From Candidatus Doudnabacteria bacterium (GTDB lineage Bacteria > Patescibacteriota > Doudnabacteria > UBA920): a DNA stretch of 64,000 nucleotides. Below, in pieces: positions 1 through 64,000 of this stretch (within the stretch, counting starts at the first letter, position 1; each line of letters opens with the position of its first letter). The stretch lies in contig JAEUSF010000001.1 of the NCBI GenBank assembly GCA_016788665.1, positions 48,222-112,221 of the forward strand, read 5' to 3'. Under the pieces are notes generated by a model. It had not been told where the DNA came from. It made no database searches and saw only the letters and a program-made list of their open reading frames with translations. The translations under genes and the position numbers were made by a program.

Positions 1-1055
1 ATAATATTTTTGCTTTTTAAGGTTTTAGATAAGGTAAATAGAATAAAAAAAGTAAAACTTATGAGACCCGTTAGTCCTGTTTCCGTCCAAAAATTTAAAA
101 AAATATTATGAGGATAGTTGTGGGGTGGAAGAGTTTTGTCAGAAATTAAGTTGTTATATTCTTTTGCATAGCCGCCTAACCCTAAGCCGAATATTGGAGA
201 GCTTTTAATTGCTTTAATTCCGCTTTGCCATAGAGTTATGCGTGAAGAAGCAGACTTTTCCCCAGTAAAAGGAGAGAAGAGTTTTGTTTTTATGCTGGGA
301 GTGGCTAGGGCTATAATTATACCAATTGTTATGACTATAGCTGCGGTTTGGCGGATTTTTTTGTCTCCGGTCCATATGGCATAAAATGTAAGAGCGCCTA
401 CTATTCCTAACCAGCCTGCGCGGGAAAATGAAAATATGAGCCCCGTAATTCCAAAGAGCCAGGCTAGTATTTTTAAATTTGGGAAAGTTCGCGTCTTTGT
501 GCTTAATAATAAATCAGGTATTAAAAGCGCTAAGAGCGGAGCAATAAAAAGTGCGTAAAAATTAGGATGTAGAAAAAAGCTAACCGATCTTTTTAATTCA
601 ATGTCGTTGCCTTGAAAAAGAATTGGCAAGCCAAAGTTTGTAAAGTATTGGAAAATTGCGTACATACCGCATACAGAGACTGTAAAATATATTAAATTTA
701 TAAGTTTTTGTTTTTTTAAATTGTCGGTGAAAATATATTTTCCTATAACAAATAAAGAGACTGGTTGAACAAAAAGCACAAAAAATTGACCTAGGTTTTT
801 TATAGGCTCTCCTTGTACAAAAAGCGAGATTAGTCCAGAAAGCAAAAAAAGACCCACAAAAAAGTTTTCACGAAACAGTTTTTTTACAAACTGAAAAAAC
901 AAACCCAAGGCGTTCTGTTTTAAAAGCTGCAAAAAAAACATTAGCCAGACTGCTAAAACTCCCAGCATTAAAAAGTTGCCAGGAATGCCGAGCAAATTTA
1001 TTTTTATGAAATAAAGTGGTGAGATAAGCAGGCTAAGTAGAAATATATATAGCAT
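1..1055 (-). CDS. O-antigen ligase (Wzy_C)-like polytopic membrane protein, 3' end truncated by window start
   Basis: Not in the ORF track. Manual minus-strand translation from ATG at 1053-1055 (MLYIFLLSLLISPLYFIKINLLGIPGN...FSFSRAGWLG...HPHNIFLNFWTETGLTG...) runs without stop to position 1. It is hydrophobic, with SRAGW and H.HN...E.G motifs typical of Wzy_C/WaaL-family ligases. Confidence 0.5.
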   Translation of the reverse strand, partial: MLYIFLLSLLISPLYFIKINLLGIPGNFLMLGVLAVWLMFFLQLLKQNALGLFFQFVKKLFRENFFVGLFLLSGLISLFVQGEPIKNLGQFFVLFVQPVSLFVIGKYIFTDNLKKQKLINLIYFTVSVCGMYAIFQYFTNFGLPILFQGNDIELKRSVSFFLHPNFYALFIAPLLALLIPDLLLSTKTRTFPNLKILAWLFGITGLIFSFSRAGWLGIVGALTFYAIWTGDKKIRQTAAIVITIGIIIALATPSIKTKLFSPFTGEKSASSRITLWQSGIKAIKSSPIFGLGLGGYAKEYNNLISDKTLPPHNYPHNIFLNFWTETGLTGLISFTFFILFTLSKTLKSKNI

Positions 1056-1056
1056 A

Positions 1057-3651
1057 CTAAAAATTGTTGCCTGGAATTTCGTAATTTAGAATAATACTGG
1101 TATCAGCGGAATTGCCTGTTACGTCCACCGCTTTGGCTGCTATTGTGTGTTTGCCGTTTCCATAGTTATCTGGCAAATCAAAAATATATGGAATGGAATT
1201 TATGCTCTTTATAAAATTGCCGTCCACCGAAATATCTATTCTGGCAATGTTATTTTCTCCAGTTGCTGCTATTTCTATTCGGACTGGCAGGCTGAAGACC
1301 GAAGAGTTATCTTCGGGTGAGTTTATACTTATAGCGGGTGGATTGCCTATATTTGTTGGGGTTGTTGAACCGTTCAGTGAGGCAGGGTAACCAAAGCCAT
1401 TTTTTAAGGCCCAGCCATTTACTGCATTTTCCCAATTTTGATTTTTTGGATTCTCGCTTTTATAAACTAAGTATGTGCGGTAGATTATTTGATTAGGGGG
1501 TGTTAGAGGTGTGGCTGGCTGCCCGGTAAAAGAATCTATCTCGACCGCTTTATGTACGTCGTCGTATTCAGTAGGGATACTGTAGCTGGCAAAAATTTCT
1601 GTCTTTGTAGTTGGAGTAAGTTGAGTTGGAAGTTTGCCCGAAACACTGTCAACAACAATTTCTTGAATACCCGAAGGTCTTTCAAATCGTTCGACAGGAG
1701 TGTCTTTTAGGGCGTTGGTCATAAACTCTTTCCAGATTGGTGCGGCAACAATGACACCGTCAGCTCCCCTCTTCATAAGACATTTAGGGTTTTTACTTCC
1801 ACAATTATTTCCACTCCATACTCCTGCTGCCAATGACGGAGTAAATCCCATAGTCCAGCCGTCGTGCCAGTCGTTTGTGGTGCCGGTTTTAGCTGCTACG
1901 GGTCTTCCTGGTAGTGTTAGTGGTGAGTTGGAGCCGAATACGTAGCTCCGGGCATTGTTATCTGACATAATATCTGTCAGTTCATAAACTGCCTGTGGGT
2001 CTAAAACTTCTTGGGGCTTATTTTGAAATTCTTCGACTATTTGATTGCTTCTGTCTTGTATTTTTAGAATAAAAGTAGTGGCATTTTTTACGCCCTTGTT
2101 TGCCAAAGTTGCATATGCGCTTGTGTGGTCAACCAGTTTTACTTCGCATCCTCCCAATACCAACGAAAGGCCACAATTAGACAGGGGGCTGGTTATGCCA
2201 AGTTTTTTAGCTGTCTCTGTGGCATTATCTACTCCGACTAATGCCAGAGTTTTTACGGCAGGTATGTTTAAACTGCCTGCTAAGGCTTGTCTCATAGAGA
2301 TGGGTCCCCTTTCAGAACCATCGTAATTTTGAGGTATATAGTCTTTGTTATTAAACTTTCCGAAATTTGTTGTGACATCCATTAACATACTCGCTGGGGC
2401 ATATTTGTGTTCTTTGTCGAAAGCGGTTACATATACATATGGCTTAAAACTGGAACCAGGCTGTCTGGGGGCAGTGGCTACGTTGAATTGAGGTTCAAAC
2501 AGACAATTGTCACCAGATTTGCAGCTTTCTGGTGAAGATGTTCCAAAATAGTTTTTACTGCCCACCAGAGCCAAAATTTGGCCTGTCTTTGGTTCAATAG
2601 CAACCAAGCTGGAGTTGTTGGCGTTGTATTTTTTAGCGTTATTTTCTGCATACTTATTAACAGCATCCTCAGCGATTTTTTGTAATTTTGGGTCTAGTGT
2701 CGTGTACACTTTTAAACCACCTTCTTGCAAGGTTTTCTCACCAAACTTTTCAGCCAAATAGTCTTCCACCATAAAGACAAAATGAGGCGCGGTTATAGAA
2801 GTTCTTATGTTGCTAAAAGCCACCTTTTCTTCCTTGGCTTGTTTTTCCTGTTCCTGGCTTATGTAACCATCTTCCCGCATTCGCTGCAAAATGTAATTTT
2901 TTCTACCATCTAAAGTTGTTCTGTTGGGGCCGAATGGGTTGTAGCGGCTAGGAGATTGTGGTAAGGCTGCAAGATAAGCTGCCTCTGCTAAGCTTAAGTC
3001 TTTGGCGTGTTTTCCAAAATATCCTTGGCTGGCTGCTTCGGCTCCGTAAGTGTTTTTTCCGTAGGGAATTTCGTTAAGGTACATTTGCAATATTTCATCT
3101 TTTGTAAACCTGGTTTCCATAGCCACGCTTAAAATAACCTCTCTAGGTTTTCTGTCCCATGCGCTGTAGTTTATTAAAATTGCATTTTTTACCAGCTGTT
3201 GTGTTATGGTGCTGCCCCCTCCCCCACTCCTGTCCAAATTCACGGCCAGTCTGAAAACCGCCCTGCCTATTCCTGTGAAAGAAATGCCATGATGTTTATA
3301 GAAATCTTTATCTTCTATGGCAATAGTGGCCTTTTTCAAGTACTCGGAAATTTCTTCAGATGGCACCAGAGTTCTTTTTACTTCGCCGTGTATTTCGTAT
3401 AGCAAGGAGTTGTCGCGAGCATAAATCTTTGTGCTTTCGGCAACTTGTCTTTCTACTAGTTTGCCCGGGTCAGGTAGGTCTTTAGAGTAATATAAAAACA
3501 GTACGGCGAACAAAAATATTCCAACCGCTGCAGTTCTAAAAAACCAAAGTGCTAAAGTTTTTATATTCCACTTAAAACTTCGTCCTTTGGATTTTTTAAA
3601 TTTTATTTTTTTCCCAGCCTTGTCTTTGCTCTCAAAGCTATATATCCGCAT
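1057..3651 (-). CDS. mrcA: class A penicillin-binding protein (bifunctional glycosyltransferase GT51 / transpeptidase), PBP1A-like
   Basis: N-terminal TM, GT51 motifs (GGSTITQQLVKN, RKxxE), transpeptidase SSFKP (SxxK) and KTGTT motifs, C-terminal extension. Confidence 0.85.
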   Translation of the reverse strand: MRIYSFESKDKAGKKIKFKKSKGRSFKWNIKTLALWFFRTAAVGIFLFAVLFLYYSKDLPDPGKLVERQVAESTKIYARDNSLLYEIHGEVKRTLVPSEEISEYLKKATIAIEDKDFYKHHGISFTGIGRAVFRLAVNLDRSGGGGSTITQQLVKNAILINYSAWDRKPREVILSVAMETRFTKDEILQMYLNEIPYGKNTYGAEAASQGYFGKHAKDLSLAEAAYLAALPQSPSRYNPFGPNRTTLDGRKNYILQRMREDGYISQEQEKQAKEEKVAFSNIRTSITAPHFVFMVEDYLAEKFGEKTLQEGGLKVYTTLDPKLQKIAEDAVNKYAENNAKKYNANNSSLVAIEPKTGQILALVGSKNYFGTSSPESCKSGDNCLFEPQFNVATAPRQPGSSFKPYVYVTAFDKEHKYAPASMLMDVTTNFGKFNNKDYIPQNYDGSERGPISMRQALAGSLNIPAVKTLALVGVDNATETAKKLGITSPLSNCGLSLVLGGCEVKLVDHTSAYATLANKGVKNATTFILKIQDRSNQIVEEFQNKPQEVLDPQAVYELTDIMSDNNARSYVFGSNSPLTLPGRPVAAKTGTTNDWHDGWTMGFTPSLAAGVWSGNNCGSKNPKCLMKRGADGVIVAAPIWKEFMTNALKDTPVERFERPSGIQEIVVDSVSGKLPTQLTPTTKTEIFASYSIPTEYDDVHKAVEIDSFTGQPATPLTPPNQIIYRTYLVYKSENPKNQNWENAVNGWALKNGFGYPASLNGSTTPTNIGNPPAISINSPEDNSSVFSLPVRIEIAATGENNIARIDISVDGNFIKSINSIPYIFDLPDNYGNGKHTIAAKAVDVTGNSADTSIILNYEIPGNNF

Positions 3652-3708
3652 GGCTTAATTATAGAGTATTATGTATAATGTATCTAGTATAATGTAAAGT
3701 GCATATTT

Positions 3709-4896
3709 ATGTCATCTAATATAATTGAAGAAATTTTAACCCGGGGTGTTGAGGAAGTTATTGACAAAGAGCAGTTAAAAATTGCCCTAATGTCAAAAAA
3801 AAGTCTTAGAATTAAGCTTGGTATTGACCCCACTTCTCCCAATATTCATATAGGTAGGGCTGTGGTCTTATGGAAGCTTAGAGCGCTACAGGAACTGGGT
3901 CACAAGGTGGTTTTTATTGTGGGTGATTTCACCGGCCAAATTGGCGACACCTCTGACAAAGATTCCGAGAGACCCATGTTGTCAGATGAGCAGATAAAAA
4001 ATAATATTAAAACTTATTTTAAACAGGCAGGAAAAATTATAGATGCTAAAAAAGCAGAGATGCATTATAATTCTCGGTGGTTAAAGAAGTTGGGTTTCTT
4101 AGAGATTGGAAAAATTGCCGACTTGTTTGGTCTCCATGAGTTTGAGGCGAGGGAAAATATTTCTCGAAGGCTAAAAAGTGGAAAAAGAGTTTCTTTAAGA
4201 GAACTGCTCTATCCTCTAATGCAAGGTTATGACAGTGTTGCGGTTAAGGCCGATGTAGAACTTGGCGGGACGGACCAAAGGTTTAATTTGCTTGCGGGTA
4301 GGGTGATTCAACCGTATTATGGCCAAAAACCCCAAAATATTTTAATGACCACCCTAATGGAAGGAACAGATGGTAGAAAAATGTCTTCTTCTTGGGGAAA
4401 TGTAATAAATATTACCGACTCCTCAAAAGACATGTTTGGTAAAGTCATGTCGGTGGGAGATGGTCTTATAAAAAAATATTTTGTTTTAGCGACCCGAGTG
4501 TCTTTAGACAAGGTAGAAGAGATTTTAAGTTTGAACAAAAATCCCAGAGACCAAAAACTTCTATTGGCTCAAGAAATTACTTCTTTATATTATGGTCCTA
4601 AAGTTGCAGAGTCGGAAAAAGAAGCGTTTATAAAACAGTTTACAAAAGGAGAGTTGCCGGAAGAGATTGAAAAACGGAAAATTACTGGTAAATTGTTGCC
4701 GGCTGGGCAGTATAAGTTGTCTAAATTACTAAAAGAAACCGGGCTTGTTTCTAGCACAGGAGAGTCTAGAAGATTAATAGACCAAAAAGGTGTAAAAGTA
4801 AATAATGTGGTTAGCGGGGATGTTGATTTAGTTATAGATGGTAAACAAGAGTATTTGTTGCAAGTTGGAAAAAGACGGTTTCTAAAAATAGTATAA
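3709..4896 (+). CDS. tyrS: tyrosyl-tRNA synthetase with C-terminal S4 domain
   Basis: Class I HIGH-like region (PTSPNIHIGRAV), KMSSS (KMSKS variant), C-terminal S4-like RRLIDQKGVKVNN. Confidence 0.8.
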   Translation: MSSNIIEEILTRGVEEVIDKEQLKIALMSKKSLRIKLGIDPTSPNIHIGRAVVLWKLRALQELGHKVVFIVGDFTGQIGDTSDKDSERPMLSDEQIKNNIKTYFKQAGKIIDAKKAEMHYNSRWLKKLGFLEIGKIADLFGLHEFEARENISRRLKSGKRVSLRELLYPLMQGYDSVAVKADVELGGTDQRFNLLAGRVIQPYYGQKPQNILMTTLMEGTDGRKMSSSWGNVINITDSSKDMFGKVMSVGDGLIKKYFVLATRVSLDKVEEILSLNKNPRDQKLLLAQEITSLYYGPKVAESEKEAFIKQFTKGELPEEIEKRKITGKLLPAGQYKLSKLLKETGLVSSTGESRRLIDQKGVKVNNVVSGDVDLVIDGKQEYLLQVGKRRFLKIV

Positions 4897-4910
4897 TAAA
4901 AATTTAAAAA

Positions 4911-4947
4911 CCCTCCCGTTTCTGCCGATTGGCAGGGGGAGGGTTTT
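4911..4947 (+). terminator. rho-independent terminator after tyrS
   Basis: ccctccc...gggaggg stem followed by TTTT. Confidence 0.7.
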
Positions 4948-5216
4948 GCTAACGCTATTTTCTTGTTTACATTTCGGAAGAGGTGCTGCCCTCTTCTTTT
5001 TCTTCGGTGCCTTCTGTTACTACGCCGCCGTCATTGGTGGCTCCACCCATTGGTTCGTCGTCAAAAAACATATTGTTTCTCCTGTAGTTTCTTTAAAAGA
5101 AACTTTAAAGATTAAATTTTACAATTCTCCGACGAAGAAGAACTGTATAAAAATTATAACATAGCTAATTTTGGTGTCTACTAAAATATTAATTTGTCTG
5201 TTGATAAGATGGTAAT

Positions 5217-5708
5217 TTAAAGATATTTGGAGTTTCTGTAAAAATGACCTGCACATAATGCTACCGCCAAGGCATCTGCCGCGTCGTCGGGTTTGGGAAT
5301 TTTCTTAAGCTTGAAAGTTTTTTGCACCATGTACTGAACTTGTTTTTTCTCCGCTTTTCCATAACCGCAAATAAAGTTTTTTACTTGCAAAGGTGTGTAT
5401 TCTAAGACTGGTAAAGAATTTGTTTGGCAAATATATAAAGCAACTCCGCGGGCTTGTGCTACAGTTATTGCAGTTTTTTGATTTGATGTAAAAAAAAGTT
5501 TTTCAACTCCTACGGCTTCAGGAGAGTATTTTTTTATAATATCCTTTATGTCGTCACCCAATATTTTAAGACGCTCTGCGTCGCTTAAAGTTTTTTTTGT
5601 TTCAATAACCCCAAAGTCAACCAGTTTAAATTCGCCTGATTTTTTATGGCTTTCTATTATTCCGTAGCCGGTCGTGGCGGTGCCGGGGTCGATACCGAGA
5701 ATGATCAT
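5217..5708 (-). CDS. ruvC: crossover junction endodeoxyribonuclease RuvC
   Basis: MIILGIDPGTATTGYGII N-terminus and catalytic acidic residues; about 160 aa. Confidence 0.85.
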   Translation of the reverse strand: MIILGIDPGTATTGYGIIESHKKSGEFKLVDFGVIETKKTLSDAERLKILGDDIKDIIKKYSPEAVGVEKLFFTSNQKTAITVAQARGVALYICQTNSLPVLEYTPLQVKNFICGYGKAEKKQVQYMVQKTFKLKKIPKPDDAADALAVALCAGHFYRNSKYL

Positions 5709-5807
5709 AAATCAAAGTTTAAATATGAAAATGTAAAATTACAGTCGTCACCCGAACGGCGGCTCTATGCTTTTAACTGTGATCTTACATTTTTAATTTT
5801 AGTAAGC

Positions 5808-6527
5808 TTATAAGTTAGCGCTCGTATGCACACCAATAACATCTTCGTCACTCTCTAATTCTGCAAATAAACTGTCTACTTTGGGCTTTTGTTCTTCCGT
5901 AAGATCTACTCCCTGGGAAGATTCTTTAATAATATCGGCTTTGGCAATTTTTGCTCCGACAGAAGTGAGTGCGTCTTTTATTTTTTTTAAATCAATCGGG
6001 GTAGTGTAAACTTCTAGGCCTTCTTCGGACTCTCGTACGTCATTTGCGCCGGCATCTATGGCAGCAAGCTCGATTCTTTCTAAACTATTGTCTCGTTTAA
6101 CCAATATTTGTCCCTTGGTTTCAAATTGCCAGGCAACAGAGTTTTGTGCGCCTATGCTGCCGCCATGTTTTGAAAAAATATGTCTAATATTTTGGTAAGT
6201 CCTGTTGGTGTTATCGGTCGCGGTCTCTACTAAAAAGGCTGTACCAAAAGGTCCATACCCTTCGTAAATTGCCTCGGTAATGCTGCCAGCTCCCCCACCC
6301 ATAGCCGCTTTAATGGCTCGTTCAATGTTGTCGTTTGGCATGCCCTGATCTTTGGCGTAGTCTATTGTGCTCTTTAGTTTATAATTTACGCTTGGGTCCC
6401 CACTTCCCCCGCCTTCCTTTACGGCAATGCTTATTTTTTTCCCAAGTTTAGAATATAAAAGCCCGCGCTTTTGGTCGAGTGCGCCTTTGCTGCGTTTTAT
6501 TTGTGACCATTTAGAATGACCGGACAT
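5808..6527 (-). CDS. yebC: YebC/PmpR family DNA-binding transcriptional regulator
   Basis: MSGHSKWSQIKRSKGALDQKRG N-terminus, diagnostic of the YebC/TACO1 family. Confidence 0.85.
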   Translation of the reverse strand: MSGHSKWSQIKRSKGALDQKRGLLYSKLGKKISIAVKEGGGSGDPSVNYKLKSTIDYAKDQGMPNDNIERAIKAAMGGGAGSITEAIYEGYGPFGTAFLVETATDNTNRTYQNIRHIFSKHGGSIGAQNSVAWQFETKGQILVKRDNSLERIELAAIDAGANDVRESEEGLEVYTTPIDLKKIKDALTSVGAKIAKADIIKESSQGVDLTEEQKPKVDSLFAELESDEDVIGVHTSANL

Positions 6528-6556
6528 GTTCAGAATTAAGAAGTAAGAATTATGAA

Positions 6557-7225
6557 TTAAGATTTGAAACTAATGATAACAGTAATCTCCCCTTTTATGC
6601 TTGGTTTTTCTTGAAGTTGGTGGATTACATCTAGCGGGTTGCCGCGAATGAATTCTTCGTGGAGTTTGGTAAGTTCTCTTGCTACAACTACGTTAGCTGT
6701 GGGAAATGCATTTGCTATGTAAGAAAGGGTTTTTAAAATTCTTTCCGGAGATTCATAAAAAATTGCTGTGGCTTCTGCTGCTTCCGCGGCTTGTAAGGCA
6801 GAAACGGTTTTTGCAGCTGTCTTTTGCAAAAATCCGAGAAACATAAAACGGTCGGTGGGCAGGCCCGAGGCAGAAAGCGCTGCTATGGCAGCATTGGCGC
6901 CAGGGATTGGAATTACTTGTACGTTTTGGTTAACGCATTCTCTAACCAGTCTAAACCCCGGGTCGCTTATGCCAGGAGTTCCGGCATCGGTAATAAATGC
7001 ACCGTTTTGTTTGGAGAGTCTTCGGGCTAGTTCTTTAACTACTTGCTGCTCGTTATGTTCTGCGAATTGGAATATTTCTTTATTTCTGATATCTAAATGT
7101 TGAAGCAACCTATTTGAATAACCAGGATTTTCTGCAACTATAAAATCGCACGCTTTTAAGGTTTCTATCGCGCGTAAGGTTATATCCCCCAGGTTCCCTA
7201 TTGGTGTTGCAACAACGTAAAGCAT
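6557..7225 (-). CDS. rsmI: 16S rRNA (cytidine1402-2'-O)-methyltransferase
   Basis: MLYVVATPIGNLGDITLRAIETL...DFIVAE, tetrapyrrole-methylase fold typical of RsmI. Confidence 0.85.
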   Translation of the reverse strand: MLYVVATPIGNLGDITLRAIETLKACDFIVAENPGYSNRLLQHLDIRNKEIFQFAEHNEQQVVKELARRLSKQNGAFITDAGTPGISDPGFRLVRECVNQNVQVIPIPGANAAIAALSASGLPTDRFMFLGFLQKTAAKTVSALQAAEAAEATAIFYESPERILKTLSYIANAFPTANVVVARELTKLHEEFIRGNPLDVIHQLQEKPSIKGEITVIISFKS

Positions 7226-7268
7226 TTGATTTAAAAGAATTAAAGGATTTAAATGACTGACAAGATTA

Positions 7269-7571
7269 TTAGAAATTATTTGAATGCTTGCTAATAGATG
7301 TTGACCTTGATGCTGTCATGACAGCTGTTAGTTCGTCAGCTTCTTTTAATAAAGATTCAACTGTTACCTCGTTTAAAATATTGGAAGCAACCATAAGTTC
7401 TAACCAGCCTAATGTTTCGTCTGGCTCTTTTACCACAGTCCCCATTTTCAAAATAAAATCTTTTGGTAATTTACTCCTACAAGCAGCTCTGTAGTTACTG
7501 TATATGTCAGTACCCGATCTTAAAATTTGATCCCCTATTTTTCTAACCACTAACCCATGATTTTTCTCCAA
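7269..7571 (-). CDS. four-helix-bundle protein (23S rRNA intervening-sequence protein family, TIGR02436/PF05635-like)
   Basis: SNYRAA..S...DFI.K....E..ET..WLEL pattern shared with the second copy at 46749-47093; flanked by inverted repeats (see findings). Confidence 0.55.
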   Translation of the reverse strand: MEKNHGLVVRKIGDQILRSGTDIYSNYRAACRSKLPKDFILKMGTVVKEPDETLGWLELMVASNILNEVTVESLLKEADELTAVMTASRSTSISKHSNNF

Positions 7572-7690
7572 ATATTGTACAAGTTTAACAATCCTTACCG
7601 CAAACTTTTTGGTTCTTTCTTTTAATTCGTCGCGTGTTATAGGGTGTAATCATTTAAATCTTTTAAATGATGTCGACCTTTTAAATCATA

Positions 7691-7963
7691 CTACTCGTCA
7701 GTAGGTTCTAGTCCAAACATTTCTTCTATAAGCTGGTACTTATTATGGAGCATTTCTCGGTAATCTCCTAATTCCCATTTAGAGTCACCTTCCGCTTGGT
7801 CGTAGTCGTCTTGAGTTTTTTTCAGTTCCTCATTTATTTCTTCTAGGATTTCGTAAGCCTGATCTTCGGTTTGAGGGGCTTGGTCCATCCATTCTTCAAA
7901 AGTTAGATTTAAAAGTTTTTCGTACTTTTCTTGATATATGTTTCTAAGTTTGTCTTGGTCCAT
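7691..7963 (-). CDS. small acidic hypothetical protein (90 aa)
   Basis: Complete ORF, highly acidic (many D/E), no recognised domain. Confidence 0.4.
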   Translation of the reverse strand: MDQDKLRNIYQEKYEKLLNLTFEEWMDQAPQTEDQAYEILEEINEELKKTQDDYDQAEGDSKWELGDYREMLHNKYQLIEEMFGLEPTDE

Positions 7964-8548
7964 AAGTAGTGTTTATGCGGATCTGCGGATTGGTCGCGGA
8001 TATGCTGATGTCTATGGATTATGCATCAGTAGGAATCCGTTTATCCGTGTACAATCAGTAGGTCCGTGTTAATTTAGTAGCTCATTTATTTTACAATAAA
8101 ATTTGAAAATGAAAAACCCCTTGCATATCCACTAAGTGGTCATGACAAGAGGTTTTTGAAAAGCTGAAAATAAGAGTCTATAGCCGTGCGATTCACCGCA
8201 CAGCCAATTGTCCAAAAAATGAGGACAAAATGAGCACGGCTTGTGCTTTAGTTTTTTTATTCGATTGTATTTTGTTTTTGTTTCATTCTCCTTTTGGAGA
8301 AGAAAATTGCTTTTCTATATACAGTATAGCAGATTTTTGTCCGCTTGTCTAGAGTCTTTTTGCTAAATTATGAAGGTTATCAAAAATGATGTTGGTAATT
8401 TTTTGTAGTCTCCTTAGTCAAAATCGTATTTTTTACTTCAAAATCGAAAAGTTTGCTTTTTAAATCTTTAAATTGCCGGAAATTTGCGTGAATTTGATCA
8501 GTGTTATCATAGAATATAACTGCCAATTTTATTTTTTTTGAAAGCATA

Positions 8549-10012
8549 CTATATCCAATCAAAATTAATTGCTGCTAGATCGTCAAAAGTTATGGTTTTG
8601 CTTAGTTTCTCTGAAGCGGGTATATATTTTTGAGAAAAATAGTCGTAAAGGTCAGCGGTGGCTACCGAAAGAAGTTTGTTAAATTCCATTTTAAAAACTT
8701 GGTCTAAATATTCTTTAGTCATACCATTTTGAGCTATTATATCTGCAGCGTATAAAGCCCTAATTTGTTCGTTTATGCGTCCAAAAAAGATTGCTATGCC
8801 AGCTATAAACCCTGTCGTGTCGACTTCATTTATAAGGTCGTGCTCGGTGGAATATTCGGTGTTTTCTAAACTTTTTAACCACGCTTGTCTAAAGTGTTCT
8901 AAGTAGACCGTTGAGCCATAGCCCGTAAGAGGTTTTACTCCGGCATAAAAGTTTAAAACAGAAAAAATGGTAAAAAGACTAGGGTAAATTTCTTTTTTTT
9001 CCAGCAATTCAATCACAATGTCTGGTTTAAGTTCTATGCTTAAATGTTTAAAGCGTTCGTCCTCCGGCACAAGCTTATTGCCTTGGATGTACATCCTTAA
9101 AGAGCGGGGTTCGTTTGGATATTTTCGCCAAAAGAAATGTGTGCCTTTTTTTTCTTTTTCGTTCCAAGCGACCACTATGCCTCGAAAGTTATTTATTACC
9201 TTATTTCTGAGATTTTCTTCAAACAAAGAGGCGGAAACAAAATTGTCCTCTCTTAATATTTGCTTTAAGCATTCTGCTATAAGCTCCTCTTGAGTAATAT
9301 ATATAAGTTCAGGTAGACGCTTTCTTACAGAGCCTTCAAAAATTAAAGGCCAAGTATTTTTTACAATTAAGCTAACTTGATCGTTATAATTTGTACAACT
9401 TTCAAAATTTATATTATTTACTAAACTTTGGTATTTATCTAAAAAGTTTTTTTCCGACTCGTTAAATACGTTCCATCGTTTTATATTCTTTAAGCGGTCT
9501 ACAAAATTAAAGTCCCTTTTTGGTATAAAGTAAGAACAGTACTCTCTTTCGTTAGCGCTAAATAAAGGAACAGTTTTTCCATGAAATTGAAAACCACTTT
9601 TGCTGAAATAATTGTTAGGCGGTACATCGCCACTGGAAATTACTATGGTGGCAGATTGCCTGCGGCTTCCCTGTATTTTTGAAACGCTACTTATTACGTT
9701 TGAGGAAACTAAAATTGGGTGGTTAAGTATTTGGTGGTGATCTGCAATATTAAAAGATAAATTTTCTTCCAATTCAACTCTTAACTGGTTAATGGCGTCA
9801 GGTCCAAATAATGCAGTGATTTTATTTAGCAAAATTTTTTTTATTAAGCCTTGTCTAGTTTTGTGTATATTAGAAACTTTGAAATTATACAACTTATCAG
9901 AGTAAATATTGACCGGGTCTTTGACATCTAAAAAGCGTGCAAAAAGCGGCACATAATGTTTTATCTGTTCTATAATTTTTTCTTTTTCCAAAATAATTTT
10001 GTCGGTATCCAT
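8549..10012 (-). CDS. hypothetical protein (487 aa), no recognised domain
   Basis: Long uninterrupted ORF in the AT-rich context; no P-loop or other diagnostic motif seen. Confidence 0.5.
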   Translation of the reverse strand: MDTDKIILEKEKIIEQIKHYVPLFARFLDVKDPVNIYSDKLYNFKVSNIHKTRQGLIKKILLNKITALFGPDAINQLRVELEENLSFNIADHHQILNHPILVSSNVISSVSKIQGSRRQSATIVISSGDVPPNNYFSKSGFQFHGKTVPLFSANEREYCSYFIPKRDFNFVDRLKNIKRWNVFNESEKNFLDKYQSLVNNINFESCTNYNDQVSLIVKNTWPLIFEGSVRKRLPELIYITQEELIAECLKQILREDNFVSASLFEENLRNKVINNFRGIVVAWNEKEKKGTHFFWRKYPNEPRSLRMYIQGNKLVPEDERFKHLSIELKPDIVIELLEKKEIYPSLFTIFSVLNFYAGVKPLTGYGSTVYLEHFRQAWLKSLENTEYSTEHDLINEVDTTGFIAGIAIFFGRINEQIRALYAADIIAQNGMTKEYLDQVFKMEFNKLLSVATADLYDYFSQKYIPASEKLSKTITFDDLAAINFDWI

Positions 10013-10083
10013 GTCTGAATTGTAAAGAAAATATATATTATTTACAATATTCCAAATAAAAATCCGCCTAACGCGGATTTTTA

Positions 10084-10160
10084 TGGTGGGCGTGCCTGGA
10101 CTCGAACCAGGGACCCCGAAGGTATAAGCTTCGTGCTCTAACCAGCTGAGCTACACGCCC
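10084..10160 (-). tRNA. tRNA-Ile, anticodon UAU (reads AUA), CCA encoded
   Basis: Manual fold: GGGCGTG/TA/GCTC-AGCTGGTTA-GAGC/A/CGAAG-CTTATAC-CTTCG/GGGTC/CCTGG-TTCGAGT-CCAGG/CACGCCC/A/CCA. The D-arm is the canonical Ile type and the anticodon loop is CUUAUAC. Confidence 0.8.
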
Positions 10161-10320
10161 CCTACTACGCACCAGGCTTCGTAGGGCGAGCCTTATGCAA
10201 CAGGTTGTATTTAGTTAACCGCTTGTCCTCCGAAGCTTTACGCGAAGGAGGAAGCTACACGCCCATTGATAGATATTATAGTCGATGTATTACAAAGCAT
10301 CAAGTGTGTGTCTGTAAATA

Positions 10321-10346
10321 AAAAGGCACCCCTTAGGTGCCTTTTT
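10321..10346 (-). terminator. palindromic hairpin terminator downstream of gyrA (works on both strands)
   Basis: aaaaGGCACCccttaGGTGCCttttt. Confidence 0.65.
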
Positions 10347-10387
10347 ATTGTTTAGCTACTAGCCGCTCCCTACTTGCTACCAGCTTT

Positions 10388-12853
10388 TTAAATTACCGTT
10401 GCGCTGGCAACTTTGTCGCCTTCGTCGAGTCTCATGACTCTTACGCCCTGCGTAGCTCTGCCCAAGGTGGAGACTGCGTTTAAAGGTGTTCTAATAGTTT
10501 GTCCTGTTCTAGAAATAAGAACTAGGTCATGTTCTTCGCTGGAATTAAGTATGGACATGCTCACTATTTTACCGGTTTTCGGGGTAACCTTTAGTGTTTT
10601 TATACCGCTACCCGACCGTTTTTGGATTTTATAGTCAGTTAGCTTGCTCTTTTTTCCAAGACCGTTTTCTGTAATTACCAATACTTCTAAGTCTTTTACA
10701 TCTACGCCCTTTTTTATAACATCCATAGAAATAATTTGGTCGTCCTTTTTTATGCGCATGCCGGTAACTCCACTGGCGCCGCGGCCCATGGGACGAACAT
10801 CTTTTTCGCCAAATCTTATTGCCTGACCGTTTTCTGTGGAGAGAATTATTTGGTCGTCCCCCGTAGAAAATTCTACCCACTTAAGTTCGTCGCCGTATTT
10901 GAGGTTTATGGCAATCATTCCGCTTCTTCTGACTTTGGTGAACTCTTCCCTGTCGGTTTTCTTTATAAGTCCATTTTTGGTAGCCATGACAAGATATTTA
11001 GCTCCGTCTTTTTTGGAAAGAGTTAGTACGGCCTGTGCGGTTTCACCTTGGCTAAGTTCAAGAAAATTGACTAGAGCCTGGCCTTTAGAGACACGTGAGC
11101 CTTCAGGGAGCTCGTATACCTTGGTGAGAAAAACTCTACCTTTGTTAGTAAAGAAAAGTATGTCGTCATGAGTGTTGGAAGAAATAAGTTTTTCTACAAC
11201 ATCTTCTTCTTTTAGGGTTTGACCGATTACCCCTTTTCCACCGCGCGCCTGCTGCCTGTAGGTGTCTGGCGCTAAGCGTTTTACATAACCGGATTTGGTG
11301 ATGGTAATAATAACATTGCTTTCAGGGATAAGGTCTTCGGCGCTAAATGTGCCAATTGCATTTTTTACGACCTGAGTTCGGCGTTCGTCGCCAAACCTTG
11401 CCTTAAGGTCCTCTACTTCCTTTTTTATTATTGAGAGGATTTTTTTGTTTGACTTAAGTACTCCTTCCAAGTCTTCTATTAAAATTTTCTTTTCTTTTAG
11501 TTCGTCCTCTATTTTTTTTCTTTCGAGGCCTGCCAAAGTTTGCAGACGCATGTCTAGAATCGCATTTGACTGAATGTCGGTTAACTTGAATTTTTTCATC
11601 AAGTTTTCGTGTGCTTCGTCTCGGTTGACCGATTTCTTTATGGTATTGATTATGGCATCTATGTTGTCCAGCGCTTTTTTTAAGCCTTCCAAAATATGGG
11701 CGCGCTCTTTTGCCTTTTTAAGTTCGAATTCCGTTCTGCGTCGAATAACAATTTGCCTGTGCTCCAAATATTTTTCTAAAATAGTTTTCAGGTTTAGCAC
11801 ATGAGGCTCTATCCCGTCTACTAAAGCCAGCGTATTCATATGAAAAGTTTCCTGCATTTGGGTGAAGGAAAAAAGCTGGTTTAAAATTTTATTGGCAAGC
11901 GCGTCTTTTTTTAGGTCAATAACAATTCTCACGCCATCTTTGTCAGACTCGTCTCTTACGTCTCTTATGCCTTCAAGCTTTTTGTCTCGGACTAAGTCGG
12001 CAATTTTTTCTAAAAGAGTGGCTTTGTTTACTCGGTATGGTATTTCGTGTACTAGGATTTGATATGCGCCGGTTTTGGTTTCTACGATTTCTGTTTTGGC
12101 ACGCATAACAATACTGCCTTTTCCGGTAGCATATGCGTTCTTTATGGCCGCAACGTCGTAAATTATACCTCCTGTTGGAAAATCTGGACCTTGTATAAAT
12201 TCAAGGAGGTCTTCTACTGTGCTTTCAGGTTCGTCAATAAGCCTGATAATTGCATTTGCCAGCTCAGTAAGGTTGTGGGGCGGTATATCTGTCGCCATAC
12301 CCACTGCAATACCTAAGGTGCCATTTAAAAGCAAGTTAGGAAGTTTGCCTGGGAGCACTGCCGGCTCCTTACGTGTTGCATCGTAGTTGTCTCGCCAGTT
12401 TACAGTTTCTTTGTCCAAATCTACTAAAAGTTCTTCTGCCAAGGCGGACATTCTGGCTTCCGTGTACCTCATAGCGGCAGCCCTGTCTCCATCCATGGAA
12501 CCAAAGTTACCTTGCCCGTCTATGAGCGGATAGCGCATGGCAAATTCCTGTGCCATATGCACCATGGCGTCATACACTGCGGAGTCACCATGAGGGTGAT
12601 ATTTTCCAAGCACGTCACCGACTACGGCTGCGCTTTTTCTGAATTTTACATTATGTCGCAGGCCAAGTTCGTGCATTACGTATAAAATACGTCTGTGAAC
12701 CGGTTTAAGTCCGTCGCGTACGTCTGGCAGGGCGCGGCTGACTATTACGCTCATAGCATAATCTAAATACGACTCCTGCATTTCTTTTTCAATCGTACGG
12801 GCCTTTACAAGACCGATATCGTGCGAAATTTGTTCTTTTGCGTCTTTAGGCAT
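10388..12853 (-). CDS. gyrA: DNA gyrase subunit A
   Basis: [21 protein letters not shown], catalytic Tyr region, C-terminal beta-pinwheel repeats; 821 aa. Confidence 0.95.
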
Positions 12854-12858
12854 AGGTT

Positions 12859-13404
12859 CTATTTACTCGTTTTCTTAATATCTTTTTTTGTAAAATTTAA
12901 AATTTCAAAGTTTTTTATGTGGTGGTTTAGGTTGGTTTGGATTTGGGAAACAGAGGTTATTGCTTCTGTTAAATAAAAATTATTTAGTTGAGAAGGTTTG
13001 GTAGAAAAGAGGTCGGATAAATTGGTGGGCGGTAAATTTAAAATATTTGCCCAGTAATTAATGTCTTCAGCAAATCCTACCAGACTTTTACCGTGAGAAT
13101 GGCTCTTGTTTAAGGGCCTAAAGGCTTTCTTTATGGACCTGGCTTGTGTGTCCATGGTAAGCCCTGCTTGAGTATGTTCAATTTTTAAGGGATTGTGTTC
13201 CTGAAAAGGTGTGTGCTGTTTGAATTTTCGCGCGTCGTGAAAAGTTTTGTATTCACTAAGTGTTTCTCTGAGTTTGCTTAGGAACAAATTGCATTTGTCC
13301 AAAAAAATTTTAGCTCTTTCCAGTTGACCAGGTTGCTTAAACGCTTCGGTTATTCGAAAGTAGGTGTTTTGGTATTCTGTCTGTGGTGAATGTTGTTCTC
13401 TCAT
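12859..13404 (-). CDS. hypothetical protein (181 aa)
   Basis: ORF 5 nt upstream of gyrA on the same strand, overlapped by ATGA with the next small ORF; no recognised motif. Confidence 0.45.
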
Positions 13405-13613
13405 TTATTTTCGTTATACATTTTTTCCCCTTGGATTTTAACTTCTTTTGCTTGTTGTTTAAAAAAACTTGAAGCACGGTTTAGGTTGGGGCCCATGCGA
13501 TTAAATAATATCCAAATAGTTAGTAAAAAAATAACAACTACAATTATAATCGCCCACAGTAATCGGATCTTTTGTTCTCGGGGTTTATTTTGAATGGTTT
13601 TTATTAAAGACAT
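13401..13613 (-). CDS. small single-pass membrane protein (70 aa)
   Basis: One hydrophobic helix (LLWAIIIVVVIFLLTIWILF); 4-nt start/stop overlap with the downstream ORF suggests translational coupling. Confidence 0.4.
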   Translation of the reverse strand: MSLIKTIQNKPREQKIRLLWAIIIVVVIFLLTIWILFNRMGPNLNRASSFFKQQAKEVKIQGEKMYNENK

Positions 13614-13698
13614 TTAAATGCAGAATGAAGAATCGAGAATGCAGAAGCACAAGGAATGATTTTTTTACTTCTGCATTTTGCATTCTAAATTTTTTAAT

Positions 13699-14325
13699 TT
13701 ACCTCAGCGCTTCTAATGCGACCAGTTTAAAACCCTCTTCTGTTAAATCTTTTTTCTTTATTGTTAGCTTGTCAGTTTCTTCTTTTTTGCCGCCCATTTC
13801 CTTTATAAATTTTTCTAAAGGGTCCAGGTCAAAAATTAGATCTTTAGACTTGTAGTGCGAAGGGATTACAATTTTTGGTTCGAGTTCGTTAACTACCTTT
13901 GCGGCTTGAGAAGCTGAAAGTACGGTATTGCCGCCAACTGGCAAAATTAAAATATCAATTTCGCCCAGGTCCTCAATTTCCGACTCCTTCATATTCCATT
14001 CTTTTATATGAGTTAAATTCAAAATTCGCATGTCCTCAGCTTCAATAAGAAAAACAGTTATAAACTTGCCTTCTTGGTCTAAGGGGAAACCGGAAATACT
14101 TGCCCCTTTTATGTCGTAGTCGCCAGGGTCAGTGACTCTAAAAGGCTCCCCGGAAACGCCGGAGTCTTGGCTGTATGCTTTGTTATTTTTTTCCGCGAGC
14201 ATTAAGATGTCCGCTGCTCCTCGCGGAGAGACCAGCCCCGTGTCTTTATGGAAAGGGTCGGTAATAATTGTTGCTTCTTTTGTGGTAATTTTAAAGGATG
14301 AAAGACCAAAATATTGTATTTGCAT
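13699..14325 (-). CDS. MBL-fold (UPF0173-like) protein with degenerate metal-binding motif
   Basis: MQIQYFGLSSFKI...DPF... resembles UPF0173 metallo-beta-lactamase-fold hydrolases, but the HxHxDH motif is replaced by LMLAEKNN. Confidence 0.5.
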   Translation of the reverse strand: MQIQYFGLSSFKITTKEATIITDPFHKDTGLVSPRGAADILMLAEKNNKAYSQDSGVSGEPFRVTDPGDYDIKGASISGFPLDQEGKFITVFLIEAEDMRILNLTHIKEWNMKESEIEDLGEIDILILPVGGNTVLSASQAAKVVNELEPKIVIPSHYKSKDLIFDLDPLEKFIKEMGGKKEETDKLTIKKKDLTEEGFKLVALEALR

Positions 14326-14453
14326 ATAGTCGGATCTACGAATGTAAAGAGTCTACGAAAACCTATGAATTAAATAATTTTAATTACTAAATCTATACGA
14401 ATTATATACAAATTTGGGCAAAAAGAAAAGGCAAAAAATGCCTTTAGTGAGAG

Positions 14454-14672
14454 TTAAAAAAGCTCAAGTTGCATTGGCTGGATGGTCCCGCAGGTGTTGC
14501 AAATACAGCGCATGGGATTTCTTTGCGCCGTCTCCCAAATTTGCCTGCCCCCGTATTTAAGCCAAGCGGTAGCGTTTTCCCCGGGAGGCTTTAAGCTTTC
14601 GTCGTTGCAAGGTACAACCGTGCCTTTGCATGGTTGTCCGTTACTGGACCATGTCATAGGGCATTTTACCAT
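14454..14672 (-). CDS. small Cys-rich protein (72 aa), GC-rich, probable horizontally acquired gene
   Basis: Perfect SD (AGGAGG, 4-nt spacer) before ATG at 14670-14672. An intrinsic terminator hairpin (aaaaggcaaaaaatgccttt) lies about 14423-14445. GC is far above neighbours, and there are 6 Cys including a CxCxxC. Confidence 0.5.
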   Translation of the reverse strand: MVKCPMTWSSNGQPCKGTVVPCNDESLKPPGENATAWLKYGGRQIWETAQRNPMRCICNTCGTIQPMQLELF

Positions 14673-15022
14673 AGCTCCTCCTGCCGAGATTATGGCAAAA
14701 ACTAATTTTGAGTCACCTTGTATTCAATTCTCGCTCGGCTAGTCTTTTGAAAAATAGGGGTTTTAAGGGCTTGCTTTTTTTTGTAAAATAGGTATAATAT
14801 TAGAGCTTATTTGCACAAGCGCTATTTAAATAATTAACAACAAATAAGCTTAAAGCAAGGCGCTTGATTAATAATTAACCAATGTATAATCGTATTTAAT
14901 TTAACGCAACGATAAATTGATCGTTGTTTTTTATTCACTTTAAATAAATATTCGGTTATAAAATAATCTGTTCGGCCCTTTATGGCAGGCGGATTACGAA
15001 CGTCATTGGTAAAAACATTTTT

Positions 15023-16207
15023 ATGGAAGAAGTAATACAAACTCCGGTAGCATCCCCTATTCACCAGGCCACATACTCTGACGAGGCTAAGGTAGCCAGT
15101 ACCATGCAGGACTTAATTTCCTCTGGTGTGGAAATTAAAGTTTTAAAACCTGGTGACATGGTGGAAGGTGTTTTAATTTCCGCCGGTAAAAACGAAGTCT
15201 ATATAGATTTGGAAGGTTATGGTGTTGGAGTAGTTCGTGGTCGCGAATTGTACGACGACCAAGCTTCTATTGCCGCTTTAAACCCGGGTGATAAGCTTTT
15301 GGTTTCAGTGGTGGAATCGGAAAATAAGGAAGGCTTGGTAGAATTGTCCTTAAGGCAGGCTGGACAAAGTCGGGTTTGGCAGACATTGAAGGAAAAAGTT
15401 GAAAGTAAAGAAGTTGTGCGTACTAAAATTTTAGAAGCCAATAAAGGTGGTCTTATGGTAGAAATTAGCGGAGTAATTGGTTTTTTGCCGGTTTCCCAGC
15501 TTTCCATAGAGCATTACCCGCGCGTTGAAGATGGTGATAAAAGTAAAATTTTGGGCGCGCTTAAGTCCTACATTGGTCAGTTGTTCGATGTTCAAATAAT
15601 TACTGCAGAACCTGACGAAGAAAAGCTTATTGTGAGTGAAAAAGCTGTTATGGAAAAAGAAATGGAAGGCAAGCTTTCTAAACTCAAAATCGGCGATATC
15701 GTTGAAGGAGCTGTTACAGGGGTTGTTGATTTCGGTGCCTTTGTTAAATTCGGAGAACTAGAAGGGCTTGTGCATATTAGCGAGCTTGCTTGGCAGCGTA
15801 TAGACAATCCAAAGGATATTATAAAAGTTGGCGACAACGTTCGCTGTAAAGTTATTTCCATAGACAAGGGGCGTGTTTCTTTGTCTATAAAACAACTTTC
15901 TCAGGATCCTTGGTTGGAAGCGGTAAAAAAATACCAAATAGGCCAGGTAGTAAAAGGTAAGGTTAGCAAAATTATGCCATTTGGAGTCTTTGTTGAGTTG
16001 GACAAAGATATACAAGGATTAGCTCATATAATGGAGTTATCACACGACGCCGTTAAAAGTGCTGAAAATATTTTAAAAACGGGTGAAGAAAAAGAATTTA
16101 AAATTATTTCAATTGAACCAGGCGAGCATAGGTTAGGGCTTTCTTTAAAAGCTTTAACTGAGGCTCCTAAAACAGAAGAGGTTGTAGCAGAGGAAAAGGT
16201 GGAATAG
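15023..16207 (+). CDS. rpsA: 30S ribosomal protein S1 (short, 4 S1 domains)
   Basis: Repeated S1 OB-fold motifs (GDMVEGVL..., GDIVEGAVTGVVDFGAFVKF..., GQVVKGKVSKIMPFGVFVEL...). Confidence 0.9.
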   Translation: MEEVIQTPVASPIHQATYSDEAKVASTMQDLISSGVEIKVLKPGDMVEGVLISAGKNEVYIDLEGYGVGVVRGRELYDDQASIAALNPGDKLLVSVVESENKEGLVELSLRQAGQSRVWQTLKEKVESKEVVRTKILEANKGGLMVEISGVIGFLPVSQLSIEHYPRVEDGDKSKILGALKSYIGQLFDVQIITAEPDEEKLIVSEKAVMEKEMEGKLSKLKIGDIVEGAVTGVVDFGAFVKFGELEGLVHISELAWQRIDNPKDIIKVGDNVRCKVISIDKGRVSLSIKQLSQDPWLEAVKKYQIGQVVKGKVSKIMPFGVFVELDKDIQGLAHIMELSHDAVKSAENILKTGEEKEFKIISIEPGEHRLGLSLKALTEAPKTEEVVAEEKVE

Positions 16208-16215
16208 TAAAAATA

Positions 16216-16258
16216 AAAACGGCTTTGTATTCGCCAGATGGCGAACAAAGCCGTTTTT
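16216..16258 (+). terminator. rho-independent terminator after rpsA
   Basis: aaaacggctttgttcgcc agatg ggcgaacaaagccgtttttaa. Confidence 0.75.
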
Positions 16259-16291
16259 AAATTTGTACATAACCTTGGTAAACCGATTGGT

Positions 16292-16519
16292 TTACATCAT
16301 AGGTTTAGAGCTCATTTCACCTGCGCACATTTTGCAGGTCTGTTTGTGAGTAACTAATTCGTAAACTGCAGATAAGGCTACTAAGACGTAGACAACTTTT
16401 GACAAAGCAGAGCCTGCGCCAAAAATCATATCTACTAGGTTATAACCGAAGGCATGCAAACCCCAGTTAAGGCCTCCAATAATAACTAATATCCATGCTA
16501 CCATATGTAATGCTTTCAT
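16292..16519 (-). CDS. DUF378 family small membrane protein
   Basis: MKALHMVAWILVIIGGLNWGLHAFGYNLVDMIFG matches the DUF378 signature (IGGLNWGL). Confidence 0.65.
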   Translation of the reverse strand: MKALHMVAWILVIIGGLNWGLHAFGYNLVDMIFGAGSALSKVVYVLVALSAVYELVTHKQTCKMCAGEMSSKPMM

Positions 16520-16633
16520 GGATTCTCACCCCCTCTCGGATTTTTTGTTTCTTTTATAAGCATTTTTAACTATAAGTATTATAGCACACTATAAAACCCC
16601 TTTATTATAAGGGGTTTTATAGTTTGAAAAGGT

Positions 16634-18019
16634 TTACCAGCCAAAGAGTTTTCCAACATCCTCGGAGGTTTCTCTTCTTTTTGCTATTTTTATTTCGCCG
16701 TTTTGGGCAATGAGTTTAGCAGGAGAAGAAAGAAGGCAGTGGTGGCTTGCAAGGGCGTCTTGGTATGCGCCTGTGTCGAAGACCGCAATATATAATTCGT
16801 CACAATCGGCAAGTCTGGGAAGGAGAATATATTCTCCCCCGGCAGTATATCTGTCGTCGCTGTCGCAAGAAGAGCCGGCTAACCAAACTTGTTGAAGTTT
16901 ATGGGTGTTCATGTAGTTTACCGGAACCATATGCCACTTTTGGTGAATAGCCCAAGTGTCCAAAAGGTCATTCATAAAACTTCCGTCAATTACGTACCAC
17001 TTTTTATTGTTCTTTTCGCTTACATTTTTTTCGGCAAGAACTTTATAAATGGTAATTTGTGCCGGGGCAGCAACATAGCTTCCCCATTCTACTATTAAGT
17101 TAGGATGTTTAAGTTGTAAACGGTCTGATTCTTTTTTTGCAGTTTTAACTATTTGTTGAATAAGGCTTTTGCCGCTGTAAAAATGTTTTTTCTTTTCGAA
17201 GGGTACGCCCGCTCCCCCACCTATATCCAAAGTGTCTAAACCGGGATTTTTTTCCTTTAAGGTTTTAAATAGGCTTAAAGCCCTTTTCATAGGTTTTACA
17301 AAACCTTCGATAGTTTCGATTTGTTTGGAGATGTGGTAATGCAGGGTTGAGAGGTTTTTTATTTTACCTATTTTAAGTAGCTCCTCTTCGGTAAAACCAA
17401 AGCGGTTAAATTTTTTGTCCCAATGCGCCTGAACTTTAATATCTAAGTTTACGCGTATTCCGACTTCTCCCTTAAATTTCTTCAGTCTCTCGAGCTCGTT
17501 ATAGTCTTCTATTATAGGTACCACAATTAAGCCCTTGCCCCGAAGCTCTTCTATTAAGCTTATATATTTTTCAGTTTTGGGTCCGTTACATATAACTCTT
17601 ATTTTGGCATTAAATTTGTCTTGTTCTATCATTCTTTTCACAAGGAAAAGTTCGTTAGCGGACGCCACGTCTAAATTTGCACCTTCCGCTACAGCTGGAA
17701 GGACAAATTCTTTAGTTTGGTTAGCTTTCATGGCGTAGTGATAGTAAAACCTGCCTTTGTAGCCCAGGACTTTAATGTACGCATTAAAGGTTTCTATAAG
17801 GTCACGAACTCTATTTTCTATAATGGTGGGAAAAACTATCTCGGTTGGAGAGCCATATTTTTTTACAACATCAAAAATATTGTACTGATAGTTCCCTTCC
17901 CTGAAAATTAGTTCGCCGTCGGGGCCAATGTCAAAGTTTTGGGTGTTCACTTCTTCAAGTCCCATTCGCCAAAACTTTTTAAAACCATTTTTCCTTTTTG
18001 CAGCAGACTTTGTTGTCAT
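16634..18019 (-). CDS. PLP-dependent decarboxylase, Orn/DAP/Arg decarboxylase family (fold III)
   Basis: YAMKAN PLP-lysine motif (YHYAMKANQ), GGGAGVPF glycine-rich loop, CDSDD substrate-specificity region. Confidence 0.7.
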   Translation of the reverse strand: MTTKSAAKRKNGFKKFWRMGLEEVNTQNFDIGPDGELIFREGNYQYNIFDVVKKYGSPTEIVFPTIIENRVRDLIETFNAYIKVLGYKGRFYYHYAMKANQTKEFVLPAVAEGANLDVASANELFLVKRMIEQDKFNAKIRVICNGPKTEKYISLIEELRGKGLIVVPIIEDYNELERLKKFKGEVGIRVNLDIKVQAHWDKKFNRFGFTEEELLKIGKIKNLSTLHYHISKQIETIEGFVKPMKRALSLFKTLKEKNPGLDTLDIGGGAGVPFEKKKHFYSGKSLIQQIVKTAKKESDRLQLKHPNLIVEWGSYVAAPAQITIYKVLAEKNVSEKNNKKWYVIDGSFMNDLLDTWAIHQKWHMVPVNYMNTHKLQQVWLAGSSCDSDDRYTAGGEYILLPRLADCDELYIAVFDTGAYQDALASHHCLLSSPAKLIAQNGEIKIAKRRETSEDVGKLFGW

Positions 18020-18328
18020 TTGTTCTAGGCTTAGATATTTTTACCCAATAAGTGTTTAAAGGATAAAAAGGTTTAATATATAATAATTAACTGCTAATTC
18101 TATAATACTTTAGGCAATTTGTCAAGTCCTGTGGAAGGATATGAGCCAAAATAAAAACACGCATTCATTGTAATTAGCGTGCGTTTAAGGCGAGCCATTG
18201 ATTTGACCTTTTTGTTTTTGAGAATTTAAATATATTGTTTTTTAATTTTTCCAATGAGTAGACTTTGAAAATTATACGAGTAATTTAACACTCAAAAAAC
18301 TACTTGTCAATTTTTTAGGTAAGATTTA

Positions 18329-18415
18329 TGGTGCCCAGGGAGGGAATCGAACCCTCAATCCCTTGCGGGCGACGGATTTTAAGTCCGTAGCGTATACCAG
18401 TTCCGCCACCTGGGC
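18329..18415 (-). tRNA. tRNA-Leu, anticodon UAA, long variable arm, CCA encoded
   Basis: Manual fold: acceptor GCCCAGG/CCTGGGC, anticodon stem ACGGA/TCCGT with loop CTTAAAA, T-arm GAGGG-TTCGATT-CCCTC. Confidence 0.85.
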
Positions 18416-18552
18416 ATATATTTACTTAGTCCTGCTTCGCATGAAGCTACGTAGGACACTTCTTCGTTTGCGATATTTAAGTATTATCGAAAAAGAACCA
18501 TATGAATAGCAATGCTTGCACTTCATAGTTCCTTTTGGAAGGAACGAAGAAG

Positions 18553-18627
18553 TGGAGGTGCAGATGGGAATCGAACCCATGCATTGCGGTTTTGCAGACC
18601 GCCGCGTTACCACTTCGCCACTGCACC
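18553..18627 (-). tRNA. tRNA-Cys, anticodon GCA, CCA encoded
   Basis: GGTGCAG...GCGGT-CTGCAAA-ACCGC...ATGGG-TTCGATT-CCCAT-CTGCACC-T-CCA. Confidence 0.85.
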
Positions 18628-18632
18628 GAAAT

Positions 18633-18878
18633 TTATGTATCTATATATTTTATTTTTAACAATTCTTTTTGCTGTCCGCTTTTATAAAACTTTTCCTTTT
18701 TCATGGCTTCGCTTCTGGTCAGACAAGTTTCATAACTCAATAGTTTCCATGGTCTGTAACCTTTGGTGGATTTAACTCTGCCTTTGTTATGCTGAGTATA
18801 CCTTAGTTGAACATTTTCGCATGATCCAATATAGACGTCGCCATTCTGAAGGCTTTTAAGAAAGTATACGTAATACAT
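18633..18878 (-). CDS. small GIY-YIG nuclease family protein (YhbQ/UPF0213-like)
   Basis: MYYVYFLKSLQNGDVYIGSCENVQLRYTQHNKGRVKSTKGYRPWKLLSYE...EAMKKEKFYKS carries the GIY...YIG...R...E...N motifs. The ORF-track version (to 18980) reads through a tRNA-Cys fragment; I prefer the internal ATG at 18876-18878, preceded by TATAAT. Confidence 0.7.
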   Translation of the reverse strand: MYYVYFLKSLQNGDVYIGSCENVQLRYTQHNKGRVKSTKGYRPWKLLSYETCLTRSEAMKKEKFYKSGQQKELLKIKYIDT

Positions 18879-18936
18879 AGAAACATTATACTTTTGTAGG
18901 TTTTGTCCCCCTACGGGGGATCTGCCGTAGGCATGA

Positions 18937-18974
18937 CAGACCGCCGCGTTACCACTTCGCCACTGCACCGAAAT
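18937..18974 (-). repeat. exact 38-bp duplicate of tRNA-Cys 5' end (5 nt upstream + nt 1-33), followed by a GC hairpin
   Basis: 18937-18974 is identical to 18595-18632. After the break in the anticodon loop comes TCATGCCTACGGCAGATCCCCCGTAGGGGGA, then 7 more tRNA-matching nt (CAAAACC). Confidence 0.8.
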
Positions 18975-19021
18975 GTACAATGAGGTAATTTTACTTCATT
19001 TGAATTTTTTTTTCAATACTA

Positions 19022-19049
19022 AAACCCGTCACTTGTGTGACGGGTTTTA
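19022..19049 (-). terminator. terminator hairpin
   Basis: aaaacccgtcacttgtgtgacgggtttt. Confidence 0.7.
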
Positions 19050-19053
19050 TAGC

Positions 19054-19746
19054 CTATTTGGCAATAGCTAATTGCGGAAAGGTTGTAAGATTAGAATTTT
19101 GGGTTGCCATATAAGCTGCCAAAGTTCTTTCTTCCTGCGCAAGACTGGTTAATGCCATAAGTTCGGCGTACTTTTTTTTGGAACCATTTACCCAGGCATC
19201 AGATCCAGGGTAAACATAAATTCCGCGCATTTTTTCGAAAGTTGTATACTTTTCTTTATAAATAGGTTTCTCAAGAAGTTTACACATGTCTACAAACCAA
19301 TCTAACTTGGTCTTGTATTTTCTCCAAGCCGGATGACCTGGTTCTACGCCAATACCGCTACAGTTGTTGTCAGCACAGCGTCTTCCGAAGTTGCTTTCTA
19401 CCCAGGAAATAGCTAATGCACGCTGCCATTGAGGCTGCTTTGTAATTTCGCTTGAATAGGCGGACAACGGAGAATTATGGTCTTCTAAATAGTCTTTAAG
19501 TCGAATTGTTAAAGGATCGTTACTAGTAATTTCTTCTATAGTAAGTAATTTTTGGTTTTCGTCAGTACTGTCTTTAAACAGGACTGAGGGGTCTTGGATA
19601 TTAAAAACTAAGGCAGTTTTATTCTTAGAAGTCTGGTTAGCTAAAGCCAGATGAGGATTCATGGCTGGCAATAAAGCTAATATAGCGACCAAAGCGCCAA
19701 AGGTGCTCTGGTTAATGGCAGACTTTAAGTTGAAAAGAGCTTTCAT
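19054..19746 (-). CDS. secreted hypothetical protein with signal peptide
   Basis: N-terminal signal (ALVAILALLPAMNPHLALA). The ISWVESNFG segment weakly resembles lysozyme-like/glucosaminidase folds; this is a low-confidence functional guess. Confidence 0.45.
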   Translation of the reverse strand: MKALFNLKSAINQSTFGALVAILALLPAMNPHLALANQTSKNKTALVFNIQDPSVLFKDSTDENQKLLTIEEITSNDPLTIRLKDYLEDHNSPLSAYSSEITKQPQWQRALAISWVESNFGRRCADNNCSGIGVEPGHPAWRKYKTKLDWFVDMCKLLEKPIYKEKYTTFEKMRGIYVYPGSDAWVNGSKKKYAELMALTSLAQEERTLAAYMATQNSNLTTFPQLAIAK

Positions 19747-20118
19747 TCTTATATCAGACTCCTTTCTTCCCTCTTGCTTTGAGTAAACAAAACAAGGTTG
19801 ATTATTTAAGGAACATTAGGTCCAGTAATGGACCAACCCAAACCATTCGACACGATTATTTATATAAAAGCAATATGGTCTGGGTAAATAAAAAAGTGCA
19901 GGTAGCACTTTCTTAATGTAAGTATACGCTTTTTAGCGCTTTTTTTCAAGCCCTTTTTGTCTATTTTTAGCTTAAATAAGCGAAAATACATTTATTTAGT
20001 TTTAAAAACAGCCAAAATCAGCCCTCTTATATAAGCCAAAATCTGACTAAGTTTAGAAAGGGAGAATTGTGTTCAGATAGTGTTAAATACCTTTACTTAA
20101 GCCAAAAGGCAAGGCGGA

Positions 20119-20769
20119 CTACAAAATTTTTATGTCAATTTCCCCATAGCTTTTAACAACTATATCGGCGTTTGCAATTTTTTGGGTTTCGAATGTGGTT
20201 CCAAGCCCCACGCAAAACATGTTTGCGCGTTTTGCTGCCTCTATACCTCTTGGTGAGTCCTCTATTACCACACATTCTTCTGGAAGCGAGCCCGTTTCTT
20301 TGGCGGCAAAGAGAAAAATAGCCGGGTCTGGTTTAGATTTGTTTTCTACTTTTGATATGCCAAATACCTTATTTTCAAAAAGTTTAAAGAGGCCAAGCTT
20401 TTGGTCTATCATTTTAAGAAAATCGTCGTTCGATGAGGTAGCTATGCAGGTTTTAAAACCCAGTTCCTTAATTTGTCTGTAAAAGTCTAAGAAACCGGGT
20501 ATAAACCCGATATTGTTTTGAAAGCTTTGGTCGAGGAGGCTTTTTCTTTCTCCATACAAAGTTTCTAGGTCCCCTGTAAAATTATATTTTTCTTTTAGAA
20601 CTCTAGTACCTTCTTTAATTTCTCTGCCCACCAGCAAGTCTTTTATTTCCTCTAACTTATAGGCAGTCCCGTGTCGCTTTAGAAATTCAAAATCTGCTTT
20701 CATGTAGACTTTTTCGGTGTCTACAACCACCCCGTCCATATCAAAAATTATTGTTGTATATTTTGGCAT
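20119..20769 (-). CDS. HAD-IA family hydrolase (beta-phosphoglucomutase-like phosphatase)
   Basis: Motif I IIFDMDGVVVDT; motifs II-IV (S/T, K, DD) present. Confidence 0.75.
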   Translation of the reverse strand: MPKYTTIIFDMDGVVVDTEKVYMKADFEFLKRHGTAYKLEEIKDLLVGREIKEGTRVLKEKYNFTGDLETLYGERKSLLDQSFQNNIGFIPGFLDFYRQIKELGFKTCIATSSNDDFLKMIDQKLGLFKLFENKVFGISKVENKSKPDPAIFLFAAKETGSLPEECVVIEDSPRGIEAAKRANMFCVGLGTTFETQKIANADIVVKSYGEIDIKIL

Positions 20770-20881
20770 AAAAATAGTTTAGCAGAAGCTGGTAAAACAA
20801 AAAAACTCCCATTGTTAGTTTTTAGTCCGCTTTATTCTTTGTCTATAATTAATGAGATTTAATTGAATAATAAATTATTTA

Positions 20882-21376
20882 TTATTTTTGAATTTTAAAG
20901 GAAGCAGCGCTTTGCCCCGCAGTTATTATATTATTACCGTTTGCGGAATATAATTGTATGCCTAATTTATAATCTCCGGGTTTTACGGAGTGGGTTTGCC
21001 AATTGGAACAGACTAAAAGCCCGTCCCACTTGAAGCTGGTTTTCGAATTTGCCAATGCTGTTGCGTCGCCACCTTTACTGCAGTCTGAATTGTTGGTTAT
21101 GCTGCCTAAAGCTTCCTCGCCGTTAGACGAAAGGAGTCTAAGATAAATTGTCGCATTCGTAGGAGGGTTTAACACGCTCCAAGACAGTGGTATATCAGCG
21201 CCCTCTCCTTGGGTAAATATTGAACCGCTTGGTAATACATTAGAAATCATGGCTTCAGGAGTTGTGGACGCGTTTTGGTTGACTATAGATTGTTTTTGAG
21301 TTTGTTGGGTCAAGCCGCACCCTGCTCCTAACACAGCAATTATAGAAAGAAAAAATAATAATTTTTTTATAAACAT
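20882..21376 (-). CDS. putative lipoprotein / secreted protein
   Basis: Preferred start MFIKKLLFFLSIIAVLGAGCGLTQ has a signal peptide and lipobox-like LGAGC; the ORF-track N-terminal extension to 21493 is unlikely. Confidence 0.5.
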   Translation of the reverse strand: MFIKKLLFFLSIIAVLGAGCGLTQQTQKQSIVNQNASTTPEAMISNVLPSGSIFTQGEGADIPLSWSVLNPPTNATIYLRLLSSNGEEALGSITNNSDCSKGGDATALANSKTSFKWDGLLVCSNWQTHSVKPGDYKLGIQLYSANGNNIITAGQSAASFKIQK

Positions 21377-21671
21377 GAGTATGTGGTTATATGACCTAAA
21401 CTTTACGACATTGAAAGTATAACAAAAAACTTTTGGTAGTAACAGGTGTTTTGAAAATAGCAAACTCCGCGTCCGGAAGGTTGTTGGCCGCACTAAATTT
21501 GTGGAAATAAATTACCAAGCAAGCTTGGGACCACTTTCGTTTGATTCCTCTTTCACGCCATAAACTAAAAGAAATCGCCCCACCCATAAAGGGTGAGGCG
21601 TTTTCTTTTGGAGCTGCCTAGTTAAGGATGTTAGAACTATGGTTATGGGAAACAGTAAGTCCTTAGAGGTG

Positions 21672-23948
21672 TTAAAATTTTTCTTTTAAAGAATAAAACA
21701 TGTCATCAATTTGTTTGTACTCGGAAGAATCAGTACTCGACGAAGTTCTATAGTCTTCTGGGTCTATATCCACATATTTTTCATTTTCTAGCTCATGTAC
21801 CTTATGCTCTAGCTGTTTTTCAATTTCTTTAATATCAACTTCTAACTCCTCGCTTATTTCTCTAAAATCAGTTTTTAAATCCTCGTAGGAGCCTTCAGAA
21901 ACGTAATCAATTTCGTTTTCTAGTATATCATTTATTGAACTTTTTATTTCATCAGACAATTTAATTTTTTTATATTCCTCGGGAAAAATTTCCGCAAATT
22001 TAATAAAATATTTTACATCCTCAATTGACTCCATCGTTTTAGAAAAGAAATCGACAATGCCAGTTTTATCAAATTTGGTGAAAGGAGCAATTATTTCTAG
22101 TATATCAATATAAAAATTTTTATCTTCCCCTTTAATTTTATTATATTCAATATGTCCAAATATTTTAAAAACAAAATTCTGCCATTCCAAATCTTCGTTT
22201 AAACTCAAATTATTGATTGCTAATTTGAGTTTATATAAAATACTCGTCGACCTCCTAGCCCAATAATAAATAGCGTCAGCGCTAAAAGAATGTACAGTTC
22301 TTATCAAATGAGAGATTTTAAAATCAGAAAGTCCATTTTTTATATTTTCTTTAATTGTTTTAACTTGTTTTTTGCTTAGGATTATTTTTTCATTGCTCTC
22401 TTCATTAACCGAAAAAACTGTAAAAAATTGATTCAAAAAAATAACGTTCGTGATTAGGTCGTCAACTAAATCGGAATCTCTTTTTAGGTAATTTAGCAAA
22501 AAATCTTTGATTGAAGGATTTTGGAAGTCAATATATATTTGACCTCTTCCATCTCTTTTTGAAGATATGAATGTATTTTCAAGCTCCTTAATAGAGTCTT
22601 TTAATGAAAAGGAGTTAAAAGTAAAATTGTATTTTTTTGAATATTTTTGGGCAAATTTTATAAATGCTTCCTTTAAATCTTCAAATAACGCTGGGCCTCC
22701 CATAGAAAGCAAAACCATTAGTAAGCATTTGGAAAAATTAGTAATTTGCTTTTCATAACTGTGTTTCCATATCAATTCAGGGTTGTCTAGGTAATTAATA
22801 AATTTGTCAAAAAATTTTAAAGGCTTTATATTTTCCCAAATGCTAGGATTTGTAATAGTTTCAATTATCCTAGGATTATAATTGGGATGGTTAATAATAC
22901 CCATATAGTTTTTGTCCTCAAGGATGTTTTCTATATAGGGCTTGCTTATGTTTGAAAAATATAGATGATTGTATAAAATTCTTGACTTAACAAGTTTATT
23001 ATATTTTGATAAATCCAAAATACATTTTGCCAATTGAAGATTTTTATTATCTAGGCGTTCATAATTTACCAGGGCTTGATTTAAAATATATTCTCTTGTA
23101 GTCAGAATTAAGATTTTATTTTTAGATTTATTAACCAAGTCAATAAATTTAATTATTCTTTCATCCTCGTTGTTAGATATTTTATTTTCTAAAAAATTAG
23201 TTCCCAAAAAATCATCAAAAAGAAAAATTTGTTTTCTTTCAGGATTTAGAGCCTTGTATCCCTCCCCAATGTTATCAGATAAGTACACAAAATCTTCAAA
23301 GTCATTAGCCAAAAAATGATATACCAGTATTCTAGCCAATGTCGTTTTGCCTATACCTGGTATTCCCGATATTATTACGTACTTTTTTTTACTTAAGATT
23401 TCGAGAGCTTCGTTATAACTATCGTTCTCAACATACACTTTAATATTCTCTTTAATTGATTCTTCCTCGAAACTCGATTGATTGTATACTTTACTTTGTA
23501 CCAACTTTTCAAGAATAGAAGTACTAGATAACCATAACTTGAAATGTCTTTTTTCTACATCGGGGAATTTTCCGAGTAAATTATTTAAATCGCTTCTGCT
23601 GAAGATGTCATTAGGAGAAATGATTATAGGCTTACATAAATCAAAAATAGTTTGTTTTTGTTTTCGTGATAAAGGTGAGGATGTTGTTAGTATATATCTT
23701 TTTGGTTTAAGTTTAATCGCTTTTCCGGCCTCTTTTTTTATATTTGAAATTAAGGAATTATAATTTTCGTATCTTTTACACTGCACAATAATTGTTTCCT
23801 CTTTGTCTTGATAGCAACGTAAATCAATTCCACCATCTCGACCAGCAATAAAACTTTCCAGACGAATATTAAGGAATTTTTGAAGCAAGTCCCTAGACAG
23901 AACCTCAAATTCAATCGACGATAAATTTAAAAAATTATAAATATCCAT
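21672..23948 (-). CDS. Avs-like antiviral STAND protein: N-terminal Mrr-like PD-(D/E)xK nuclease + STAND (NB-ARC-type) NTPase + helical C-terminal domain
   Basis: Residues about 10-70: FEVLSRDLL...GRDGGIDLR...IIVQCKRY (Mrr_cat-like, D...QxK). Walker A VIISGIPGIGKTTLARIL, Walker B KQIFLFDDFLG, then ILILTTREYIL (NB-ARC/STAND TTR motif). About 430 aa helical C-terminus. 3-nt gap to the upstream OLD gene. Confidence 0.8.
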   Translation of the reverse strand: MDIYNFLNLSSIEFEVLSRDLLQKFLNIRLESFIAGRDGGIDLRCYQDKEETIIVQCKRYENYNSLISNIKKEAGKAIKLKPKRYILTTSSPLSRKQKQTIFDLCKPIIISPNDIFSRSDLNNLLGKFPDVEKRHFKLWLSSTSILEKLVQSKVYNQSSFEEESIKENIKVYVENDSYNEALEILSKKKYVIISGIPGIGKTTLARILVYHFLANDFEDFVYLSDNIGEGYKALNPERKQIFLFDDFLGTNFLENKISNNEDERIIKFIDLVNKSKNKILILTTREYILNQALVNYERLDNKNLQLAKCILDLSKYNKLVKSRILYNHLYFSNISKPYIENILEDKNYMGIINHPNYNPRIIETITNPSIWENIKPLKFFDKFINYLDNPELIWKHSYEKQITNFSKCLLMVLLSMGGPALFEDLKEAFIKFAQKYSKKYNFTFNSFSLKDSIKELENTFISSKRDGRGQIYIDFQNPSIKDFLLNYLKRDSDLVDDLITNVIFLNQFFTVFSVNEESNEKIILSKKQVKTIKENIKNGLSDFKISHLIRTVHSFSADAIYYWARRSTSILYKLKLAINNLSLNEDLEWQNFVFKIFGHIEYNKIKGEDKNFYIDILEIIAPFTKFDKTGIVDFFSKTMESIEDVKYFIKFAEIFPEEYKKIKLSDEIKSSINDILENEIDYVSEGSYEDLKTDFREISEELEVDIKEIEKQLEHKVHELENEKYVDIDPEDYRTSSSTDSSEYKQIDDMFYSLKEKF

Positions 23949-23951
23949 AAA

Positions 23952-25913
23952 TTAAAGAGACTGGAATAAAGTAGTTATAACGCTAGGTATGTTTTGTTTG
24001 TCTTTAATTACAGATTTTATTAATTTGCCACTTTTTTCTCCCTTACTTGGCAGGCAGGCTTTTTTCTCTTTATTACTATCAAGATAAACTTTGTCACTTA
24101 GTAGCTTGTAAAACTTATGTTCTCTATCATTCTTTAAATCTTTTCTAATTTCTCTAAAAACACTCTCGTCATAATTAAGACCGCAACACTCTTTTAAAAC
24201 TTCAATCCAAACGCTGTCGTCTATGGAATCTTCTAAGTCATAAGTCCCAATCAAAGTAATATTTTTAGCGGATAAAGCTGAATCAGAGTCAAGCAGGTAA
24301 TAAACATGTTCTTCGCTTTTTTGAAAGTTTTTTAAAAGCTCTTCAAACATAGTTTTATTTTTTTTACATTCATCTTTCCCCCCTAGATTAATAAGTTGAA
24401 TTGAATCCTGCATTAGTGTTCTTCCAAAATACAACTCATAAAAATAAGGTATTAAAATTTCTTCGGTGGGTCCTTCTACACACAAAAATTTATCGTAAAA
24501 TAAGAAGTCGCTACTTTTAACTTTTAATGAGTTTAGGACATCTTCAACATTAGAGCATTCTAAAATTTCAGAATAACCATCTTTCAAAGTAAAACGTTTT
24601 ATATTTTTAATGTTCAGTCTGTCAACAAAAATTGTCGAATGAGTGCTAACAAAAACTTGATAATAACTTTGAGATAATTTTTTTAAAATATTATATAAAT
24701 CTCTTTGAGCAGCAGGGTATAGATGAATTTCTGGTTCATCAAAACACCATAGAAATTTTTTTCTAATATCTTCAGTCGTTATTTTTTGTAAACTTGCCCA
24801 TTTAATAAATGCAAACCAAATCTGTTTTTTTACTCCCTCTCCTTGTGACTCCAGTCTTATATCACCATCACTACTAGTTTTATTTATCATAATATCTGAA
24901 ACATTTTCCTCAATATTAAAACTAACTGCTGCTTTTATGGCAGTAATATTTGGGAGTTCTTCAAAAAGATTGCCGGCTTTCCCTGCAAGTTCTTGATTTA
25001 CTTCTTGTGTAACGGTTTCACTGAGTTCCTTTGCACTTGTTTGCAGCGTATTTTTATATCCTTCTATTTTTGAAGCCATTGAATCAGCCGCAAGTTTTTC
25101 GACATCTTTTAGAGTTACGTTCCAGTCAATATAACGACAAACTGGGAAAAACCCCTTATCTTTTTTTACAAAATCTTTGTGCTCAGCCCAGCTTAGCTCC
25201 ACATCACTTTTACTATAAATTGCCCTAATCAATTCAATGTTTTTAAATCTCCCTTTTTTATTTTCGTTTACAACTTCATCATTTGAAATATCCAATTCAC
25301 CCTTTTTATCTTTTAAAAAAGTTTGATTTTGACTCCAAAGCTGTAATGGATTCGATTTTGTTTCTTTAAGGCAAACAAAATATTTACCCGAGGAATTTTC
25401 CTTTGTAAATTGCTTGAGTATATATAGTTTATTTTCGGTTAAACTTTCTATGCTCCACTTAAGTATGTTAGTCGAGCTTTCGACAAAATCTTCACTAATA
25501 TCTTTTTCTTCAATTTTAAACTCCCCGATTATTGTCGTTGTGTTTTCAGTAAAATTAAAGATGGGTAAATTTAACTTTTCAAAGATTGAGTTATAATCTA
25601 ACTCGCTTATGCCCGTGTTTGAAATATCTGAAGTTAATTGGCCTTCTTTCGCAATATGAAAAGTACTATCCGTTTCTAATAGTAAACAAATGGCTTTTAA
25701 AAAAACAGATTTTCCAGCATCATTTATGCCAATGAAAACATTTGGAATATCCGGCTGTAAATCGACTATGACGTTTTTACAACTTTTGTAATTTATAATA
25801 GCCAAACGTTCTAAAATCATATTGATATTTTTTATTAAAGGCACCGCTGAATCAATTATAGGCTTAATTTTGCGAACAAACAAGTATAAATTTGTACAAT
25901 TTTTTAAGAACAT
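23952..25913 (-). CDS. OLD-family (overcoming lysogenization defect) nuclease: ABC/AAA_15-type ATPase + Toprim
   Basis: Walker A FIGINDAGKSVFLKAI; long coiled insertion; Walker B/D-loop LWCFDEPEIHLYPAAQ; Toprim glutamate FLCVEGPTEEILIP and DxD YLLDSDS. A probable true start is the internal ATG at 25818-25820 (MILERLAIINYK...). Confidence 0.85.
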   Translation of the reverse strand: MFLKNCTNLYLFVRKIKPIIDSAVPLIKNINMILERLAIINYKSCKNVIVDLQPDIPNVFIGINDAGKSVFLKAICLLLETDSTFHIAKEGQLTSDISNTGISELDYNSIFEKLNLPIFNFTENTTTIIGEFKIEEKDISEDFVESSTNILKWSIESLTENKLYILKQFTKENSSGKYFVCLKETKSNPLQLWSQNQTFLKDKKGELDISNDEVVNENKKGRFKNIELIRAIYSKSDVELSWAEHKDFVKKDKGFFPVCRYIDWNVTLKDVEKLAADSMASKIEGYKNTLQTSAKELSETVTQEVNQELAGKAGNLFEELPNITAIKAAVSFNIEENVSDIMINKTSSDGDIRLESQGEGVKKQIWFAFIKWASLQKITTEDIRKKFLWCFDEPEIHLYPAAQRDLYNILKKLSQSYYQVFVSTHSTIFVDRLNIKNIKRFTLKDGYSEILECSNVEDVLNSLKVKSSDFLFYDKFLCVEGPTEEILIPYFYELYFGRTLMQDSIQLINLGGKDECKKNKTMFEELLKNFQKSEEHVYYLLDSDSALSAKNITLIGTYDLEDSIDDSVWIEVLKECCGLNYDESVFREIRKDLKNDREHKFYKLLSDKVYLDSNKEKKACLPSKGEKSGKLIKSVIKDKQNIPSVITTLFQSL

Positions 25914-25953
25914 CGTAGTATAAATTTGATTATTTGATTAACTAATCAAGCTA

Positions 25954-26148
25954 ATGCAACACGGCGGACAAAGACCAAATTCGGGTCGTCCCAAAGGTAG
26001 TAAATCGAAAAATACCCTAGAGCGTGAAGCCCTAAGGCAATTTATATTTGACGAGGTTAAACGGAACCAAAAGAAAATTGTCGCTGCGTTAATCCGCCAA
26101 GCCACAAAAGGGCAAAGAAAAGGTGTCAGGTACAATTTTAGCAAATGA
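25954..26148 (+). CDS. small basic DNA-binding-like protein with phage terminase-small-subunit-type N-terminal motif
   Basis: MQHGGQRPNSGRPKGSKSKNT... (GRPKGS motif common in phage TerS/HTH proteins). Divergent from the OLD-STAND operon across an inverted-repeat operator. Confidence 0.4.
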   Translation: MQHGGQRPNSGRPKGSKSKNTLEREALRQFIFDEVKRNQKKIVAALIRQATKGQRKGVRYNFSK

Positions 26149-26209
26149 CCTTTCGGCTTCGCTCAGGCTCCAAAGAAAAAATTTCCAAAAAATGTGGAAG
26201 TTTTTTCTT

Positions 26210-26231
26210 TGGAGCGGCTAAGGGGAATCGA
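26210..26231 (-). repeat. 22-bp direct repeat of the tRNA-Gly 3' end (pseudo-tRNA fragment / att-like)
   Basis: tggagcggctaaggggaatcga is identical to 26418-26439. Confidence 0.8.
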
Positions 26232-26417
26232 CCCGCCCACGGTGGATTTTCAACTCCCTTTGGTTGTTTCAAATCTCACCTAACGCGGGCCCGTCACTAC
26301 CAAAAACTGCGCTCGCTCGCTTTTGGTTTCCGCCTTTGGCGGAACCGTTCCCGTTCGATTCCTCCAAGCCATTACAAACAAAAAATCCGATTACCGTAAA
26401 GGCAATCAGATTTTTTG

Positions 26418-26491
26418 TGGAGCGGCTAAGGGGAATCGAACCCCTATCCTCTCCATGGCAAGGAGAAGTTCTACCATTGAACCATAGCCGC
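26418..26491 (-). tRNA. tRNA-Gly, anticodon GCC
   Basis: GCGGCTA...TCTCC-TTGCCAT-GGAGA...GGGGG-TTCGATT-CCCCT-TAGCCGC-T-CCA. Confidence 0.85.
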
Positions 26492-26536
26492 AAGTAATAA
26501 CTATTTTATCAATTCTATTTAATTTGGCAAATTTTT

Positions 26537-26611
26537 TGGTGCCGCGGGTCAGGATCGAACTGACGACACGACGCTCTTCAGGCGTCTGCTCTACCACTGA
26601 GCTACCGCGGC
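26537..26611 (-). tRNA. tRNA-Phe, anticodon GAA
   Basis: GCCGCGG-TA-GCTC-AGTGGTA-GAGC...GACGC-CTGAAGA-GCGTC...GTCAG-TTCGATC-CTGAC-CCGCGGC-A-CCA. Confidence 0.85.
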
Positions 26612-26614
26612 TTG

Positions 26615-26847
26615 TTTAACTTGTTTTTTAAAAGCCTTCTTCCAGCTGCTGTTTTTAAATACAATTCTCTTTTTCTAGCTTCGTCGAATGTATTAAGTTC
26701 TTCAGTATAAACTATTTTAATATTTTCCATTCTTGAAGTGGTTTAAGTATGTCCGTATTTGTGTTCTTTAAGACGTCTTTCCAGATCCTTAGTCATTCCT
26801 TTGTATAGCTTACCATCTTTATCTCTCAATACATATACAGTATACAT
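26615..26847 (-). pseudogene. frameshifted GIY-YIG nuclease gene (second copy of the tRNA-associated cassette)
   Basis: Minus strand from ATG 26845-26847: MYTVYVLRDKDGKLYKGMTKDLERRLKEHKYGHT then stop. Shifted frames continue ..KPLQEWKILK.. and ..VYTEELNTFDEARKRELYLKTAAGRRLLKNKLNK, the same family as 18633-18878. Confidence 0.65.
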
Positions 26848-26862
26848 AGTTATATAGGTATT

Positions 26863-26929
26863 GGCGTCTGCTCCCCGCCCGACTGAACGGCTTCAGTCGT
26901 TCGGGCGGGTACCACTGAGCTACCGCGGC
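26863..26929 (-). repeat. truncated tRNA-Phe 5' duplicate (nt 1-20 + 37-bp GC hairpin + nt 21-31)
   Basis: 26910-26929 equals tRNA-Phe 5' end (taccactgagctaccgcggc). Hairpin cccgcccgactgaacggcttcagtcgttcgggcggg; then ggcgtctgctc matches the next 11 tRNA nt. Confidence 0.75.
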
Positions 26930-27072
26930 TCGTTTGGATTACTATGAGCCCGCACTACGCCTTGATTACATCTAGGCTTCGGCGCGCAGCCTTCGCAATA
27001 ATACAACTTTCGATAAATCTTCAAACTTGGTTTACGCTTTTTGGCGTAAGCCAGCCGAAGCTTTAGCGAAGG

Positions 27073-27149
27073 CTGGTGGGCAATAAAGGATTCGAACCTT
27101 TGGCCTTCTCGGTGTAAACGAGACGCTCTAACCAACTGAGCTAATTGCC
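27073..27149 (-). tRNA. tRNA-Val, anticodon UAC
   Basis: GGGCAAT...TCTCG-TTTACAC-CGAGA...AAAGG-TTCGAAT-CCTTT-ATTGCCC-A-CCA. Confidence 0.85.
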
Positions 27150-27341
27150 CGTAATAATTTCAATGCCTCAGAGACGAGACTTGTATAAGCAGATTTAATT
27201 TTATGACGCTTGTCCGCTATAGCCACTTAAGCGACAGCGGCGGAAGCTAATTGCCCTAAGTTTATATACTAAATGTTTTTTAAGCCACAAATCTTTTTTC
27301 GCCTGCTGTAATTAGCGTAAAAAACTTGCCCAAATACTATA

Positions 27342-27659
27342 TCAAGAAAGAGCTTTTTTAGCAAGGCTCTCGGAGAGCTTTGCTAGCGTTTCTATGCTGT
27401 CTTCCGGACTCGTTTTGCACTTTCTGGTTTGTCCGCAAATAAGGCATTTATGGGTTAGTATATATTCACCTTTTCTATATTCAACATGAATAGGTTCCAT
27501 TTGGCCTTCACATTTTTCTGCCCTGTCACCTGGGTTAATGTCCACGTGCTTGCTCCATAGGCATTGGGGACAATGATTGGTATAACCACTACCCTTAACT
27601 TTAGCTCCACAGTTTTTGCAAGCAAAATTTTCAATTCTTTTTTGAAACATTTTTACCAT
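27342..27659 (-). CDS. RNHCP domain zinc-binding protein
   Basis: FACKNCGAKV...GYTNHCPQCLWSKHVD matches the RNHCP (PF12647) signature. Confidence 0.65.
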   Translation of the reverse strand: MVKMFQKRIENFACKNCGAKVKGSGYTNHCPQCLWSKHVDINPGDRAEKCEGQMEPIHVEYRKGEYILTHKCLICGQTRKCKTSPEDSIETLAKLSESLAKKALS

Positions 27660-27745
27660 AAAAAGATTATATCAAAATAAATAACATACTTAAACTTATT
27701 TTACCTAAGCAATAAAAAATTCCTGGTATGTCCAGGAATTTTTTA

Positions 27746-27831
27746 TGGTGCCCGAGGAGGGACTCGAACCCTCAAGCCGTGAAGGCACACGCACCTCAAG
27801 CGTGCGCGTATACCAATTCCGCCACCCGGGC
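27746..27831 (-). tRNA. tRNA-Leu, anticodon GAG, long variable arm
   Basis: GCCCGGG...CACGC-TTGAGGT-GCGTG-GCCTTCACGGCT-TGAGG-GTTCGAGT-CCCTC-CTCGGGC-A-CCA. Confidence 0.85.
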
Positions 27832-27898
27832 TAAGCTATTTATTTTTTAACCTGCTTATTATAATATATCTATATAAATAAATCTAGACTAAAAATAC

Positions 27899-28471
27899 AT
27901 GTATATACCAGTTATATTAGGTTCTGTTAGAGAAGGCAGAAGAAGTATTGACCCTGCTAAGTTAATGGTAGAGAGGATTAAGGCAATGGGGCACGAGTCA
28001 GTCTTGGTTGATTTCAAAGAAATGCCACTGCCTTTTTTTGACTCGGCTGTGGTTCCAGTGGCAATGAAGGGTGTGTATCCAAACGAAAATGCTCAAAAGT
28101 GGAGCGGTATAGCTCTTAAGGCAGACGCGTTTGTTTTAGTTGTTTCTGAATATAACCACGGATATAGTGCGGTTTTAAAAAACGCATTAGATTGGCTGTA
28201 TATGGAGTTTTCTAAAAAGCCTTTTGGCATGGTAGGCGTTTCGGACGGTAAGTTTGGAGCCATGAGGGCAATGGAACAACTCAGGTCGGTTATAGAGAAT
28301 TTTGGAGCGTTTGCTATAAGGGAAGTTGTACCCTTTGGGCCGGTTCAAGACGCATTCGACCAAAGCGGAAAACTTATAGACGAGTCCTATAACAAAAAAA
28401 TTGAAGGCTTGTTAACCAATTTGGTTGAGTTTGCAGGAGCAATGAAGCCAATAAGACCGAACTTAAATTAA
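27899..28471 (+). CDS. NAD(P)H-dependent FMN reductase family oxidoreductase
   Basis: MYIPVILGSVREGRRS... flavodoxin-like fold typical of SsuE/ArsH-type reductases. Confidence 0.75.
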   Translation: MYIPVILGSVREGRRSIDPAKLMVERIKAMGHESVLVDFKEMPLPFFDSAVVPVAMKGVYPNENAQKWSGIALKADAFVLVVSEYNHGYSAVLKNALDWLYMEFSKKPFGMVGVSDGKFGAMRAMEQLRSVIENFGAFAIREVVPFGPVQDAFDQSGKLIDESYNKKIEGLLTNLVEFAGAMKPIRPNLN

Positions 28472-28545
28472 AAATGCAAAATTCAGAATGCAAAATGGTA
28501 GGTGCTCTGTTATACATTTTGCATTTTTAATTTGTAATTTTGCAT

Positions 28546-29550
28546 TTAAATAACTTTCCACTTCCCCACTTCGTCTTTTACAAGTTTTCCTGCTACAGAA
28601 AAACCCGCAGCCAGCTTGTGTCCACCCCCTCCAAATATTCTTGCTACTTCTGAAACATCTATCCCCTTTTGTAGTTCGCTTCTCAGGCTTCCTTTTATTA
28701 CTCCGCCATCTTGTTTTAAAAACATGGCGAATTTGGCCTCAGGAACTGCGTTCAAGGTTTCTACAAAGCCTTCAAAGGCGTTTTGAGGAAGGCTAGAGTC
28801 AAGTTTTTTTATATCATCCTCTGCCATAATCGAATAGATGATTTTAGTTTTTTCATCGTAATAGGTATTTTTTAAAGCATTCCCCCAGGCTGCAAAGCTC
28901 TTTGGGGTTTTGTTTTTGTACGTATTTTTTATTATTAGACTTAGGTTGGCTCCGCGGCTTAAGAGTTCTCCCGCTGCTTTGAGCGTTGAGCTTTGCGTAT
29001 TACTGTGCCTGAAAGATCCTGTGTCGGTTATAATGCCGGTTAAAAGACAAGTGGAAATATCTTTGGTAATTTCCCAGTCGCAAAATTTAAAAAAATCATA
29101 AACCAATTCGGCAACGGAAGATTTTTTAGCGTCAACCATGTTTATATGACCGAAGAGTTTGTTGTCGTGGTGGTGATCTATGTTTATAAAGGGCAGGTTT
29201 AGTTCTAAAATATTTAGACTTCCGCAGCGTTTTTTTTCTCCGCAGCCGCATGCAATAACTAAGTCGAAATTCTCATGCTCAATATCGTCCTTGATTGTAT
29301 GACTGCCTGGCATAAATTGCAAAGACTCCGGGACGCCTTTTTTTATAGCGCATTCCACCCGCTTTCCCATTTTTTCCAGTTGCAGCTTAAGTGCCAGGAC
29401 GCTTCCCCCGTCGTCCCCGTCCATGTGCTCGTGCATGGTAAGTAAAACGGAGCTAGTGGCTTCCATTGCTTGTTTCGCTTTGTTAAATTGTTCAAGTATG
29501 TTTAAAGACATAGTAAAAATTTCAAATACCAAATTTAACATTTCAAACAA
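28546..29550 (-). CDS. nrnA: DHH/DHHA1 phosphoesterase, NrnA-like nanoRNase/pAp phosphatase
   Basis: DHH motif (INIDHHHDN), DHHA1 GGGH (FGGGGHKLAAGF). The N-terminal 13 aa of the ORF-track call are encoded by an intergenic repeat; an alternative start is ATG 29509-29511 (MSLNILEQ...). Confidence 0.8.
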   Translation of the reverse strand: MFEMLNLVFEIFTMSLNILEQFNKAKQAMEATSSVLLTMHEHMDGDDGGSVLALKLQLEKMGKRVECAIKKGVPESLQFMPGSHTIKDDIEHENFDLVIACGCGEKKRCGSLNILELNLPFINIDHHHDNKLFGHINMVDAKKSSVAELVYDFFKFCDWEITKDISTCLLTGIITDTGSFRHSNTQSSTLKAAGELLSRGANLSLIIKNTYKNKTPKSFAAWGNALKNTYYDEKTKIIYSIMAEDDIKKLDSSLPQNAFEGFVETLNAVPEAKFAMFLKQDGGVIKGSLRSELQKGIDVSEVARIFGGGGHKLAAGFSVAGKLVKDEVGKWKVI

Positions 29551-29611
29551 AATGCAAATGCCAAAGTATAATTCAAATACTAGGAATTAATTTGAGATTT
29601 GTAATTTGAAA

Positions 29612-29968
29612 TTACTTTTCTTCCTCGTGAATTTTTCGAATAAGCTTGTCCACGTGTTCTACATATCTGGGGCTGGTGTCGAGGTGAAAGCTTATGCGTG
29701 GAAATATTTTGGTGTTCATGGAGCCGTTTAGGCGGCCTTGAATTTCAAATATATTATTTTCCAAAATTTTTAAAATGTGGGCGTCGTCCCCGCCAAGTAT
29801 GGAGACCCATATTTTTGCCCATTTCATGTCTTTGCTAGTTTCAACTTTGGAAATAGTAAGAAGCCCATTTTCGCCTTGGAGGGTTTCGTGCAGGACTGGG
29901 CCAAGTACGTGTTCTATGAGCGAGTTAACTTTAGCTATACGGTTTGCTGGCTTTTGTAATTTTTTCAT
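29612..29968 (-). CDS. rbfA: ribosome-binding factor A
   Basis: 118 aa, KH-like RbfA sequence immediately downstream of infB (conserved infB-rbfA order). Confidence 0.85.
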   Translation of the reverse strand: MKKLQKPANRIAKVNSLIEHVLGPVLHETLQGENGLLTISKVETSKDMKWAKIWVSILGGDDAHILKILENNIFEIQGRLNGSMNTKIFPRISFHLDTSPRYVEHVDKLIRKIHEEEK

Positions 29969-30091
29969 AAAATTATTTTAACATTGACTACGTATTCTAC
30001 ATAAATTTTTTCGTTTTAGCAAGGCTAATAAAAAACCCGCCCTTAGGGTAAAAGAACGGATTTTTTTTATAGACTCAATCGCTTTTGTACT

Positions 30092-32020
30092 TTACAAAGT
30101 TTTAAGTTTTATTTTTTCTTCGTAAGCCTCTATAACGTCGCCCTCTTCTATTTTTACTTGGGTTTTAAGTTTGGTTCCGAATTCTTCACCCATATGTACA
30201 TTTTTAGCGGCGGCTTTGTTATGCTGTAGTTCTTCTATTTCGGCTTTGCCTATTTCAGCGCCGTCTCGGTAAATTGTGATTTTGGAAACTTTGGTTAGCT
30301 GTCCTTCTTCTACTCTTCCGCCAATTATAATTTGCCCTTTTTCTCTTCGGAAAATTGCCAGTATTTTGGCTTTGCCCATAATTATTTTTTCAGTTTCTGG
30401 GGTAAAGAGTTTTATGACCGCACTGGTAACATCTTCTATGAGTTCGTATATGACTTCGTAAGTGTCTATAATTACGTTTTTTTGTTTAGCCAAGTTTTCT
30501 GCACGAGGACTTATTTTATTTCTAAAGTTTAGAACGGCAGCTTTTCCGTTGGTTGCGGTCATTATGTCGTTTTCGCTTATTTCGCCGACCCCTTCTGACA
30601 AAATATTTATTTTAACTTCGTCGTTTTTTAGTTTGGCAATAGATTGTTTTATGGCTTCTAGGCTTCCTGCTACATCTGCCTTTAAAACTAAATTTAAAGA
30701 TTTTGTCTTTATGTCGCCTTGTATTTGGCTTTTTGACTGAAGCTTGTGACTTTGAAGTTTACGTTTTGTTATGACAGCTATTTGCTTGGCTTCGTCTAAG
30801 CTGGACAGGGACTGTACAATGTCCCCTGCCTGAGGAACTTCGGAAAGACCTGAAATTTGAGCTGGGGTGGAAGGAGTGGCTTCTTTAAGTCTTCGGCCTG
30901 TTTCGTCTTCCAGTGAGCGTATGCGTCCGAAAGCAGCTCCGGCAGAGACAATGTCTCCAACTTTAAGTGTGCCGTTTTGTATTATAACTGAAGCAGTAGC
31001 GCCTTTACCCTGTGTAAGTTTAGATTCAATAACTGTACCAATGGTTTTGCCTGAAGGGTTGGCGGTAAAATTTTCAACTTCTGCTGTGAGCAATATCATT
31101 TCGAGTAAGTTGTCTATACCTTTGTTTTGTTTGGCAGAAATTTCAACTGCTATGGTTTTGCCTCCCCATTCTTCGGTTAGAACCCCTGCTCCCGCGAGCT
31201 CCTGTTTTGCTCTCATAACATTGGCGTCTGGTTTGTCGACTTTGTTTATGGCGACTATCATCGGAGTGTTCGAAAACTTGGCGCGGTTTATGACTTCTAG
31301 TGTCTGAGGTCTTACTCCGTCGTCTGCTGCTATAACTAAAACAATTATGTCGGTAACATTGGCACCTCTGGCCCGCATTTCCGAAAAAGCTTCGTGACCT
31401 GGCGTGTCTAAAAAGGTTATTTGTTTACCATTGTGTTTTATTTGGTAAGCGCCAATGTGTTGGGTTATTCCGCCGCTTTCACCGTCTGCTACTTTTGTTT
31501 TTCTTATGGTGTCCAAAAGGGTAGTTTTTCCGTGGTCAACATGGCCCATTATTGCAACAATTGGAGGACGGGATTTTAAGTTGGCCTGTAATTCGGTTTT
31601 TAAAACCTCGTGTAAAAAACCAATTCCAAAATGTTGTTGTGTGTTATCGGCTTGGCTGCTAACTTCAAAACCCAAATCTTGTGCGACTATGCTGGCGGTG
31701 TCGAAATCAATCTCTTCGTTTATGGTAGCCATTACGCCATTTTTTATTAACTCCTTTATAACGTCGACGACGGGGATGTTAAGTGAAACGGCAAAATCCC
31801 TAACTTTTATAAAAGTTGGGAGCTTGATGGTTTTAACCGAAACAGTTTCTTCTGGTGCCGCTGCTTTTTTTACTATTCCAAGCGCGTCGGCAATTTTTTT
31901 TGCAAGCGCATTGTCTATTTTGTTAGCTCTGGGCGATATAAAAAAACCTTTCTCTTTTGCTTTCACGCGGAGGTCTTGTATGGAAATATTTAATTGGGAC
32001 GAAAGCGAAGAGAGGTCCAT
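30092..32020 (-). CDS. infB: translation initiation factor IF-2
   Basis: GTPase motifs ([21 protein letters not shown]) and C-terminal IF2 beta-barrel domains. Confidence 0.95.
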
Positions 32021-32143
32021 TTAGTTAAATGCAAAATTATAAATGCGAAATGCAGAGTGAAATTTCTATAACTTGTTTACAGTATCATAAAAGTATAATA
32101 AAATCAAGTATTTTTGCATAAAAAAAACCGCTTGAATTTTACT

Positions 32144-33568
32144 TCAGGCGGGTTGCGCTTTTGCGATTTTAATTAGATGCCCAACAGGAGTTGGGTACTG
32201 ACGGGTGTAACACGCATAGCAGTACCTTGTATCTTGTCCGTCGTTAACCGCCGTTTGGAGTTTTTCCAAAGGGAGATAACCCAAGCTATTTGCTCCCAGG
32301 AATTTTCGCGTTTCGTCCAGCGACATGCGGTTTGCAATAAGTTTGCTTTCGCTCGGGGTGTCTACTCCGTAGAAGCACGAACCTGTGGTGGGCGGGCACG
32401 AAATACGGACGTGCACTTCGGTAGCACCGCTTTCTCGAACCATACCTACTATTTTTGCCAGCGTGGTGCCGCGCACAATTGAGTCGTCGACCAGGACAAC
32501 TCTTTTGCCTTTAAGGAGTTGATGTACCGGGTTAAACTTGTTTTGTACTTGTTCGTCGCGGTAACGCTCGTCTCCTTCAATGAATGTCCTGCCAACGTAG
32601 TGGTTTCGGATGATTCCTCTAACTAAAGGAATCCTGGATTCCATGGAGTAGCCTTCTGCAGCCGCAATGCCTGAGTCGGGCACGGCGACCACAGCGTCGG
32701 CTTCCACAGTGTGGGTTTGGGCTAGGAAGCGGCCCATGGTTTGGCGGTCCTGCATTACAAACCGTCCAAACACGACTGAGTCGGGTCTGGAAAAGTACAC
32801 GTGCTCGAAGACGCAACGCGACTCTGGGGCGGGGCCTCCATACGAGTCTGAAGAACTCGTGTTGTGAGAGGAAAAAAATATCTCACCAGGCTGAATTTCC
32901 CGCACGTACTTAGCGCCAAGATGGTCTAGGGCGCAGGTTTCCGAGGCAATGACTTGGAAAGTTCGCCTCCCGTTGTCAAAGCCTACTCCCAAGACTAGTG
33001 GTTTAAAACCGTGTTTGTCTCGGATGGCGTAGACGCCTTCGGTGGAAAGAATGACTAGCGCGAACGCTCCCTCGACTTCTAAGAGCGCCTCTTTTATTGC
33101 CGCGAGTAAATTGGGAGCTTTGGCATGAGCGATGAGCAGCAGTATGACTTCCGAGTCGCTCGTGCTTACCGGGGTTATGTCCCTGAGCGCTAAACGAACT
33201 CTCAGTTCGTCGGTGTTCGTAACGTTACCGTTGTGGGCCAATGCAATTGGCCCAAACCTTGACTCGAAGTAAAACGGCTGGGCGTTTAGAACTGCCTTGT
33301 CGCCACTTTTTTCGCCTTGGGTTGCGTAGCGGTTATGCCCAATTGCAAACTGGCCTTTAAGTTCCTTGGTTACGCTGGGAGTCAGGGCATTTCTAACCAA
33401 GCCGAGCCCTTTTTGGACTTTTATTTTTTCGTCCCCTAAGACGGCCACGCCGGCGGCTTCTTGGCCGCGGTGCTGCAGTTGAAACAGCCCGTCGGCAGCT
33501 ATTCTTCCGGCTTCCGGGTGTCCGCAGACACCCACAACTCCGCATTCTTCCTTGAACTTGTCGAACAT
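32144..33568 (-). CDS. purF: amidophosphoribosyltransferase
   Basis: N-terminal nucleophile Cys (ECGVVGV), class II amidotransferase domain, type I PRTase motif VVLVDDSIVRGTT, C-terminal Cys cluster. Confidence 0.85.
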   Translation of the reverse strand: MFDKFKEECGVVGVCGHPEAGRIAADGLFQLQHRGQEAAGVAVLGDEKIKVQKGLGLVRNALTPSVTKELKGQFAIGHNRYATQGEKSGDKAVLNAQPFYFESRFGPIALAHNGNVTNTDELRVRLALRDITPVSTSDSEVILLLIAHAKAPNLLAAIKEALLEVEGAFALVILSTEGVYAIRDKHGFKPLVLGVGFDNGRRTFQVIASETCALDHLGAKYVREIQPGEIFFSSHNTSSSDSYGGPAPESRCVFEHVYFSRPDSVVFGRFVMQDRQTMGRFLAQTHTVEADAVVAVPDSGIAAAEGYSMESRIPLVRGIIRNHYVGRTFIEGDERYRDEQVQNKFNPVHQLLKGKRVVLVDDSIVRGTTLAKIVGMVRESGATEVHVRISCPPTTGSCFYGVDTPSESKLIANRMSLDETRKFLGANSLGYLPLEKLQTAVNDGQDTRYCYACYTRQYPTPVGHLIKIAKAQPA

Positions 33569-33595
33569 CTCTTTATCCCCCTCTGAGTTTTGGAA

Positions 33596-33720
33596 TACAA
33601 AAACCCCGCTACTTGCGGGGGCTTAAGAGGTTACACTGCGGCCTTGGACATAAGTCTTGGGCCGATGTGAAAATCTCATAGGCAGGCATTATAACAAAAG
33701 TTTAGTTTTAGGCAAAGTTT
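33596..33720 (-). promoter_or_regulatory. purF promoter (TTTGCC-17-TATAAT) and leader intrinsic terminator (candidate attenuator/riboswitch)
   Basis: Minus orientation: cTTTGCCtaaaactaaacttttgtTATAATg, then about a 115-nt leader ending gcccccgcaagtagcggggttttt, about 25 nt before the purF RBS GAGGGGGA. Confidence 0.55.
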
Positions 33721-33728
33721 TTTAAAGG

Positions 33729-34463
33729 TTAAAGCCTATTCCAAATAAAATTGAAAATGGATTGTAAACCGGCAGAAATTTCTTTGCTTCGGATTATTAC
33801 TCCCACCGGTTCGCTGTCTTCCCTGTATACAGCAAAAGAAACATTGTTGCCGTATATATTTATACCTAACGGCATGGAAAAAAACTTTTCTTCAACATTT
33901 TTTACTTCTCTTAGCTCATGCGTGTCGGATTTCATTTTAAAAATGCCGGCCGTTTTGGGACCGCTAATTAGCATTTTGAGAGGAATTTTTTTTCTCACTC
34001 TCGCCCATATGTAGTCTTTTTTTATGTACTTAGATATTTCGGGTTGTATTTTTTCTATGCCAACAATTTCTAGAATTGGCTCCCCTTGTTCAATGTGGTC
34101 TTGGTAAACTTTTTTTATTCCCTCTATGCCTTCATATAGGGAAATTTTGGGTCGCGATTTTGCCGTGAGCATTAAAGATTGCAGAAGTGGAATTTGGTTT
34201 TGTAAGGCTTCAAGCTCCAACTTTTTTGCCTCCAAAAACTTTTGCGGGTCTTCGGGGACTAAAAATTGTCTCTTGCCTTTTATGCTTTTGGAAATTAGAC
34301 CCTTTTCAAACAGTTTGGGAATAACTTCGTAAAGGGTTGGTCTTTTAATACCCGCTTTTTCCGCCAGCTGTTTGTGGAGAGATTCTCCTAGTTCTAAGGC
34401 GGCCAGGTAAATTTGGCTTTCTGTTTTAGATAAGCCTAAGTTTTCAAGAATTTTTGAATTCAT
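33729..34463 (-). CDS. TrmB family transcriptional regulator
   Basis: N-terminal winged HTH (LGLSKTESQIYLAALELGESL...GIKRPTLYEVIPKLFEKGLI), TrmB-like C-terminal domain. Confidence 0.65.
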   Translation of the reverse strand: MNSKILENLGLSKTESQIYLAALELGESLHKQLAEKAGIKRPTLYEVIPKLFEKGLISKSIKGKRQFLVPEDPQKFLEAKKLELEALQNQIPLLQSLMLTAKSRPKISLYEGIEGIKKVYQDHIEQGEPILEIVGIEKIQPEISKYIKKDYIWARVRKKIPLKMLISGPKTAGIFKMKSDTHELREVKNVEEKFFSMPLGINIYGNNVSFAVYREDSEPVGVIIRSKEISAGLQSIFNFIWNRL

Positions 34464-34569
34464 GTAAAAAGTGTAGTATTTTTTGACACTTTTGTAAAGT
34501 AGAATGGCTAATTATCTGTTGGCAATACATAATTAGTCGTCACTAAGTGACGACGGAAAGGAGGATTTA

Positions 34570-34929
34570 ATGGTTTCGAATATCCCGATTCTTACAAATC
34601 CGCAAATGCCGGGTGTCAGTGTGTTGCCGTTCGGAACGGTTAGAGCTGGCCTGCCTCAAAGTGTTCTGGTTAGAATGGAGCCTTGTGCTGTTATCCCAGG
34701 ACATGTTCATGAAGTGGATGCAGAAATGTATCCCGTCAGCGGCTCAGCGTGCCTGATTGCAGACGATTCAAATTTCAGTGGGCGTCTGGTCTGTGTCGGG
34801 AACCAGGTCAAGTTTGCCGCCAGGCGACTTCACGGCTTTGTTGCCGGGCCCGAAGGTTTTTCTTTCGTGTCCGTTAACGGAGGGATTGTCGACGCAGAGC
34901 CTGGTCGTTGGGATATTACTTTCGTCTAG
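34570..34929 (+). CDS. cupin domain protein, GC-rich (probable HGT)
   Basis: Perfect RBS gaaAGGAGGatttaATG. A cupin His cluster (GHVHEVDAEMYPVSGSA). GC about 52% versus about 37% for neighbours. An own terminator (ccggcagagcataagcatctgccgg) follows at about 34944-34980. Confidence 0.6.
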   Translation: MVSNIPILTNPQMPGVSVLPFGTVRAGLPQSVLVRMEPCAVIPGHVHEVDAEMYPVSGSACLIADDSNFSGRLVCVGNQVKFAARRLHGFVAGPEGFSFVSVNGGIVDAEPGRWDITFV

Positions 34930-35032
34930 TCAATCTGTAACAAAAAAACCGGCAGAGCATAAGCATCTGCCGGTCATTTTATTATTTAAATTTGAATTCC
35001 GTGCTATCTGGATTTGTCTGTGCATTTACGAA

Positions 35033-35875
35033 CTAAAAGGTTCTATTTTTTCCAACAATCATTCTAAGCCTTTGGGGAATTATTTCTACTGTGGCCGGAA
35101 ATTTAGCAACTATGCGGCCCAGCATAGAAAGTGGTAGTCCGCGTGGTTCCAAAAATTCTATTTTCTTGCATTTTATAATTGTGGACTTGGGTACGTTTTC
35201 TAACACACCTTCCGCTATATCTTTTTTGTAGCGGAAAATCTCCATTTTGTTTAAAGGTTCCAAAATTAGAAGGTCCATATTGCTGTCCGTGGGGTTGGCT
35301 ATTTTTTGGTTTTTACTGGAAGTCGAGCGAATGTTTACGGCCAGTCCGCCTAAGGCTTCTAGGTCAATGGTATAAGAGTCATCTATTCTAACTTTTAAAC
35401 TCTTGGGTTCGCTAGAAAGAAGCTTGAGTCCTGACCAAAAACCTGTCGATTTTATATTTTGACTCATTACTCCAAATTCTAATGAAGAAATAAAGTAGTT
35501 ACCTGAGATTTTGCACAAATCTATTCGTTCAATGCGTCTGGCGGCTATGGTTTTTACAGCTCCCAGTAAGTCGCCTATGCCTAAAATTTTAGACAAAAAA
35601 GATTGGTCGTCTAAAGGTACGAAGCCTAAGGTGAAGTCGCGGCCCTTGAGGGCGGCTAGTAAAAGGTTAAAAGTATCGTCACTGCCACAGGCTACTAGAG
35701 TCTTGCAAGCTCTTTGGCTGGCAATTTCTACCAAGTCTTGAACCGACCTTAAGGGTGTCACGCGGGCTACTTCTCCTCCAATTTTAAATTCGGCTAAAAG
35801 ACCCGAAAGCTGAGTTTGAAGCCTTTCGAATTTTTCTATAGGTATATTGCCTTGGTCTAAAATATAGTAGTACAC
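35033..35875 (-). CDS. diacylglycerol kinase catalytic-domain family lipid kinase (YegS/BmrU-like)
   Basis: DAGK_cat-like N-terminus (LVACGSDDTFNLLLAAL; degenerate GGDGT). Confidence 0.55.
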   Translation of the reverse strand: MYYYILDQGNIPIEKFERLQTQLSGLLAEFKIGGEVARVTPLRSVQDLVEIASQRACKTLVACGSDDTFNLLLAALKGRDFTLGFVPLDDQSFLSKILGIGDLLGAVKTIAARRIERIDLCKISGNYFISSLEFGVMSQNIKSTGFWSGLKLLSSEPKSLKVRIDDSYTIDLEALGGLAVNIRSTSSKNQKIANPTDSNMDLLILEPLNKMEIFRYKKDIAEGVLENVPKSTIIKCKKIEFLEPRGLPLSMLGRIVAKFPATVEIIPQRLRMIVGKNRTF

Positions 35876-35964
35876 AAATAAATTTCAAATATCAAATGCC
35901 AAATTTCAAATAAATACTTGGCATGATTTTGAATTTGAAATTTGTAATTTGTAATTTTATATTA

Positions 35965-36363
35965 TTATTCCCCTTCTACTTCTGCCTGGGGGCTTTTTTT
36001 GCCATTGCCGTTACCATTGCTCCCCATGCTGCATTTGCCTGAAAATTGAGCTCCGTCTTCTACGCGCAAAATTTGGCAAGTAATATCGCCTGTTACTTTG
36101 GCTGTGCTTTGGAATACTAGGTGGCCTGAAATTTTTAAATTTCCCAATATTTCTCCGCCGATTACTCCATTGCCCGCTACTATATCGGCGCTAATTTTTG
36201 CTCCCTCGTTTACATAAACGCTCTGAGTAGTTTTTACCTTTCCTGCTACCTGTCCTTCTATTTTTATATTGCCTTCGCTATTTAAGTCGCCTTGAATTTT
36301 TACCGAAGGGCCTACGACGGTTTCTGCTGCGGCGTTTAAATTGTCGTCTAATGTGCTGTTCAT
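35965..36363 (-). CDS. bactofilin family cytoskeletal protein
   Basis: Repeated beta-helix pattern (IEGQVAGKVKT..VYVNEGAKISADIVAGNGVIGGEILGNLKISGHLV). Confidence 0.8.
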   Translation of the reverse strand: MNSTLDDNLNAAAETVVGPSVKIQGDLNSEGNIKIEGQVAGKVKTTQSVYVNEGAKISADIVAGNGVIGGEILGNLKISGHLVFQSTAKVTGDITCQILRVEDGAQFSGKCSMGSNGNGNGKKSPQAEVEGE

Positions 36364-36460
36364 AATAAATTCCTTATGGCTGCAAAAATACTAAATTCGC
36401 ATAATGCGGTACGAAAATAAAAATAGATTTCCGTATTTTTTTGTAGTTCAGGCAGCTTGT

Positions 36461-36961
36461 TTATTTACTAATCAAATTTTTATGGTGAGTATTGGCTCTT
36501 TCTATGGCTTGTAGTTCTTCTTGTGTTAGCTGTATGTCGCATTTACCTTCTGTTATTTGTTTGGCATAAATTCGGTTTTGTTCTCTTCCGTGAATTGAGG
36601 TTATAATCATGCCCGTGTTATGAGCGTCTAAGAGCGCTATTACAAAACTTAAATTTCCGCTTGCTCCGTCAAAAGGATTGAACTTTACTACCCCAGCTTT
36701 TTGAATTCCTAGCAGTTGGTCGTTTTTTAAATTTTTTATGCGGTTTTCTAAAATAAGTTGGTTGCTCTGAAGAGTGTGAAGGCCTTCGGTAAGTTCGTGA
36801 ATTACGGCTTCTAGGTCTTTTGAGGTGCTACCAGTAAAAAAAATTTTTCTAAGTGCGTTTAGGCTTCGGAGTTGCAAAAGTGACCAGGTTGCCAAACCCA
36901 GAGCCAGAATTCCAACAAATATTCCAATAAAACCAATATAATTTATGCCCATAGCCTGCAT
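36461..36961 (-). CDS. DUF4446-like membrane-anchored protein
   Basis: N-terminal TM and FNPFDGASGNLSFVIALLDAHNTGMIITSIHGR...IYAK resemble DUF4446. Confidence 0.45.
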   Translation of the reverse strand: MQAMGINYIGFIGIFVGILALGLATWSLLQLRSLNALRKIFFTGSTSKDLEAVIHELTEGLHTLQSNQLILENRIKNLKNDQLLGIQKAGVVKFNPFDGASGNLSFVIALLDAHNTGMIITSIHGREQNRIYAKQITEGKCDIQLTQEELQAIERANTHHKNLISK

Positions 36962-37042
36962 ATTGTAGCATTGACGCTGGTTGCTTTCAACTAAGCAAAA
37001 TGTTATTATTTATTGGAATTCTATTAAATGTAATAAACTTTT

Positions 37043-37240
37043 ATGTCTAATAAAAATACTTCCCAGTCTTTTAAAGCGGCAGGCTCCGAGCACGTAGCGG
37101 AATATGGCGTTATAAAGCACGATTTGGTCAAAGTTGTAATTCTGAATGCGGTTTATTTGGCAGCCATAGTGGCTTTGTATTTAAGTAACAAACAAAGCGG
37201 TTTCCTGGAAAAATGGTTTGCAAAAGTGTTTAATTTTTAA
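37043..37240 (+). CDS. small membrane protein (65 aa)
   Basis: Hydrophobic helix (VVILNAVYLAAIVALYL) and a dedicated terminator (aaagccagaactactaagggttctggtttttt) at 37247-37287. Confidence 0.35.
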   Translation: MSNKNTSQSFKAAGSEHVAEYGVIKHDLVKVVILNAVYLAAIVALYLSNKQSGFLEKWFAKVFNF

Positions 37241-37301
37241 ATATATAAAATAAAAGCCAGAACTACTAAGGGTTCTGGTTTTTTGTTTGGCGGCAGTGAG
37301 C

Positions 37302-37445
37302 TTATGTGTTGGCTTTGGTGGTGGTTTTTTCCTGCGCACACTTCGGGCACTTGGGCACTTTGCCAATATAACCTCGTATTTTCAGTCTCCCGTGCTTGGG
37401 GCAGCTAAATGTCCTTAGCCCTAGGTAGTTGTGAAGAGCCCGCAT
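37302..37445 (-). CDS. small zinc-ribbon protein (47 aa)
   Basis: Preferred start MRALHNYLG... is preceded by RBS aaaGGGGGGtccaaATG. CPxH...CPKC four-ligand zinc ribbon; the ORF-track N-terminal extension is rejected. Confidence 0.4.
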   Translation of the reverse strand: MRALHNYLGLRTFSCPKHGRLKIRGYIGKVPKCPKCAQEKTTTKANT

Positions 37446-37595
37446 TTGGACCCCCCTTTCTTTTGTTCCTGTCTGTAGTTTAGCAAAATTCAAAAAGGTG
37501 CAAAATAAAGGGTAAAAATTTGCATTTAATATAGTTGCGTGAAAATATTTTATTGCTATAATATATAGCATATACGCTATATTAAATATATCAAT

Positions 37596-39107
37596 ATGTC
37601 AGAAACTAAAAAAATAGGGCAGTTTATTTCGGAGCTTAGGCAGGAAAGAGGTTTGACGCAAGGTGAGTTGGCGCAAGCATTAAAAACCACACAGTCCGCC
37701 GTTGCAAGAATGGAAAAAGGTCAGCAAAATTTTTCTACAGAAATGCTTAGTAAAATAAGCAAAGTACTAAACAAGGAAATTATTACTTTGGCGGGGCAGA
37801 GCGTGAATTTTAAAGTTGAGGGCGGGCATAAATTAAAAGGCAGAATTGTTACGAACACTTCAAAGAATGCCGCCTTGGGTCTCTTGTGTGCTTCTCTGTT
37901 AAACCGCGGGGTTACAACTCTAAAAAATGTTCCTAAAATAGAAGAGGTTTTCAGAATTTTGGAAGTTATAAATAGCATTGGGGTAAAAACCGAATGGAAA
38001 AATTCTGACTTGGTTATAGTGCCTCCGAAAAAGTTTAGTATAGAAGGGCTTAATTACGAAGCGGCAATAAAAACCCGCAGCGTTATTATGCTTATGGGGC
38101 CCTTAATACATTTTGTTAAAAAATTCTCACTCCCCTTTGCAGGCGGGTGTAAGCTTGGGGAGCGAACTGTCGCACCCCATTTGTTTGCTTTGGAAAGTTT
38201 GGGAGTGGAAATAAAAACTGTGCATGATCATTACGATGTCGAAGCTAAGAAGTTAAAACCGGCAGAAATTGTTTTGTATGAAATGGGTGACACCGTTACA
38301 GAAAATGCTCTTATGGCTGCAGCGCTTGTGCCTGGTAAGACCACAATAAAATATGCATCGGCAAATTATATGGTTCAAGATATGTGTTTGTTTTTGGAGC
38401 ACATGGGGGTCAAAATCGAAGGAGTGGGTACTACCACTTTAATGGTGTGGGGTAAAGAAAAAATAGACGAAGATGTGGAGTTTAGCGTTATGGAAGACCC
38501 TATAGAGTCAATGATGTTTTTGTCATTGGCTGCTGTAACCAATTCGTCTATTGTGATAGAGCGTTGCCCAATAGATTTTTTGGAGCTTGAATTGTATAAA
38601 ATGCGCAAAATGGGTTTTAAATATAAAATTATAAAAAGTTATAAATCTGGTAATGCCCATACCAATTTGGCAGATATCCAAACTTTTGAGTCCTCGCTGG
38701 TGGCCTTGGGTGAAAAAATTCATCCTCTGCCTTCAAATAGCGGCATAAACATAGACAATTTGCCATTCTTTGTGCCTATAGCGGCAAAAGCTAAAGGTAA
38801 AACTTTAATTCACGATTGGGTATATGAGAATCGTGCTATATATTATTTGGAGCTAAATAAGCTTAGGGCAAATATAAGTTTGGCAGATGCTCATAGGGTT
38901 TATGTTGAAGGACCGACTAAGTTTAAGGCGGCGGAAGTTATTTGTCCGCCCGCACTTCGTCCGGCGGTAATTATTTTAATTACTATGTTGGCGGCTGAGG
39001 GTACCAGTATTTTGCGAAATGTTTATTCCATTGCACGCGGATACGAAGATCTGGCTAGTCGACTTAAGTCCCTTGGTGCTAAAATAGAAGTATTGAAAGG
39101 TATATAA
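37596..39107 (+). CDS. murA: UDP-N-acetylglucosamine 1-carboxyvinyltransferase with N-terminal XRE-type HTH domain fusion
   Basis: Residues 1-62 form a complete HTH_XRE (FISELRQERGLTQGELAQAL...). Residue about 70 onward is canonical MurA (KLKGRIVTNTSKNAALGLLCA...; active-site Cys in FAGGCKLGERTVAPH). TATAAT promoter upstream. Confidence 0.85.
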   Translation: MSETKKIGQFISELRQERGLTQGELAQALKTTQSAVARMEKGQQNFSTEMLSKISKVLNKEIITLAGQSVNFKVEGGHKLKGRIVTNTSKNAALGLLCASLLNRGVTTLKNVPKIEEVFRILEVINSIGVKTEWKNSDLVIVPPKKFSIEGLNYEAAIKTRSVIMLMGPLIHFVKKFSLPFAGGCKLGERTVAPHLFALESLGVEIKTVHDHYDVEAKKLKPAEIVLYEMGDTVTENALMAAALVPGKTTIKYASANYMVQDMCLFLEHMGVKIEGVGTTTLMVWGKEKIDEDVEFSVMEDPIESMMFLSLAAVTNSSIVIERCPIDFLELELYKMRKMGFKYKIIKSYKSGNAHTNLADIQTFESSLVALGEKIHPLPSNSGINIDNLPFFVPIAAKAKGKTLIHDWVYENRAIYYLELNKLRANISLADAHRVYVEGPTKFKAAEVICPPALRPAVIILITMLAAEGTSILRNVYSIARGYEDLASRLKSLGAKIEVLKGI

Positions 39108-39152
39108 AATTTTTGTAATTCTGGTTTCATAATCCGGAGTTATGTTTAAGGT

Positions 39153-39728
39153 ATGGACTCTTTTTTAACAACACATTTGGCAGAATGGGGCAATTTTCCT
39201 TATTTGTTAGTTTTTTTCGGAATGCTTATAGAAGGTAATTTAACTTTATTTGCCTCAGGTGTTTTGCTGTCTCAGGGGGTGTTTGACCCGTTGCCTATTC
39301 TTCTTACTACTTTTGCCGGAGCTTTTGCGGAAGACTTCTTATGGTATAGGTTAGGTTTTAGGGTAAAGCAACATACTCATAGAACCGCTGAGTGGGCTGC
39401 AAAAATTACAAATTCGTTTTCAGGGCATTTAAAAAAGAAAAATTTTCGCACCCTGCTTATTTCCAACTTTGTTTATGGTATTCATAGGGCTGTACTTTTT
39501 AGAGCTGGTATGGAAAAATTTCAGTCAAAAAAGTTTTTTAGAAATGTAGCTGTAAGTTTGTTAATTTGGATAGCATTAGTAGGCGGACTTGGTTACTCAG
39601 CCGGAGCTTCGGTGGGACTTTTGCAAGAATATTTTAAGTTTGCTCAAATTTTACTTTTGGTTTTGGTTATTTTATTTCTGCTATTTGAGAGATATGTTGT
39701 CTCAGGGAGACTTAGAAAACGGTTATAA
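39153..39728 (+). CDS. dedA: DedA/VTT family membrane protein
   Basis: LLVFFGMLIEGNLTLFASGVL...FAGAFAEDFLWYRLG matches the DedA signature. Confidence 0.8.
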   Translation: MDSFLTTHLAEWGNFPYLLVFFGMLIEGNLTLFASGVLLSQGVFDPLPILLTTFAGAFAEDFLWYRLGFRVKQHTHRTAEWAAKITNSFSGHLKKKNFRTLLISNFVYGIHRAVLFRAGMEKFQSKKFFRNVAVSLLIWIALVGGLGYSAGASVGLLQEYFKFAQILLLVLVILFLLFERYVVSGRLRKRL

Positions 39729-39730
39729 AA

Positions 39731-39771
39731 AATTGAGACCTTTGCTACTAGCAAAGGTCTCAATTTTTTTT
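39731..39771 (+). terminator. rho-independent terminator after dedA
   Basis: gagacctttgcta cta gcaaaggtctc + T-tract. Confidence 0.75.
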
Positions 39772-39829
39772 TGGATGGTGTGAATGACTATAAAGGAAGG
39801 AAAAGATTATATTTTTATCCAGTTGCCTT

Positions 39830-39903
39830 TGGTGGACTCACCGGGAATCGAACCCGGGCCTCAGCAATGCGAATGCCGTGTAATACCACTTTACTATGAG
39901 CCC
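39830..39903 (-). tRNA. tRNA-Ala, anticodon CGC (G3:U70 present)
   Basis: GGGCTCA...CGGCA-TTCGCAT-TGCTG...CCGGG-TTCGATT-CCCGG-TGAGTCC-A-CCA. Confidence 0.85.
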
Positions 39904-40112
39904 GACAAGGGTAACAGGACCACTGGAATATGGTCTTTTTTGTGAAGAAAGTAATAACTTATTAATTTTAGAACATTATGTTATAGTAGTAAAACTACAT
40001 AATGTAGAATGTTTACGCAGGCACTACGGAGTTTTGTTTTTGGGTTATTGTCTGAATATTATTCAGACAACCTGCCCACTGCTTTACCGTAAACTATAAA
40101 CAACTTTAATCT

Positions 40113-40583
40113 ATGTATAAAATTACAATTATAACTTTGGGAAAATTTAAAGAAAAAGCATACAAGGAGTTGGAAAGCGAATTTTTAAAGCGCCTATCCC
40201 CTTTTGCTAAAGTAAAGATTATTGAATTGCCTGAAATTCCGTATTTTAAAAATGCTGACACAGAAAGAATAAAAGAAAAAGAGGCAGAAAAAATTGTTCA
40301 GGCTATTCCAGACGGAGCGGTTGTTATTCTACTTGAAGAAAAAGGCACTTTGCGAAATTCTAAGGACTTTTCAGTGTTTTTGGAAAGGATTGGAAGTATT
40401 GGTAACGAAATTGTTTTTGTTATAGGTAGTGGCTTAGGCCTACATAAGTCTCTTAAGGAGTATTCGAATTATTCAATTTCGCTCTCCCCTCTTACTTTTT
40501 TACATAACATGGCAAGAGTAATACTCGAGGAACAAATCTATAGAGCTGTTACCATAATAAACGGAAAAGAATATCATAAATAA
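40113..40583 (+). CDS. rlmH: 23S rRNA (pseudouridine1915-N3)-methyltransferase RlmH
   Basis: 156-aa SPOUT protein, MYKITIITLGK...VFVIGSGLGL. Confidence 0.85.
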   Translation: MYKITIITLGKFKEKAYKELESEFLKRLSPFAKVKIIELPEIPYFKNADTERIKEKEAEKIVQAIPDGAVVILLEEKGTLRNSKDFSVFLERIGSIGNEIVFVIGSGLGLHKSLKEYSNYSISLSPLTFLHNMARVILEEQIYRAVTIINGKEYHK

Positions 40584-40640
40584 TATTTTAAAACGGTTTT
40601 GCTAGGTAGGTTTTAAAATATATTTTGAGACAGGTTTTGC

Positions 40641-42062
40641 TTAAATCCCCTTTTGGGGATTTTTTATTCCAGCAATAATTACTAGAGTTCCCCATAGTAA
40701 TAGTTGCGCTTGGTTTAACGTGTAAAAATAGTGGTCAAATTGCATCAAAAATAAGAAACATAGCAAAATGCACAGAATCAAAGCATTTTCTGTGAGGGTG
40801 TTATCTGCTTTAAAAGTAATAAAGAGTTTTTTTAGAGCACTAAAAAAAATAAATAAAATTATAAGTAATCCTGGAATTCCTAACTCAGCTCCAGCGAGAA
40901 CAAAATAATTATGTATAGGTTGCTTTTCCCACGAATTTAATGATCTGCCTGAGTATTGCTCCATGTGTAACACACTCTCCCCCACACCCAAACCCCAAAT
41001 TGGGTTGGATTTAATTGCTGCCAGGCCAATTTTTATATATTCCTTTCGCTCGGCTGAGGCAGCGTCTGAGATAGTTACTCTTGTTGCAATTAATGAGGAA
41101 AATATTAGGCCCAAAGTGACAAAAGTTAGTGTAGGAATAATAAACTCTTTTGCCCATGGGACTCTCTTATTTTTTAAGTAAGCGGTCAAAAAAAGTAATA
41201 AAATGCCAAATATAGCTGCTATTATGGCCGCTCTGGAAAAAGTTAGCAGTAGACCAAGTGAGTTTACGAAATAAACCAAGGTTAAAGCGATTGTTTGGTA
41301 AAGTTTGGTGCTGCGAAATAAGAAATAACTGCATATTAAAAGTGAAATGGCCAAAAAAGCGCCCAAAACGTTTGGGTGAGGAAAGGTGCCATAAGCTCGC
41401 ATATACACGCCGTCCGCTAAGGCTATTTTCGCTACACCCTGCATAGTTGGTAAGATTTTTGATTCTCCCACAAAATACAAACCTAGGGATTTTTGAAGAA
41501 AAAACTGAAGAATGGCAAGAAATCCTTGAAAAAACGAAAAAAATAGAAAACCCTTTAAAATTGGTTGGAGGGTGAATGTTGCATGCGAAACAATAAATTT
41601 TATAGTTTCATATGCAACATAAACAATAATCAGCCATCTTATACTGTAAAAAGTCTGAAAAGAATAAAAAGCGCTATTGTTCAAAAAAATCTCTAAAATA
41701 AGCCAGATAATAAGAATAATATATGAATACTTATACAGCTTATTGGAGGGTTTTGTGTCATTTTCTTCTTGTGCAGGAGGATTGTTTAAAGAGTCGTAAA
41801 TCCCACGTGGGAATTTGTAGCTAATTAGTAGCCCAGTAATTAAAATATCGCTTAAATAAAAGGAAATTGTTGTAAAATCCGAATATTCTCCCAAATTATA
41901 ACTTTGGGGCGTTACGAACACCCACCTGACTGAGAAAAACAAAGAAATAAAAAGTAGAGTAATGAATATATTCTTGTATTGACAAATTATATACTTTATT
42001 GTGTGATGCATTCGAATTAAGTTAGGGCAGATATTTTTCGATTCGTGTAACCATTTTACCAC
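40641..42062 (-). CDS. O-antigen ligase (Wzy_C) family polytopic membrane protein
   Basis: Many TM helices, TFSRAAIIAAIFG and HNYFVLAGAELGIPGL motifs (Wzy_C). Confidence 0.6.
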   Translation of the reverse strand: MVKWLHESKNICPNLIRMHHTIKYIICQYKNIFITLLFISLFFSVRWVFVTPQSYNLGEYSDFTTISFYLSDILITGLLISYKFPRGIYDSLNNPPAQEENDTKPSNKLYKYSYIILIIWLILEIFLNNSAFYSFQTFYSIRWLIIVYVAYETIKFIVSHATFTLQPILKGFLFFSFFQGFLAILQFFLQKSLGLYFVGESKILPTMQGVAKIALADGVYMRAYGTFPHPNVLGAFLAISLLICSYFLFRSTKLYQTIALTLVYFVNSLGLLLTFSRAAIIAAIFGILLLFLTAYLKNKRVPWAKEFIIPTLTFVTLGLIFSSLIATRVTISDAASAERKEYIKIGLAAIKSNPIWGLGVGESVLHMEQYSGRSLNSWEKQPIHNYFVLAGAELGIPGLLIILFIFFSALKKLFITFKADNTLTENALILCILLCFLFLMQFDHYFYTLNQAQLLLWGTLVIIAGIKNPQKGI

Positions 42063-42134
42063 GAACAGTTTTCTGATATAATTTTGATTGTTATTGTTGT
42101 ACCTTGTAGTTTAGTTTGACCCTTCGCCTGGTCT

Positions 42135-42209
42135 GCTCTTGTAGTTCAATGGATAGAACAGCGCCGTCCTAAGGCGTGGATGTAGGTTCGATTCCTACCG
42201 AGAGCACCA
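42135..42209 (+). tRNA. tRNA-Arg, anticodon CCU
   Basis: GCTCTTG-TA-GTTC-AATGGATA-GAAC-A-GCGCC-GTCCTAA-GGCGT...GTAGG-TTCGATT-CCTAC-CGAGAGC-A-CCA. Confidence 0.8.
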
Positions 42210-42371
42210 TAGGCGTGGGGTTATAACAAAATAGTGGAATTATTGCACAATTTATTTTTTGTTTGGAACTGTATAGTTTGTTGGTATGTTGCAGAAAATG
42301 CATCCAAATGTGCAGCTAGTAGTTACCACTTATAACGGCTTATTTAAAAGAAAAATTAATCCTAAAACAAA

Positions 42372-42704
42372 ATGATAGATCCAGAATTACAACATTATTT
42401 GTCCGGCATTAATCAGCATTTGGGCGAAATTAAAAAAAACCAAAAGGTTGGTGTTTGGAGAGCATTTTTTAATGGGGTCTTTGGTGCGTTGGGGTATGCT
42501 GTAGGACTGGCTATTGTTGTTGGAATTTTAGGGTGGATATTAAAGGAAACGGGTTATTTGGGAAAGTTTAGACAACAAGCAAGGGACTTTCAATCAATTA
42601 TAAATGAGTTAAAAAATTTAAGACAACCATTTAACGAAACAGGGGAGAGTGTAATTACATTGCCGGATGGAAGGGAAGTAAAGGTTATTTCTCCCACAGA
42701 GTAA
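42372..42704 (+). CDS. hypothetical small membrane protein (110 aa)
   Basis: One or two TM helices (FFNGVFGALGYAVGLAIVVGILGWIL); no known motif. Confidence 0.45.
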   Translation: MIDPELQHYLSGINQHLGEIKKNQKVGVWRAFFNGVFGALGYAVGLAIVVGILGWILKETGYLGKFRQQARDFQSIINELKNLRQPFNETGESVITLPDGREVKVISPTE

Positions 42705-42760
42705 AATCTTGAAGTATTTCGCAATATAAGTTAAAATTATTTGAGTTAATTGTAATAAAT

Positions 42761-42834
42761 GGGCCAATAGTATAGTGGTAATACACATCCATGGCATGGA
42801 TGGGTTCCGGGTTCGATTCCCGGTTGGTCCACCA
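42761..42834 (+). tRNA. tRNA-Ala, anticodon GGC (G3:U70)
   Basis: GGGCCAA...CATCC-ATGGCAT-GGATG...CCGGG-TTCGATT-CCCGG-TTGGTCC-A-CCA. Confidence 0.85.
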
Positions 42835-43015
42835 GCCTTTCAGCCTTCGTAGCCGGTAATTAGATTTAAGTTTTATCGTTTTGTTTTGCATTACTTACAA
42901 CATAAGCATTTAAACCAAGTTTGCTTCGACTAAGTGGGCGCTAAAGCTTTTGGCTGGCTTGCGCCAAATGCGGAAGCTTGAGTAAAAGGTTTGTCGAAGG
43001 TTGTTTTGTAAAAAA

Positions 43016-43089
43016 CGGGATGTAGTATACCGGTAGTACGCGCGCTTCGGGTGCGTGAAGACAGGGTTCGATTCCCTGCATCCCGACCA
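43016..43089 (+). tRNA. tRNA-Pro, anticodon CGG
   Basis: CGGGATG...CGCGC-TTCGGGT-GCGTG-AAGA-CAGGG-TTCGATT-CCCTG-CATCCCG-A-CCA. Confidence 0.85.
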
Positions 43090-43319
43090 GACTTCGCTGA
43101 AGCTACGTCTGGCCTTTGGCCAGCAAGCAATCCTAAAAGATTTATCGAAGCTTGGTTGGGTAACTAACGAAGTCTGTGTCCACCGAAGCCCCGCCAGGGC
43201 GGGGCGTAGGCGGACTATTCAATGTGGATCAAAAGTTTTTAGAAAGCTAATATTGGTGAGTGTTAGAACCCCCTAAAAGGGGGTTTTAATATGCTTCAAT
43301 ATAATGTTAAAATTAACCT

Positions 43320-44081
43320 ATGAATGAACAAATGGTTATAGAAAAGCAATTGTTAAGTTTTGTGTGCAAAGGAAACAAAAGTGGACGTGCGGTTTTGTTT
43401 TTGCACGGTTGGAGAAGTCAAAAGGAGGTTTGGCAGGGGACTTTTGATGCATTGTTAAAAGAACATCCTGAATTTTGTATTATTGCTTTAGATTTGCCGG
43501 GCTTTGGGAGTTCGTCTTTACCAGTAGGGGATTGGAAGGTTGGGGATTATGCTGACTTGGTTGCAGAATTCATAAAAAAAATGGAATTAAAGGACTTGGT
43601 TTTAGTTGGGCATTCTTTTGGGGGGAGAGTGGCGGTTAAACTGTCTTCAGTGCGAACTGATTTGGTAAAAAGGCTAGTGTTGGTAGATGCAGCCGGTTTT
43701 GTAATGCAAAAAGCAAAGAAAGATGCCTTAAATCTAGCTGCGAAGATTGTTAAGCCTTTGTTTAAACCAAAGTTTATGCAAGGTTTAAGAAAAAAAATTT
43801 ATAAGAGCTTGGGCGCGGAAGACTATGTGGAAACGCCTGAGTTAAGGCAAGTGTACTTAAATGCTGTAAATGAGGATTTGACTCCAAATTTAAAAAGAAT
43901 TTTACAGCCTACTTTAATTGTGTTTGGAGAAAACGATGCTGATACACCCGTAGCATACGGTAAGCAAATGAATAGTCTGATTTTAAACTCAAAATTGCAG
44001 ATTATAAAAAATGCCGGCCATTTTAGTTTTGTAGATAAGCCCAATGAGTTTGTAAATTTATTGAATGATTTTATAAGTTAA
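43320..44081 (+). CDS. alpha/beta fold hydrolase
   Basis: HGW..S nucleophile-elbow GHSFGG, typical alpha/beta-hydrolase layout. Confidence 0.75.
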   Translation: MNEQMVIEKQLLSFVCKGNKSGRAVLFLHGWRSQKEVWQGTFDALLKEHPEFCIIALDLPGFGSSSLPVGDWKVGDYADLVAEFIKKMELKDLVLVGHSFGGRVAVKLSSVRTDLVKRLVLVDAAGFVMQKAKKDALNLAAKIVKPLFKPKFMQGLRKKIYKSLGAEDYVETPELRQVYLNAVNEDLTPNLKRILQPTLIVFGENDADTPVAYGKQMNSLILNSKLQIIKNAGHFSFVDKPNEFVNLLNDFIS

Positions 44082-44083
44082 TC

Positions 44084-45547
44084 TTGTGTTCTTGCCTGCC
44101 AAATTCTAAGGTGAAAAATATGAAAATTTTTAACGTAATAAAATACCAGCTTTATTTGCTTCAGCTGGAAAATTATGAACTGGTTCGTTATTTTGTTTTG
44201 CTTTTTAAAAAAGGCATATTACCGCCGGTTGGATTACGAAAAAGCCTTGTTTGGACTAAGAAAGCCCTATTGCTTTTTAGTTTGGCTGTTGCTACCCATT
44301 TGGTATTGCCAGCTGTTGTTTTCTTTTATTTTACTTCAGGGCTTTCGGTGGTAAGTGTTAGGTATTATGCATTGTGCGCCTTACTGCTTACTGCCTACTA
44401 TTTATTACAGTTTCTATACTTTATACTTTATACTTTATACTCTGTTTTATTCTGGCCGCTGGATTTCATAGTGAAGCAAATAATTATCAAAAAAGCTAAG
44501 TTCAAAGTAAAATATCTTGGTTCCCGAATAAAAATAATAGGTATTGCTGGTAGTTATGGTAAAACTACCATGAAGCATGCGCTTACTAAAGTACTGGGTG
44601 AAAAGTTTAAAGTGCTCAGTACCCCGGAAAGTGTAAATACTTCAATCGGTGTAGCAAGGTGGATACTAAAAGAAGTAGATGAGTCAGCTCAAATTTTAAT
44701 AATTGAAATGGGGGAGCATTACCGAGGTGACATTGAGGCGCTTTGTAAAATAGCCAGGCCAGATATTTCTGTTATAACCGGCATTAACGAAGCACATTTG
44801 GAGCGTATGGGCAGTTTGGACGAAATTGCGTCGACGGTTTTTGAGGCGGTGAGTTATTCAAAACCGGGAGCCGTAATTGTACTAAATGGTGACGACAAGA
44901 ATGTTATGGGTCTTTACAAGGAATTTGTTTGGAAAGACCATAGAGTGGAGAAGTTTCAAATTTCAAATTTCAAATTTCAAAAATTTAACGCCGAAGAGCT
45001 TTTTTGGACGGGTAACCATCCTGAAGCAGGGGAAATAAAAATACATTTATTAGGCGAGTACGCTTTGGGGTATGCAGATGCGGCAATTCAGGTTGCTAAA
45101 AGCTTTGTTATTTCTTGGGAAGAAGTAAGAAGGGGTATAGAAAAAATAAAGCCAGTAGAACATAGGTTGCAACCAATTAGGTCGGCGGGTGATTTGTTGA
45201 TAATTGACGATGCTTACAATGGTAATCCAGAGGGCGCAAGTGAGGCTATTAGGGTTTTGTCACGCATTGAAAATCGAAGGAAAGTTTATATTACTCCTGG
45301 ACTTGTAGAGATGGGCAAGGCGACGAAAGAAGTGCATATTGAAATAGGTGAGCAGTTAGTTGGTGTAGCAGATATAGTAGTGCTAATTAAAAACAGCGTA
45401 ACACCGAGTATAGAATTAGGAATTAAGAATAGAACAGAAATTATTTGGTTTAACACAGCTCAGGAAGCACACTCAAAACTGAGTACTATTTTAAAGCCGG
45501 GAGATGTGGTGGTATTCCAAAATGACTGGGGAGATAACTATGTTTGA
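44084..45547 (+). CDS. murF: UDP-N-acetylmuramoyl-tripeptide--D-alanyl-D-alanine ligase (MurF) with hydrophobic N-terminal extension
   Basis: Mur ligase motifs GIAGSYGKTT, PDISVITGINEAHLERMGSLDEI, DAYNGNP, PGLVEMG. The N-terminal about 120 aa is predicted TM, unlike the canonical MurF N-domain. Contains heptamer tandem repeats. Confidence 0.8.
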   Translation: MCSCLPNSKVKNMKIFNVIKYQLYLLQLENYELVRYFVLLFKKGILPPVGLRKSLVWTKKALLLFSLAVATHLVLPAVVFFYFTSGLSVVSVRYYALCALLLTAYYLLQFLYFILYTLYSVLFWPLDFIVKQIIIKKAKFKVKYLGSRIKIIGIAGSYGKTTMKHALTKVLGEKFKVLSTPESVNTSIGVARWILKEVDESAQILIIEMGEHYRGDIEALCKIARPDISVITGINEAHLERMGSLDEIASTVFEAVSYSKPGAVIVLNGDDKNVMGLYKEFVWKDHRVEKFQISNFKFQKFNAEELFWTGNHPEAGEIKIHLLGEYALGYADAAIQVAKSFVISWEEVRRGIEKIKPVEHRLQPIRSAGDLLIIDDAYNGNPEGASEAIRVLSRIENRRKVYITPGLVEMGKATKEVHIEIGEQLVGVADIVVLIKNSVTPSIELGIKNRTEIIWFNTAQEAHSKLSTILKPGDVVVFQNDWGDNYV

Positions 45548-46709
45548 AATATCAAATATCAAATATCAAATATCAAAGTTAAGGCATGTCTTTACAAGGC
45601 CTAGAGTAAGCTACGAGCCGCTTATTGAAGTGAGGATTTCTAAAGAGGCGATTTTGCATAATCTAAAAACTTATAGAGAAGCTTATCCAAAGTTTGGATT
45701 CGTGCCAGTTTTAAAAAGCAATGCCTATGGGCATGGGTTAGTAGAGGTTGCGAGTATTTTAGACAAAGAGAATGCGCCGTTTTTTATGGTGGATTCTTTT
45801 TATGAAGCTTTGGTTTTAAGAAGAGCAGGAATTAAAACCAAAATTTTGGTGTTAGGCTACGCTACGCTTGAGCAAATAAATAAAAATAATTTAAAAGATG
45901 TAAGCTTTGCGATTATAGACTTAGAGCAGTTAAAAAATATTTCAGCTAACTTAATAAGGAAAACTTTTTTTCATTTAAAAATTGACACGGGAATGCACAG
46001 GCAAGGCATGTTACCTGGGCAAGTAATGGAGGCGGTAAAAATTATTCGAAGCAACAGTAATTTTATTTTGGAAGGTGTGTGTAGTCATTTTGCTGATGCG
46101 GATGGAAAAGACCAGTCTTTTTCAAAAGGACAAATAAAACTTTGGAATGAAGTTTCGAGAGATTTGCAAAATCTATTTAGTTCTATTAAATTTTTGCATT
46201 TGTCCAATACGGGTGGGGCGTTTTATTTACCCGAAATAAATGCGAACGTGGGACGTTTGGGTATTGGCCTGTATGGATTCAATACTTCCCATTTTAGCAA
46301 TTTGAACTTAAAGCCAGCTTTAGAAATGGTTTCGATTGTAACTTCCATAAAAACTATTTCCGCTGGAGAAAAAGTAGGCTACAATAATTTATATACCGCT
46401 ACGCGGCCGACTAAAATTGCAACAGTGCCAGTTGGTTATAACGAAGGTTTGGATCGCAGATTATCCGATAAGGGCTTTGTAAAAATTAATAACTCCTTTT
46501 GCCCTATTGTGGGACGTATAAGTATGAATATGTGCAGCATAGATGTTACAGAAATAAAAAATATAAAGTTAGAGGATGAAGTCGTTGTAATAAGTAGAAA
46601 TTCACAAGATAAAAATTCAGTAGAAAGTATATCGGAGCTTACGGGTCAGATACCTCATGAAATTTTGGTTGATGTGCCAGGGTATTTAAAAAGAGTTGTT
46701 AGTGGTTAA
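45540..46709 (+). CDS. alr: alanine racemase
   Basis: PLP-lysine motif VLKSNAYGHG; start ATG 45540 overlaps the murF stop (ATGTTTGA). The ORF track gives an alternative start at 45504. Confidence 0.85.
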   Translation: MFEISNIKYQISKLRHVFTRPRVSYEPLIEVRISKEAILHNLKTYREAYPKFGFVPVLKSNAYGHGLVEVASILDKENAPFFMVDSFYEALVLRRAGIKTKILVLGYATLEQINKNNLKDVSFAIIDLEQLKNISANLIRKTFFHLKIDTGMHRQGMLPGQVMEAVKIIRSNSNFILEGVCSHFADADGKDQSFSKGQIKLWNEVSRDLQNLFSSIKFLHLSNTGGAFYLPEINANVGRLGIGLYGFNTSHFSNLNLKPALEMVSIVTSIKTISAGEKVGYNNLYTATRPTKIATVPVGYNEGLDRRLSDKGFVKINNSFCPIVGRISMNMCSIDVTEIKNIKLEDEVVVISRNSQDKNSVESISELTGQIPHEILVDVPGYLKRVVSG

Positions 46710-46748
46710 ATTTGTAATTTTATAGTTTTTAATTTTTAAATAAACCCT

Positions 46749-47093
46749 ATGAACTATGATCTCGAGGAGCGTACAGCAAAGTTCGGTGAGAATATTTTAA
46801 ATTTTTTAAAAACTATTCAGGCAGATCATATAACCAAGCCTTTAATAAACCAGCTTGTTCGCTCGGCAACAAGCATAGGTGCTAATTATATGGAGGCGAA
46901 TCAAGCAAGTTCAAAAAAAGATTTTTACAATAAAATAAGAATTTCTCAAAAAGAGTCTAATGAAACCAAGCATTGGATAAGAATGTTATCAACTGTTATG
47001 GGAGAAGAAAAAGAGCAATTAAGAAATTTTTGGAAAGAAGCGCATGAATTAACATTAATTTTTGCAAAAATATCGAAAAGTAATCAAAAGTAA
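46749..47093 (+). CDS. four-helix-bundle protein (23S rRNA intervening-sequence protein family, TIGR02436)
   Basis: SIGANYMEANQASSKKDFYNKIRISQKESNETKHWIRM is the canonical signature; inserted between alr and ddl. Confidence 0.75.
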   Translation: MNYDLEERTAKFGENILNFLKTIQADHITKPLINQLVRSATSIGANYMEANQASSKKDFYNKIRISQKESNETKHWIRMLSTVMGEEKEQLRNFWKEAHELTLIFAKISKSNQK

Positions 47094-47131
47094 ATTATTT
47101 AAAAATTATAAAATTACAAATTAAAAATTAT

Positions 47132-48310
47132 ATGCACATTGGAGTTTTTTTTGGCAGCGGAAGTGTTGAACACGACATTTCTATAATTACCGCTAACTTA
47201 GTTATAAATGGGCTTAAGAGCTTAAACCATTCTGTGACTCCTGTTTATATTACCAAGCAAGGTAAGTGGATGCTGGGCGAAGAGCTTGGTGACTTAAAGC
47301 TTTTTTCTGACCCAGCCAAAAAAGTAGAAGATCAAAAAAAATATTCAGAATATTATTTAGATATGCAGGAGTCGGTGGGAAAGATGGTGTTTAAGAAAAA
47401 AGGTTTAATGGGTAAGTCAGTAGCCATAGATTTAGCTTTTCCAGCCATGCACGGGACTCTTGGTGAGGACGGGACTTTGCAAGGATTGTTTGAAATGTTC
47501 CGTCTGCCTTATGTGGGCTGCGGGGTCGCAGCGTCGGCGGTGGCAATGGATAAGGCTCTGACTAAAATTGTTATGCAGTATGCAGGTGTTAGAACAACTA
47601 AATTTAAAGTGTTGTTCAAAAATGATTGGGAGAAGGACAGCGAGTTAGAGAAAAGTAAAGTAAGAGAACTGGTTTTTCCGGTTTTTGTTAAGCCTGTACA
47701 TTTGGGTTCTTCTATAGGCATTGGTAAAGCGAAAGATGAAAAAGAATTGGAGCAAAAAATAGAAGTAGCTTTCTTTTACGATCATAAAATTGTGGTGGAA
47801 GAAGCAGTGGAAAATTTAATGGATGTTACCTGCTGTGTAATAGGAAACAATGAAACCGATACACAGGCTTCAAATTTGCAGGAGTCGGTTTATACCCAGG
47901 ACATGTTTAATTTTGAAGATAAGTATATAACCGACGGGGGTAGCCAAACAGGCAAGGCTCAAAATAAGATGGTTATTCCTGCAAGATTAAACAGCGAGCT
48001 TACTAAAAAAATTCAAGATACTGCGAAAGTGGTTTATAAAGCTGTTGAGTGTACAGGTATTGCCAGGGTAGATTTTTTAGTAAATACTAAAACTAATGAA
48101 TTTTTTGCCAATGAAATTAATCCAATGCCTGGAACGTTGTATCATCATTTGTGGAAAGCCAGCAGCGTCGAGCTTCCAGATTTGTTAACAAATCTTATTA
48201 ATTTTTCGCAGGAGCAATACAAGGAAAAGCAGAGCGTAAATTTTACATTTGAGTCGAGTGTTTTAAAAGGATTGGGCGGGAGTAAGGGTAAGCTTGGAAA
48301 GCTTGGTTAA
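47132..48310 (+). CDS. ddl: D-alanine--D-alanine ligase
   Basis: ATP-grasp architecture, N-terminal HIGVFFGSGSVEHDISIITA, C-terminal catalytic motifs. Confidence 0.9.
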   Translation: MHIGVFFGSGSVEHDISIITANLVINGLKSLNHSVTPVYITKQGKWMLGEELGDLKLFSDPAKKVEDQKKYSEYYLDMQESVGKMVFKKKGLMGKSVAIDLAFPAMHGTLGEDGTLQGLFEMFRLPYVGCGVAASAVAMDKALTKIVMQYAGVRTTKFKVLFKNDWEKDSELEKSKVRELVFPVFVKPVHLGSSIGIGKAKDEKELEQKIEVAFFYDHKIVVEEAVENLMDVTCCVIGNNETDTQASNLQESVYTQDMFNFEDKYITDGGSQTGKAQNKMVIPARLNSELTKKIQDTAKVVYKAVECTGIARVDFLVNTKTNEFFANEINPMPGTLYHHLWKASSVELPDLLTNLINFSQEQYKEKQSVNFTFESSVLKGLGGSKGKLGKLG

Positions 48311-48411
48311 ATTTATGTTTCATCGGAATTCTGCCTTTGGGTGGTGGAACACAAGCAAAATGCTGTTGGTTTAATAAAAAACATTCAACAAATTTTATTT
48401 TTTTTACAAAT

Positions 48412-48442
48412 ACAGTCCTCTATATATAATATAGAGGACTGT
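48412..48442 (+). terminator. perfect 31-bp palindrome (terminator/promoter element) between ddl and rnhB
   Basis: acagtcctctatatataatatagaggactgt; contains TATAAT. Confidence 0.5.
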
Positions 48443-48469
48443 ATTTAAATAGAGTATTATAAATTTGCA

Positions 48470-49105
48470 ATGGACATTGATTTTGAAAATAAAAAATTAC
48501 TCGACGGGTATTCGGTGGTTATTGGTTGCGATGAGGTTGGGAGAGGTTGTTTAGCTGGTCCGGTTGTCGCTTCTGCGGTAATAATGAAGCCGGGGGTTAT
48601 AGTGTCAAACTTAGAGGTTAGAAAAATTAAAGATAGTAAATTGTTAAGTGCAAAAAAAAGAGAGGAGTTGGTAAAAGTAATAGAGGAGTGTTCGATATGG
48701 AGCATTGCCGAAGTTGAAGAAGAAGTTATAGACAAAATAAATATTCATAACGCTAGTTTGCTTGCCATGAAAAAAGCGATTATGGGTTTAGTGTTTCCTC
48801 ATTTAACTTCTGGCGGTACAAATGGAGCATTTGTTTGTGTTGATGGAAAATTTGTTATCCCAGAGTTAGATATAAAGCAGCAGGCTATAGTGGGAGGAGA
48901 TAATAAAATTTTTTCCATTGCAGCTGCTTCCATAATTGCAAAAGTCTACAGAGACGAGCTTATGAACAAGCTTCATATTAAACATCCTGAATACAACTTC
49001 GCAAAACATAAAGGCTATGCAACTTTATACCATAGACAAATGATACAAAAGCATGGGCTCGCTGTGTGCCACAGACGTAGTTTTTGCAAAAAGTTATTTT
49101 TGTAA
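48470..49105 (+). CDS. rnhB: ribonuclease HII
   Basis: GCDEVGRGCLAGPVVASAV catalytic motif. Confidence 0.9.
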   Translation: MDIDFENKKLLDGYSVVIGCDEVGRGCLAGPVVASAVIMKPGVIVSNLEVRKIKDSKLLSAKKREELVKVIEECSIWSIAEVEEEVIDKINIHNASLLAMKKAIMGLVFPHLTSGGTNGAFVCVDGKFVIPELDIKQQAIVGGDNKIFSIAAASIIAKVYRDELMNKLHIKHPEYNFAKHKGYATLYHRQMIQKHGLAVCHRRSFCKKLFL

Positions 49106-49324
49106 AATTTATTTACTGATTATTAGATTCAAAAGGTCGGTAAATATTTTATTCCAATATTTATTTTATTTTACCCGCGCACCTTTTATTGACAATGGTG
49201 CTAGAAGATATTAGCTAACTTGTATAGTTAGGGGTTTGGACAGGGCGTGGCTTGTAATTTCTGAAAAGTATTCTTATTGGCTGTTTACGGTTTTAGAAAC
49301 AGTTGTTATAATGCTTAACGATTC

Positions 49325-49415
<91 letters not shown>

Positions 49416-49509
49416 GTTTCTCTTAAGCTTCCTCTGGACCGTATTCATCCACATATGTTTTAGGAGAAGTGTAAGATTTAGAGAAGGGTAATGAAGAATA
49501 TACCTGATT

Positions 49510-50091
49510 ATGAAAATTTTATTCATTAGGCATGGTAGAACCACAGGAGATGATGAAGATCGGTATGGTGGTGACTATGACGATCATCTGTCTGTTCAAG
49601 GACAAGAACAGGCTAAAATTTTAGCAGAAGAGTTAAAAAAATACCCCGTAGAGTATATTGTTTCCAGTCCTTTGATGCGTGCGCGTGAAACGGCAGAAAT
49701 AATTTCTCAAGGAAGCATACCCGTTAAGATCGAACCCCAGCTTAAGGAAAGAAATCAGTACGGTGTTCTTACAGGGAAAATTAAAAGCATAGCTAAGCAT
49801 CAACAACCTGAGCTGGTTGAGAAATTAAAAGATAGATTCGAAACCCTCCAAGGTGCTGAGTCTTACGATAAATTTGTAAATCGTATACAGCAGGCTTTTG
49901 ATATACTTATATCAAATAAAAAAAATAACTGTGTAGCGGTGGTTTGGCATGGGGGCCCCATGAAGGTTTTATTTAGAGAAATTTTAATGAAAGGTGAGGT
50001 AGAGTGTGGAGATTGTGCGTGGGTTGAGCTTGAAAATAAAAATCAAGATTTAATTATAGTTAATTCAAAGAAAATTGAATTTTTATTTTAA
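49510..50091 (+). CDS. histidine phosphatase family protein (phosphoglycerate mutase-like)
   Basis: RHG catalytic motif (ILFIRHGRT), second His in VVWHGG. Confidence 0.7.
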   Translation: MKILFIRHGRTTGDDEDRYGGDYDDHLSVQGQEQAKILAEELKKYPVEYIVSSPLMRARETAEIISQGSIPVKIEPQLKERNQYGVLTGKIKSIAKHQQPELVEKLKDRFETLQGAESYDKFVNRIQQAFDILISNKKNNCVAVVWHGGPMKVLFREILMKGEVECGDCAWVELENKNQDLIIVNSKKIEFLF

Positions 50092-50156
50092 AATAGACGC
50101 TGCTAAACTCTTTTAAGAACGGTATAAGCTTTTTATTATATTGGTGTTAATAATTT

Positions 50157-50780
50157 ATGCTCATAAAATTTAATAATATTGTTTTCGATTGGTCGGGGGT
50201 TATAAAGGATTGCGTTGAAGATCACTTATTTGTGGTAAACCACATGTTTAAGGAACTTGGCGCGCCGGAAATAACTATGGAAGAGCTCAGGGCAAATTGG
50301 GTACAGCCGTATATGCTGTTTTATAACAAATATTTACCGTCTCTAACATTGGAACAGGAGCATGATGCATACAGAAGAGCTATTGCAAAAGCGCCAAAAG
50401 CAAAGCCATACCCGGGTATAGCCGAGGCTATTAAAAGGTTTAAAGACAAAAGTATTAATATGGCGGTTGTCAGTTCCGATTTTCCTGAGACCCTTTTTCA
50501 AGAAATTGAAGTGTTTGGACTTAAAAACATATTTCTTGATGTTGTTACAAATGCTCACAATAAGTCGGATAGTCTGGGTGAATTAATTCAAAAGCATAAT
50601 TTCGTTCGGGAAGAAACTATTTTTATTGGAGATTCTAACCATGAAATAGAAGCAGGTAAAAACCAAGGAATAAAGACAGGGGCGGTAACTTGGGGTTACT
50701 CTGAGAGGGAAAGACTATTGGCTTCCATGCCCGATTTTTTGGTTAGTAGTATAAAAGAATTGGAAGACTTGGTTAAATAG
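50157..50780 (+). CDS. HAD family hydrolase (variant motif I DxS)
   Basis: IVFDWSGVIKD motif I-like, Rossmann-like HAD core, DSN motif IV. Confidence 0.55.
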   Translation: MLIKFNNIVFDWSGVIKDCVEDHLFVVNHMFKELGAPEITMEELRANWVQPYMLFYNKYLPSLTLEQEHDAYRRAIAKAPKAKPYPGIAEAIKRFKDKSINMAVVSSDFPETLFQEIEVFGLKNIFLDVVTNAHNKSDSLGELIQKHNFVREETIFIGDSNHEIEAGKNQGIKTGAVTWGYSERERLLASMPDFLVSSIKELEDLVK

Positions 50781-50845
50781 ATTTATTGTATAAATGTGTT
50801 ATTTAAAAAAACAGGCGGCAAGTCTGTTTTTTTATATCACACAAG

Positions 50846-52243
50846 GTGTTACTCGACGAAGTGAGAAAAATGCTACATAATGGAAAAAACAGATTAACGA
50901 ACAAAACCAATATGCATAAATATTATGGCGGGGAAACAGAGAGGGCTTTAAAAAATTTTCCTTTTAGTACGCATAAAGTTCGGCAAGAATTTGTACGTGC
51001 CTTGGTTTTTATAAAAAAGGCAGCTGCTTATGCAAATTTTGAGGACAAAGGTTTTGGTATGGAAATAAGCCGCGCCATCTCGAAAGCGTGCGATGAGGTT
51101 TTGGGTGGTAAGCATGAGCAGCAATTTTTATTGCCAGCCTTGCAAGGTGGTGCGGGAACTTCTGTTAATATGAATGTCAACGAAGTTCTTGCTGGTTTAG
51201 CAACCGAGATGTTAAACAAGCAAAACAAAAAGTTTAAAGTGCATCCTAACGATCATGTTAATCGTTCTATGTCGACTAATGACGCAAATCCTTCCGCTGT
51301 GAAAATAGCCGCGTTATTTTTAAAGGAGAATTTAGAACTCGCTTTGGAAAATCTTGTAAAAGTTTTTGAATTAAAAGGGGTAGAATTTAAAAAAAATAAA
51401 AAGTTAGGCCGAACTCATTTGCAAGATGCTGTGCCTACTACTTTGGGCGCTGAGTTTTTTTCATACGCGGCTACTATTCAAAGACATTTGGGCAAGATTA
51501 AAAATACCTCTGGTTTACTGCAGGAGTTAAATTTGGGCGGCACGGCAATTGGTAATTCAATAAACGCAGATGCTGTATATATTAAATCTGTTTATAAAAA
51601 TTTAAATAAGTTCACGGGGCGAAAGTTTAGGCCTGCAAAAAATTTAATGTCTCTGACTTCGAGCCAAACAGATTTTTTGGCAGTCTCCCAGGCTGTTACG
51701 TCGCTTTGCGTAGACCTTTCAAAAATTGCTAATGATATAAGACTTTTGGCTTCGGGCCCAAGAGGAGGTTTGGGTGAGATAAGTTTGAAAAAGTTGCAAA
51801 AAGGTTCTTCCATAATGCCTGGTAAGGTGAACCCTGTTTTGCCAGAGACGGTAAACCAGCTTTATTTTTTAGTTTCGGGTAACAATTTGGCAATAGAGCA
51901 TGCTGCTCACGCTTCCCAATTGGAGCTGGGGGTCATGGTTCCCGTTATTGCTGACAAGCTCTTAGAGAGTCTGAAGTTAACCACTGAGGTAATTTCTGAA
52001 TTTGCTAAAAATTGCATTGTTCCTATGGTGGCAAATGCAAAAGAGTTAGAGAAGTATTTGGAAAATTCAACAGCGTTCTCTACCTTATTTGTGCCATTGC
52101 TGGGTTACGACGTGGTAAGCGAAGTGGTTAAAAAGTCTGTGCTGGAAGGTAGGACTTTAAGGGAAGTAATGCTAGAAAAAAAACTTGTAACTAATGAGCA
52201 GTTTGAAAAGGTAATTAACAATTTTAAGAAAAATGTACATTGA
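50846..52243 (+). CDS. aspA: aspartate ammonia-lyase (fumarase/aspartase class II lyase family)
   Basis: Signature GSSIMPGKVNPVLPETVNQ...QLELGVMVPVI matches aspartase more closely than fumarase C. Confidence 0.65.
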   Translation: MLLDEVRKMLHNGKNRLTNKTNMHKYYGGETERALKNFPFSTHKVRQEFVRALVFIKKAAAYANFEDKGFGMEISRAISKACDEVLGGKHEQQFLLPALQGGAGTSVNMNVNEVLAGLATEMLNKQNKKFKVHPNDHVNRSMSTNDANPSAVKIAALFLKENLELALENLVKVFELKGVEFKKNKKLGRTHLQDAVPTTLGAEFFSYAATIQRHLGKIKNTSGLLQELNLGGTAIGNSINADAVYIKSVYKNLNKFTGRKFRPAKNLMSLTSSQTDFLAVSQAVTSLCVDLSKIANDIRLLASGPRGGLGEISLKKLQKGSSIMPGKVNPVLPETVNQLYFLVSGNNLAIEHAAHASQLELGVMVPVIADKLLESLKLTTEVISEFAKNCIVPMVANAKELEKYLENSTAFSTLFVPLLGYDVVSEVVKKSVLEGRTLREVMLEKKLVTNEQFEKVINNFKKNVH

Positions 52244-52844
52244 TTTAACAAGGCCGTTTAACGGCACTATGCCGGTATATCCTGGTGACCCATTGCCGAG
52301 CTTATTAAAGATAGCAAATTGCGATGTAGATGGATTTGAAGATCATGAGCTAAAGTCTGCAATGCACGTTGGGACCCACATGGATGCTCCGGCTCATATG
52401 ATAGCCGGAGGTAAAAAAATTTCTGAGTACGGGCCTGAAAAGTTTATTGGTCAGGCGGTTTTACTTAACGCTGCGGGGTTGTCAGAAATTTCAGAGGAAA
52501 TATTAAGTAAGGCAGATATTAGTCAGAGCGATATGGTAATTATTAAAACTGGCTGGGAAGATAAATTTTTTGAACCAGAATATTTTGCAGATTATCCAGG
52601 ATTGACAGAAAATTTTGCAAAAAAACTTTTAGGACTAGGGGTGAGTATATTAGGTTTAGATACTCCAAGTCCAGACAGATCTCCTTACGCTGTACACAAA
52701 ATTTTATTGTCTGGTGAAGTATTAATAATTGAAAATTTAACAAATTTAAAAAGGTTGCCGGAAAATAAAAAGTTCGAGCTTATTGCTTTGCCGCTTAAAT
52801 TAGAATCGAACGCCTCGTTTTGCCGCGTCGTTGCAAAAATTTAA
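52233..52844 (+). CDS. cyclase family protein (kynurenine formamidase-like)
   Basis: Putative cyclase (PF04199)-like HxGTHxDxPxH region (MHVGTHMDAPAHM). Confidence 0.6.
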   Translation: MYIDLTRPFNGTMPVYPGDPLPSLLKIANCDVDGFEDHELKSAMHVGTHMDAPAHMIAGGKKISEYGPEKFIGQAVLLNAAGLSEISEEILSKADISQSDMVIIKTGWEDKFFEPEYFADYPGLTENFAKKLLGLGVSILGLDTPSPDRSPYAVHKILLSGEVLIIENLTNLKRLPENKKFELIALPLKLESNASFCRVVAKI

Positions 52845-53944
52845 AAATGAAAAAAATTTTAATTTTATATACATCGGCCGGTTTAGGTCATAAGACCATG
52901 GCTTTTAATTTGGGTAAGCAGGCAGAGAGCAAGGGATTTGGGGTTAGTTATTTAGACGTATATGAGGCCGAGGACGGAATTTTAGTTTCTGTAGGTAGAG
53001 TTGTGTATAAACTTATTTACGAGCACTTGCCGTGGGTATGGAGGTTTGTCTATACGAACAAAAGCTTTATAAACTTTTCGTTGAAATTCAGGCTTCGGGT
53101 AGCGGCCAAAAAACATATTGAAACAAAAAAAGTAATAGATAATTTGTTGCCGGATATGATAGTAACAACTCAGACCTCAGCTTCTGCCATTGTGGCTTAC
53201 CTGAAAAAACATGGTCTTTATAAGCAGCTATTTGGCATTGCTTTTTCGGACTTTCATTTGCACAGGTTTTGGCTGTATGAGCAGGCGGATTTTTATTTGG
53301 CAAACACCTTGGAGCAGAAGGCCGAAATGATCAAATTAGGTGTGGATAAAGAAAAAATTTTTGTTTGTGGTATGAGTTTGGAAAAAGCCTCGATTGTTGC
53401 GCCGCAAGTTGTAAGGGAGAGGTTGGGTGTTGAAGTGCGCGAAAAAGTTGTTCTTTTTACGGGTGGTTCGTTAGGGTATGGTATAGATTATAAATTGGCA
53501 AGGAGGCTTTCGGAGTATGAAAATGTTAGAGTCTTTATTGTGTGTGGAAAAAACGCTCAATTTTACGAGAGCTTAAAACAAATTTTTAAAGATACTCGTG
53601 TTATGGTATATGGGTATTATGAGCCAATGAAAGAATTGTATTCTTTGGCAAATGTTTTTATTTCTAAACCAGGGGGATTGTCGGTTAGTGAAGCGTTATC
53701 CTATTTTTTACCAATTATAATTTCTGGAGTGTTGCCTGGTCAGGAAGAAAAAAATTTGGAATTCTTAAATAAGAAAGAATTGGTTGTAAAAACAGGCGAA
53801 GACCTTTTGGGTATTGTTTTAAAAGAGTTGAATACAGGCAGTTTTGCAGCAAAATTGAAAATGAATCCCAATAGACAGCTCTTGTTAGACGGAGAGGTTG
53901 GTGCGGGGGAGGTTATGGGGAATTTGCTTCACGTAAGCTCTTAA
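52820..53944 (+). CDS. GT28-family glycosyltransferase, MGDG-synthase/UgtP-like diacylglycerol glycosyltransferase
   Basis: N-terminal KILILYTSAGLGHKTMAFNL; C-terminal GT-B domain with FISKPGGLSVSEAL. A likely start is the internal MKKILILY. Confidence 0.6.
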   Translation: MPRRCKNLKMKKILILYTSAGLGHKTMAFNLGKQAESKGFGVSYLDVYEAEDGILVSVGRVVYKLIYEHLPWVWRFVYTNKSFINFSLKFRLRVAAKKHIETKKVIDNLLPDMIVTTQTSASAIVAYLKKHGLYKQLFGIAFSDFHLHRFWLYEQADFYLANTLEQKAEMIKLGVDKEKIFVCGMSLEKASIVAPQVVRERLGVEVREKVVLFTGGSLGYGIDYKLARRLSEYENVRVFIVCGKNAQFYESLKQIFKDTRVMVYGYYEPMKELYSLANVFISKPGGLSVSEALSYFLPIIISGVLPGQEEKNLEFLNKKELVVKTGEDLLGIVLKELNTGSFAAKLKMNPNRQLLLDGEVGAGEVMGNLLHVSS

Positions 53945-54054
53945 GAGTGAATATTGGGTAAAGGGACGTTATTTTAATGAAACAATAGAGTTGTTTAAAG
54001 TTTGACTAATTCGTGTGATTTGTTTATCATATTTTTGTAATTAACTTAAAATCC

Positions 54055-54612
54055 ATGCCCAAGAAAGAAAAAGCTTCGTTTTTCGGTAAAATAATGGGAG
54101 CTAGTATAACCGAGGACGAACAACCAGAACCAGTGCCTGTTTCACCTGCAGTTGAAGAAGCTGAAGAGCTTCTGGAAGAGGAGCCTGAAGAGGTTGAAGT
54201 GGTAACTGTTGAAGAAGAGGAAGTAGAAATTCCTGAACAAACCAAAACAAAAGAGCAAAATGAAGAGTGGATGTCAGATTTTGAAGGGCAGCTAAATATA
54301 GATATGTACCAGACAAAGGACAATGTTGTTGTAAAGTCTACCATTGCAGGGGTAAGGCCGGAAGATATAGATATTACAGTTGCAAACGACATGCTGACCA
54401 TCAAGGGTAGTAGAAAAAAAGAAGACTCAGTAAGCCAGGACGACTATTTTTACCAGGAATGCTACTGGGGAAATTTTTCAAGAAGTGTGATTATTCCTAT
54501 AGATATAGATAGTGAAGCTATAGAGGCAGACTTAAAAGACGGAATTTTAACAGTTATAATTCCTAAAGCGGCAAAAGCCAAAACCAAGAAAGTTAAAGTA
54601 AAAGGTTTATAG
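54055..54612 (+). CDS. Hsp20/alpha-crystallin family small heat-shock protein with acidic N-terminal extension
   Basis: ACD core (DMYQTKDNVVVKSTIAGVRPEDIDI...GILTVIIPKA); a terminator hairpin follows at 54626-54660. Confidence 0.85.
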   Translation: MPKKEKASFFGKIMGASITEDEQPEPVPVSPAVEEAEELLEEEPEEVEVVTVEEEEVEIPEQTKTKEQNEEWMSDFEGQLNIDMYQTKDNVVVKSTIAGVRPEDIDITVANDMLTIKGSRKKEDSVSQDDYFYQECYWGNFSRSVIIPIDIDSEAIEADLKDGILTVIIPKAAKAKTKKVKVKGL

Positions 54613-54803
54613 AAATGTCTTATTTAACCCCATCTCTTTGTAAGAGGAGATGGGGTTTAAAAATGGCTTAGAAAATGGTACAATCTTATTAAGAAAACAA
54701 TAAAGATCCGACTTTCTTCTTTATTCTTAAAAGAAGAATACGAGCTGCCAACTTGATTTTTGAGAAAGTTATTTGGCAAAATTTGGGTTAAAGGAAAAAT
54801 TTA

Positions 54804-57050
54804 ATGGGAAAAAATAAAAAAGAGAATAAAGAAAAAAAATTTGAAATGCCGAAAGCGCCTGAGCTTAATTTGGCATCAGAGACAAAACGAGGAATCATGG
54901 TTGTGATTTTTGTGGTGCTTTCAATTGTTAGTTTGCTCGCGGTGTTGAATGTTGCTGGTAGTTTGGGGCAGAGTTATTTGGCGCTGCTGAATTGGTTTAT
55001 GGGTGTGTTGGGATATTTTGTTCCGGCTATTTTGCTATTAGTAGCTGTGCTTTTGGCAAAACACAAAATAGCTTCCGAGGAAGGAAGTGTGGACTCCTCT
55101 TTTTATTGGAGGGTTTATCTAGGATCTTTTTTATTGACTGGAGCAATTGCGGGACTTGTGCATGTTGCTTATTTAACTTCGGGAGAAGGTGCTTTTGTTT
55201 TGGCGTCTGAGGGTAGGGGCGGTGGTATGTTGGGGGCTGTGTTTGCGAGTTGGTTGTTTAGCCATTTAGGCATGTTGGCGTCGGGTATTATATTATTTGC
55301 ACTTTTGGTAATAGGCGTTATGGTGGCGTTTGATATAGCTTTAAGTGCTTTGTGGGCGAAGAAGAAATTGCCGGGTGGTTTGGCAAGTCCGGCTGCATTA
55401 CAGGGCGTTAAAATAAACAGTATGGCAAGCCAGGGTTTTGTAAATGAAAAAGTTGTGTCAAAAAATCCTAAACTAAAAAGCAAGGAAGACGAGAGTTTGG
55501 AAGAGGAAGCGGAACAGTTGCAGACACCTAAGCCTATAGTAATAAAAACTCCACAAATACCCAGCGGGCCCCAATTGGAAAGTTTGGCAATTGCCGATAG
55601 GACAGACTGGAAGTTGCCCCAATTCGATTTGCTAGAGGATAGTAAAAATAGCGTGGACAGCGGAAATATTGAACTTAATGTTGCCATAATAAAAAAGACG
55701 CTTGGTGATTTTGGTATTGATGTCGAAATGGGAGAAGTTAATGTGGGTCCAACTGTCACGCAATATACGCTCCGTCCGACTACTGGAGTAAAGCTTTCCC
55801 AAATAGCGGCATTGCAGAACGATCTTGCCTTGGCGTTATCGGCTCAGACTATAAGAATGGAATTACCTATTCCGGGTAAGCCCCTGGTTGGTATTGAGGT
55901 TCCAAATAAAACCTCTGCCATAGTTAGACTTAGGCAGGTTTTACAAAGCGTGGAATATACAGGGCATAAGTCAAAACTTGCCTTGGCGCTAGGTCGTGAC
56001 GTGGCTGGTAAGGCAGTTGTGACTGATTTAGCCAAAATGCCACACTTATTAATAGCAGGTGCTACAGGTACGGGCAAAAGCGTTTCTATAAATTCCTTGT
56101 TTATTTCATTGCTTTATAGAAACACTCCTCAGGACGTAAAGTTTATTGTGGTTGATCCTAAAAGGGTGGAAATGACCCCATATAACGGTATACCTCATTT
56201 ATTAACTCCGGTTATAACTGACCACGAAAAAGCCGTGAATGCGTTAAAATGGGCTGTTGCTGAAATGGACAGAAGATACAAGTTATTGGCGGAAGCGGGC
56301 AAGCGAAATATTTTGGAATACAATGAAGAAAATGGTTTGCCCATGCCTTATATTGTAATTTTGGTTGACGAGTTGGCTGACTTAATGGCTGTAGCACAAG
56401 CTGATGTTGAATCTACTATTGTTCGTCTGGCTCAAATGGCTCGTGCGGTGGGTATTCATTTAGTTTTGGCAACACAGAGGCCAAGCGTGGAAGTTATTAC
56501 GGGTCTTATAAAGGCAAATATTACTTCTCGTGTAGCTTTTGCGGTTGCAAGCCAAATTGACAGCAGGACGATTTTAGATTCTTCCGGTGCCGAAAAGCTT
56601 TTGGGGAACGGGGATATGTTGTATACTTCCGCAGAGTCCAACAAACCTAAGCGTATTCAGGGCGCGTATATTGGTGAGAAAGAAGTGAAAAAAGTTGTTG
56701 ACTTCTTTAAGGCGCAAGCTGGGGCTGTGTTATACAACGAAGAGATTGTGGAAAAGCCAAAAAGAGCTATGGGTATTCCTGGCTTTGAGGGTTCTGATAG
56801 TGGTGACGGGGACGCTCTATTGGCGGAGGCAAAGGACGAGGTTATGAGGGCAGGCAAGGCCTCGGCTTCTCTTTTGCAAAGACGCTTGAGAGTTGGTTAC
56901 GCTAGGGCAGCTAGATTGCTGGACTTATTGGAACAGCAGGGAATAATTGGCCCAGGTGATGGAGCTAAGCCAAGAGAGGTTTATGGAGTTTCGTCGGCAG
57001 AAAAAGCGGAGTATGGAATAGAAGAAACTGCGTCTGAAAGCGAACAGTAA
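54804..57050 (+). CDS. ftsK: DNA translocase FtsK
   Basis: N-terminal TM segments, Walker A LLIAGATGTGKSV, RecA-like motor, C-terminal winged-helix gamma domain (LLQRRLRVGYARAARLLDLLEQ). Confidence 0.9.
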   Translation: MGKNKKENKEKKFEMPKAPELNLASETKRGIMVVIFVVLSIVSLLAVLNVAGSLGQSYLALLNWFMGVLGYFVPAILLLVAVLLAKHKIASEEGSVDSSFYWRVYLGSFLLTGAIAGLVHVAYLTSGEGAFVLASEGRGGGMLGAVFASWLFSHLGMLASGIILFALLVIGVMVAFDIALSALWAKKKLPGGLASPAALQGVKINSMASQGFVNEKVVSKNPKLKSKEDESLEEEAEQLQTPKPIVIKTPQIPSGPQLESLAIADRTDWKLPQFDLLEDSKNSVDSGNIELNVAIIKKTLGDFGIDVEMGEVNVGPTVTQYTLRPTTGVKLSQIAALQNDLALALSAQTIRMELPIPGKPLVGIEVPNKTSAIVRLRQVLQSVEYTGHKSKLALALGRDVAGKAVVTDLAKMPHLLIAGATGTGKSVSINSLFISLLYRNTPQDVKFIVVDPKRVEMTPYNGIPHLLTPVITDHEKAVNALKWAVAEMDRRYKLLAEAGKRNILEYNEENGLPMPYIVILVDELADLMAVAQADVESTIVRLAQMARAVGIHLVLATQRPSVEVITGLIKANITSRVAFAVASQIDSRTILDSSGAEKLLGNGDMLYTSAESNKPKRIQGAYIGEKEVKKVVDFFKAQAGAVLYNEEIVEKPKRAMGIPGFEGSDSGDGDALLAEAKDEVMRAGKASASLLQRRLRVGYARAARLLDLLEQQGIIGPGDGAKPREVYGVSSAEKAEYGIEETASESEQ

Positions 57051-57189
57051 ATATAATTAAATTCTAAATTGCAAATATTTGGGTGCCAGTAAAATTCGGA
57101 GTTGGCTTCTTAAGTAAGAATTAACCCTGAAACTTTCGGCTTCTGCGTATTCGTTAAAATTTGTAATTTGGTACTAAAGATTTTGATCA

Positions 57190-58134
57190 TTGGAATTTGA
57201 AACTAAAAAAATCAATAGTGAAACTTTGGGTGAGTATCTAAAAGCTGTAAGGCAGGCTTTTAGATTAACCATTCCTGATGTGGCAGAGGCAACGGGCGTT
57301 AATTCCAAGTTGGTGACGGTCTTAGAAGAAGGCAAGATGCAAAATTTGCCCGCAGATGTGTATGTAATTGGGGCTTTAAATAAGTTGGCTAAGTTTTATA
57401 ATCTTAGTGAAAGCGAGCTACAGTTTCAGTATAAGAAAGAAAGATCTATAGCGAGGCATATAACTGGTAAAACAAACCCGGCGGTTATGCAGATTACCAA
57501 TTTTTGGAAGCAGCTTGTTATAACGCCTAAGGTTTTATTGTTGCTCGGAGCTGGTTTATTTGTTGCTTTTACTGTTATTTATTTATTGTGGCAAGTTTCA
57601 GCAATTAATAGGTCGCCTGATTTGGAGATTATTAGCCCAAAAAATGAAGAAGTAGTAAAAAGTTTGTCAGTTAAAGTTGTAGGGCAGACGGACAGAGGAG
57701 CAAGTGTTTTGGTAAACGGGCAGGAAATTTTTGTAGATAATCAGGGTAAGTTTTCCAACATGTTAAGTTTGGTTCCGGGGGTCCAAGAAATTACAGTGCT
57801 TTCAAAAAATAGGTTTGGTAAAGAAAGTAAAAAGGCTGTTAAAGTCATAATTGAAAATTCAAGTGAGTTACAAAATAATCAGGTTAAACTTGAGTTAAGG
57901 TTCTCAAGCGCGGTAAATATAAAATACGTAAAGGATTCTGATCAGGCAGTTGAAAGAGATTTTAATGCTGAAGAAAATTTAGTAATCGAAGCAAAAGAAA
58001 AAATTGAGATTATAAGTGTCGGTGACGGCGGAGCGGTACAAGGCGTTTTAAATGGGCAGCCTTTAGGTCCTTTGGGAAAAAAAGGGGAGCCTTTAACAAA
58101 AGTTACTTTTTATAAAGAGTCCGGCGGGAATTAG
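57190..58134 (+). CDS. rodZ: RodZ-like cytoskeleton protein (N-terminal HTH, TM, C-terminal DUF4115-like)
   Basis: XRE-like HTH (LGEYLKAVRQAFRLTIPDVAEATGV), single TM (VLLLLGAGLFVAFTVIYLLW), beta-rich C-terminus. Confidence 0.5.
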   Translation: MEFETKKINSETLGEYLKAVRQAFRLTIPDVAEATGVNSKLVTVLEEGKMQNLPADVYVIGALNKLAKFYNLSESELQFQYKKERSIARHITGKTNPAVMQITNFWKQLVITPKVLLLLGAGLFVAFTVIYLLWQVSAINRSPDLEIISPKNEEVVKSLSVKVVGQTDRGASVLVNGQEIFVDNQGKFSNMLSLVPGVQEITVLSKNRFGKESKKAVKVIIENSSELQNNQVKLELRFSSAVNIKYVKDSDQAVERDFNAEENLVIEAKEKIEIISVGDGGAVQGVLNGQPLGPLGKKGEPLTKVTFYKESGGN

Positions 58135-58262
58135 TAAAGAGCAGGGCTGTTAAATAAAATTTTATATTTATGGGTTACACTGACAGGCAGGATTATGTGT
58201 AAGAACCATTTTAGTCTTAAAAATAGGTTTATAAAATTTAAGTAGTCTTATAAAGGAAAAAT

Positions 58263-59336
58263 ATGCCAAAAAATAATTCAAAAGCAAATTCTGTTGATAC
58301 TGGTAAGTGGAAGGCGGTTACTTCCGCACTGGACCAAATTAAGGAAAAATTTGGCGATGGAAGCATAATGAAGCTTTCCGATACAAAATCTTTAAACATA
58401 GAGACAACTCCGACCGGGTCAATATCTTTAGATTTAGCGTTGGGGGCTGGCGGGGTACCTAAGGGAAGGGTTATAGAAGTCTACGGTCCTGAGAGCAGTG
58501 GTAAAACCACGCTAACTCTTCATATGATTGCCGAGGTTCAGAAAAAGGGCGGGTTGGCAGCCTTTATTGATGCAGAGCATGCTCTGGACCCTGAGTATGC
58601 TAAACGTATAGGTGTTAAATTGGAGGATCTGCTTATTTCCCAGCCTGATAATGGCGAACAGGCTTTGGATATTTGTGAGACCTTGGTTCGTTCTAACGGC
58701 CTTGACCTAGTAGTTATTGATTCGGTAGCCGCCTTAACCCCAAGGAATGAAATAGAGGGAGAGATGGGAGACAGTCATATGGGCCTTCAGGCCAGACTTA
58801 TGAGCCAGGCCTTAAGGAAGCTAACGGCTATAATTTCTAAAACTAGTACCACAGTTATTTTTATAAACCAGATTCGCATGAAAATTGGTGTTATGTTTGG
58901 TAACCCGGAAACAACTACTGGTGGTAACGCGCTAAAGTTTTATGCAAGCGTGAGGCTGGAGGTTAGGCGAACTGCGCAAATAAAAAATGGTGACAAGATA
59001 GTGGGTAACAGAGTTAAAGTTAAGGTAGTAAAAAATAAAATTGCTCCACCGTTTAAAGTTGCAGAGTTTGATATTATGTATAACGAGGGGATTAGTGCCT
59101 CTGGTGACTTGTTAGATACTGGGGTATTGATTGGGGTTATAGAAAAGTCTGGTAATACTTATATGTTCGGGAGCGTGAAGCTTGGGGTAGGTAGGGAAAA
59201 TTCAAAAACCTTCATAAAAGAAAATCCGGTAGTAATGAAAGATATAGACGTAGCGGTTAGAGAGAAAGTTAAAAGCGGAGAAGCCGTGGTGCCAAATAAA
59301 GCTCCAGAAGAAGTTTCTGAAGAGGAGAAAGAATAA
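58263..59336 (+). CDS. recA: recombinase RecA
   Basis: [18 protein letters not shown] Walker A, L1/L2 loops, 357 aa. Confidence 0.95.
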
Positions 59337-59473
59337 GTTGGTGGTCGCAATTTGTAATCTGCGACGAAAATCTTGGTGGATACCATTATCTGCCTAATAT
59401 TTTTACTGAACAAAGTTAAACTGAAGAATCAGAAAAATCTAAAACTCAAATCGGATTTAGAACATAAAAAATT

Positions 59474-59509
59474 ACCGCCCCTTTTAGCCTTCTGGCCGAT
59501 TGGGGCGGT
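59474..59509 (-). terminator. GC hairpin terminator between recA and the convergent gene
   Basis: accgcccc ttttagccttctggccgattg gggcggt. Confidence 0.6.
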
Positions 59510-59531
59510 TTAAGTTTTGCAAAGCGAAATA

Positions 59532-60137
59532 CTAGTCTTTGGGGTGTAAAAGTGAATCCCACATGGTGGTTCCACTGTCTTCCCAGTACTCGCAACCACT
59601 ACTCCAGTTCCTCCATGTTTGTTTGATCCACGTTTCCTCGGGTGAAGGAAGGTCAAATTTCCTTATCTCAAGCAGGAGTGCTATTTGCAGTACTGCTTTG
59701 GCGACAGTTTTGGAAAATTCTTCATCGTTTTTAACATCGACCGCCCAACCTATTCCCGCTGTGCTGTAGCCGGGGATTGTGGAGCGGTTTTGCTTCTTAC
59801 GAAAAGCAATGTGGTAATGAGTTTGCCATTGAAGTTTTTCTCTAAGTATTCCGCCTTTGCGGAGTAGCTCAAGATGCTCATAGACCACCCTTCTGAAATC
59901 TTTGGGCAGTGCCCATTGCCTGAAAATCAGGAATAGCTTTGCTTCGTCTTCTTCCTCGTCCCTTTCGCACACAATCATGCACGGGTGAAATGGTGGATCA
60001 ACAAAGCCCTCCAGGTTTCCCCATCTGACGAGCTCTTGTTTATTGGATTGGGGTATGTTGGTCTCCAGTACCCCACCTTCAAGCGTTTCAAAGTTCCAAA
60101 CAATTCGGTGAATTGTTCTTTTAGTCTTTTCGCTCAT
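59532..60137 (-). CDS. hypothetical Trp-rich protein (201 aa)
   Basis: Preferred start MSEKTKRT... with RBS aaaGGGGtgcgacATG; the ORF-track N-terminal extension to 60185 is unlikely. No recognised domain. Confidence 0.45.
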   Translation of the reverse strand: MSEKTKRTIHRIVWNFETLEGGVLETNIPQSNKQELVRWGNLEGFVDPPFHPCMIVCERDEEEDEAKLFLIFRQWALPKDFRRVVYEHLELLRKGGILREKLQWQTHYHIAFRKKQNRSTIPGYSTAGIGWAVDVKNDEEFSKTVAKAVLQIALLLEIRKFDLPSPEETWIKQTWRNWSSGCEYWEDSGTTMWDSLLHPKD

Positions 60138-60280
60138 GTCGCACCCCTTTAAATTACTCTGAATTTTAAAGTGTAACAGTAACATTTAATTTGTCTATAA
60201 TTATAATTAGTATGTTAATAAAAGATTGATTTTTGTTATTAAATATAGTAATATTAGTATGTCTAAAAAAGTAGACAGAT

Positions 60281-61024
60281 ATGAAAGAATTAGCGGAAAG
60301 TTTAGAAAAATTAGGATGGCATAATAAAAAAGCCAAGGTTTACTTGGCTCTTTTGCAGGTGGGCGAAGGCAGCGTAATAGATATTGCCGACAAAGCTGGA
60401 CTTAAAAGGACTAGTGTTTATAATATTTTGCCGGAAATGGTGAGGGAAGGCATAGTTACAATCGGTTTTAAGCAGGGTAAGAAGTATTTTTATGTAGAAA
60501 ACCCTAAGAATTTAAAACAAGACTTTGCAGACAAAATAAATTACATAGACAAAATTTTGCCGGAACTTTCTGCTATTCATAATGTAATTCCATATAAACC
60601 TAAAATTTCTTATTATGAAGGTGTGGGTGGAATGAAAGAATTATATTTAGATACTTTAAACAGTTTGCACAGTGGTGATGCCATTTTAAGCTATACGGGT
60701 TTTAAAGACTATTATGAATTTATGCCCAGAGAATTTATGGATTGGTACGTAGAAGAAAGAGTAAAAAGGAGAATAAGAATAAAAATGATAGTACCGGATT
60801 CTGAAACTACGCGAGAAATACTGCCCCAGCAACAAGCGACTCTGAGGGAAATAAAAGTTGTCCAGGAAAATAAATGGCAGTTTTCCGCGGATACGGAAAT
60901 TTTCGCAAATAAAGTCGCCCTAATTTCCCACACGGAAAATTTTATCGGCGTAATTATAGAAAGTAAGGAAATAAACCTTATGCAGCGTATGGCTTTTGAA
61001 ATTATGTGGAATGGGTTAAAATAA
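60281..61024 (+). CDS. TrmB family transcriptional regulator (paralog of 33729-34463)
   Basis: N-terminal wHTH (KVYLALLQVGEGSVIDIADKAGLKRTSVYNILPEMVREGIV) and TrmB C-terminal domain. Confidence 0.65.
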   Translation: MKELAESLEKLGWHNKKAKVYLALLQVGEGSVIDIADKAGLKRTSVYNILPEMVREGIVTIGFKQGKKYFYVENPKNLKQDFADKINYIDKILPELSAIHNVIPYKPKISYYEGVGGMKELYLDTLNSLHSGDAILSYTGFKDYYEFMPREFMDWYVEERVKRRIRIKMIVPDSETTREILPQQQATLREIKVVQENKWQFSADTEIFANKVALISHTENFIGVIIESKEINLMQRMAFEIMWNGLK

Positions 61025-61030
61025 GAGCCT

Positions 61031-63358
61031 ATGTCAGAAAATAAAAAAATTTATTGCAGTTTAGATATTGAAACTTCTGGGTTTGATCCTTTAAAGGACG
61101 AAATTTTAGAAGTAGGCTTTGTAAAATTCCAAATTTCACCTGCCCGGTCTGGTCATTCAGGTGGGAATTCCGAATTTCAAATTCTTGAAGAGTGGACACG
61201 GGTGTTTAAGCCTACAAAGCCGGTGGACGCCAAAATTTTGGGACTTACCGGGATTAAACAGGCGGAATTAGACGCTGCGCCAGAATTTTCAGAGTATAAA
61301 GAAATTTTACAGAGCAAGATCTCGGGGACTGTTATAGTCGGGCATAATGTAGTTTTCGATATAAAGTTTTTGGAAGAGGTTGGAATAGTTTTTTCGGGCC
61401 AGGTTGTAGATACTCTTGACTTGGTGCAGTGGATTTTGCCTACGCACCATTCGTACAACCTAGAAAACTTGATGCACTATTTTGGGATTAAACATCCGGA
61501 TGCGCATCGTGCTTTGGCTGACGCAAAGGCTTGTTTGGAAGTCTTAAAGTGTATGCTTAAAGAATTCTCTGCGTTTAGTAGAGAATTAAAATCTAACATC
61601 TATTCACTTATAGAGCCTTTTGCGTTTGAATGGAAAGATTTGCTTAAAAAAACAAATAATAATTGGGTTGAGTTGGGGTCTGTGGTAAAGCGCAAAAATA
61701 AATCTAAAAAAGAAGATTTGCAAAAGTTAAAATTTAAGGCGGGACATATTTATAATTTTGTGCTTCAGGAAGATTGGCAAGAAGCGGTGTTAAAGAATTT
61801 AAGTTTGGTGCGAAAAAAAAGCTTAATTGTTTTTCCAAAAAAACAAGACGCGGTAAGGTTCTGGAAAGAAGAAGGTGTGGGCGTAGTTTGGGAAGGTCGT
61901 TATGCATTTGATAAAACTAAGTTTCAAGCATTTAAAAATAAAACCCTTTCACCAGAAGAGGCTAAGTTTTGTTTAAAGGTTTTGGTTTGGGAAGATACCA
62001 ATTGGCAGACTGAATCTGTATACGACTTAAACTTGAGTTTTTTTGGTGCACAATTTAAAGATTATGTGACAACGGGAACAGTGGTCAGTAATGAAAAAGA
62101 AAAAGTTTTGTCGTGCGATATAAATACTTTTTTGCTTCTTGAAAAAAATGGTGACTTTCAAAACAGGCAGATAGTGTTTGTTGGTCTGGCAGAATTTGAG
62201 CAGGCCATTTCTTCAAATTTGACGGAAAAAGTTTCCTGGAGTTATGTAAACTATATTTTAAAAACCATATATAACCCTGAAATTAATTATGGGAAAATTG
62301 AACATAAGAAGACTGTAGAAGATTTGCTAAATGCGAGCGACCTCTTTTTTGGTTTGGTTAGCGCGATACTACAGACTGATCCGCCCGGATTTTTGGATGT
62401 AAGTCTAACGGATGAATTTGTAAGTTCTGTAAATTACAATAAGGTTAAAGAGGCGGCCGCAAGTTTTGCGGCTAAGCTAAATAGTTGGGGAAAGGTGTTG
62501 GAGTCAGAGGATTTACAGAATGTGGAAAATAATTTAAACAAATTTTTTAGTCAGGAATCCAATCGGGTTAAATGGATTGAGCTTTCGGAAAAGCGCTGCG
62601 CATTTAATAATGCCCCTTTATTAATTTCCGAGTATGCGGATGAGATTTTCAAAAAACATAAAAGCAGTTTTTTTGTAGACAGTCTGGCACCGCGCCAGAC
62701 TGTAAAATATTTTGTTGATAGGTTGGGGGTAAGTTTGTGGGGCTACGAAGAAGTAAAGCTCGAGAAAGGGTCTTCGGATGATTTGTTTTCTCGTATGGCA
62801 AAAGTGACATGTCATGCTCTTTCTAAAGGGTTGGATTCGGGTGAATTGTTAAAGCTGCTTTCTGACTCGAGCCTCCCAGCGGCAGTGCTGTTTGGTTCGC
62901 CAAAAATTCTTAAAGATTTTTATTCTGAGCACTACGAGTACTTAAAGTCGTTTGCCAGTCTGTCTGTACAAAATTCCACGGGTGGAACTAATAAATTGTT
63001 TAATAACTTTAAAATTAATTCGAATGGGGTTTTGCTTGCAACAGACCGGACTATTTTAAAAGCCATTCTTAGCAATACAGAAAATAGCCGGCCCGTGAAA
63101 CTGGGTGTTAAGACTTTGGTTGTTTTACGGTTACCCTTTGATCCAGTGAGTCATCCGTATGCCCAAGCCTTGGCAGCAATATATCCCAATGCTTTTCAGG
63201 CCATGGCTTTGCCAAAAGCTTTGTATAATTTTCATAAATTAGTTACTTTTTTTAGCAGTAAAGATTTACGAAGTATTTACTTGTGCGATTTAAAGCTGGG
63301 TAAGGAGTATGCGCAAGCATTTTGCGAATATTTAGATGTTTATTCAGGCAAAGCATAA
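61031..63358 (+). CDS. dinG: DnaQ-like 3'-5' exonuclease fused to DinG-family helicase-like domain (no Walker A detected)
   Basis: DEDDh exonuclease motifs (CSLDIETSG, VGHNVVFD, HRALADA) in the N-terminal 180 aa. A long C-terminal domain resembles the DinG C-terminus (LLATDRTILKAI...) but lacks GxGKT. Confidence 0.6.
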   Translation: MSENKKIYCSLDIETSGFDPLKDEILEVGFVKFQISPARSGHSGGNSEFQILEEWTRVFKPTKPVDAKILGLTGIKQAELDAAPEFSEYKEILQSKISGTVIVGHNVVFDIKFLEEVGIVFSGQVVDTLDLVQWILPTHHSYNLENLMHYFGIKHPDAHRALADAKACLEVLKCMLKEFSAFSRELKSNIYSLIEPFAFEWKDLLKKTNNNWVELGSVVKRKNKSKKEDLQKLKFKAGHIYNFVLQEDWQEAVLKNLSLVRKKSLIVFPKKQDAVRFWKEEGVGVVWEGRYAFDKTKFQAFKNKTLSPEEAKFCLKVLVWEDTNWQTESVYDLNLSFFGAQFKDYVTTGTVVSNEKEKVLSCDINTFLLLEKNGDFQNRQIVFVGLAEFEQAISSNLTEKVSWSYVNYILKTIYNPEINYGKIEHKKTVEDLLNASDLFFGLVSAILQTDPPGFLDVSLTDEFVSSVNYNKVKEAAASFAAKLNSWGKVLESEDLQNVENNLNKFFSQESNRVKWIELSEKRCAFNNAPLLISEYADEIFKKHKSSFFVDSLAPRQTVKYFVDRLGVSLWGYEEVKLEKGSSDDLFSRMAKVTCHALSKGLDSGELLKLLSDSSLPAAVLFGSPKILKDFYSEHYEYLKSFASLSVQNSTGGTNKLFNNFKINSNGVLLATDRTILKAILSNTENSRPVKLGVKTLVVLRLPFDPVSHPYAQALAAIYPNAFQAMALPKALYNFHKLVTFFSSKDLRSIYLCDLKLGKEYAQAFCEYLDVYSGKA

Positions 63359-63481
63359 AAAATTATAGTTATCCACATACATTTTTTGTTCGTTTTAAAG
63401 TCTATTAAAATTTAGCCAAGTAAACATGTTGTAAGAATCGCTTGAGAAATCGGGCTTTTTTTGTTTTGACGCAATACAGAA

Positions 63482-63516
63482 TTGACAAAGTGCGAAAATT
63501 TTGCTAAAATTTATAT
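63482..63516 (+). promoter_or_regulatory. strong sigma70-type promoter (TTGACA-17-TAAAAT), followed by boxA-like motifs
   Basis: ttgacaaagtgcgaaaattttgctaaaat; downstream GCTCTTTAAAAAATTTAACG (63550-63569) and GCTCTTAAAG (63601-63610) resemble boxA (TGCTCTTTAACAATTTATCA). Confidence 0.55.
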
Positions 63517-64000
63517 ATACAGTTTAGAAAATTACAGAAACAAAAAGCTCTTTAAAAAATTTAACGTCCAAACCCGCCTGCATATGCACGGAGGAAATCT
63601 GCTCTTAAAGTTTAGAATTTAAGATCGGGTTTCCTTCTACTTCCCGCTCATAGCGTGCCATTCTCACGCTGATTGCAAAAACAAAAACAAAAAAAATGTA
63701 GATTGCTTCGTTCCCCAACAAGCAATTATCGAAAATCTCAAAATAAGATTTTCAAAAGTTTAGGGTCAGCTTCGGTTGACCGTAAGGGAAGTTGAAGTGC
63801 AGTTTGAAAACAGATTGGGTTTCGGACGCTTTCCTCCGCTGTTATGCGGAGAGGCTTGAAACGCCAGAGTGCTAGAAGTTGCGCAAACATTTGTGCGACG
63901 CCTAGCCGAGCAATTCAGGCTATAGCGCCTACCGCTGGTCGATTTAATTTATATTATTGCGACCCCCAAGCGGGGGCGCTTTTTCATTTGTGGAAACTTT

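Follow-up and report, generated by a model that had tools for sequence, protein, structure and literature searches.

Why does a small gene for a four-helix-bundle (4HB) protein, placed between a small acidic ORF and rsmI in a Candidatus Doudnabacteria genome, sit between inverted repeats, and do these repeats mark a mobile unit? The question arose from a 64,000-nt stretch of DNA (the window, from whose first nucleotide all positions are counted). A sequence-only reading had proposed that two 4HB genes of the window each sit in a cassette bounded by inverted repeats, and took this as support for mobility of the gene family. Our analysis indicated that 7226–7690 is probably a single compact cassette, about 465 bp long, in which a basic S23p/Avd-like 4HB gene lies between inverted arms of short tandem repeats. 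The architecture is likely that of an ORF-bearing 23S rRNA intervening sequence (IVS) placed in a protein-coding operon of Candidatus Doudnabacteria. The features discussed are as follows.

6557–7225, minus strand: rsmI, the downstream host gene (PF00590, 16S rRNA 2'-O-methyltransferase family)
7226–7268, minus strand: downstream arm (sense-strand 3' of the 4HB ORF), a 43-nt spacer identified by direct-repeat family D1 and inverted pairs
7269–7640, minus strand: 4HB protein gene (123 aa, pI 9.3)
7641–7690, minus strand: upstream arm (sense-strand 5' of the 4HB ORF), a 50-nt spacer identified by inverted pairs and alignment
7691–7963, minus strand: acidic ORF, the upstream host gene (90 aa, pI 4.1)
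46706–46743, plus strand: arm upstream of the second 4HB gene, separating it from alr and reading AATTTGTAATTTTATAGTTTTTAATTTTTAAATAA
46749–47093, plus strand: second 4HB gene (114 aa, pI 9.4; tblastn E 1e-12)
47095–47129, plus strand: arm downstream of the second 4HB gene; 2 nt separate its end from the ddl start codon

The 4HB protein is encoded by the sole ORF inside the 7226–7690 cassette. In profile searches it matched PF05635 with 46.7 bits (cut-off 33.8) over profile positions 7–105 of 106 and TIGR02436 with 64.2 bits (cut-off 24), and no Pfam family besides PF05635 matched it. PDB entry 2rld was similar to it (E 2.9e-13, sequence similarity only), and solved members of PF05635/TIGR02436 have a four-helix-bundle fold and form a pentameric ring. 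The deposited copy of the protein (P0001, Candidatus Doudnabacteria) carries the name 'four helix bundle protein'. The ORF had been taken to encode 100 aa; its actual product has 123 aa and starts at ATA (7638–7640), where the orthologue in the closest relative, L001, has ATG. The N-terminal helix was missed by the mechanical ORF, which begins at TTG 7571. A +1 frameshift at CCC 7641–7643 was considered for the missing start codon and rejected, since the orthologous ATG aligns with the ATA. The dN/dS ratio of the ORF against L001 was 0.19, and values of 0.07–0.19 for the 4HB ORF indicated purifying selection, under which nearly all copies examined have been kept.

The flanking genes had been correctly recognised as rsmI and a small acidic ORF. 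The rsmI start codon is the CAT at 7223–7225, and a Pfam search gave no family for the acidic ORF, which lies 0–113 nt from rsmI in 15 related loci without the cassette. We considered the acidic ORF as a part of the cassette and rejected this: the 89-aa ORF upstream of another cassette (L161) is not its homologue, so the acidic ORF is a host gene. No Rfam family covered the 7226–7690 region, and the window yielded tRNAs only and no rRNA. PADLOC gave no match, and a search of the 64-kb window for an RNase III signature motif was negative.

Each arm fills its spacer entirely. The downstream arm runs from the 4HB stop codon to the rsmI start codon, with its outer end 1–2 nt from the rsmI ATG, and the upstream arm runs from the acidic ORF stop codon, 2–3 nt from its outer end, to the 4HB start codon. 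Both arms are made of tandem 9-nt units (ATTTAAAAG, ATTTAAATG, ACTGACAAG) whose orientation is opposite on the two sides. The minus strand of the upstream arm reads ATTTAAAAG (7686–7678), GTCGACATC (7677–7669), ATTTAAAAG (7668–7660) and ATTTAAATG (7659–7651), and the plus strand of the downstream arm reads ATTTAAAAG (7229–7237), AATTAAAGG (7238–7246), ATTTAAATG (7247–7255) and ACTGACAAG (7256–7264). The inverted-repeat cores of the downstream arm (7227–7256) and the upstream arm (7650–7689) are inverted copies with one 9-nt indel. Read directly, the left end shows TTTGATTTAAAAG at 7225–7237, 9 nt, and ATTTAAATGA at 7247–7256; the right end shows TCATTTAAAT at 7650–7659, 18 nt, and CTTTTAAATCATA at 7678–7690. 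When the left spacer is aligned, with gaps, to the reverse complement of the right, the best result reads TGATTTAAAAG, the 9-nt indel, and A(A/T)TTAAA(G/A)GATTTAAATGA, with matches at 28 of 30 aligned positions (score 20–21). The sequence-only reading was thus right that the same modules lie inverted around the 4HB ORF. Its left end held in its modules and 9-nt gap and was off by 3 in its coordinate, as TTTGATTTAAAAG starts at 7225 and not at 7222. The bipartite terminal inverted repeat that it described is replaced here by tandem 9-nt units of direct-repeat family D1.

Both ATTTAAAT and TTTAAA are self-complementary, so that part of the arm match is trivial. TTTAAA is moreover common in the window, with 161 occurrences against a mononucleotide expectation of roughly 57, about a threefold excess. 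We therefore compared the arm score with several backgrounds. It was reached by 0 of 5000 mononucleotide shuffles and by 0 of 5000 second-order Markov sequences trained on the window's own AT-rich spacers, which disposes of chance matches between AT-rich sequences, a doubt raised along with the original observation. When other intergenic segments were paired with each other, 2 of 24,738 pairs reached a score of 20. When flank complementarity was scored for the window's 63 genes (mean 8.9, sd 3.4), the two 4HB genes ranked 1 and 2 with scores of 25 and 21, and the best score after them was 16. These results confirmed that the inverted repeat around the 7269–7640 gene is real, and that both 4HB genes of the window are bounded by such repeats, as had been claimed.

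The second 4HB gene lies between genes for alanine racemase and D-Ala-D-Ala ligase (assigned by Pfam). Its cassette (46706–47129) contains two inverted pairs, I1 (35 nt, 83%) and I2 (27 nt, 93%), and had a flank-complementarity score of 23–25. The two 4HB proteins share 31% identity, and their arms differ, with only short arm words recurring; the repeat units are 9 nt in the 7226–7690 cassette and 7–9 nt in the 46706–47129 cassette. An opposite arm polarity of the two cassettes was considered and dropped, because ATTT-type units stand upstream on the sense strand in both. At least seven more spacers in the window are hairpins of this type that lack an ORF. The word AATTTGTAATTT from the arms of the 46706–47129 cassette recurs in ORF-less spacers of the window. 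Spacers of this kind already vary when the window is compared with its nearest relative.

We then surveyed the flanks of 70 metagenomic 4HB homologues (41–67% identity, GC 35–69%), with 109 genes from the same loci as controls. These same-locus genes replaced a cross-locus null whose scores were inflated by genuinely homologous arms (maximum 41). A flank-complementarity score of at least 20 was found for 41% of the homologues and 0.9% of the controls (Mann-Whitney p = 1e-10), an enrichment of about 45-fold, and in about half of the homologues surveyed arms were not detectable within 90 nt. The association was also found in distant phyla and in high-GC genomes, and the cultured cyanobacteria Nostoc punctiforme PCC 73102 (NPUN_RS34315; arm unit GTCGGAG), Gloeocapsa PCC 7428 (GLO7428_RS25575; GATTTTA) and Planktothrix agardhii (NMG84_RS21765; AATCCCC and AATCGTA) had the same architecture. 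The units of the relatives were mostly heptamers, with a 7-nt period in 27 of 34 arms. On the sense strand, GATT occurred 71 times in upstream arms vs 8 times in downstream arms of the homologues, which indicates that the arrays are polar relative to the 4HB ORF; in Planktothrix the polarity is reversed.

The arms are also conserved in sequence. The arms of the 7226–7690 cassette were conserved in five other genomes. The upstream arm was kept in L001, L018, L034 and L163, and the downstream arm was 97% identical to that of L001 and 87–89% identical to those of L018 and L163. Arm identity was 82–95% where third codon positions were 35–47% identical, that is, saturated. Across the family, the share of arm 6-mers held in common rose from 3% to 33% with increasing protein identity (Spearman 0.31; 0 of 2000 permutations). 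These comparisons showed that the arms are non-random, that they are a family-wide property of 4HB genes, and that they are under purifying selection at the sequence level. Within the 9-mer subfamily, the unit order was mirrored only partly between the two arms; a strict helix explains this no better than arrays of binding sites do.

Site occupancy was compared across 46 Doudnabacteria loci collected by a genome scan, all of them metagenome-assembled, so that repeated cassettes may include some assembly chimeras. At the acidic-ORF/rsmI junction, the 4HB gene was present in four loci and absent in 15, and in seven other Doudnabacteria loci a 4HB gene occupied the rsmI/yebC junction. Two empty acidic-ORF/rsmI junctions had no spacer at all (L017, taaCatg; L046, taaatg), and most 'empty' junctions in relatives were hairpins with arms of tandem short units. 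One of these sites, in L021, carried an ORF-less hairpin consisting of arms only, which aligned to both cassette arms (score 26; 0 of 2000). Homologues with 64–70% identity were found at unrelated junctions (pilB/pilC, DHH/pilB and sugar nucleotidyltransferase/epimerase). The 9-mer words GATTGACAA and GATTTAAAA were reused in the arms of three of the four close homologues examined at other junctions (L161, L163 and L165); the fourth, L164, had no shared 9-mer words and a score of 16.5. Between L018 and L034, the cassette including both arms was 88–98% identical, compared to 55–70% for the flanking genes, and synonymous divergence was 0.44 in the cassette ORF vs 1.2–2.2 in the flanks. The identity dropped where the arms end: on the rsmI side the fall was steep, and on the other side it extended about 75 nt into the acidic ORF. 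The comparative data did contain cassette boundaries.

Together, these results showed that the arms are inherited with the ORF when the cassette turns up at other loci, that the cassette can persist as an ORF-less hairpin, and that at least one transfer between diverged genomes has taken place. They support movement of a discrete cassette over evolutionary time, and with it the mobility proposed in the sequence-only reading, through site occupancy, the other junctions and the break in L018/L034 divergence. The cassette encodes no nuclease, recombinase or transposase, and no direct repeat indicating a target-site duplication was seen beyond the arm ends of the cassette in the window or in L001, L018, L034 or L163; we therefore infer the act of mobility from distribution only. 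The term 'terminal inverted repeat' was apt for the inverted ends. It did not fit the short tandem arrays, the missing target-site duplication or the lack of a transposase, and since very similar ORF-less hairpins also occupy other spacers, a transposon-like mechanism is not demonstrated.

To see how the arms might act, we examined predicted RNA folds. In both window cassettes, a stem formed by the two flanks closed the whole ORF in the MFE and centroid predictions, with fold z-scores of -2.5 and -3.4 for the two cassettes, and the predicted closing stem of the 46706–47129 cassette was 24 bp long. RNAalifold retained the closing stem in six cassettes, one of them at another locus. There were almost no compensatory changes among the six and the covariation term was slightly positive, so covariation cannot separate RNA from DNA. 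Arm mismatches compatible with G.U pairing numbered 58 and those compatible with A.C pairing 56, an absence of excess that gives no signal of selection at the RNA level. Together with the few compensatory changes, this means that selection cannot be assigned to the sense RNA rather than to the DNA.

By analogy with rRNA IVSs, the arms would pair in the polycistronic transcript to give a stem of about 30 bp, the base of which would join the upstream stop codon with the downstream start codon and leave the 4HB ORF looped out. Such a stem would probably be a substrate of RNase III; an inserted copy, whether in rRNA or in an operon, would then do no harm and the element could persist. The arms are probably also recognised in a sequence-specific manner, because their sequence, beyond mere complementarity, is conserved and shifts with the protein subfamily. 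The 4HB protein would be the most economical candidate for this recognition.

Several other explanations of the arms were weighed against a cassette that carries its own arrays. The simplest, that AT-rich spacers of a 38% GC genome mimic inverted repeats through the palindromes TTTAAA and ATTTAAAT, can point to these words being their own reverse complements and to the excess of TTTAAA. It is exceedingly improbable in view of the shuffle and Markov results, the two top ranks among 63 genes, the arms conserved in five other genomes, and the enrichment of 4HB genes over controls. A MITE-like non-autonomous transposon, with the arms as TIRs for a transposase encoded elsewhere and the 4HB gene as passenger cargo, would account for the inverted ends, the patchy distribution over several insertion sites, the ORF-less derivatives and the fall of L018/L034 identity at the arm ends, and a transposon origin has long been among the hypotheses for rRNA IVSs (PMC4990558). 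We nevertheless regard it as unlikely. No junction inspected had a target-site duplication, and the arms are variable-number arrays of 7–9-nt tandem units with no defined terminal sequence. The two cassettes of the window genome are not near-identical copies, given their different arms and 31% protein identity. Furthermore, the arm vocabulary tracks the 4HB subfamily, which is unexpected for cargo read by a separate transposase, and purifying selection acts on the ORF in nearly all copies examined.

The arms could instead belong to the site, as a host-owned intercistronic hairpin into whose loop a naked 4HB gene had landed. The tandem-unit hairpins at most 'empty' acidic-ORF/rsmI junctions of relatives and the variable ORF-less hairpin spacers of the window agree with this proposal. 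Nevertheless, the same words flank 4HB genes at unrelated junctions in three of four homologues, arm similarity correlates with protein similarity, and the highly identical L018/L034 block spans both arms and stops where they end. The persistence of the association in distant phyla and high-GC genomes also speaks against it, and the L021 ORF-less hairpin is recognisable as cassette arms, which points to hairpins being derived from cassettes rather than the reverse; a host-owned hairpin is therefore decidedly improbable. Very improbable, too, is a role of the arms as transcription signals of the 4HB gene, with a promoter or operator upstream, a terminator or operator downstream, and a symmetry owed to one dimeric regulator. 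The upstream arm contains a weak sigma-70-like match (TCGACA, 16 nt, AATGAT; 9/12), the unit GATTGACAA of relatives includes a perfect TTGACA, and the arms are conserved in sequence. However, the 10 promoter-like matches in the region were not significant compared to 6.3 ± 2.5 in shuffles, and the heptamer vocabularies of most other subfamilies lack words like a -35 or -10 element. No terminator was found at the arms and no terminator-like T-run follows the downstream arm, and the direct contact of the arms with the stop and start codons of the neighbours is more in keeping with an insertion than with regulatory DNA.

A cassette with its own arrays can be set beside several known systems. In REP/REPIN-RAYT systems, reportedly described by Nunvar in 2010 and by Bertels and Rainey in 2011, a small gene is flanked by an inverted short repeat and ORF-less hairpins are dispersed, an architecture like that of 4HB cassettes and the ORF-less hairpins of the same genome. 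However, RAYT proteins are HUH/Y1 transposases and no catalytic domain can be recognised in the 4HB protein, and REPs are single palindromes, whereas the cassette arms are tandem arrays with several vocabularies in one genome. The Correia (NEMIS) elements of Neisseria are MITEs between co-transcribed genes, and their inverted repeats fold in the mRNA and are cut by RNase III. They have no ORF, a TA target duplication and near-identical sequences, none of which holds for 4HB cassettes. Avd, the accessory protein of diversity-generating retroelements (DGRs), is a homologous basic four-helix-bundle protein; it is a nucleic-acid binder that works next to DNA able to form hairpins. Genes for Avd have an adjacent reverse transcriptase and a template/variable repeat, whereas neither 4HB gene of the window does. 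PF05635 is the commonest Pfam family beside DGR reverse transcriptases (PMC10053308).

The closest likeness in architecture is to the 23S rRNA IVSs of Coxiella burnetii, Leptospira, Haemophilus and Brucella. Their S23p protein is a PF05635 homologue, and like the cassette they are about 0.43–0.76 kb long, with an ORF looped by complementary termini, short tandem repeats upstream of the ORF, and a poor or absent Shine-Dalgarno sequence. In Coxiella, a 28-bp terminal stem holds the S23p ORF in its loop, three to four tandem heptamers GACAGAT directly precede the start codon, and excision by RNase III has been shown in vitro; rRNA IVSs are patchily distributed and have been called a 'selfish element' of unknown origin (PMC4990558). 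The two differ in that the IVSs sit in helix 9, 25 or 45, whereas the window cassettes lie between the acidic ORF and rsmI and between alr and ddl. The Coxiella units are heptamers and those of the 7226–7690 cassette 9 nt, and the Coxiella ORF is seemingly decaying, whereas the window ORF is under purifying selection. Processing by RNase III, shown for Coxiella, would extend to the 7226–7690 cassette by analogy.

A second likeness is to STRR-type arrays, a class that includes the 4HB cassette arms of Planktothrix, Nostoc punctiforme and Gloeocapsa. These arrays are intergenic and transcribed, comprise about four tandem heptamers, and often form inverted pairs capable of a stem-loop; the unit is GGGGA(T/C)T in Nostoc PCC 7120 and GGGAATC in Xanthomonas, which has about 70 arrays in inverted pairs (PMC4692102). 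They are heptameric, whereas the units of the 7226–7690 cassette are AT-rich 9-mers, and the STRR papers treat them as simple-sequence or G-quadruplex repeats, with no mention of 4HB genes. The literature searched contained no paper that connects inverted repeat arrays with 4HB genes located elsewhere than in rRNA.

To our knowledge, neither an origin nor a function has been established since the early 1990s for 23S rRNA IVSs and the S23p ORFs within them, and we know of no explanation for the heptanucleotide arrays of cyanobacteria and xanthomonads either. Our results suggest that the IVSs, the heptamer arrays and the window locus are faces of one type of element, a basic 4HB gene within inverted arrays. 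Such an element would insert exactly at gene junctions, with an apparent preference for stop-start junctions between co-directional genes, keep its arms under selection, change its arm vocabulary with its protein, and leave ORF-less hairpins behind. More tentatively, and as a single joint reading that we consider possible, 4HB proteins may be the cognate nucleic-acid-binding factors of the flanking arrays, with gene and arrays forming an unrecognised class of selfish elements that lack a canonical transposase. The enigmatic STRR-type hairpins in cyanobacteria, xanthomonads and candidate-phyla bacteria would then be derivatives of this class that have no ORF, and the 23S IVSs its members in rRNA. 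The vague annotation 'four helix bundle protein' would thereby turn into testable questions, namely whether these proteins bind their own repeats and whether RNase III cleaves the stem. The cassettes lie inside operons, including cyanobacterial defence operons, and may affect the expression of neighbouring genes.

The 4HB (four-helix-bundle) gene beside rsmI is one of three co-directional minus-strand genes in its region:

7691-7963, minus, acidic ORF, 90 aa
7269-7640, minus, 4HB gene, 123 aa, pI 9.3, of the 23S_rRNA_IVP or 'four helix bundle protein' family
6557-7225, minus, rsmI, after which come yebC and ruvC

By its profile matches, the 4HB protein is a member of PF05635/TIGR02436 (46.7 bits against PF05635, cut-off 33.8; 64.2 bits against TIGR02436, cut-off 24). 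The mechanical ORF list starts the gene at TTG 7571. The profile match begins at profile position 2, far upstream of this codon, and the frame stays open from there back to TGA 7650-7652, a stretch without ATG, GTG or TTG. ATA 7638-7640 aligns with an ATG in L001, the closest relative of the window (L numbers denote related loci from other genomes or contigs), and is also where the deposited protein P0001 begins, a Candidatus Doudnabacteria entry of 123 aa annotated as 'four helix bundle protein'. We therefore place the gene at 7269-7640, encoding 123 aa. An out-of-frame ATG at 7651-7653 opens an ORF of only 22 codons. Values of dN/dS of 0.19 and 0.07 show purifying selection on the 4HB ORF; despite the 0.19 against L001, the ATA start may mean poor translation or early decay.

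The sequence-only reading had described a bipartite inverted repeat around this gene. The strings it quoted are present, with the left one starting at 7225, not 7222, when the sequence is read directly. Rather than forming a simple bipartite repeat, the arms are built from consecutive 9-nt units: ATTTAAAAG, AATTAAAGG, ATTTAAATG and ACTGACAAG lie on one side of the cassette, and the other side carries their complements. When the left spacer is aligned, with gaps allowed, to the reverse complement of the right, the best result reads TGATTTAAAAG, a 9-nt indel, and A(A/T)TTAAA(G/A)GATTTAAATGA (score 20-21). Some of this match is trivial: both ATTTAAAT and TTTAAA are self-complementary, and the latter is common, with 161 copies in the window. 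Chance is nevertheless excluded. None of 5000 shuffles reached the score, nor did any of 5000 sequences generated by a Markov model that had been trained on the spacers of the window itself; among 24,738 pairings of the other intergenic segments in the window, 2 reached a score of 20. Flank complementarity over the 63 window genes averaged 8.9 (sd 3.4); the two 4HB genes, 46749-47093 in the alr/ddl cassette (25) and 7269-7640 (21), ranked first and second, and the next best reached 16, which bears out the claim that both are flanked by inverted repeats.

The same excess was found across the family. Scanning metagenomes with an alignment of the 4HB family yielded 80 loci (41-67% identity, on contigs of 35-69% GC). 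Among the 70 with both flanks, 41% had a flank complementarity of at least 20, compared with 0.9% of 109 control genes, which were other genes from the same loci (Mann-Whitney p = 1e-10). The arm period was 7 nt in 27 of 34 cases (e.g. ATTGGTG, ATTTAGG, AATGCCG, GGATTGC, GAGTGCG, GAATGCA), and the arrays were polar on the sense strand, with 71 copies of GATT in upstream arms against 8 in downstream ones, and AATC showing the opposite. The elements were 420-535 bp long, and in 27 of 34 cases no more than about 15 nt separated the start of the element from the stop codon of an upstream ORF in the same orientation, an approximate count given mechanical ORF calls in GC-rich DNA. Cultured cyanobacteria share the architecture:

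Nostoc punctiforme PCC 73102: GTCGGAG units, score 37
Gloeocapsa PCC 7428: GATTTTA units, abutting start and stop codons
Planktothrix agardhii: AATCGTA and AATCCCC units, polarity reversed

Cassettes of these three and of Anabaena cylindrica PCC 7122 (L167-L170) are on plasmids, in or beside defence and mobile-element loci. Their sites include DISARM drmD / MmeI-type enzyme, DUF1156 protein / HEPN protein and cas2 / cas1, and further neighbours are xisH/xisI and a Tn7-like tnsA.

An RsmI scan of species-representative genomes yielded 46 Doudnabacteria-type loci. The acidic-ORF/rsmI junction held a 4HB gene in four (L001, L002, L018, L034; 64-81% identity) and none in fifteen, and the rsmI/yebC junction, which lacks one in the window, held a 4HB gene in seven others. 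Six cassettes examined at the latter site each had inverted arms of its own, composed of tandem units, which abutted the start codon in 6/6 and the stop codon in 5/6; arm words varied among them, with ATTAAATAAA-type units common to L003, L029 and L033. Two acidic-ORF/rsmI junctions without the gene were truly empty (taaCatg, taaatg), and most carried a 60-113-nt hairpin with arms of tandem short units, such as four TACGAA / four TTCGTA. The hairpin of L021 aligned to both arms of a 4HB cassette (score 26; 0 of 2000 shuffles) and by this alignment is a cassette after ORF loss.

This L021 alignment contradicts the view of the arms as host-owned hairpins of a spacer that received a gene, and so do comparisons among loci. 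L018 and L034 are strongly diverged, with acidic ORF proteins 53% identical and flanking-gene dS of 1.2-2.2, yet their cassettes show 88-98% DNA identity (dS 0.44) in a block that takes in the arms; identity declines at the outer arm ends, steeply towards rsmI and across about 75 nt within the acidic ORF on the other side. This contrast is evidence that the cassette has moved. Homologues with 64-70% identity to the window protein occupy unrelated junctions (pilB/pilC, DHH/pilB and, twice, nucleotidyltransferase/epimerase), all co-oriented with their neighbours. Three of these four loci (L161, L163, L165) carry the window 9-mer words GATTGACAA, GATTTAAAA and GAATGACAA in their arms; the arms of the fourth, L164, do not use them (score 16.5). 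Over 48 cassettes, arm 6-mer sharing increased with protein identity, from 3% to 33% (Spearman 0.31; 0 of 2000 permutations). Within the window subfamily, the arms are 82-95% identical beside saturated third codon positions of the ORF (35-47%), so the arm sequence is under purifying selection of about the strength seen at the first two codon positions. DNA identity between the window and its close relative L001 is about 80-90% throughout, and from this comparison their cassette looks vertically inherited.

That the cassette is a classical MITE, moved by a transposase that it does not itself encode, is possible but disfavoured: no target-site duplication was found at any junction inspected, the cassette ends are arrays, the arms differ between the two cassettes of one genome, and they covary with a 4HB protein that should be passive cargo. 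A reading of the arms as promoter or operator is unlikely, with no more than a weak 9/12 promoter-like match in its favour.

Other repeats and spacer features were noted along the way. In L161 (3376-3522) and L165 (3379-3516), an extra ORF-less hairpin with the same 9-mer words lies between the 4HB stop codon and the outer downstream arm; therefore arrays can be nested or duplicated. Seven ORF-less intergenic hairpins in the window (5709-5807, 7975-8068, 13614-13698, 28472-28545, 29551-29611, 35876-35964, 57051-57189) have arms of tandem 7-9-nt units in inverted orientation, e.g. GAATGCA.../...TGCATTC at 13614-13698, GCGGAT.../...ATCCGC at 7975-8068 and TTTGAAA/TTTGTAA at 35876-35964. Their words resemble 4HB-arm words elsewhere (GAATGCA in L116 and L139, GCGGATT in L091 and L133, ATTTGAAA in L117), and they may be derivatives of 4HB cassettes. 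The alr/ddl arm word AATTTGTAATTT occurs 16 times in the window at up to one mismatch (3.7 expected; 0 of 100 shuffles), with exact copies at 28529, 35939, 35946, 39403, 46709, 47111 and 57158, 5/7 of them in spacers; the rsmI-cassette arm words occur in the window at that cassette only. The RsmI proteins of the window and L001 are 95% identical, and two spacers differ (window 6528-6556 and 5709-5807; L001 4664-4730 and 5450-5530): a TACTAAA-type hairpin was gained or lost between rsmI and yebC, and the yebC/ruvC spacer of L001 has an entirely different hairpin (ATCCTTG.../...AAGGAT heptamers). These spacer hairpins turn over far more quickly than the genes.

RsmI of L004, L005, L008, L011, L013, L018 and L027 has an in-frame low-complexity insertion (about residues 44-95) of 18-51 aa, roughly 30-50 aa in five inspected, variable in sequence and constant in position, following RLLQ(H/Y)I; it is missing from window rsmI, and its DNA in L018 contains GGAAT/ATTCC-type inverted words. 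Upstream of the acidic ORF, 8088-8351 (minus) contains, in this order, a good promoter-like site (10/12; TAGACA and TATACT 17 nt apart, plus a TG motif), an AAGGAG-led 9-codon ORF, two hairpins and a terminator-like stem with a T-run. It is 78-93% identical to L001, equal to or above adjacent coding sequence, matches no Rfam family, and could be a small RNA or leader. Rfam families reaching threshold in the 64-kb window were limited to tRNA, with twelve genes (e.g. 10087-10160, 18332-18627, 26421-26611, 27077-27150, 42135-43086). A segment of ~1.9 kb (about 8400-10100) is missing from L001, whose flanks are otherwise 80-90% identical; it contains a 487-aa ORF (8549-10012, minus) with no Pfam match and with homologues 53-60% identical at other positions in L018 and L020.

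In predicted RNA folds of both window cassettes (MFE and centroid), a flank-flank stem encloses the whole ORF, with 12 + 5 + 13 pairs for the rsmI cassette (z = -2.5) and 24 bp for the alr/ddl cassette (z = -3.4), and an alignment fold of six cassettes retains the closing stem. In Coxiella burnetii, the intervening sequence (IVS) of 23S rRNA carries an S23p ORF that is looped out by a terminal stem of 28 bp, with tandem GACAGAT heptamers ahead of the start codon, and RNase III excision was shown in vitro (PMC4990558). Because folds and architecture match this IVS, we infer that the arms would pair within the acidic-ORF/4HB/rsmI transcript and would probably be cut by RNase III. Between the predicted stem base and the upstream stop or downstream start codon lie 0-5 nt, so insertion would leave these codons close in space, as at truly empty junctions. 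Compensatory changes in the six-cassette alignment fold were few, and arm mismatches showed no excess of G.U over A.C (58 vs 56), so that RNA is not singled out as the level of selection. The arms are strongly conserved, and their words vary together with the protein subfamily; both points favour recognition of the arms by sequence, for which the basic 4HB protein would be the simplest candidate.

The rsmI cassette resembles a 23S rRNA IVS in its ORF looped out by a predicted terminal stem and its tandem repeats upstream of the start, but lies outside 23S rRNA, the location that defines those elements. Unlike DGR avd, the window 4HB genes have neither a reverse transcriptase nor a repeat pair beside them; the cassette protein is not a RAYT, and the rsmI cassette differs from a MITE in the features tested. 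Papers on Xanthomonas and Nostoc describe heptamer arrays, frequently in inverted pairs, but make no connection to 4HB genes (PMC4692102, PMC4679880), and the literature searched contained no paper on non-rRNA 4HB genes as cassettes bounded by inverted repeat arrays. The rsmI cassette is an IVS-type element within an mRNA operon of a candidate-phylum bacterium, and its interest lies not in the rsmI locus alone but in a pattern that extends across the family and in a link between protein and repeat that can be tested.

Follow-up and report, generated by a model that had tools for sequence, protein, structure and literature searches.

Classical GIY-YIG homing enzymes such as I-TevI and the Seg proteins require an extra DNA-binding domain for the choice of their site. 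SegB is encoded in the T4 tRNA gene cluster by a GIY-YIG gene that lies between or beside tRNA genes and outside introns (PMC2330249), as does the gene of the tRNA-associated cassette described here. Both are thought to spread by breaking an allele that lacks the gene, which is then copied in at repair with co-conversion of flanking markers. The Seg proteins have about 200 or more residues and carry DNA-binding domains, whereas the cassette protein has about 80 residues and only the catalytic domain. SegB is intergenic, neither splits nor duplicates a tRNA gene and is devoid of hairpin modules, in contrast to the cassette. As in free-standing homing genes, the cassette ORF lies outside an intron or intein, shows presence/absence polymorphism, and is flanked by mosaic or foreign tRNA sequence. 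The minimal domain of the cassette nuclease is also found in UPF0213/YhbQ-type proteins and SLX1 (PMC1564403; PDB 1ywl, 1zg2, 6seh), but SLX1 works as a structure-specific repair nuclease together with a partner protein, SLX4, and has domains beyond this minimal one. The report on the Slx1 cluster describes no link of YhbQ-type proteins to tRNA genes or mobility (PMC1564403).

Four other systems share parts of the arrangement. REP/REPIN sequences and RAYTs resemble the cassette in that one protein gene is paired with short palindromic repeats arranged as inverted doublets. RAYTs are HUH tyrosine transposases, and REPs occur in hundreds per genome and are not bound to tRNA genes. The cassette differs from them in that its protein is a GIY-YIG and not an HUH (Y1) enzyme, and its modules are clustered by the ORF and tRNA rather than dispersed. 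Mitochondrial double-hairpin elements (DHEs) resemble the modules in being short, GC-rich, two-hairpin sequences of AT-rich genomes that are seemingly mobile and occur in both orientations. Both are also tied to small endonuclease ORFs that enter a gene with partial duplication; in Allomyces atp6, a GIY-YIG ORF is reportedly inserted with a duplicated gene end. DHEs, like the modules, can sit within RNA genes (Paquin et al. 2000 as cited in PMC10085805; PMC2800124). They are scattered over intergenic and rRNA variable regions of organelle genomes, whereas the modules are confined to fixed positions of tRNA copies beside a nuclease gene, the hosts are bacteria, and the duplicated or replaced gene is a tRNA. 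Like REPs and DHEs, the modules are short, GC-rich, structure-conserved hairpins present in both orientations. Integrative elements that target tRNA genes also leave a partial tRNA copy and keep a working gene, and in Caldiarchaeum a tRNA-Thr 5' fragment lies beside a 1.8-kb recombinase element (PMC3293823). These elements encode a recombinase and span kilobases, and the bacterial ones restore the tRNA 3' end, whereas the cassette measures about 350–500 bp, codes for a nuclease alone, leaves behind a 5' copy (both halves in relatives), and has hairpin modules. Group I introns with homing genes enter tRNA anticodon loops, including those of Patescibacteria (PMC13011429), and thus share the entry point and an endonuclease ORF with the cassette. 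The cassette has no ribozyme, and its interrupted copy is not spliced but accompanied by a separate intact tRNA. GIY-YIG cassettes, hairpins, and duplications are not mentioned in that study (PMC13011429). In the openly searchable full-text literature, no account was found of a GIY-YIG gene joined to a tRNA gene and accompanied by tRNA fragments and hairpins. The cassette family is apparently undescribed, and it is widespread in ultra-small bacteria and Bacteroidota, the latter including Mangrovibacterium, Maribellus, and Pedobacter.

The window analyzed is a 64,000-nucleotide stretch of Candidatus Doudnabacteria DNA. The initial annotation reported an intact tRNA-Cys, a GIY-YIG ORF, and an exact 38-nt duplicate of the tRNA 5' half, and all three were found on the minus strand. 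The tRNA-Cys(GCA) (18553–18627; Rfam, 71 bits) is the sequence type typical of its lineage and shares 89% identity with the tRNA-Cys of a relative whose site is empty. The ORF (18633–18878) encodes 81 amino acids, one fewer than first stated, and only 5 nt (ATTTC) separate its TAA stop from tRNA-Cys. The upstream tRNA-Cys copy (18937–18974) covers positions −5 to +33, which is the 5' half of the tRNA as far as anticodon base G34. All 38 of its positions match the other member of the direct repeat (18595–18632), and the blastn E value of 8e-17 shows that the repeat is not due to chance. The leftover copy breaks between anticodon bases G34 and C35, in agreement with the proposed break in the anticodon loop. 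Inserted at this point is the 31-nt module TCATGCCTACGGCAGA and TCCCCCGTAGGGGGA (18906–18936). It had been described as a single hairpin of this length; the length holds, but the insert folds into two short hairpins (DNA −8.3 kcal/mol, z −2.6). Past the module, the leftover copy continues with CAAAACC (18899–18905), tRNA-Cys bases 34–40 in linear count, and a TATAAT hexamer (18885–18890) lies 6 nt 5' of the ATG of the ORF. These seven bases, the hexamer, and the 5-nt gap before the tRNA were each located as annotated. Apart from mechanical frames that overlap the ORF or the tRNA, the GIY-YIG gene is the sole ORF between the repeats. A promoter-like site, TTGAAA-17-TAAAAT (18988–19016, minus strand), is positioned just 5' of the leftover copy, matches the consensus at 10 of 12 positions, and is the top site of the region. 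It is probably the original tRNA promoter, which now putatively drives the whole cassette. The internal TATAAT was rejected as the cassette promoter since no −35 partner was found for it and it is not kept in relatives. It might give a leaderless transcript, but this role is doubtful because most relatives lack the hexamer.

The ORF product matches the Pfam GIY-YIG family (PF01541) with an E value of 1.6e-14 and 54.4 bits (cut-off 22.6), which upholds its annotation as a GIY-YIG protein. The ORF of a second cassette in the window, at tRNA-Phe, matches the same family with an E value of 1.4e-14. Residues Y5, Y16, G18, R26, H30, and E62 are invariant across 28 aligned sequences that include the window ORF. 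The Tyr of GIY, the Tyr of YIG, the Arg, the His, and the Glu presumably have the catalytic roles that we assign to them after I-TevI and UvrC. The nearest solved structures are UPF0213 (1ywl, 1zg2; E 1e-9) and SLX1 (9e-6), ahead of the intron-encoded enzyme I-TevI (4e-4). The 81-residue protein is a predicted catalytic-domain-only nuclease of the Slx1/UPF0213 branch of the GIY-YIG superfamily. PF01541 is its only Pfam domain, and a separate DNA-binding or recognition domain is absent. Because the nuclease lacks the DNA-binding domain of the classical GIY-YIG homing enzymes, sequence-specific homing is a property that we infer. The family alignment had no relatives among the viral contigs scanned, and a phage vector was rejected on this basis.

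The initial annotation suggested that relatives be searched for an empty tRNA-Cys site, and such a site was found in a syntenic position. In the related Doudnabacteria locus L081, the order is RNHCP-Val-Phe-Gly...gene-Cys-Leu-ADC, and the locus is empty of GIY-YIG genes and tRNA fragments. In L165, the resident tRNA-Cys of the syntenic locus is split between G34 and C35 by a homologous cassette composed of a nuclease gene and a foreign tRNA-Cys. The upstream and downstream pieces of L165, when re-joined, equal the L081 tRNA-Cys at 75 of 75 positions. The intact inner tRNA of L165 shares 76% identity with this resident tRNA-Cys and 96% with the tRNA that the cassette carries in an unrelated MAG (L051). 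In the window, the ORF is followed by no 3' exon apart from the complete tRNA. The cassette is thus an insertion polymorphism at one syntenic locus, which is empty in L081, split in L165, and filled in a third form in the window. The flanks of L081 are too diverged at the nucleotide level to give exact insertion boundaries.

The same arrangement recurs far beyond this locus. In reference-genome relatives, 74 of 80 small nuclease genes abut a same-strand tRNA, which starts at −23 to +16 nt from the ORF end (up to +80 in a few), and the ORFs often stop at a TAG or TAA within the tRNA D-arm. Among metagenome relatives of the second subfamily, 70 of 80 genes are linked to a same-strand tRNA (Ala, Thr, Lys, Phe, Ile, Val, Asp, or Arg). 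The 5' part of the adjacent tRNA is detectably copied upstream in 55 of the 74 genome loci, and most of the remaining loci have the 5' half of a different tRNA-Cys. Linkage of the ORF to a tRNA with an upstream tRNA piece was found at more than 140 loci, with 15 or more tRNA species and two phyla; the initial annotation had proposed looking for further GIY-YIG ORFs beside tRNA 5' fragments. It had also named an assembly artefact as an explanation that would undo its reading; this is excluded because a like layout recurs in more than 100 independent assemblies. Mosaic or foreign tRNA pieces change over at the modules (L012, L013, L030, L047). Split tRNAs with compensatory differences in the acceptor or anticodon stem were seen in L057, L044, L025, L031, and L012; this split-half evidence is limited to loci checked by eye, and the output of automated half-mapping was noisy. 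The flanking tRNA pieces (nt 35–41 upstream; nt 14–30..34 downstream) end at variable positions, so that neither a fixed element end nor a fixed duplication of the target site is definable. Such a duplication was rejected, since no constant staggered cut fits the variable ends.

These data favor the view that the tRNA-Cys feature is one copy of a family of tiny, mobile, homing-type selfish cassettes that colonize tRNA genes, which we regard as reasonably probable. The core of the original proposal, a selfish or homing-type insertion that keeps a working tRNA, stands on the empty and split loci and on copies at many tRNAs, some of them decayed. One of the corrections to it is that relatives can bring a complete replacement tRNA and not just a 5' half. 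The cassette consists of four parts. The first is a leftover 5' tRNA piece that still has the tRNA promoter in front of it, and the second is the set of conserved, GC-rich hairpin modules, at least one per cassette, each at a fixed position of the tRNA. The third is an ORF of about 80 codons for a putative catalytic-domain-only GIY-YIG nuclease, and the last is an intact tRNA of the same kind, whose start coincides with the ORF end or falls within it. In the proposed mechanism, the nuclease would break a tRNA gene at one of the module-bearing loop positions, and the break would be repaired from a copy that bears the cassette. The flanking tRNA pieces (the 5' piece on the left, the intact tRNA or 3' half on the right) may act as portable homology arms, with which the cassette could enter the corresponding tRNA gene of any genome by homing, regardless of the flanking genes. 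The captured tRNA promoter would transcribe the cassette together with the tRNA, and the host would retain the tRNA because the cassette carries an intact copy at the ORF end. The form in the window has a 5' half identical to the lineage-type tRNA, identity that extends 5 nt further upstream, and no 3' half, and its simplest reading is a later state. It could have arisen when the leftover piece and the cassette tRNA underwent recombination or gene conversion, or by spread among conspecifics. Several observations count against homing. The protein has the catalytic domain only, the tRNA pieces around the modules end at variable positions, and some relatives (L027, L033) have the ORF and tRNA behind an ordinary promoter without an upstream tRNA piece. 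Homing also leaves self-immunity unexplained, because the anticodon loop of the presumed target is retained in the intact cassette tRNA; in the window, the leftover and intact tRNA-Cys are identical over 38 nt.

The hairpin insert was treated as incidental in the initial annotation; it is present, but it is a conserved, covarying, two-fold symmetric module at fixed tRNA positions. The Cys-type module, with its two hairpins, was found in 30 or more relatives. In the alignment of this module, 98.9% of cells are paired and the outer TC..GA pairs are invariant. Double-sided changes occur in 64 cells compared to 24.4 ± 2.9 in shuffles, and 0 of 500 shuffles reached the observed value. The second hairpin is the first type reverse-complemented, bulge included, which places the symmetry at the DNA level. 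CAAAAC follows directly after the module in nearly all relatives. The idea that the hairpins are fold-back copies of their flanks was rejected since the stems do not resemble the tRNA flanks and their variation is compensatory. A guide-RNA function, with the 5' tRNA piece as the guide and the hairpin as the scaffold, was also rejected for want of any support; the module has the same symmetry on either DNA strand, and the 5' piece frequently derives from a tRNA other than its neighbor.

The behavior of the modules raises a second explanation, in which they are themselves the mobile entity, as in REP/RAYT systems or mitochondrial double-hairpin elements. An Slx1-like nuclease would cut hairpin or cruciform DNA and mobilize modules into tRNA-gene loops. 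Hits in the sole functional tRNA would be lethal, modules would pile up in redundant copies only, and the ORF-tRNA unit would spread by creating such copies. This explanation overlaps with homing of the cassette, the main difference being what the nuclease recognizes. Its attractions are several. The nearest solved relatives of the protein are UPF0213 and a structure-specific nuclease, and the modules have two-fold DNA symmetry. Of 76 relatives, 60 have a CCCGCCCG-type module upstream, and both orientations of this module are represented (37 versus 26). Modules are nested within modules at four loci (L002, L012, L034, L035), and the two modules of one locus are usually near-identical, with variation between loci. 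In both phyla, modules also occur alone within dead tRNA copies, at D-arm, anticodon-loop, and T-loop positions. At the D-arm and T-loop positions, the same tRNA resumes on either side of the module, which indicates that modules can move independently; simple homing of the ORF does not account for these modules, and we count them against the homing reading. Mobile GC-rich double-hairpin elements in AT-rich mitochondrial genomes provide a precedent (PMC10085805; PMC2800124). The distribution of the modules argues against this explanation. Of 128 TC-hairpin-GA matches in 440 kb of loci, 69 are confined to the 220 nt upstream of the ORF, most of the others are just 3' of the adjacent tRNA, and the 64-kb window contains only two GC-rich TC-hairpin-GA motifs. 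The cassette encodes no strand-transfer enzyme, and we know of no insertion mechanism for a nuclease-only system. A system centered on the modules is therefore a minority possibility, and we consider it rather unlikely. A further reading, which we propose tentatively, is a new class of bacterial mobile element. Such an element would pair a minimal structure-specific nuclease with palindromic modules that insert at the D-arm, anticodon position 34/35, and T-loop, and the tRNA gene that travels with the nuclease gene would allow it to destroy and replace the resident, often single-copy gene. It would act as a drive for tRNA-gene replacement, on which the host comes to depend.

The possibility that the cassette is a domesticated host operon appears improbable. 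A GIY-YIG host protein would be co-transcribed with the tRNA, and the tRNA piece and hairpins would form a regulatory leader for processing or attenuation. The linkage to tRNA-Cys is kept across many Patescibacteria classes, the covariation of the hairpins is of the kind seen in functional RNA structures, a promoter-like site precedes the leader, and the two loci with an ordinary promoter and no fragment fit an operon. However, a syntenic relative has no cassette, 15 or more different tRNAs are occupied, and pseudogenized and ORF-less copies lie in the same genome. Foreign tRNA pieces and a foreign intact tRNA occur, and the modules are alike on both DNA strands, which is not required of an RNA element. 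The leader has no Rfam family match. A group I intron or another known RNA was rejected as well, since Rfam searches of 9.5–28.5 kb of the window and of L165, L057, and L087 returned tRNAs only, with no group I match at E ≤ 0.1. A remnant of an integrase element or a random local duplication, with the repeat as an att-site scar or slippage product beside an unrelated small ORF, is hardly credible: tRNA genes are common integration sites and a 22-nt copy of the tRNA-Gly 3' end lies 186 nt downstream of tRNA-Gly in the same window, but the element contains no tyrosine or serine recombinase gene, the repeat is the 5' half (tRNA −5 to +33) and not the 3' end, the unit is merely about 350 bp, and it is already contradicted by more than 100 unrelated assemblies that share the identical architecture, down to the tRNA position that holds the conserved module.

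If homing of a selfish cassette is the correct reading, essential and conserved tRNA genes of streamlined bacteria are invaded, and even replaced, by an element of about 400 bp. The cassette would then be a route for horizontal tRNA-gene replacement and would give rise to tRNA fragments of the kind that mislead annotation. Its tRNA-derived homology arms could account for the spread over very distant hosts. The abundant "GIY-YIG nuclease family proteins" of about 80 residues in Patescibacteria and Bacteroidota would gain a testable function. They may represent a new, minimal type of nuclease whose target is set by tRNA-gene structure or short hairpins, which would be of interest for its mechanism and possibly as a tool. 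The modules would be a bacterial counterpart to the unexplained mitochondrial double-hairpin elements.

The window contains further copies, all on the minus strand. The like architecture annotated at tRNA-Phe was recovered with its 5' copy, hairpin, internal tRNA segment, and GIY-YIG ORF. The intact tRNA-Phe(GAA) of this second cassette (26537–26611) is supported by a tRNA call and Rfam. Its ORF (26602–26847) runs into tRNA-Phe, and the reading frame terminates at a TAG made by tRNA-Phe nt 8–10. The ORF belongs to a different subfamily, with 31% identity to the Cys ORF, and is disrupted by an in-frame TAA (26743–26745) at a position where 23 intact relatives have an ordinary variable residue. 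The upstream tRNA-Phe copy covers positions −6 to +20 (26910–26935; 25 of 26 identical). A 36-nt hairpin module, CCCGCCCG..CGGGCGGG (26874–26909; DNA −14.6 kcal/mol, z −5.3), interrupts its D-loop between nt 20 and 21, and tRNA-Phe nt 21–31 follow after the module (26863–26873). The ORF-less version noted at tRNA-Ile(TAT) was likewise found (10226–10264), 5' of the tRNA. It consists of a copy of tRNA nt 1–12 (10253–10264) and the hairpin TCCTCC..GGAGGA (10226–10252), then CAAGCGG. A fourth case, missed by the initial annotation, lies 5' of tRNA-Val(TAC) (27213–27256), with tRNA nt 1–12 (27245–27256) and the hairpin TCCGCC..GCGGA (27213–27244), then CAAGCG. The Ile and Val remnants have one junction in common, GTAGCT/TCC.CC..GG.GGA/CAAGCG. 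The Phe pseudogene copy, the ORF-less Ile and Val remnants, and a piece of tRNA-Ala are signs of decay and movement in the window. The tRNA-Ala piece, 14 nt from the 5' end, adjoins the Phe cassette.

The tRNA-Cys cassette in the window lies on the minus strand and is built as the initial annotation described. An intact tRNA-Cys(GCA) (18553–18627), called by ARAGORN and Rfam, is preceded by the GIY-YIG ORF (18633–18878), which encodes 81 rather than the reported 82 amino acids and has its TAA stop 5 nt ahead of the tRNA. The leftover 5′ tRNA-Cys copy (18937–18974) is an exact 38-nt copy of 18595–18632, tRNA positions −5 to +33, and ends at the first anticodon base. It is followed by a 31-nt insert that folds into two short hairpins (18906–18936), by CAAAACC, seven bases that continue the tRNA (18899–18905), and by TATAAT 6 nt ahead of the ATG. 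The best promoter-like site in the region, TTGAAA-17-TAAAAT (18988–19016, minus strand), is directly upstream of the leftover copy. The ORF product, the sole protein encoded by the cassette, matches the GIY-YIG catalytic domain above the Pfam cut-off (E = 1.6e-14), has all invariant residues of the family alignment, and is a member of the GIY-YIG superfamily. It is 100% identical to an NCBI protein from Candidatus Doudnabacteria, which assigns the window to that lineage of Patescibacteria. These data confirm the original observation and define a free-standing nuclease cassette. Directly downstream of the tRNA-Cys, a 12-nt perfect inverted repeat (18457–18468/18543–18554) brackets 74 nt, and the Cys–Leu spacer is 137 nt compared to 51 nt in the empty-site locus L081. 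The 18457–18554 region may be what is left of a downstream copy after decay.

Mobility was assessed by comparing three states of a syntenic locus (230-aa gene–X–tRNA-Cys–tRNA-Leu–arginine decarboxylase) represented by the window and two loci from relatives, L081 and L165. L081 provides an empty site: its tRNA-Cys is intact, and the GIY-YIG gene and tRNA fragments are absent. The tRNA-Val, Phe, and Gly genes fit into 265 nt in L081; in the window, the Val–Phe gap is longer by about 460 nt. In L165, an ORF with 71% identity occupies the same place as in the window. Upstream of this ORF are tRNA nt 1–33 and a module, the short conserved hairpin insert found within tRNA-gene copies; downstream of the intact tRNA come 13 nt, then a further module and the whole of a 3′ half. 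The joined outer pieces are identical to the L081 tRNA-Cys (75/75), and the inner intact tRNA shares only 76% identity with the L081-type tRNA-Cys and 96% with the tRNA of a cassette in an unrelated MAG. Therefore, the resident L165 gene is split at G34|C35 by an element that carries both a nuclease gene and a tRNA-Cys of its own. With L081 empty and the resident L165 gene split by the cassette, the earlier proposal of a selfish element is largely right. The same split occurs in L057, L044, L025, L031, and L012, where upstream 5′ and downstream 3′ pieces pair through compensatory differences from the intact tRNA; L025 contains nested generations of it. A downstream, module-bearing 3′ copy is present in at least 26 of 52 tRNA-Cys loci. 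The tRNA pieces flanking one module often differ in origin (L012, L013, L030, and L047), and Bacteroidota have tandem arrays and full-length copies disrupted by modules.

A one-genome-per-species scan with a single peptide pattern yielded 343 relatives, and 80 loci were kept. In 74 of these 80 loci, the ORF end and the start of a tRNA on the same strand are only a few bases apart. Many of the ORFs extend into the tRNA and stop at a D-arm TAG or TAA, hence C-terminal tails such as GLVAKW. In Patescibacteria this first subfamily is almost always at tRNA-Cys, with two further Patescibacteria-type loci at tRNA-Ile; in Bacteroidota it is at tRNA-Arg, Met, Asn, Lys, and Ser. The 5′ part of the adjacent tRNA is copied within 400 nt upstream in 55 of these 74 loci; in most of the remainder, the upstream piece is a well-formed 5′ half from another tRNA-Cys. 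The second subfamily, relatives of the Phe-linked ORF in the window (26602–26847), comprises 312 proteins at E ≤ 1e-5 in a protein search and at least 477 loci in a metagenome scan; 70 of 80 kept metagenome loci adjoin tRNA-Ala, Thr, Lys, Phe, Ile, Val, Asp, or Arg. A viral contig scan found no relatives of the family. The window cassette is one visible member of a large and apparently undescribed family. Bacteroidota loci L063 and L076 (about 2900–3700) hold tandem arrays in which a leftover tRNA piece, palindrome, and GIY-YIG ORF occur at least twice, with an intact tRNA-Arg further downstream, consistent with unequal crossing-over between direct repeats.

The insert at G34|C35 in Patescibacteria tRNA-Cys cassettes has the form TC-NNNN-TNC-NNNN-GA | TC-NNNN-GNA-NNNN-GA. 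Thirty tRNA-Cys-type modules were aligned and compared to 500 shuffles. Pair cells are paired in 98.9% of cases, compensatory changes occur at 6 of 12 pairs, and double-sided changes number 64 cells compared to 24.4 ± 2.9 in the shuffles, none of which (0/500) reached the observed value. No variation occurs in the outer TC..GA pairs or in the closing C-G pair. These data show that the hairpins are a conserved module and not noise. Hairpin 2 is the reverse complement of the hairpin 1 type, optional bulged base included; therefore, the module reads identically on both DNA strands around the central GA|TC, and this symmetry argues for a DNA-level role. The second-subfamily module, CCCGCCCG...CGGGCGGG, is 32–45 nt and occurs in both orientations (37 versus 26), and the Bacteroidota module is a 20-nt perfect palindrome, CCTGCCTGCCGGCAGGCAGG. 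Across the three groups, modules are located in the tRNA at 9|10 to 13|14, 20|21 or 21|22, 34|35 or 37|38, and the T-loop (GTTC|GATTC). They are nested in L002, L012, L034, and L035, and cluster beside the ORF and tRNA, not genome-wide. The tRNA-Ala(GGC/CGC) cassettes L118, L136, and L158 have the module at 37|38, upstream of the ORF; 37|38 is the canonical tRNA intron position in archaea and eukaryotes. Full-length tRNA-Arg copies in Bacteroidota carry the 20-nt palindrome CCTGCCTGCCGGCAGGCAGG in the D-loop (L074:3234–3328, L053:379–471, and L062 about 3358–3500, the last with an extra palindrome in the T-loop). ARAGORN calls these copies tRNAs with an odd intron, an annotation pitfall.

The cassette is most simply read as a selfish element that uses DNA breaks in tRNA genes to spread. 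The predicted GIY-YIG nuclease would break the tRNA gene, and the cassette would be copied in during repair. Cassette flanks are always tRNA: the left flank is a 5′ piece, and the right flank is either an intact tRNA or a 3′ half. Wherever a genome has the same tRNA, repair could use these pieces as homology arms, which would account for both the mosaic pieces and the spread to distant hosts. Survival of the host would rest on an intact tRNA, supplied in L165 and retained in the window. The captured tRNA promoter may drive the ORF and tRNA jointly, and for overlapping ORFs we speculate that RNase P processing removes the stop codon and keeps nuclease levels low. The window 5′ half is identical to the intact lineage-type tRNA-Cys, including the 5 nt upstream of the gene, and a 3′ half is missing; the intact tRNA-Cys is 89% identical to that of L081. 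This state is consistent with a later exchange of the leftover piece with the cassette tRNA by recombination or gene conversion, or with conspecific spread.

The main rival, which we judge possible but less likely, has a nuclease that recognizes DNA hairpins or cruciforms and modules that are themselves the mobile units, with hits in functional tRNAs purged by selection. In its favor, the protein has no recognition domain, UPF0213 proteins and the structure-specific nuclease SLX1 are the closest relatives with solved structures, and the intact tRNA retains the presumed target sequence. Modules also clearly insert alone into dead copies at D-arm and T-loop positions, and the tRNA bits beside them end at variable positions. 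This model and the homing-type cassette could each hold part of the truth. A regulatory leader in a domesticated operon, an integrase-type scar, and an assembly artefact behind the 38-bp identity are all unlikely accounts of the layout, given the recurrence in relatives, the conserved modules, and the evidence for mobility. The cassette is not a group I intron, as Rfam matched only tRNAs in window 9.5–28.5 kb and in L165, L057, and L087; nor is it an integrase-type island.

The cassette resembles SegB of the T4 tRNA gene cluster (PMC2330249) in behaving as a free-standing homing endonuclease gene with a putative cleavage specificity; unlike SegB, its protein has no separate DNA-binding domain. 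Mitochondrial double-hairpin elements and other hairpin repeats (PMC10085805, PMC2800124) are similar to the modules, and the association of modules with a nuclease recalls the REP/RAYT pairing; the modules, however, occur only in tRNA-gene copies, and the enzyme differs. An archaeal tRNA 5′ fragment adjoining a recombinase element (PMC3293823) is a looser parallel. Neither a 2006 GIY-YIG survey (PMC1564403) nor a 2026 study of Patescibacteria tRNA introns (PMC13011429) mentions the nuclease–tRNA–hairpin arrangement. There is a real chance that this is a new element class in which a nuclease and hairpin modules jointly drive tRNA-gene replacement.

Other tRNA genes in the window show similar arrangements. 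The tRNA-Phe locus has the same layout as Cys, as first proposed: a 5′ copy (tRNA −6 to +20), a 36-nt hairpin in the D-loop, tRNA nt 21–31, and a GIY-YIG ORF that is only 31% identical to the Cys ORF. Its frame enters tRNA-Phe and contains an in-frame TAA (26743–26745). This position is K, I, Q, V, E, or R in 23 intact relatives, and because it is variable the ORF is a recent pseudogene and not a recoded gene. The reported ORF-less version at tRNA-Ile (12 nt of tRNA plus a hairpin) was found, along with another at tRNA-Val that the initial annotation overlooked. Both remnants share the junction GTAGCT|TCC.CC...GG.GGA|CAAGCG, and their CAAGCGG is a tRNA-Cys-type D-loop, unlike that of Ile or Val. 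Just upstream of the Phe leftover copy, 26939–26952 is a 14-nt match to the 5′ end of tRNA-Ala(CGC) (39830–39903) surrounded by GC-rich hairpins, which suggests that cassettes carry bits of earlier-invaded tRNAs.

A second repeat family, GC-rich and partly palindromic, lies beside several tRNAs (27030–27073, 42835–42990, 43090–43215, 10161–10195, and 18424–18456). Examples are GCCTTCGCTAAAGCTTCGGCTGGCTTACGCCAAAAAGCG after tRNA-Val and the similar CTAAAGCTTTTGGCTGGCTTGCGCCAAATGCG between tRNA-Ala and tRNA-Pro; the core, TTCGC(G)TAAAGCTTCGG, is also the interior of the Ile hairpin. A 22-nt exact copy of the tRNA-Gly 3′ end (nt 53–74) is located at 26210–26231, 186 nt downstream of tRNA-Gly (26418–26491, minus strand). 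Directly ahead of the copy is ..GTGGGCGGG, which resembles the right arm of a CCCGCCCG-type module in the T-loop, and a TCCGCCAAAGGCGGA hairpin (26328–26344) lies between the gene and its copy. This is probably what is left of a downstream 3′ copy after a like invasion of a fifth tRNA. About 6.7 kb (19747–26417) separates tRNA-Gly from the 230-aa gene and contains a HAD-like ORF (20119–20769), a 653-aa ATPase-like ORF (23952–25913), and a small ORF (25954–26148). L081 has no counterpart, with about 300 nt from tRNA-Gly to the homologous gene, and the segment may be an island inserted beside tRNA-Gly.

Follow-up and report, generated by a model that had tools for sequence, protein, structure and literature searches.

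Organisation of the locus

The window, a stretch of 64,000 nucleotides from Candidatus Doudnabacteria, holds two intact minus-strand open reading frames inside a 4.6-kb low-GC stretch that adjoins a tRNA cluster. The ORF listing gives gene 1, the OLD gene, as 23952..25913(-) with 653 aa and gene 2, the STAND gene, as 21672..23948(-) with 758 aa. The features are:

21576..21600, minus strand: intrinsic-terminator-like hairpin (10 bp stem, 8 GC pairs) with T-run, downstream of the STAND gene
21672..23948, minus strand: gene 2, Mrr-nSTAND3-helical C-terminal protein, 758 aa; PADLOC candidate PDC-S73
21675..22955, minus strand: its C-terminal part (aa 332-758), largely helical and including two small beta hairpins (AF2 pLDDT 80.9)
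22956..23435, minus strand: its nSTAND3 P-loop NTPase, aa 172-331, with Walker A GIPGIGKTT, Walker B FLFDDF and the TREY sensor motif
23469..23948, minus strand: its Mrr-type PD-(D/E)xK nuclease module, aa 1-160; D38, D42 and Q56-x-K58 invariant in 43 homologs
23952..25820, minus strand: gene 1, OLD-family nuclease, 622 aa, with the start common to homologs
24282..24503, minus strand: OLD Toprim catalytic core; E449-G450 ... D511-x-D513 invariant in 41 homologs (622-aa numbering)
25821..25953, no strand: divergent intergenic region, read from sequence only
25954..26148, plus strand: truncated DUF5681-like small basic ORF, 64 aa, pI 11.6, GC 43%
26210..26234, plus strand: partial duplicate of the tRNA-Gly 3' end, 24/25 nt, 183 bp from the intact tRNA
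26418..26491, minus strand: tRNA-Gly(GCC), first gene of the tRNA cluster (Gly, Phe, Val, Leu)

The base composition of the pair is foreign. The GC content is 28.0% in the STAND gene and 30.6% in the OLD gene against 38-41% in the flanking genes, which bears out the earlier estimate of about 28% for the locus, and GC3 is 24-25%. Gene 2 does begin 3 nt past the end of gene 1, as had been read from the sequence, the junction being TAA-TTT-ATG. Since the gap is so short, no terminator lies between the genes and one strong terminator stands 3' of the STAND gene, the two are probably co-transcribed; the same gap, a terminator in common and GC3 values that hardly differ make it probable that they also reached the Doudnabacteria genome together. 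The hairpin at 21576..21600 is the only strong terminator for this unit.

Upstream of the OLD ATG at 25820 a promoter is predicted on the minus strand (TTGTTT-17-TATAAT, 25883-25855, with TATAAT at 25855-25860). Two imperfect 34-nt direct repeats occupy 25868-25935, and a 7+7 palindrome, TTGATTA-AC-TAATCAA at 25934-25949, may be regarded as a candidate operator only. The divergent small basic gene with a palindrome that the sequence-only reading had described exists at 25954-26148, but it is a C-terminally truncated remnant of a DUF5681-like gene: its homologs are 95-144 aa long and the similarity ends at about residue 54. Its host-like GC content places it outside the low-GC cassette.

The tRNA cluster reported nearby is present at 26.4-27.8 kb. 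The att-like tRNA-Gly repeat is likewise real (26210-26234 versus 26418-26442; 0 expected by chance), but it brackets only the 183 bp and not the two genes, and no comparable copy was found at the left end of the pair. The partial duplicate is the scar of an integration event.

Domain architecture of the two proteins

The profile searches proposed earlier as a check on the OLD assignment of gene 1 all gave matches (AAA_15 2.9e-30, AAA_21 1.1e-17, OLD-like_TOPRIM 3.2e-10), in a layout of an ABC-type ATPase with an inserted helical domain followed by a C-terminal Toprim. The ATPase residues G31/K37, D361-E362 and H394 are invariant across 41 homologs. The best PADLOC model is 'Old' (3.3e-38), the best PDB sequence-profile match is TsOLD (3.5e-13), and Foldseek matches TsOLD, GajA and the Retron-Eco8 OLD with E from 1e-13 to 4e-16. 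Gene 1 thus encodes a complete OLD-family nuclease, as had been proposed, with a correction of the start: the deposited protein, 622 aa long and 100% identical, begins, like all homologs, at residue 32 of the 653-aa ORF, so that the true start is most likely 25820 and not 25913.

In gene 2 the nSTAND3 profile matches aa 172-331 (1.2e-53) and Mrr_cat aa 8-95 (7.7e-7). The NB-ARC/STAND label given previously therefore holds as regards the STAND NTPase and its TTR motif; the type, however, is nSTAND3, the one found in Avs5, and neither the NB-ARC nor the NACHT profile is significant against this protein. Its Walker A, Walker B and TREY motifs are all invariant in homologs. The region of aa 332-758, presumed to comprise a winged helix and a sensor domain, shows the lowest conservation within the protein. 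Foldseek places Avs4 (8dgf), EfAvs5 (9jap), AVAST5 (9nc9), Avs3 (8dgc) and NLRC4 at the top, in agreement with the Avs-like architecture of Mrr nuclease, STAND NTPase and helical C-terminus recognised from the sequence, and we regard gene 2 as encoding a putative Avs-like single-protein sensor/effector. More than 4000 homologs have the Mrr_cat+nSTAND3 architecture. This type of Mrr module also occurs elsewhere fused to TIR proteins.

Every motif quoted in the sequence-only reading is found in the translations: FIGINDAGKS, CFDEPEIHLYPAAQ, CVEGPTEE and LLDSDS in gene 1, and GRDGGIDLR...VQCKRY, GIPGIGKTT, IFLFDDF and ILILTTREY in gene 2. Neither protein has lost any of the catalytic residues that its family keeps invariant, which suggests that neither needs the nuclease of the other.

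Relation to described defence systems

Class 1 OLD proteins (P2 Old, the Thermus scotoductus OLD 6P74 and the Vibrio cholerae Vc OLD) are the closest parallel to gene 1, which likewise has no conserved helicase, reverse transcriptase or split partner; like P2 old, its relatives ride on mobile elements. The class is marked by the lack of a conserved partner, and the 69 contexts of the gene 1 clade have mixed neighbours with the nearest relatives solitary, the window itself having an adjacent defence gene. The clade, rich in CPR and Bacteroidota, is nevertheless distinct from the characterised members, to which gene 1 is only about 14-15% identical in structure alignments. Class 1 genes have been described as not lying near other defence genes (PMC10568477), whereas here the OLD gene is probably co-transcribed with one. 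Some other sublineages of the gene 1 clade do have conserved partners.

Gabija shares the OLD fold and also consists of two genes with the OLD first; its downstream gene, however, encodes the UvrD-like helicase GajB and not an Mrr-STAND NTPase. GajA structures stand beside TsOLD among the top Foldseek matches of gene 1 with about equal scores, the extra helical insert of the class 2 Toprim domain having been assessed through these fold scores. The GajA PADLOC models score well below 'Old', and no GajA sequence passes in the PDB profile search with gene 1. Membership in class 2 (Gabija) was rejected, gene 2 being an Mrr-nSTAND3 protein and no helicase ORF occurring in 21.6-26.2 kb. So was class 3 (retron I-B), with no reverse transcriptase ORF and only tRNAs among the Rfam matches in 21-28 kb, and class 4 (PARIS), as ATPase and Toprim are fused in one ORF and the matches of the AriA models are confined to the ATPase part. 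Our literature search found no described OLD class that is paired with a STAND protein, and on this point the sequence-only reading was right.

Gene 2 has the same tripartite layout as the Avs/AVAST proteins, with an N-terminal effector, a STAND NTPase and a C-terminal helical sensor; Avs4 combines an Mrr-type nuclease with STAND and Avs5 combines SIR2 with nSTAND3, the NTPase type also present in gene 2. The fold matches to Avs4, EfAvs5, AVAST5 and Avs3 are full-length, but their TM-scores are low (0.2-0.3), and Avs3 and Avs4 are about twice the size of gene 2. The effector being Mrr and not SIR2, the protein is not Avs5 proper, and membership in Avs1-5 was rejected, no PADLOC Avs model matching at E<=0.1. 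The PADLOC check recommended earlier instead identified gene 2 alone as the single-gene candidate PDC-S73 (model PDLC05079; E 1.5e-161, 537.8 bits, protein 1-751 on model 1-749 of 752), from which its architecture does not differ; beyond this, PADLOC matched only mad8, TRIP13 and two Aga REase/TIR models. PDC-S73 itself is a computational candidate, and the literature search found no paper mentioning it.

Gene neighbourhoods and the nature of the pair

The sequence-only reading had taken the pair for an undescribed two-gene system, to be abandoned in favour of two independent neighbours if a survey of homolog neighbourhoods hardly ever found the genes together, and this is largely what the survey returned. 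An Mrr-nSTAND3 neighbour occurs in 2/69 contexts of the OLD clade (L012, convergent, and L015, divergent; both on the opposite strand), and an adjacent OLD-family gene in about 7 of about 95 STAND contexts, in all four orientations and absent from close STAND relatives. With gene 2 a full-length PDC-S73 and gene order and orientation not conserved, the two-gene claim is not supported; a multi-gene OLD+STAND system was rejected also on the grounds of non-orthologous partners and of close relatives without a partner. The OLDs adjacent to STAND genes come from no fewer than 8 subfamilies that are unrelated to one another (pairwise scores of 35-170 bits). Speaking for a link, the three from the gene 1 clade all lie within one broad, CPR-rich half of the OLD tree.

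The nearest relatives of gene 1 (P0002, P0004, P0005, P0006; 49-53% identity) travel alone as cargo of small Phage_CRI/integrase/resolvase elements, and others lie convergent to a large serine recombinase or within conjugative elements. The closest gene 2 homologs on long contigs (P0125, P0127, P0144, P0147) are solitary, self-contained cassettes and have their own upstream regions of 220-290 nt; these genes often sit between housekeeping genes. The full-length plasmid homologs H1-H3 are solitary beside recombinases. L012 and L015 have nothing but the STAND ORF in common (82% nt over 2319 bp), their OLDs being divergent; the homology of L013 to L015 (78% nt) begins at the OLD start, and L013 has no STAND gene; and L186, whose OLD is the sister of that of L012, has the arrangement OLD-> <-recombinase with no STAND gene between. 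The STAND gene thus moves on its own. The L071 STAND is 79% identical to that of L077, which has no OLD neighbour. Because homologs of either gene are nearly always found in the absence of the other gene, two known single-gene defences are the likeliest explanation, and we consider it probable that the pair represents two autonomous single-protein anti-phage modules, joined as cargo of a small low-GC insertion that lies next to tRNA-Gly and was acquired horizontally.

A partnership of a looser kind, in which the OLD and Mrr-nSTAND3 proteins are separately functional and selected to sit together, for synergy or with the STAND protein guarding the OLD via phage anti-OLD factors, seems unlikely to us. 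It would account for the repeated adjacency in differing orientations, and its support comes from OLD/ABC-type ATPases, which alone recur beside the STAND family, OLD-family genes ranking first among its immediate neighbours: in an otherwise unstructured set of 115, AAA_15 accounts for 8, an OLD Toprim is present in 6, and HTH_3 follows with 4. About 10 independent direct juxtapositions are present (the window, L012, L015, L071, L082, L136, L146, L089, L110 and L194), and partners are swapped with adjacency kept, as in L089/L110 (OLDs 72% identical, STANDs 37%) and L012/L015 (STANDs 87% identical, OLDs divergent). An ABC-type ATPase is adjacent in at least 4/11 plasmid STAND contexts, a fifth (H6) having only a weak SMC_N match. 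Synergy of Gabija, an OLD-containing system, with the P-loop NTPase Tmn has been reported (bioRxiv 10.1101/2022.08.21.504612). Against this, the other gene is missing in over 90% of the contexts of STAND and in about 97% of those of the OLD clade, and the juxtapositions are oriented in every way (4 tandem OLD->STAND, 1 tandem STAND->OLD, 3 convergent, 2 divergent). The plasmid contexts also carry SIR2, HEPN, Mrr-NACHT and RM genes and are therefore ordinary mixed islands. AAA_15/AAA_21 ATPases are among the commonest families of defence islands, so that a high baseline of co-location is expected, and a rough comparison is borderline (an OLD-family gene near 10/80 STAND loci versus a second one near 2/62 OLD loci).

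The pair may also not be primarily host defence: carried as a selfish or decaying passenger by an integrative element that has degraded, it would serve competition between elements or addiction, and may by now be unexpressed or useless to the CPR host. The island has no recombinase and adjoins the tRNA-Gly scar and the truncated DUF5681-like gene, the OLD homologs nearest to gene 1 travel on small Phage_CRI/recombinase elements, and P2 Old offers a parallel in prophage interference. We find this quite improbable, both ORFs being intact and full-length with all family-invariant residues kept, and it departs from two autonomous modules mostly in the beneficiary and not in the mechanism.

An obligate two-gene machine, for example one in which STAND senses and OLD executes and neither works alone, is very improbable: the 3-nt spacing, single transcription unit and shared composition, together with tandem OLD->STAND order in three further loci (L071, L082, L136; gaps 44-131 nt), are set against the lack of conserved co-occurrence, order and co-phylogeny, complete effector and NTPase motifs in both proteins, and a gene 2 family that is overwhelmingly solitary and catalogued as a single-gene candidate. 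The spacing is uninformative, since the OLD clade sits equally tight, 2-10 nt, against HsdS, HsdM, SbcD-like and TIR genes (with LeuRS at 30 nt), and true linkage is recognisable in the same data, the clade having real conserved partners elsewhere, namely a ~343-aa PD-(D/E)xK-like protein and DUF2130.

For the triggers, the substrates, oligomerisation and protection by either gene alone in the preferred scheme of two autonomous modules, we infer the following. A single bicistronic mRNA would probably be made from the promoter upstream of the OLD gene. The first module is a class-1-type OLD, in which an ABC-ATPase, dimeric in the solved class 1 structure, is joined to a two-metal Toprim nuclease; with P2 Old, TsOLD and Vc OLD as models, it may nick or degrade nucleic acid after an infection cue. 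The second would be an Avs-like pattern-recognition protein whose variable helical C-terminus binds a phage protein; ATP-dependent oligomerisation of the nSTAND3 NTPase would then gather the N-terminal Mrr PD-(D/E)xK heads, and these would cut DNA and abort the infection.

There is a slim chance that OLD/ABC-ATPase-type nucleases and PDC-S73 NTPases are facultative partners across CPR, Bacteroidota and Proteobacteria, their recurrent adjacency in every orientation being due to selection for synergy or for a guard role and not to mere clustering in islands; in that case the Doudnabacteria pair, coupled at 3 nt, would show the closest integration of all.

The OLD and STAND genes

The two ORFs described in the sequence-only reading, with all the motifs quoted for them, are present in the window and required small corrections to details.

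23952-25913, minus strand, gene 1 (OLD-family ATPase/Toprim nuclease) as first read, 653 aa
21672-23948, minus strand, gene 2 (STAND; Mrr-nSTAND3 with a helical C-terminus), 758 aa

Both proteins are 100% identical to deposited Candidatus Doudnabacteria MAG entries from a 212-kb contig. Since the deposited OLD protein and 41 of 41 aligned homologs start at what was first read as residue 32 (MILERLAIINYKS), with a TATAAT 34 nt upstream of the ATG at this position, the true extent of gene 1 is most likely 23952-25820 (622 aa). The junction of the two genes reads TAA-TTT-ATG, a 3-nt gap. The terminator search returned one strong terminator, downstream of gene 2, and none between the genes, which makes a shared bicistronic transcript likely. 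The GC content of the pair is 28–31% (GC3 24–25%), with 38–41% in the neighbouring genes, and every family-invariant catalytic residue is intact in both proteins.

The domain and architecture calls made from the sequence proved right in Pfam, PADLOC and fold comparisons, except for one label on gene 2. Gene 1 matches AAA_15 (2.9e-30), AAA_21 (1.1e-17) and OLD-like_TOPRIM (3.2e-10), and its best PADLOC model is 'Old' (3.3e-38), ranking above AriA and many GajA models. When PDB sequences were searched with the OLD-clade profile, the top match was 6P74, the Thermus scotoductus class 1 OLD (3.5e-13), with no GajA passing. Membership of the OLD family is secure; the class is assignable by context alone, because the AF2 model (pLDDT 85.5) matches GajA, TsOLD and Retron-Eco8 OLD about equally, and OLD classes are indeed set by genomic context in the field (PMC10568477, PMC12392090). 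[quoted passage not shown]

In gene 2, Pfam identifies nSTAND3 (1.2e-53, aa 172-331) and Mrr_cat (7.7e-7, aa 8-95); the NB-ARC label given to it earlier was abandoned, as NB-ARC/NACHT reached E-values of 0.04–0.07 versus 1e-53 for nSTAND3. The protein matches end to end the PADLOC candidate phage-defence model PDC-S73 (E 1.5e-161), whose 'S' series denotes single-gene candidates, so that a gene proposed as part of an uncatalogued system is already catalogued on its own. Our literature search found no paper mentioning PDC-S73. The best PDB matches of the AF2 model (pLDDT 80.9) are Avs4, EfAvs5, AVAST5, Avs3 and NLRC4, over 700–790 aligned columns, and the NTPase type is the one found in Avs5 (bioRxiv 10.1101/2025.07.08.663546); the PDB sequence search with STAND gave P-loop noise only. 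Because the fold matches Avs proteins whereas none of the PADLOC Avs models does, gene 2 would act like an Avs protein while standing outside Avs1–5, as a divergent, Avs-like Mrr-nSTAND3 member of PDC-S73.

The Mrr-type module of gene 2 (aa 1-160, 23469-23948) is also fused to TIR-domain proteins: it matches the PADLOC model Aga_TIR-PNTD1-PNTD2 (7e-39) and is shared, at 34–39% identity, by TIR proteins of rhizobial plasmids (plasmid homologs H26-H29). It appears to be an effector or adaptor head shuffled across immune proteins. On a Rhizobium gallicum plasmid, a 910-aa protein with Mrr_cat, NACHT/nSTAND1 and pentapeptide repeats (L192:6402-9134) lies directly downstream of a Mrr-nSTAND3 homolog, so that two Mrr-STAND genes stand in tandem.

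Genomic contexts of the two families

The proposal of an undescribed two-gene OLD–STAND defence system found no support in the neighbourhoods of either family. On the OLD side, all ORFs of 69 contexts (62 genome loci and 7 further distinct contexts) were searched with HMMs of both families, and Mrr-nSTAND3 was near an OLD-clade gene in two of them: L012, where the genes are convergent with overlapping stops, and L015, where they are divergent with a 377-nt gap. Small elements that encode an integrase or resolvase besides a Phage_CRI replication protein carry the nearest relatives of our OLD (close homologs P0002, P0004, P0005 and P0006) as solitary genes; other relatives have a large serine recombinase gene converging on them or belong to conjugative elements. 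Loci with such surroundings show Phage_CRI plus integrase/resolvase in L001, L003 and L184, a convergent large serine recombinase in L010, L186 and L187, and relaxase/T4SS genes in L187 and L188. Members of the CPR-rich subclade that holds our OLD typically travel as cargo at the margins of small integrative or conjugative elements, which recalls the prophage-borne old gene of P2.

The genes immediately downstream of OLD in this clade encode HsdS, HsdM, SbcD-like, LeuRS, DUF262-like, RT, TIR, DUF2130 and 343-aa family proteins, often at gaps of 2–10 nt, HsdS, HsdM, SbcD-like and TIR genes being among those so spaced. Tight spacing was rejected as evidence of coupling, as the same clade stands equally close to unrelated genes; gaps of 2–10 nt are common in these genomes, and the 3-nt gap therefore weighs little.

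The STAND side comprised 80 metagenome loci, 5 viral loci, 4 close homologs on long contigs and 11 plasmids. The closest STAND homologs are solitary, with upstream regions of their own, and several lie between housekeeping genes. A Toprim-bearing OLD is directly adjacent in about seven contexts: upstream in tandem, at gaps of 44–131 nt, in L071, L082 and L136; downstream in L146; convergent in L089 and L110; and divergent in L194. In L130 and L131 an AriA-like ATPase without Toprim is near the STAND. An OLD subfamily shared by these loci, as a co-inherited pair would have, was rejected by all-against-all comparison: the adjacent OLDs are mutually unrelated (35–170 bits pairwise), L089/L110 excepted. 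The L077 STAND, with no OLD beside it, shares 79% identity with the L071 STAND. The STAND ORF (82% nt) is all that L012 and L015 have in common, their OLDs being divergent; homology between L013 and L015 begins at the OLD start, L013 having no STAND, and L186, carrying the sister of the L012 OLD, has a recombinase in place of the STAND. Since the former two share the STAND alone and the latter two lack it, the STAND behaves as a self-contained cassette, inserted independently. On IMG/VR viral contigs, where neither gene is common, no co-occurrence was found among 5 STAND and 10 distant OLD loci.

Altogether, the OLD–STAND juxtapositions comprise four tandem OLD→STAND, one tandem STAND→OLD, three convergent and two divergent arrangements, and more than 90% of contexts lack a partner gene. 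The linkage is not conserved. What remains is a residual neighbour signal: in a Pfam census of immediate STAND neighbours (n=115, non-redundant loci), AAA_15 (8) and OLD Toprim (6) are the commonest families, followed by HTH_3 (4), the rest reaching at most 2–3. It could be ordinary island clustering, since few genes are commoner in defence islands than those of ABC-type ATPases; in at least 4 of 11 plasmid contexts the STAND is flanked by such ATPases, from several families, with a weak SMC_N match only in a fifth (H6), and SIR2, HEPN, Mrr-NACHT and RM genes also occur there. Plasmid neighbours annotated 'AAA family ATPase' were considered as OLDs, and only one of four has a Toprim, the rest being AAA_13 or SMC-like. 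Facultative cooperation of OLD and STAND would also produce such a signal, with the published synergy of Gabija and the Tmn NTPase as a precedent (bioRxiv 10.1101/2022.08.21.504612); we consider it improbable. An obligate OLD–STAND system is very unlikely because the orientations are mixed, the partners non-orthologous and most contexts partnerless.

The island edges and the rest of the window

The features upstream of the OLD gene are as follows.

25954-26148, divergent from OLD, small basic ORF, 43% GC
26210-26234, 24/25-nt copy of the tRNA-Gly 3' end, 0 expected by chance
26418-26491, tRNA-Gly(GCC)

The att-like tRNA-Gly repeat noticed earlier is real at 24/25 nt, but it encloses just 183 bp and leaves the OLD and STAND genes outside; at the left end (~21600) there is a 14-nt weak resemblance only, with no copy within 3 mismatches. 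An integrative element bounded by these repeats around the pair was rejected on these grounds. The small ORF, first taken for a DNA-binding-like gene tied to the pair, belongs to a real family (98 matches; homologs of 95–144 aa, similarity ending near residue 54) and scores below threshold against DUF5681; judged by its sequence, it is a truncated DUF5681-like remnant. Its GC is host-like and none of the retrieved OLD and STAND loci has a homolog of it, which leaves a role as dedicated regulator unsupported. The truncated gene adjoins the 25-nt tRNA-Gly duplicate, 183 bp from the intact tRNA, and the two have the appearance of traces left by earlier integration and deletion at tRNA-Gly, differing in composition (43% GC) from the OLD/STAND cassette. 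ORF and ncRNA scans found no recombinase, RT, helicase or ncRNA within the island.

Elsewhere in the window, ARAGORN predicts a tRNA-Ile with anticodon TAT (10084-10160), which is uncommon in bacteria. In ~38000-64000 the GC skew, about 0 before, stays at +0.2 to +0.3 from ~38–42 kb onward, and the AT skew changes sign there; a shift in gene-strand bias or a landmark of replication could underlie this.

Two proposed modules and other possible OLD cassettes

We propose that OLD and STAND are two independent modules served by one promoter. In the first, the ABC-ATPase would regulate the Toprim nuclease so that nucleic acid is nicked or degraded upon infection, as in P2 Old, TsOLD and Vc OLD (PMC10568477, PMC12392090, PMC12445682). 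In the second, the variable helical C-terminus would bind a ligand and induce NTP-dependent oligomerisation, which would activate the Mrr nuclease heads and lead to Avs-like abortive infection. Each module would be active alone.

Two other neighbours of OLD may be better leads for new two-gene OLD systems than the STAND. One is a protein of ~343 aa (alignment A3: L007:6820-7848, L011:9871-10917, L027:9910-10938, L031:9908-10936; further loci L034, L035, L037, L038, L041, L056, L064), which follows OLD by 2–16 nt in 10 of 11 loci and lies one gene further downstream in L037. It is 61–80% identical even between CPR and Bacteroidota, has an invariant, PD-(D/E)xK-like D...E-x-K with a sub-threshold PDDEXK_15 match only, and has no match in PADLOC-DB v2.0.0 or among PDB sequences. 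Its occurrence follows a monophyletic subclade of OLD, and it is frequently found inside type I RM operons. With OLD it looks like a true two-gene cassette that may be undescribed. The other is DUF2130 (PF09903, 5e-64), listed in the PD-(D/E)XK superfamily (PMC3424549), which lies downstream of OLD in L006:9877-11061, L008:8032-9480, L009, L018, L019 and L047 and beside it in another order in L016, L020 and L089. Such proteins recur next to at least two OLD subfamilies, and no PADLOC-DB v2.0.0 model matches them.

CPR genomes are small and have few defence genes, and the OLD and STAND described here, found in such a genome, each add a divergent new member to a known kind. They make a cautionary case: neither a spacing of 3 nt nor co-transcription turns two defence genes into a single system. 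If their association is functional after all, OLD nucleases and STAND sensors would provide a new instance of cooperation.
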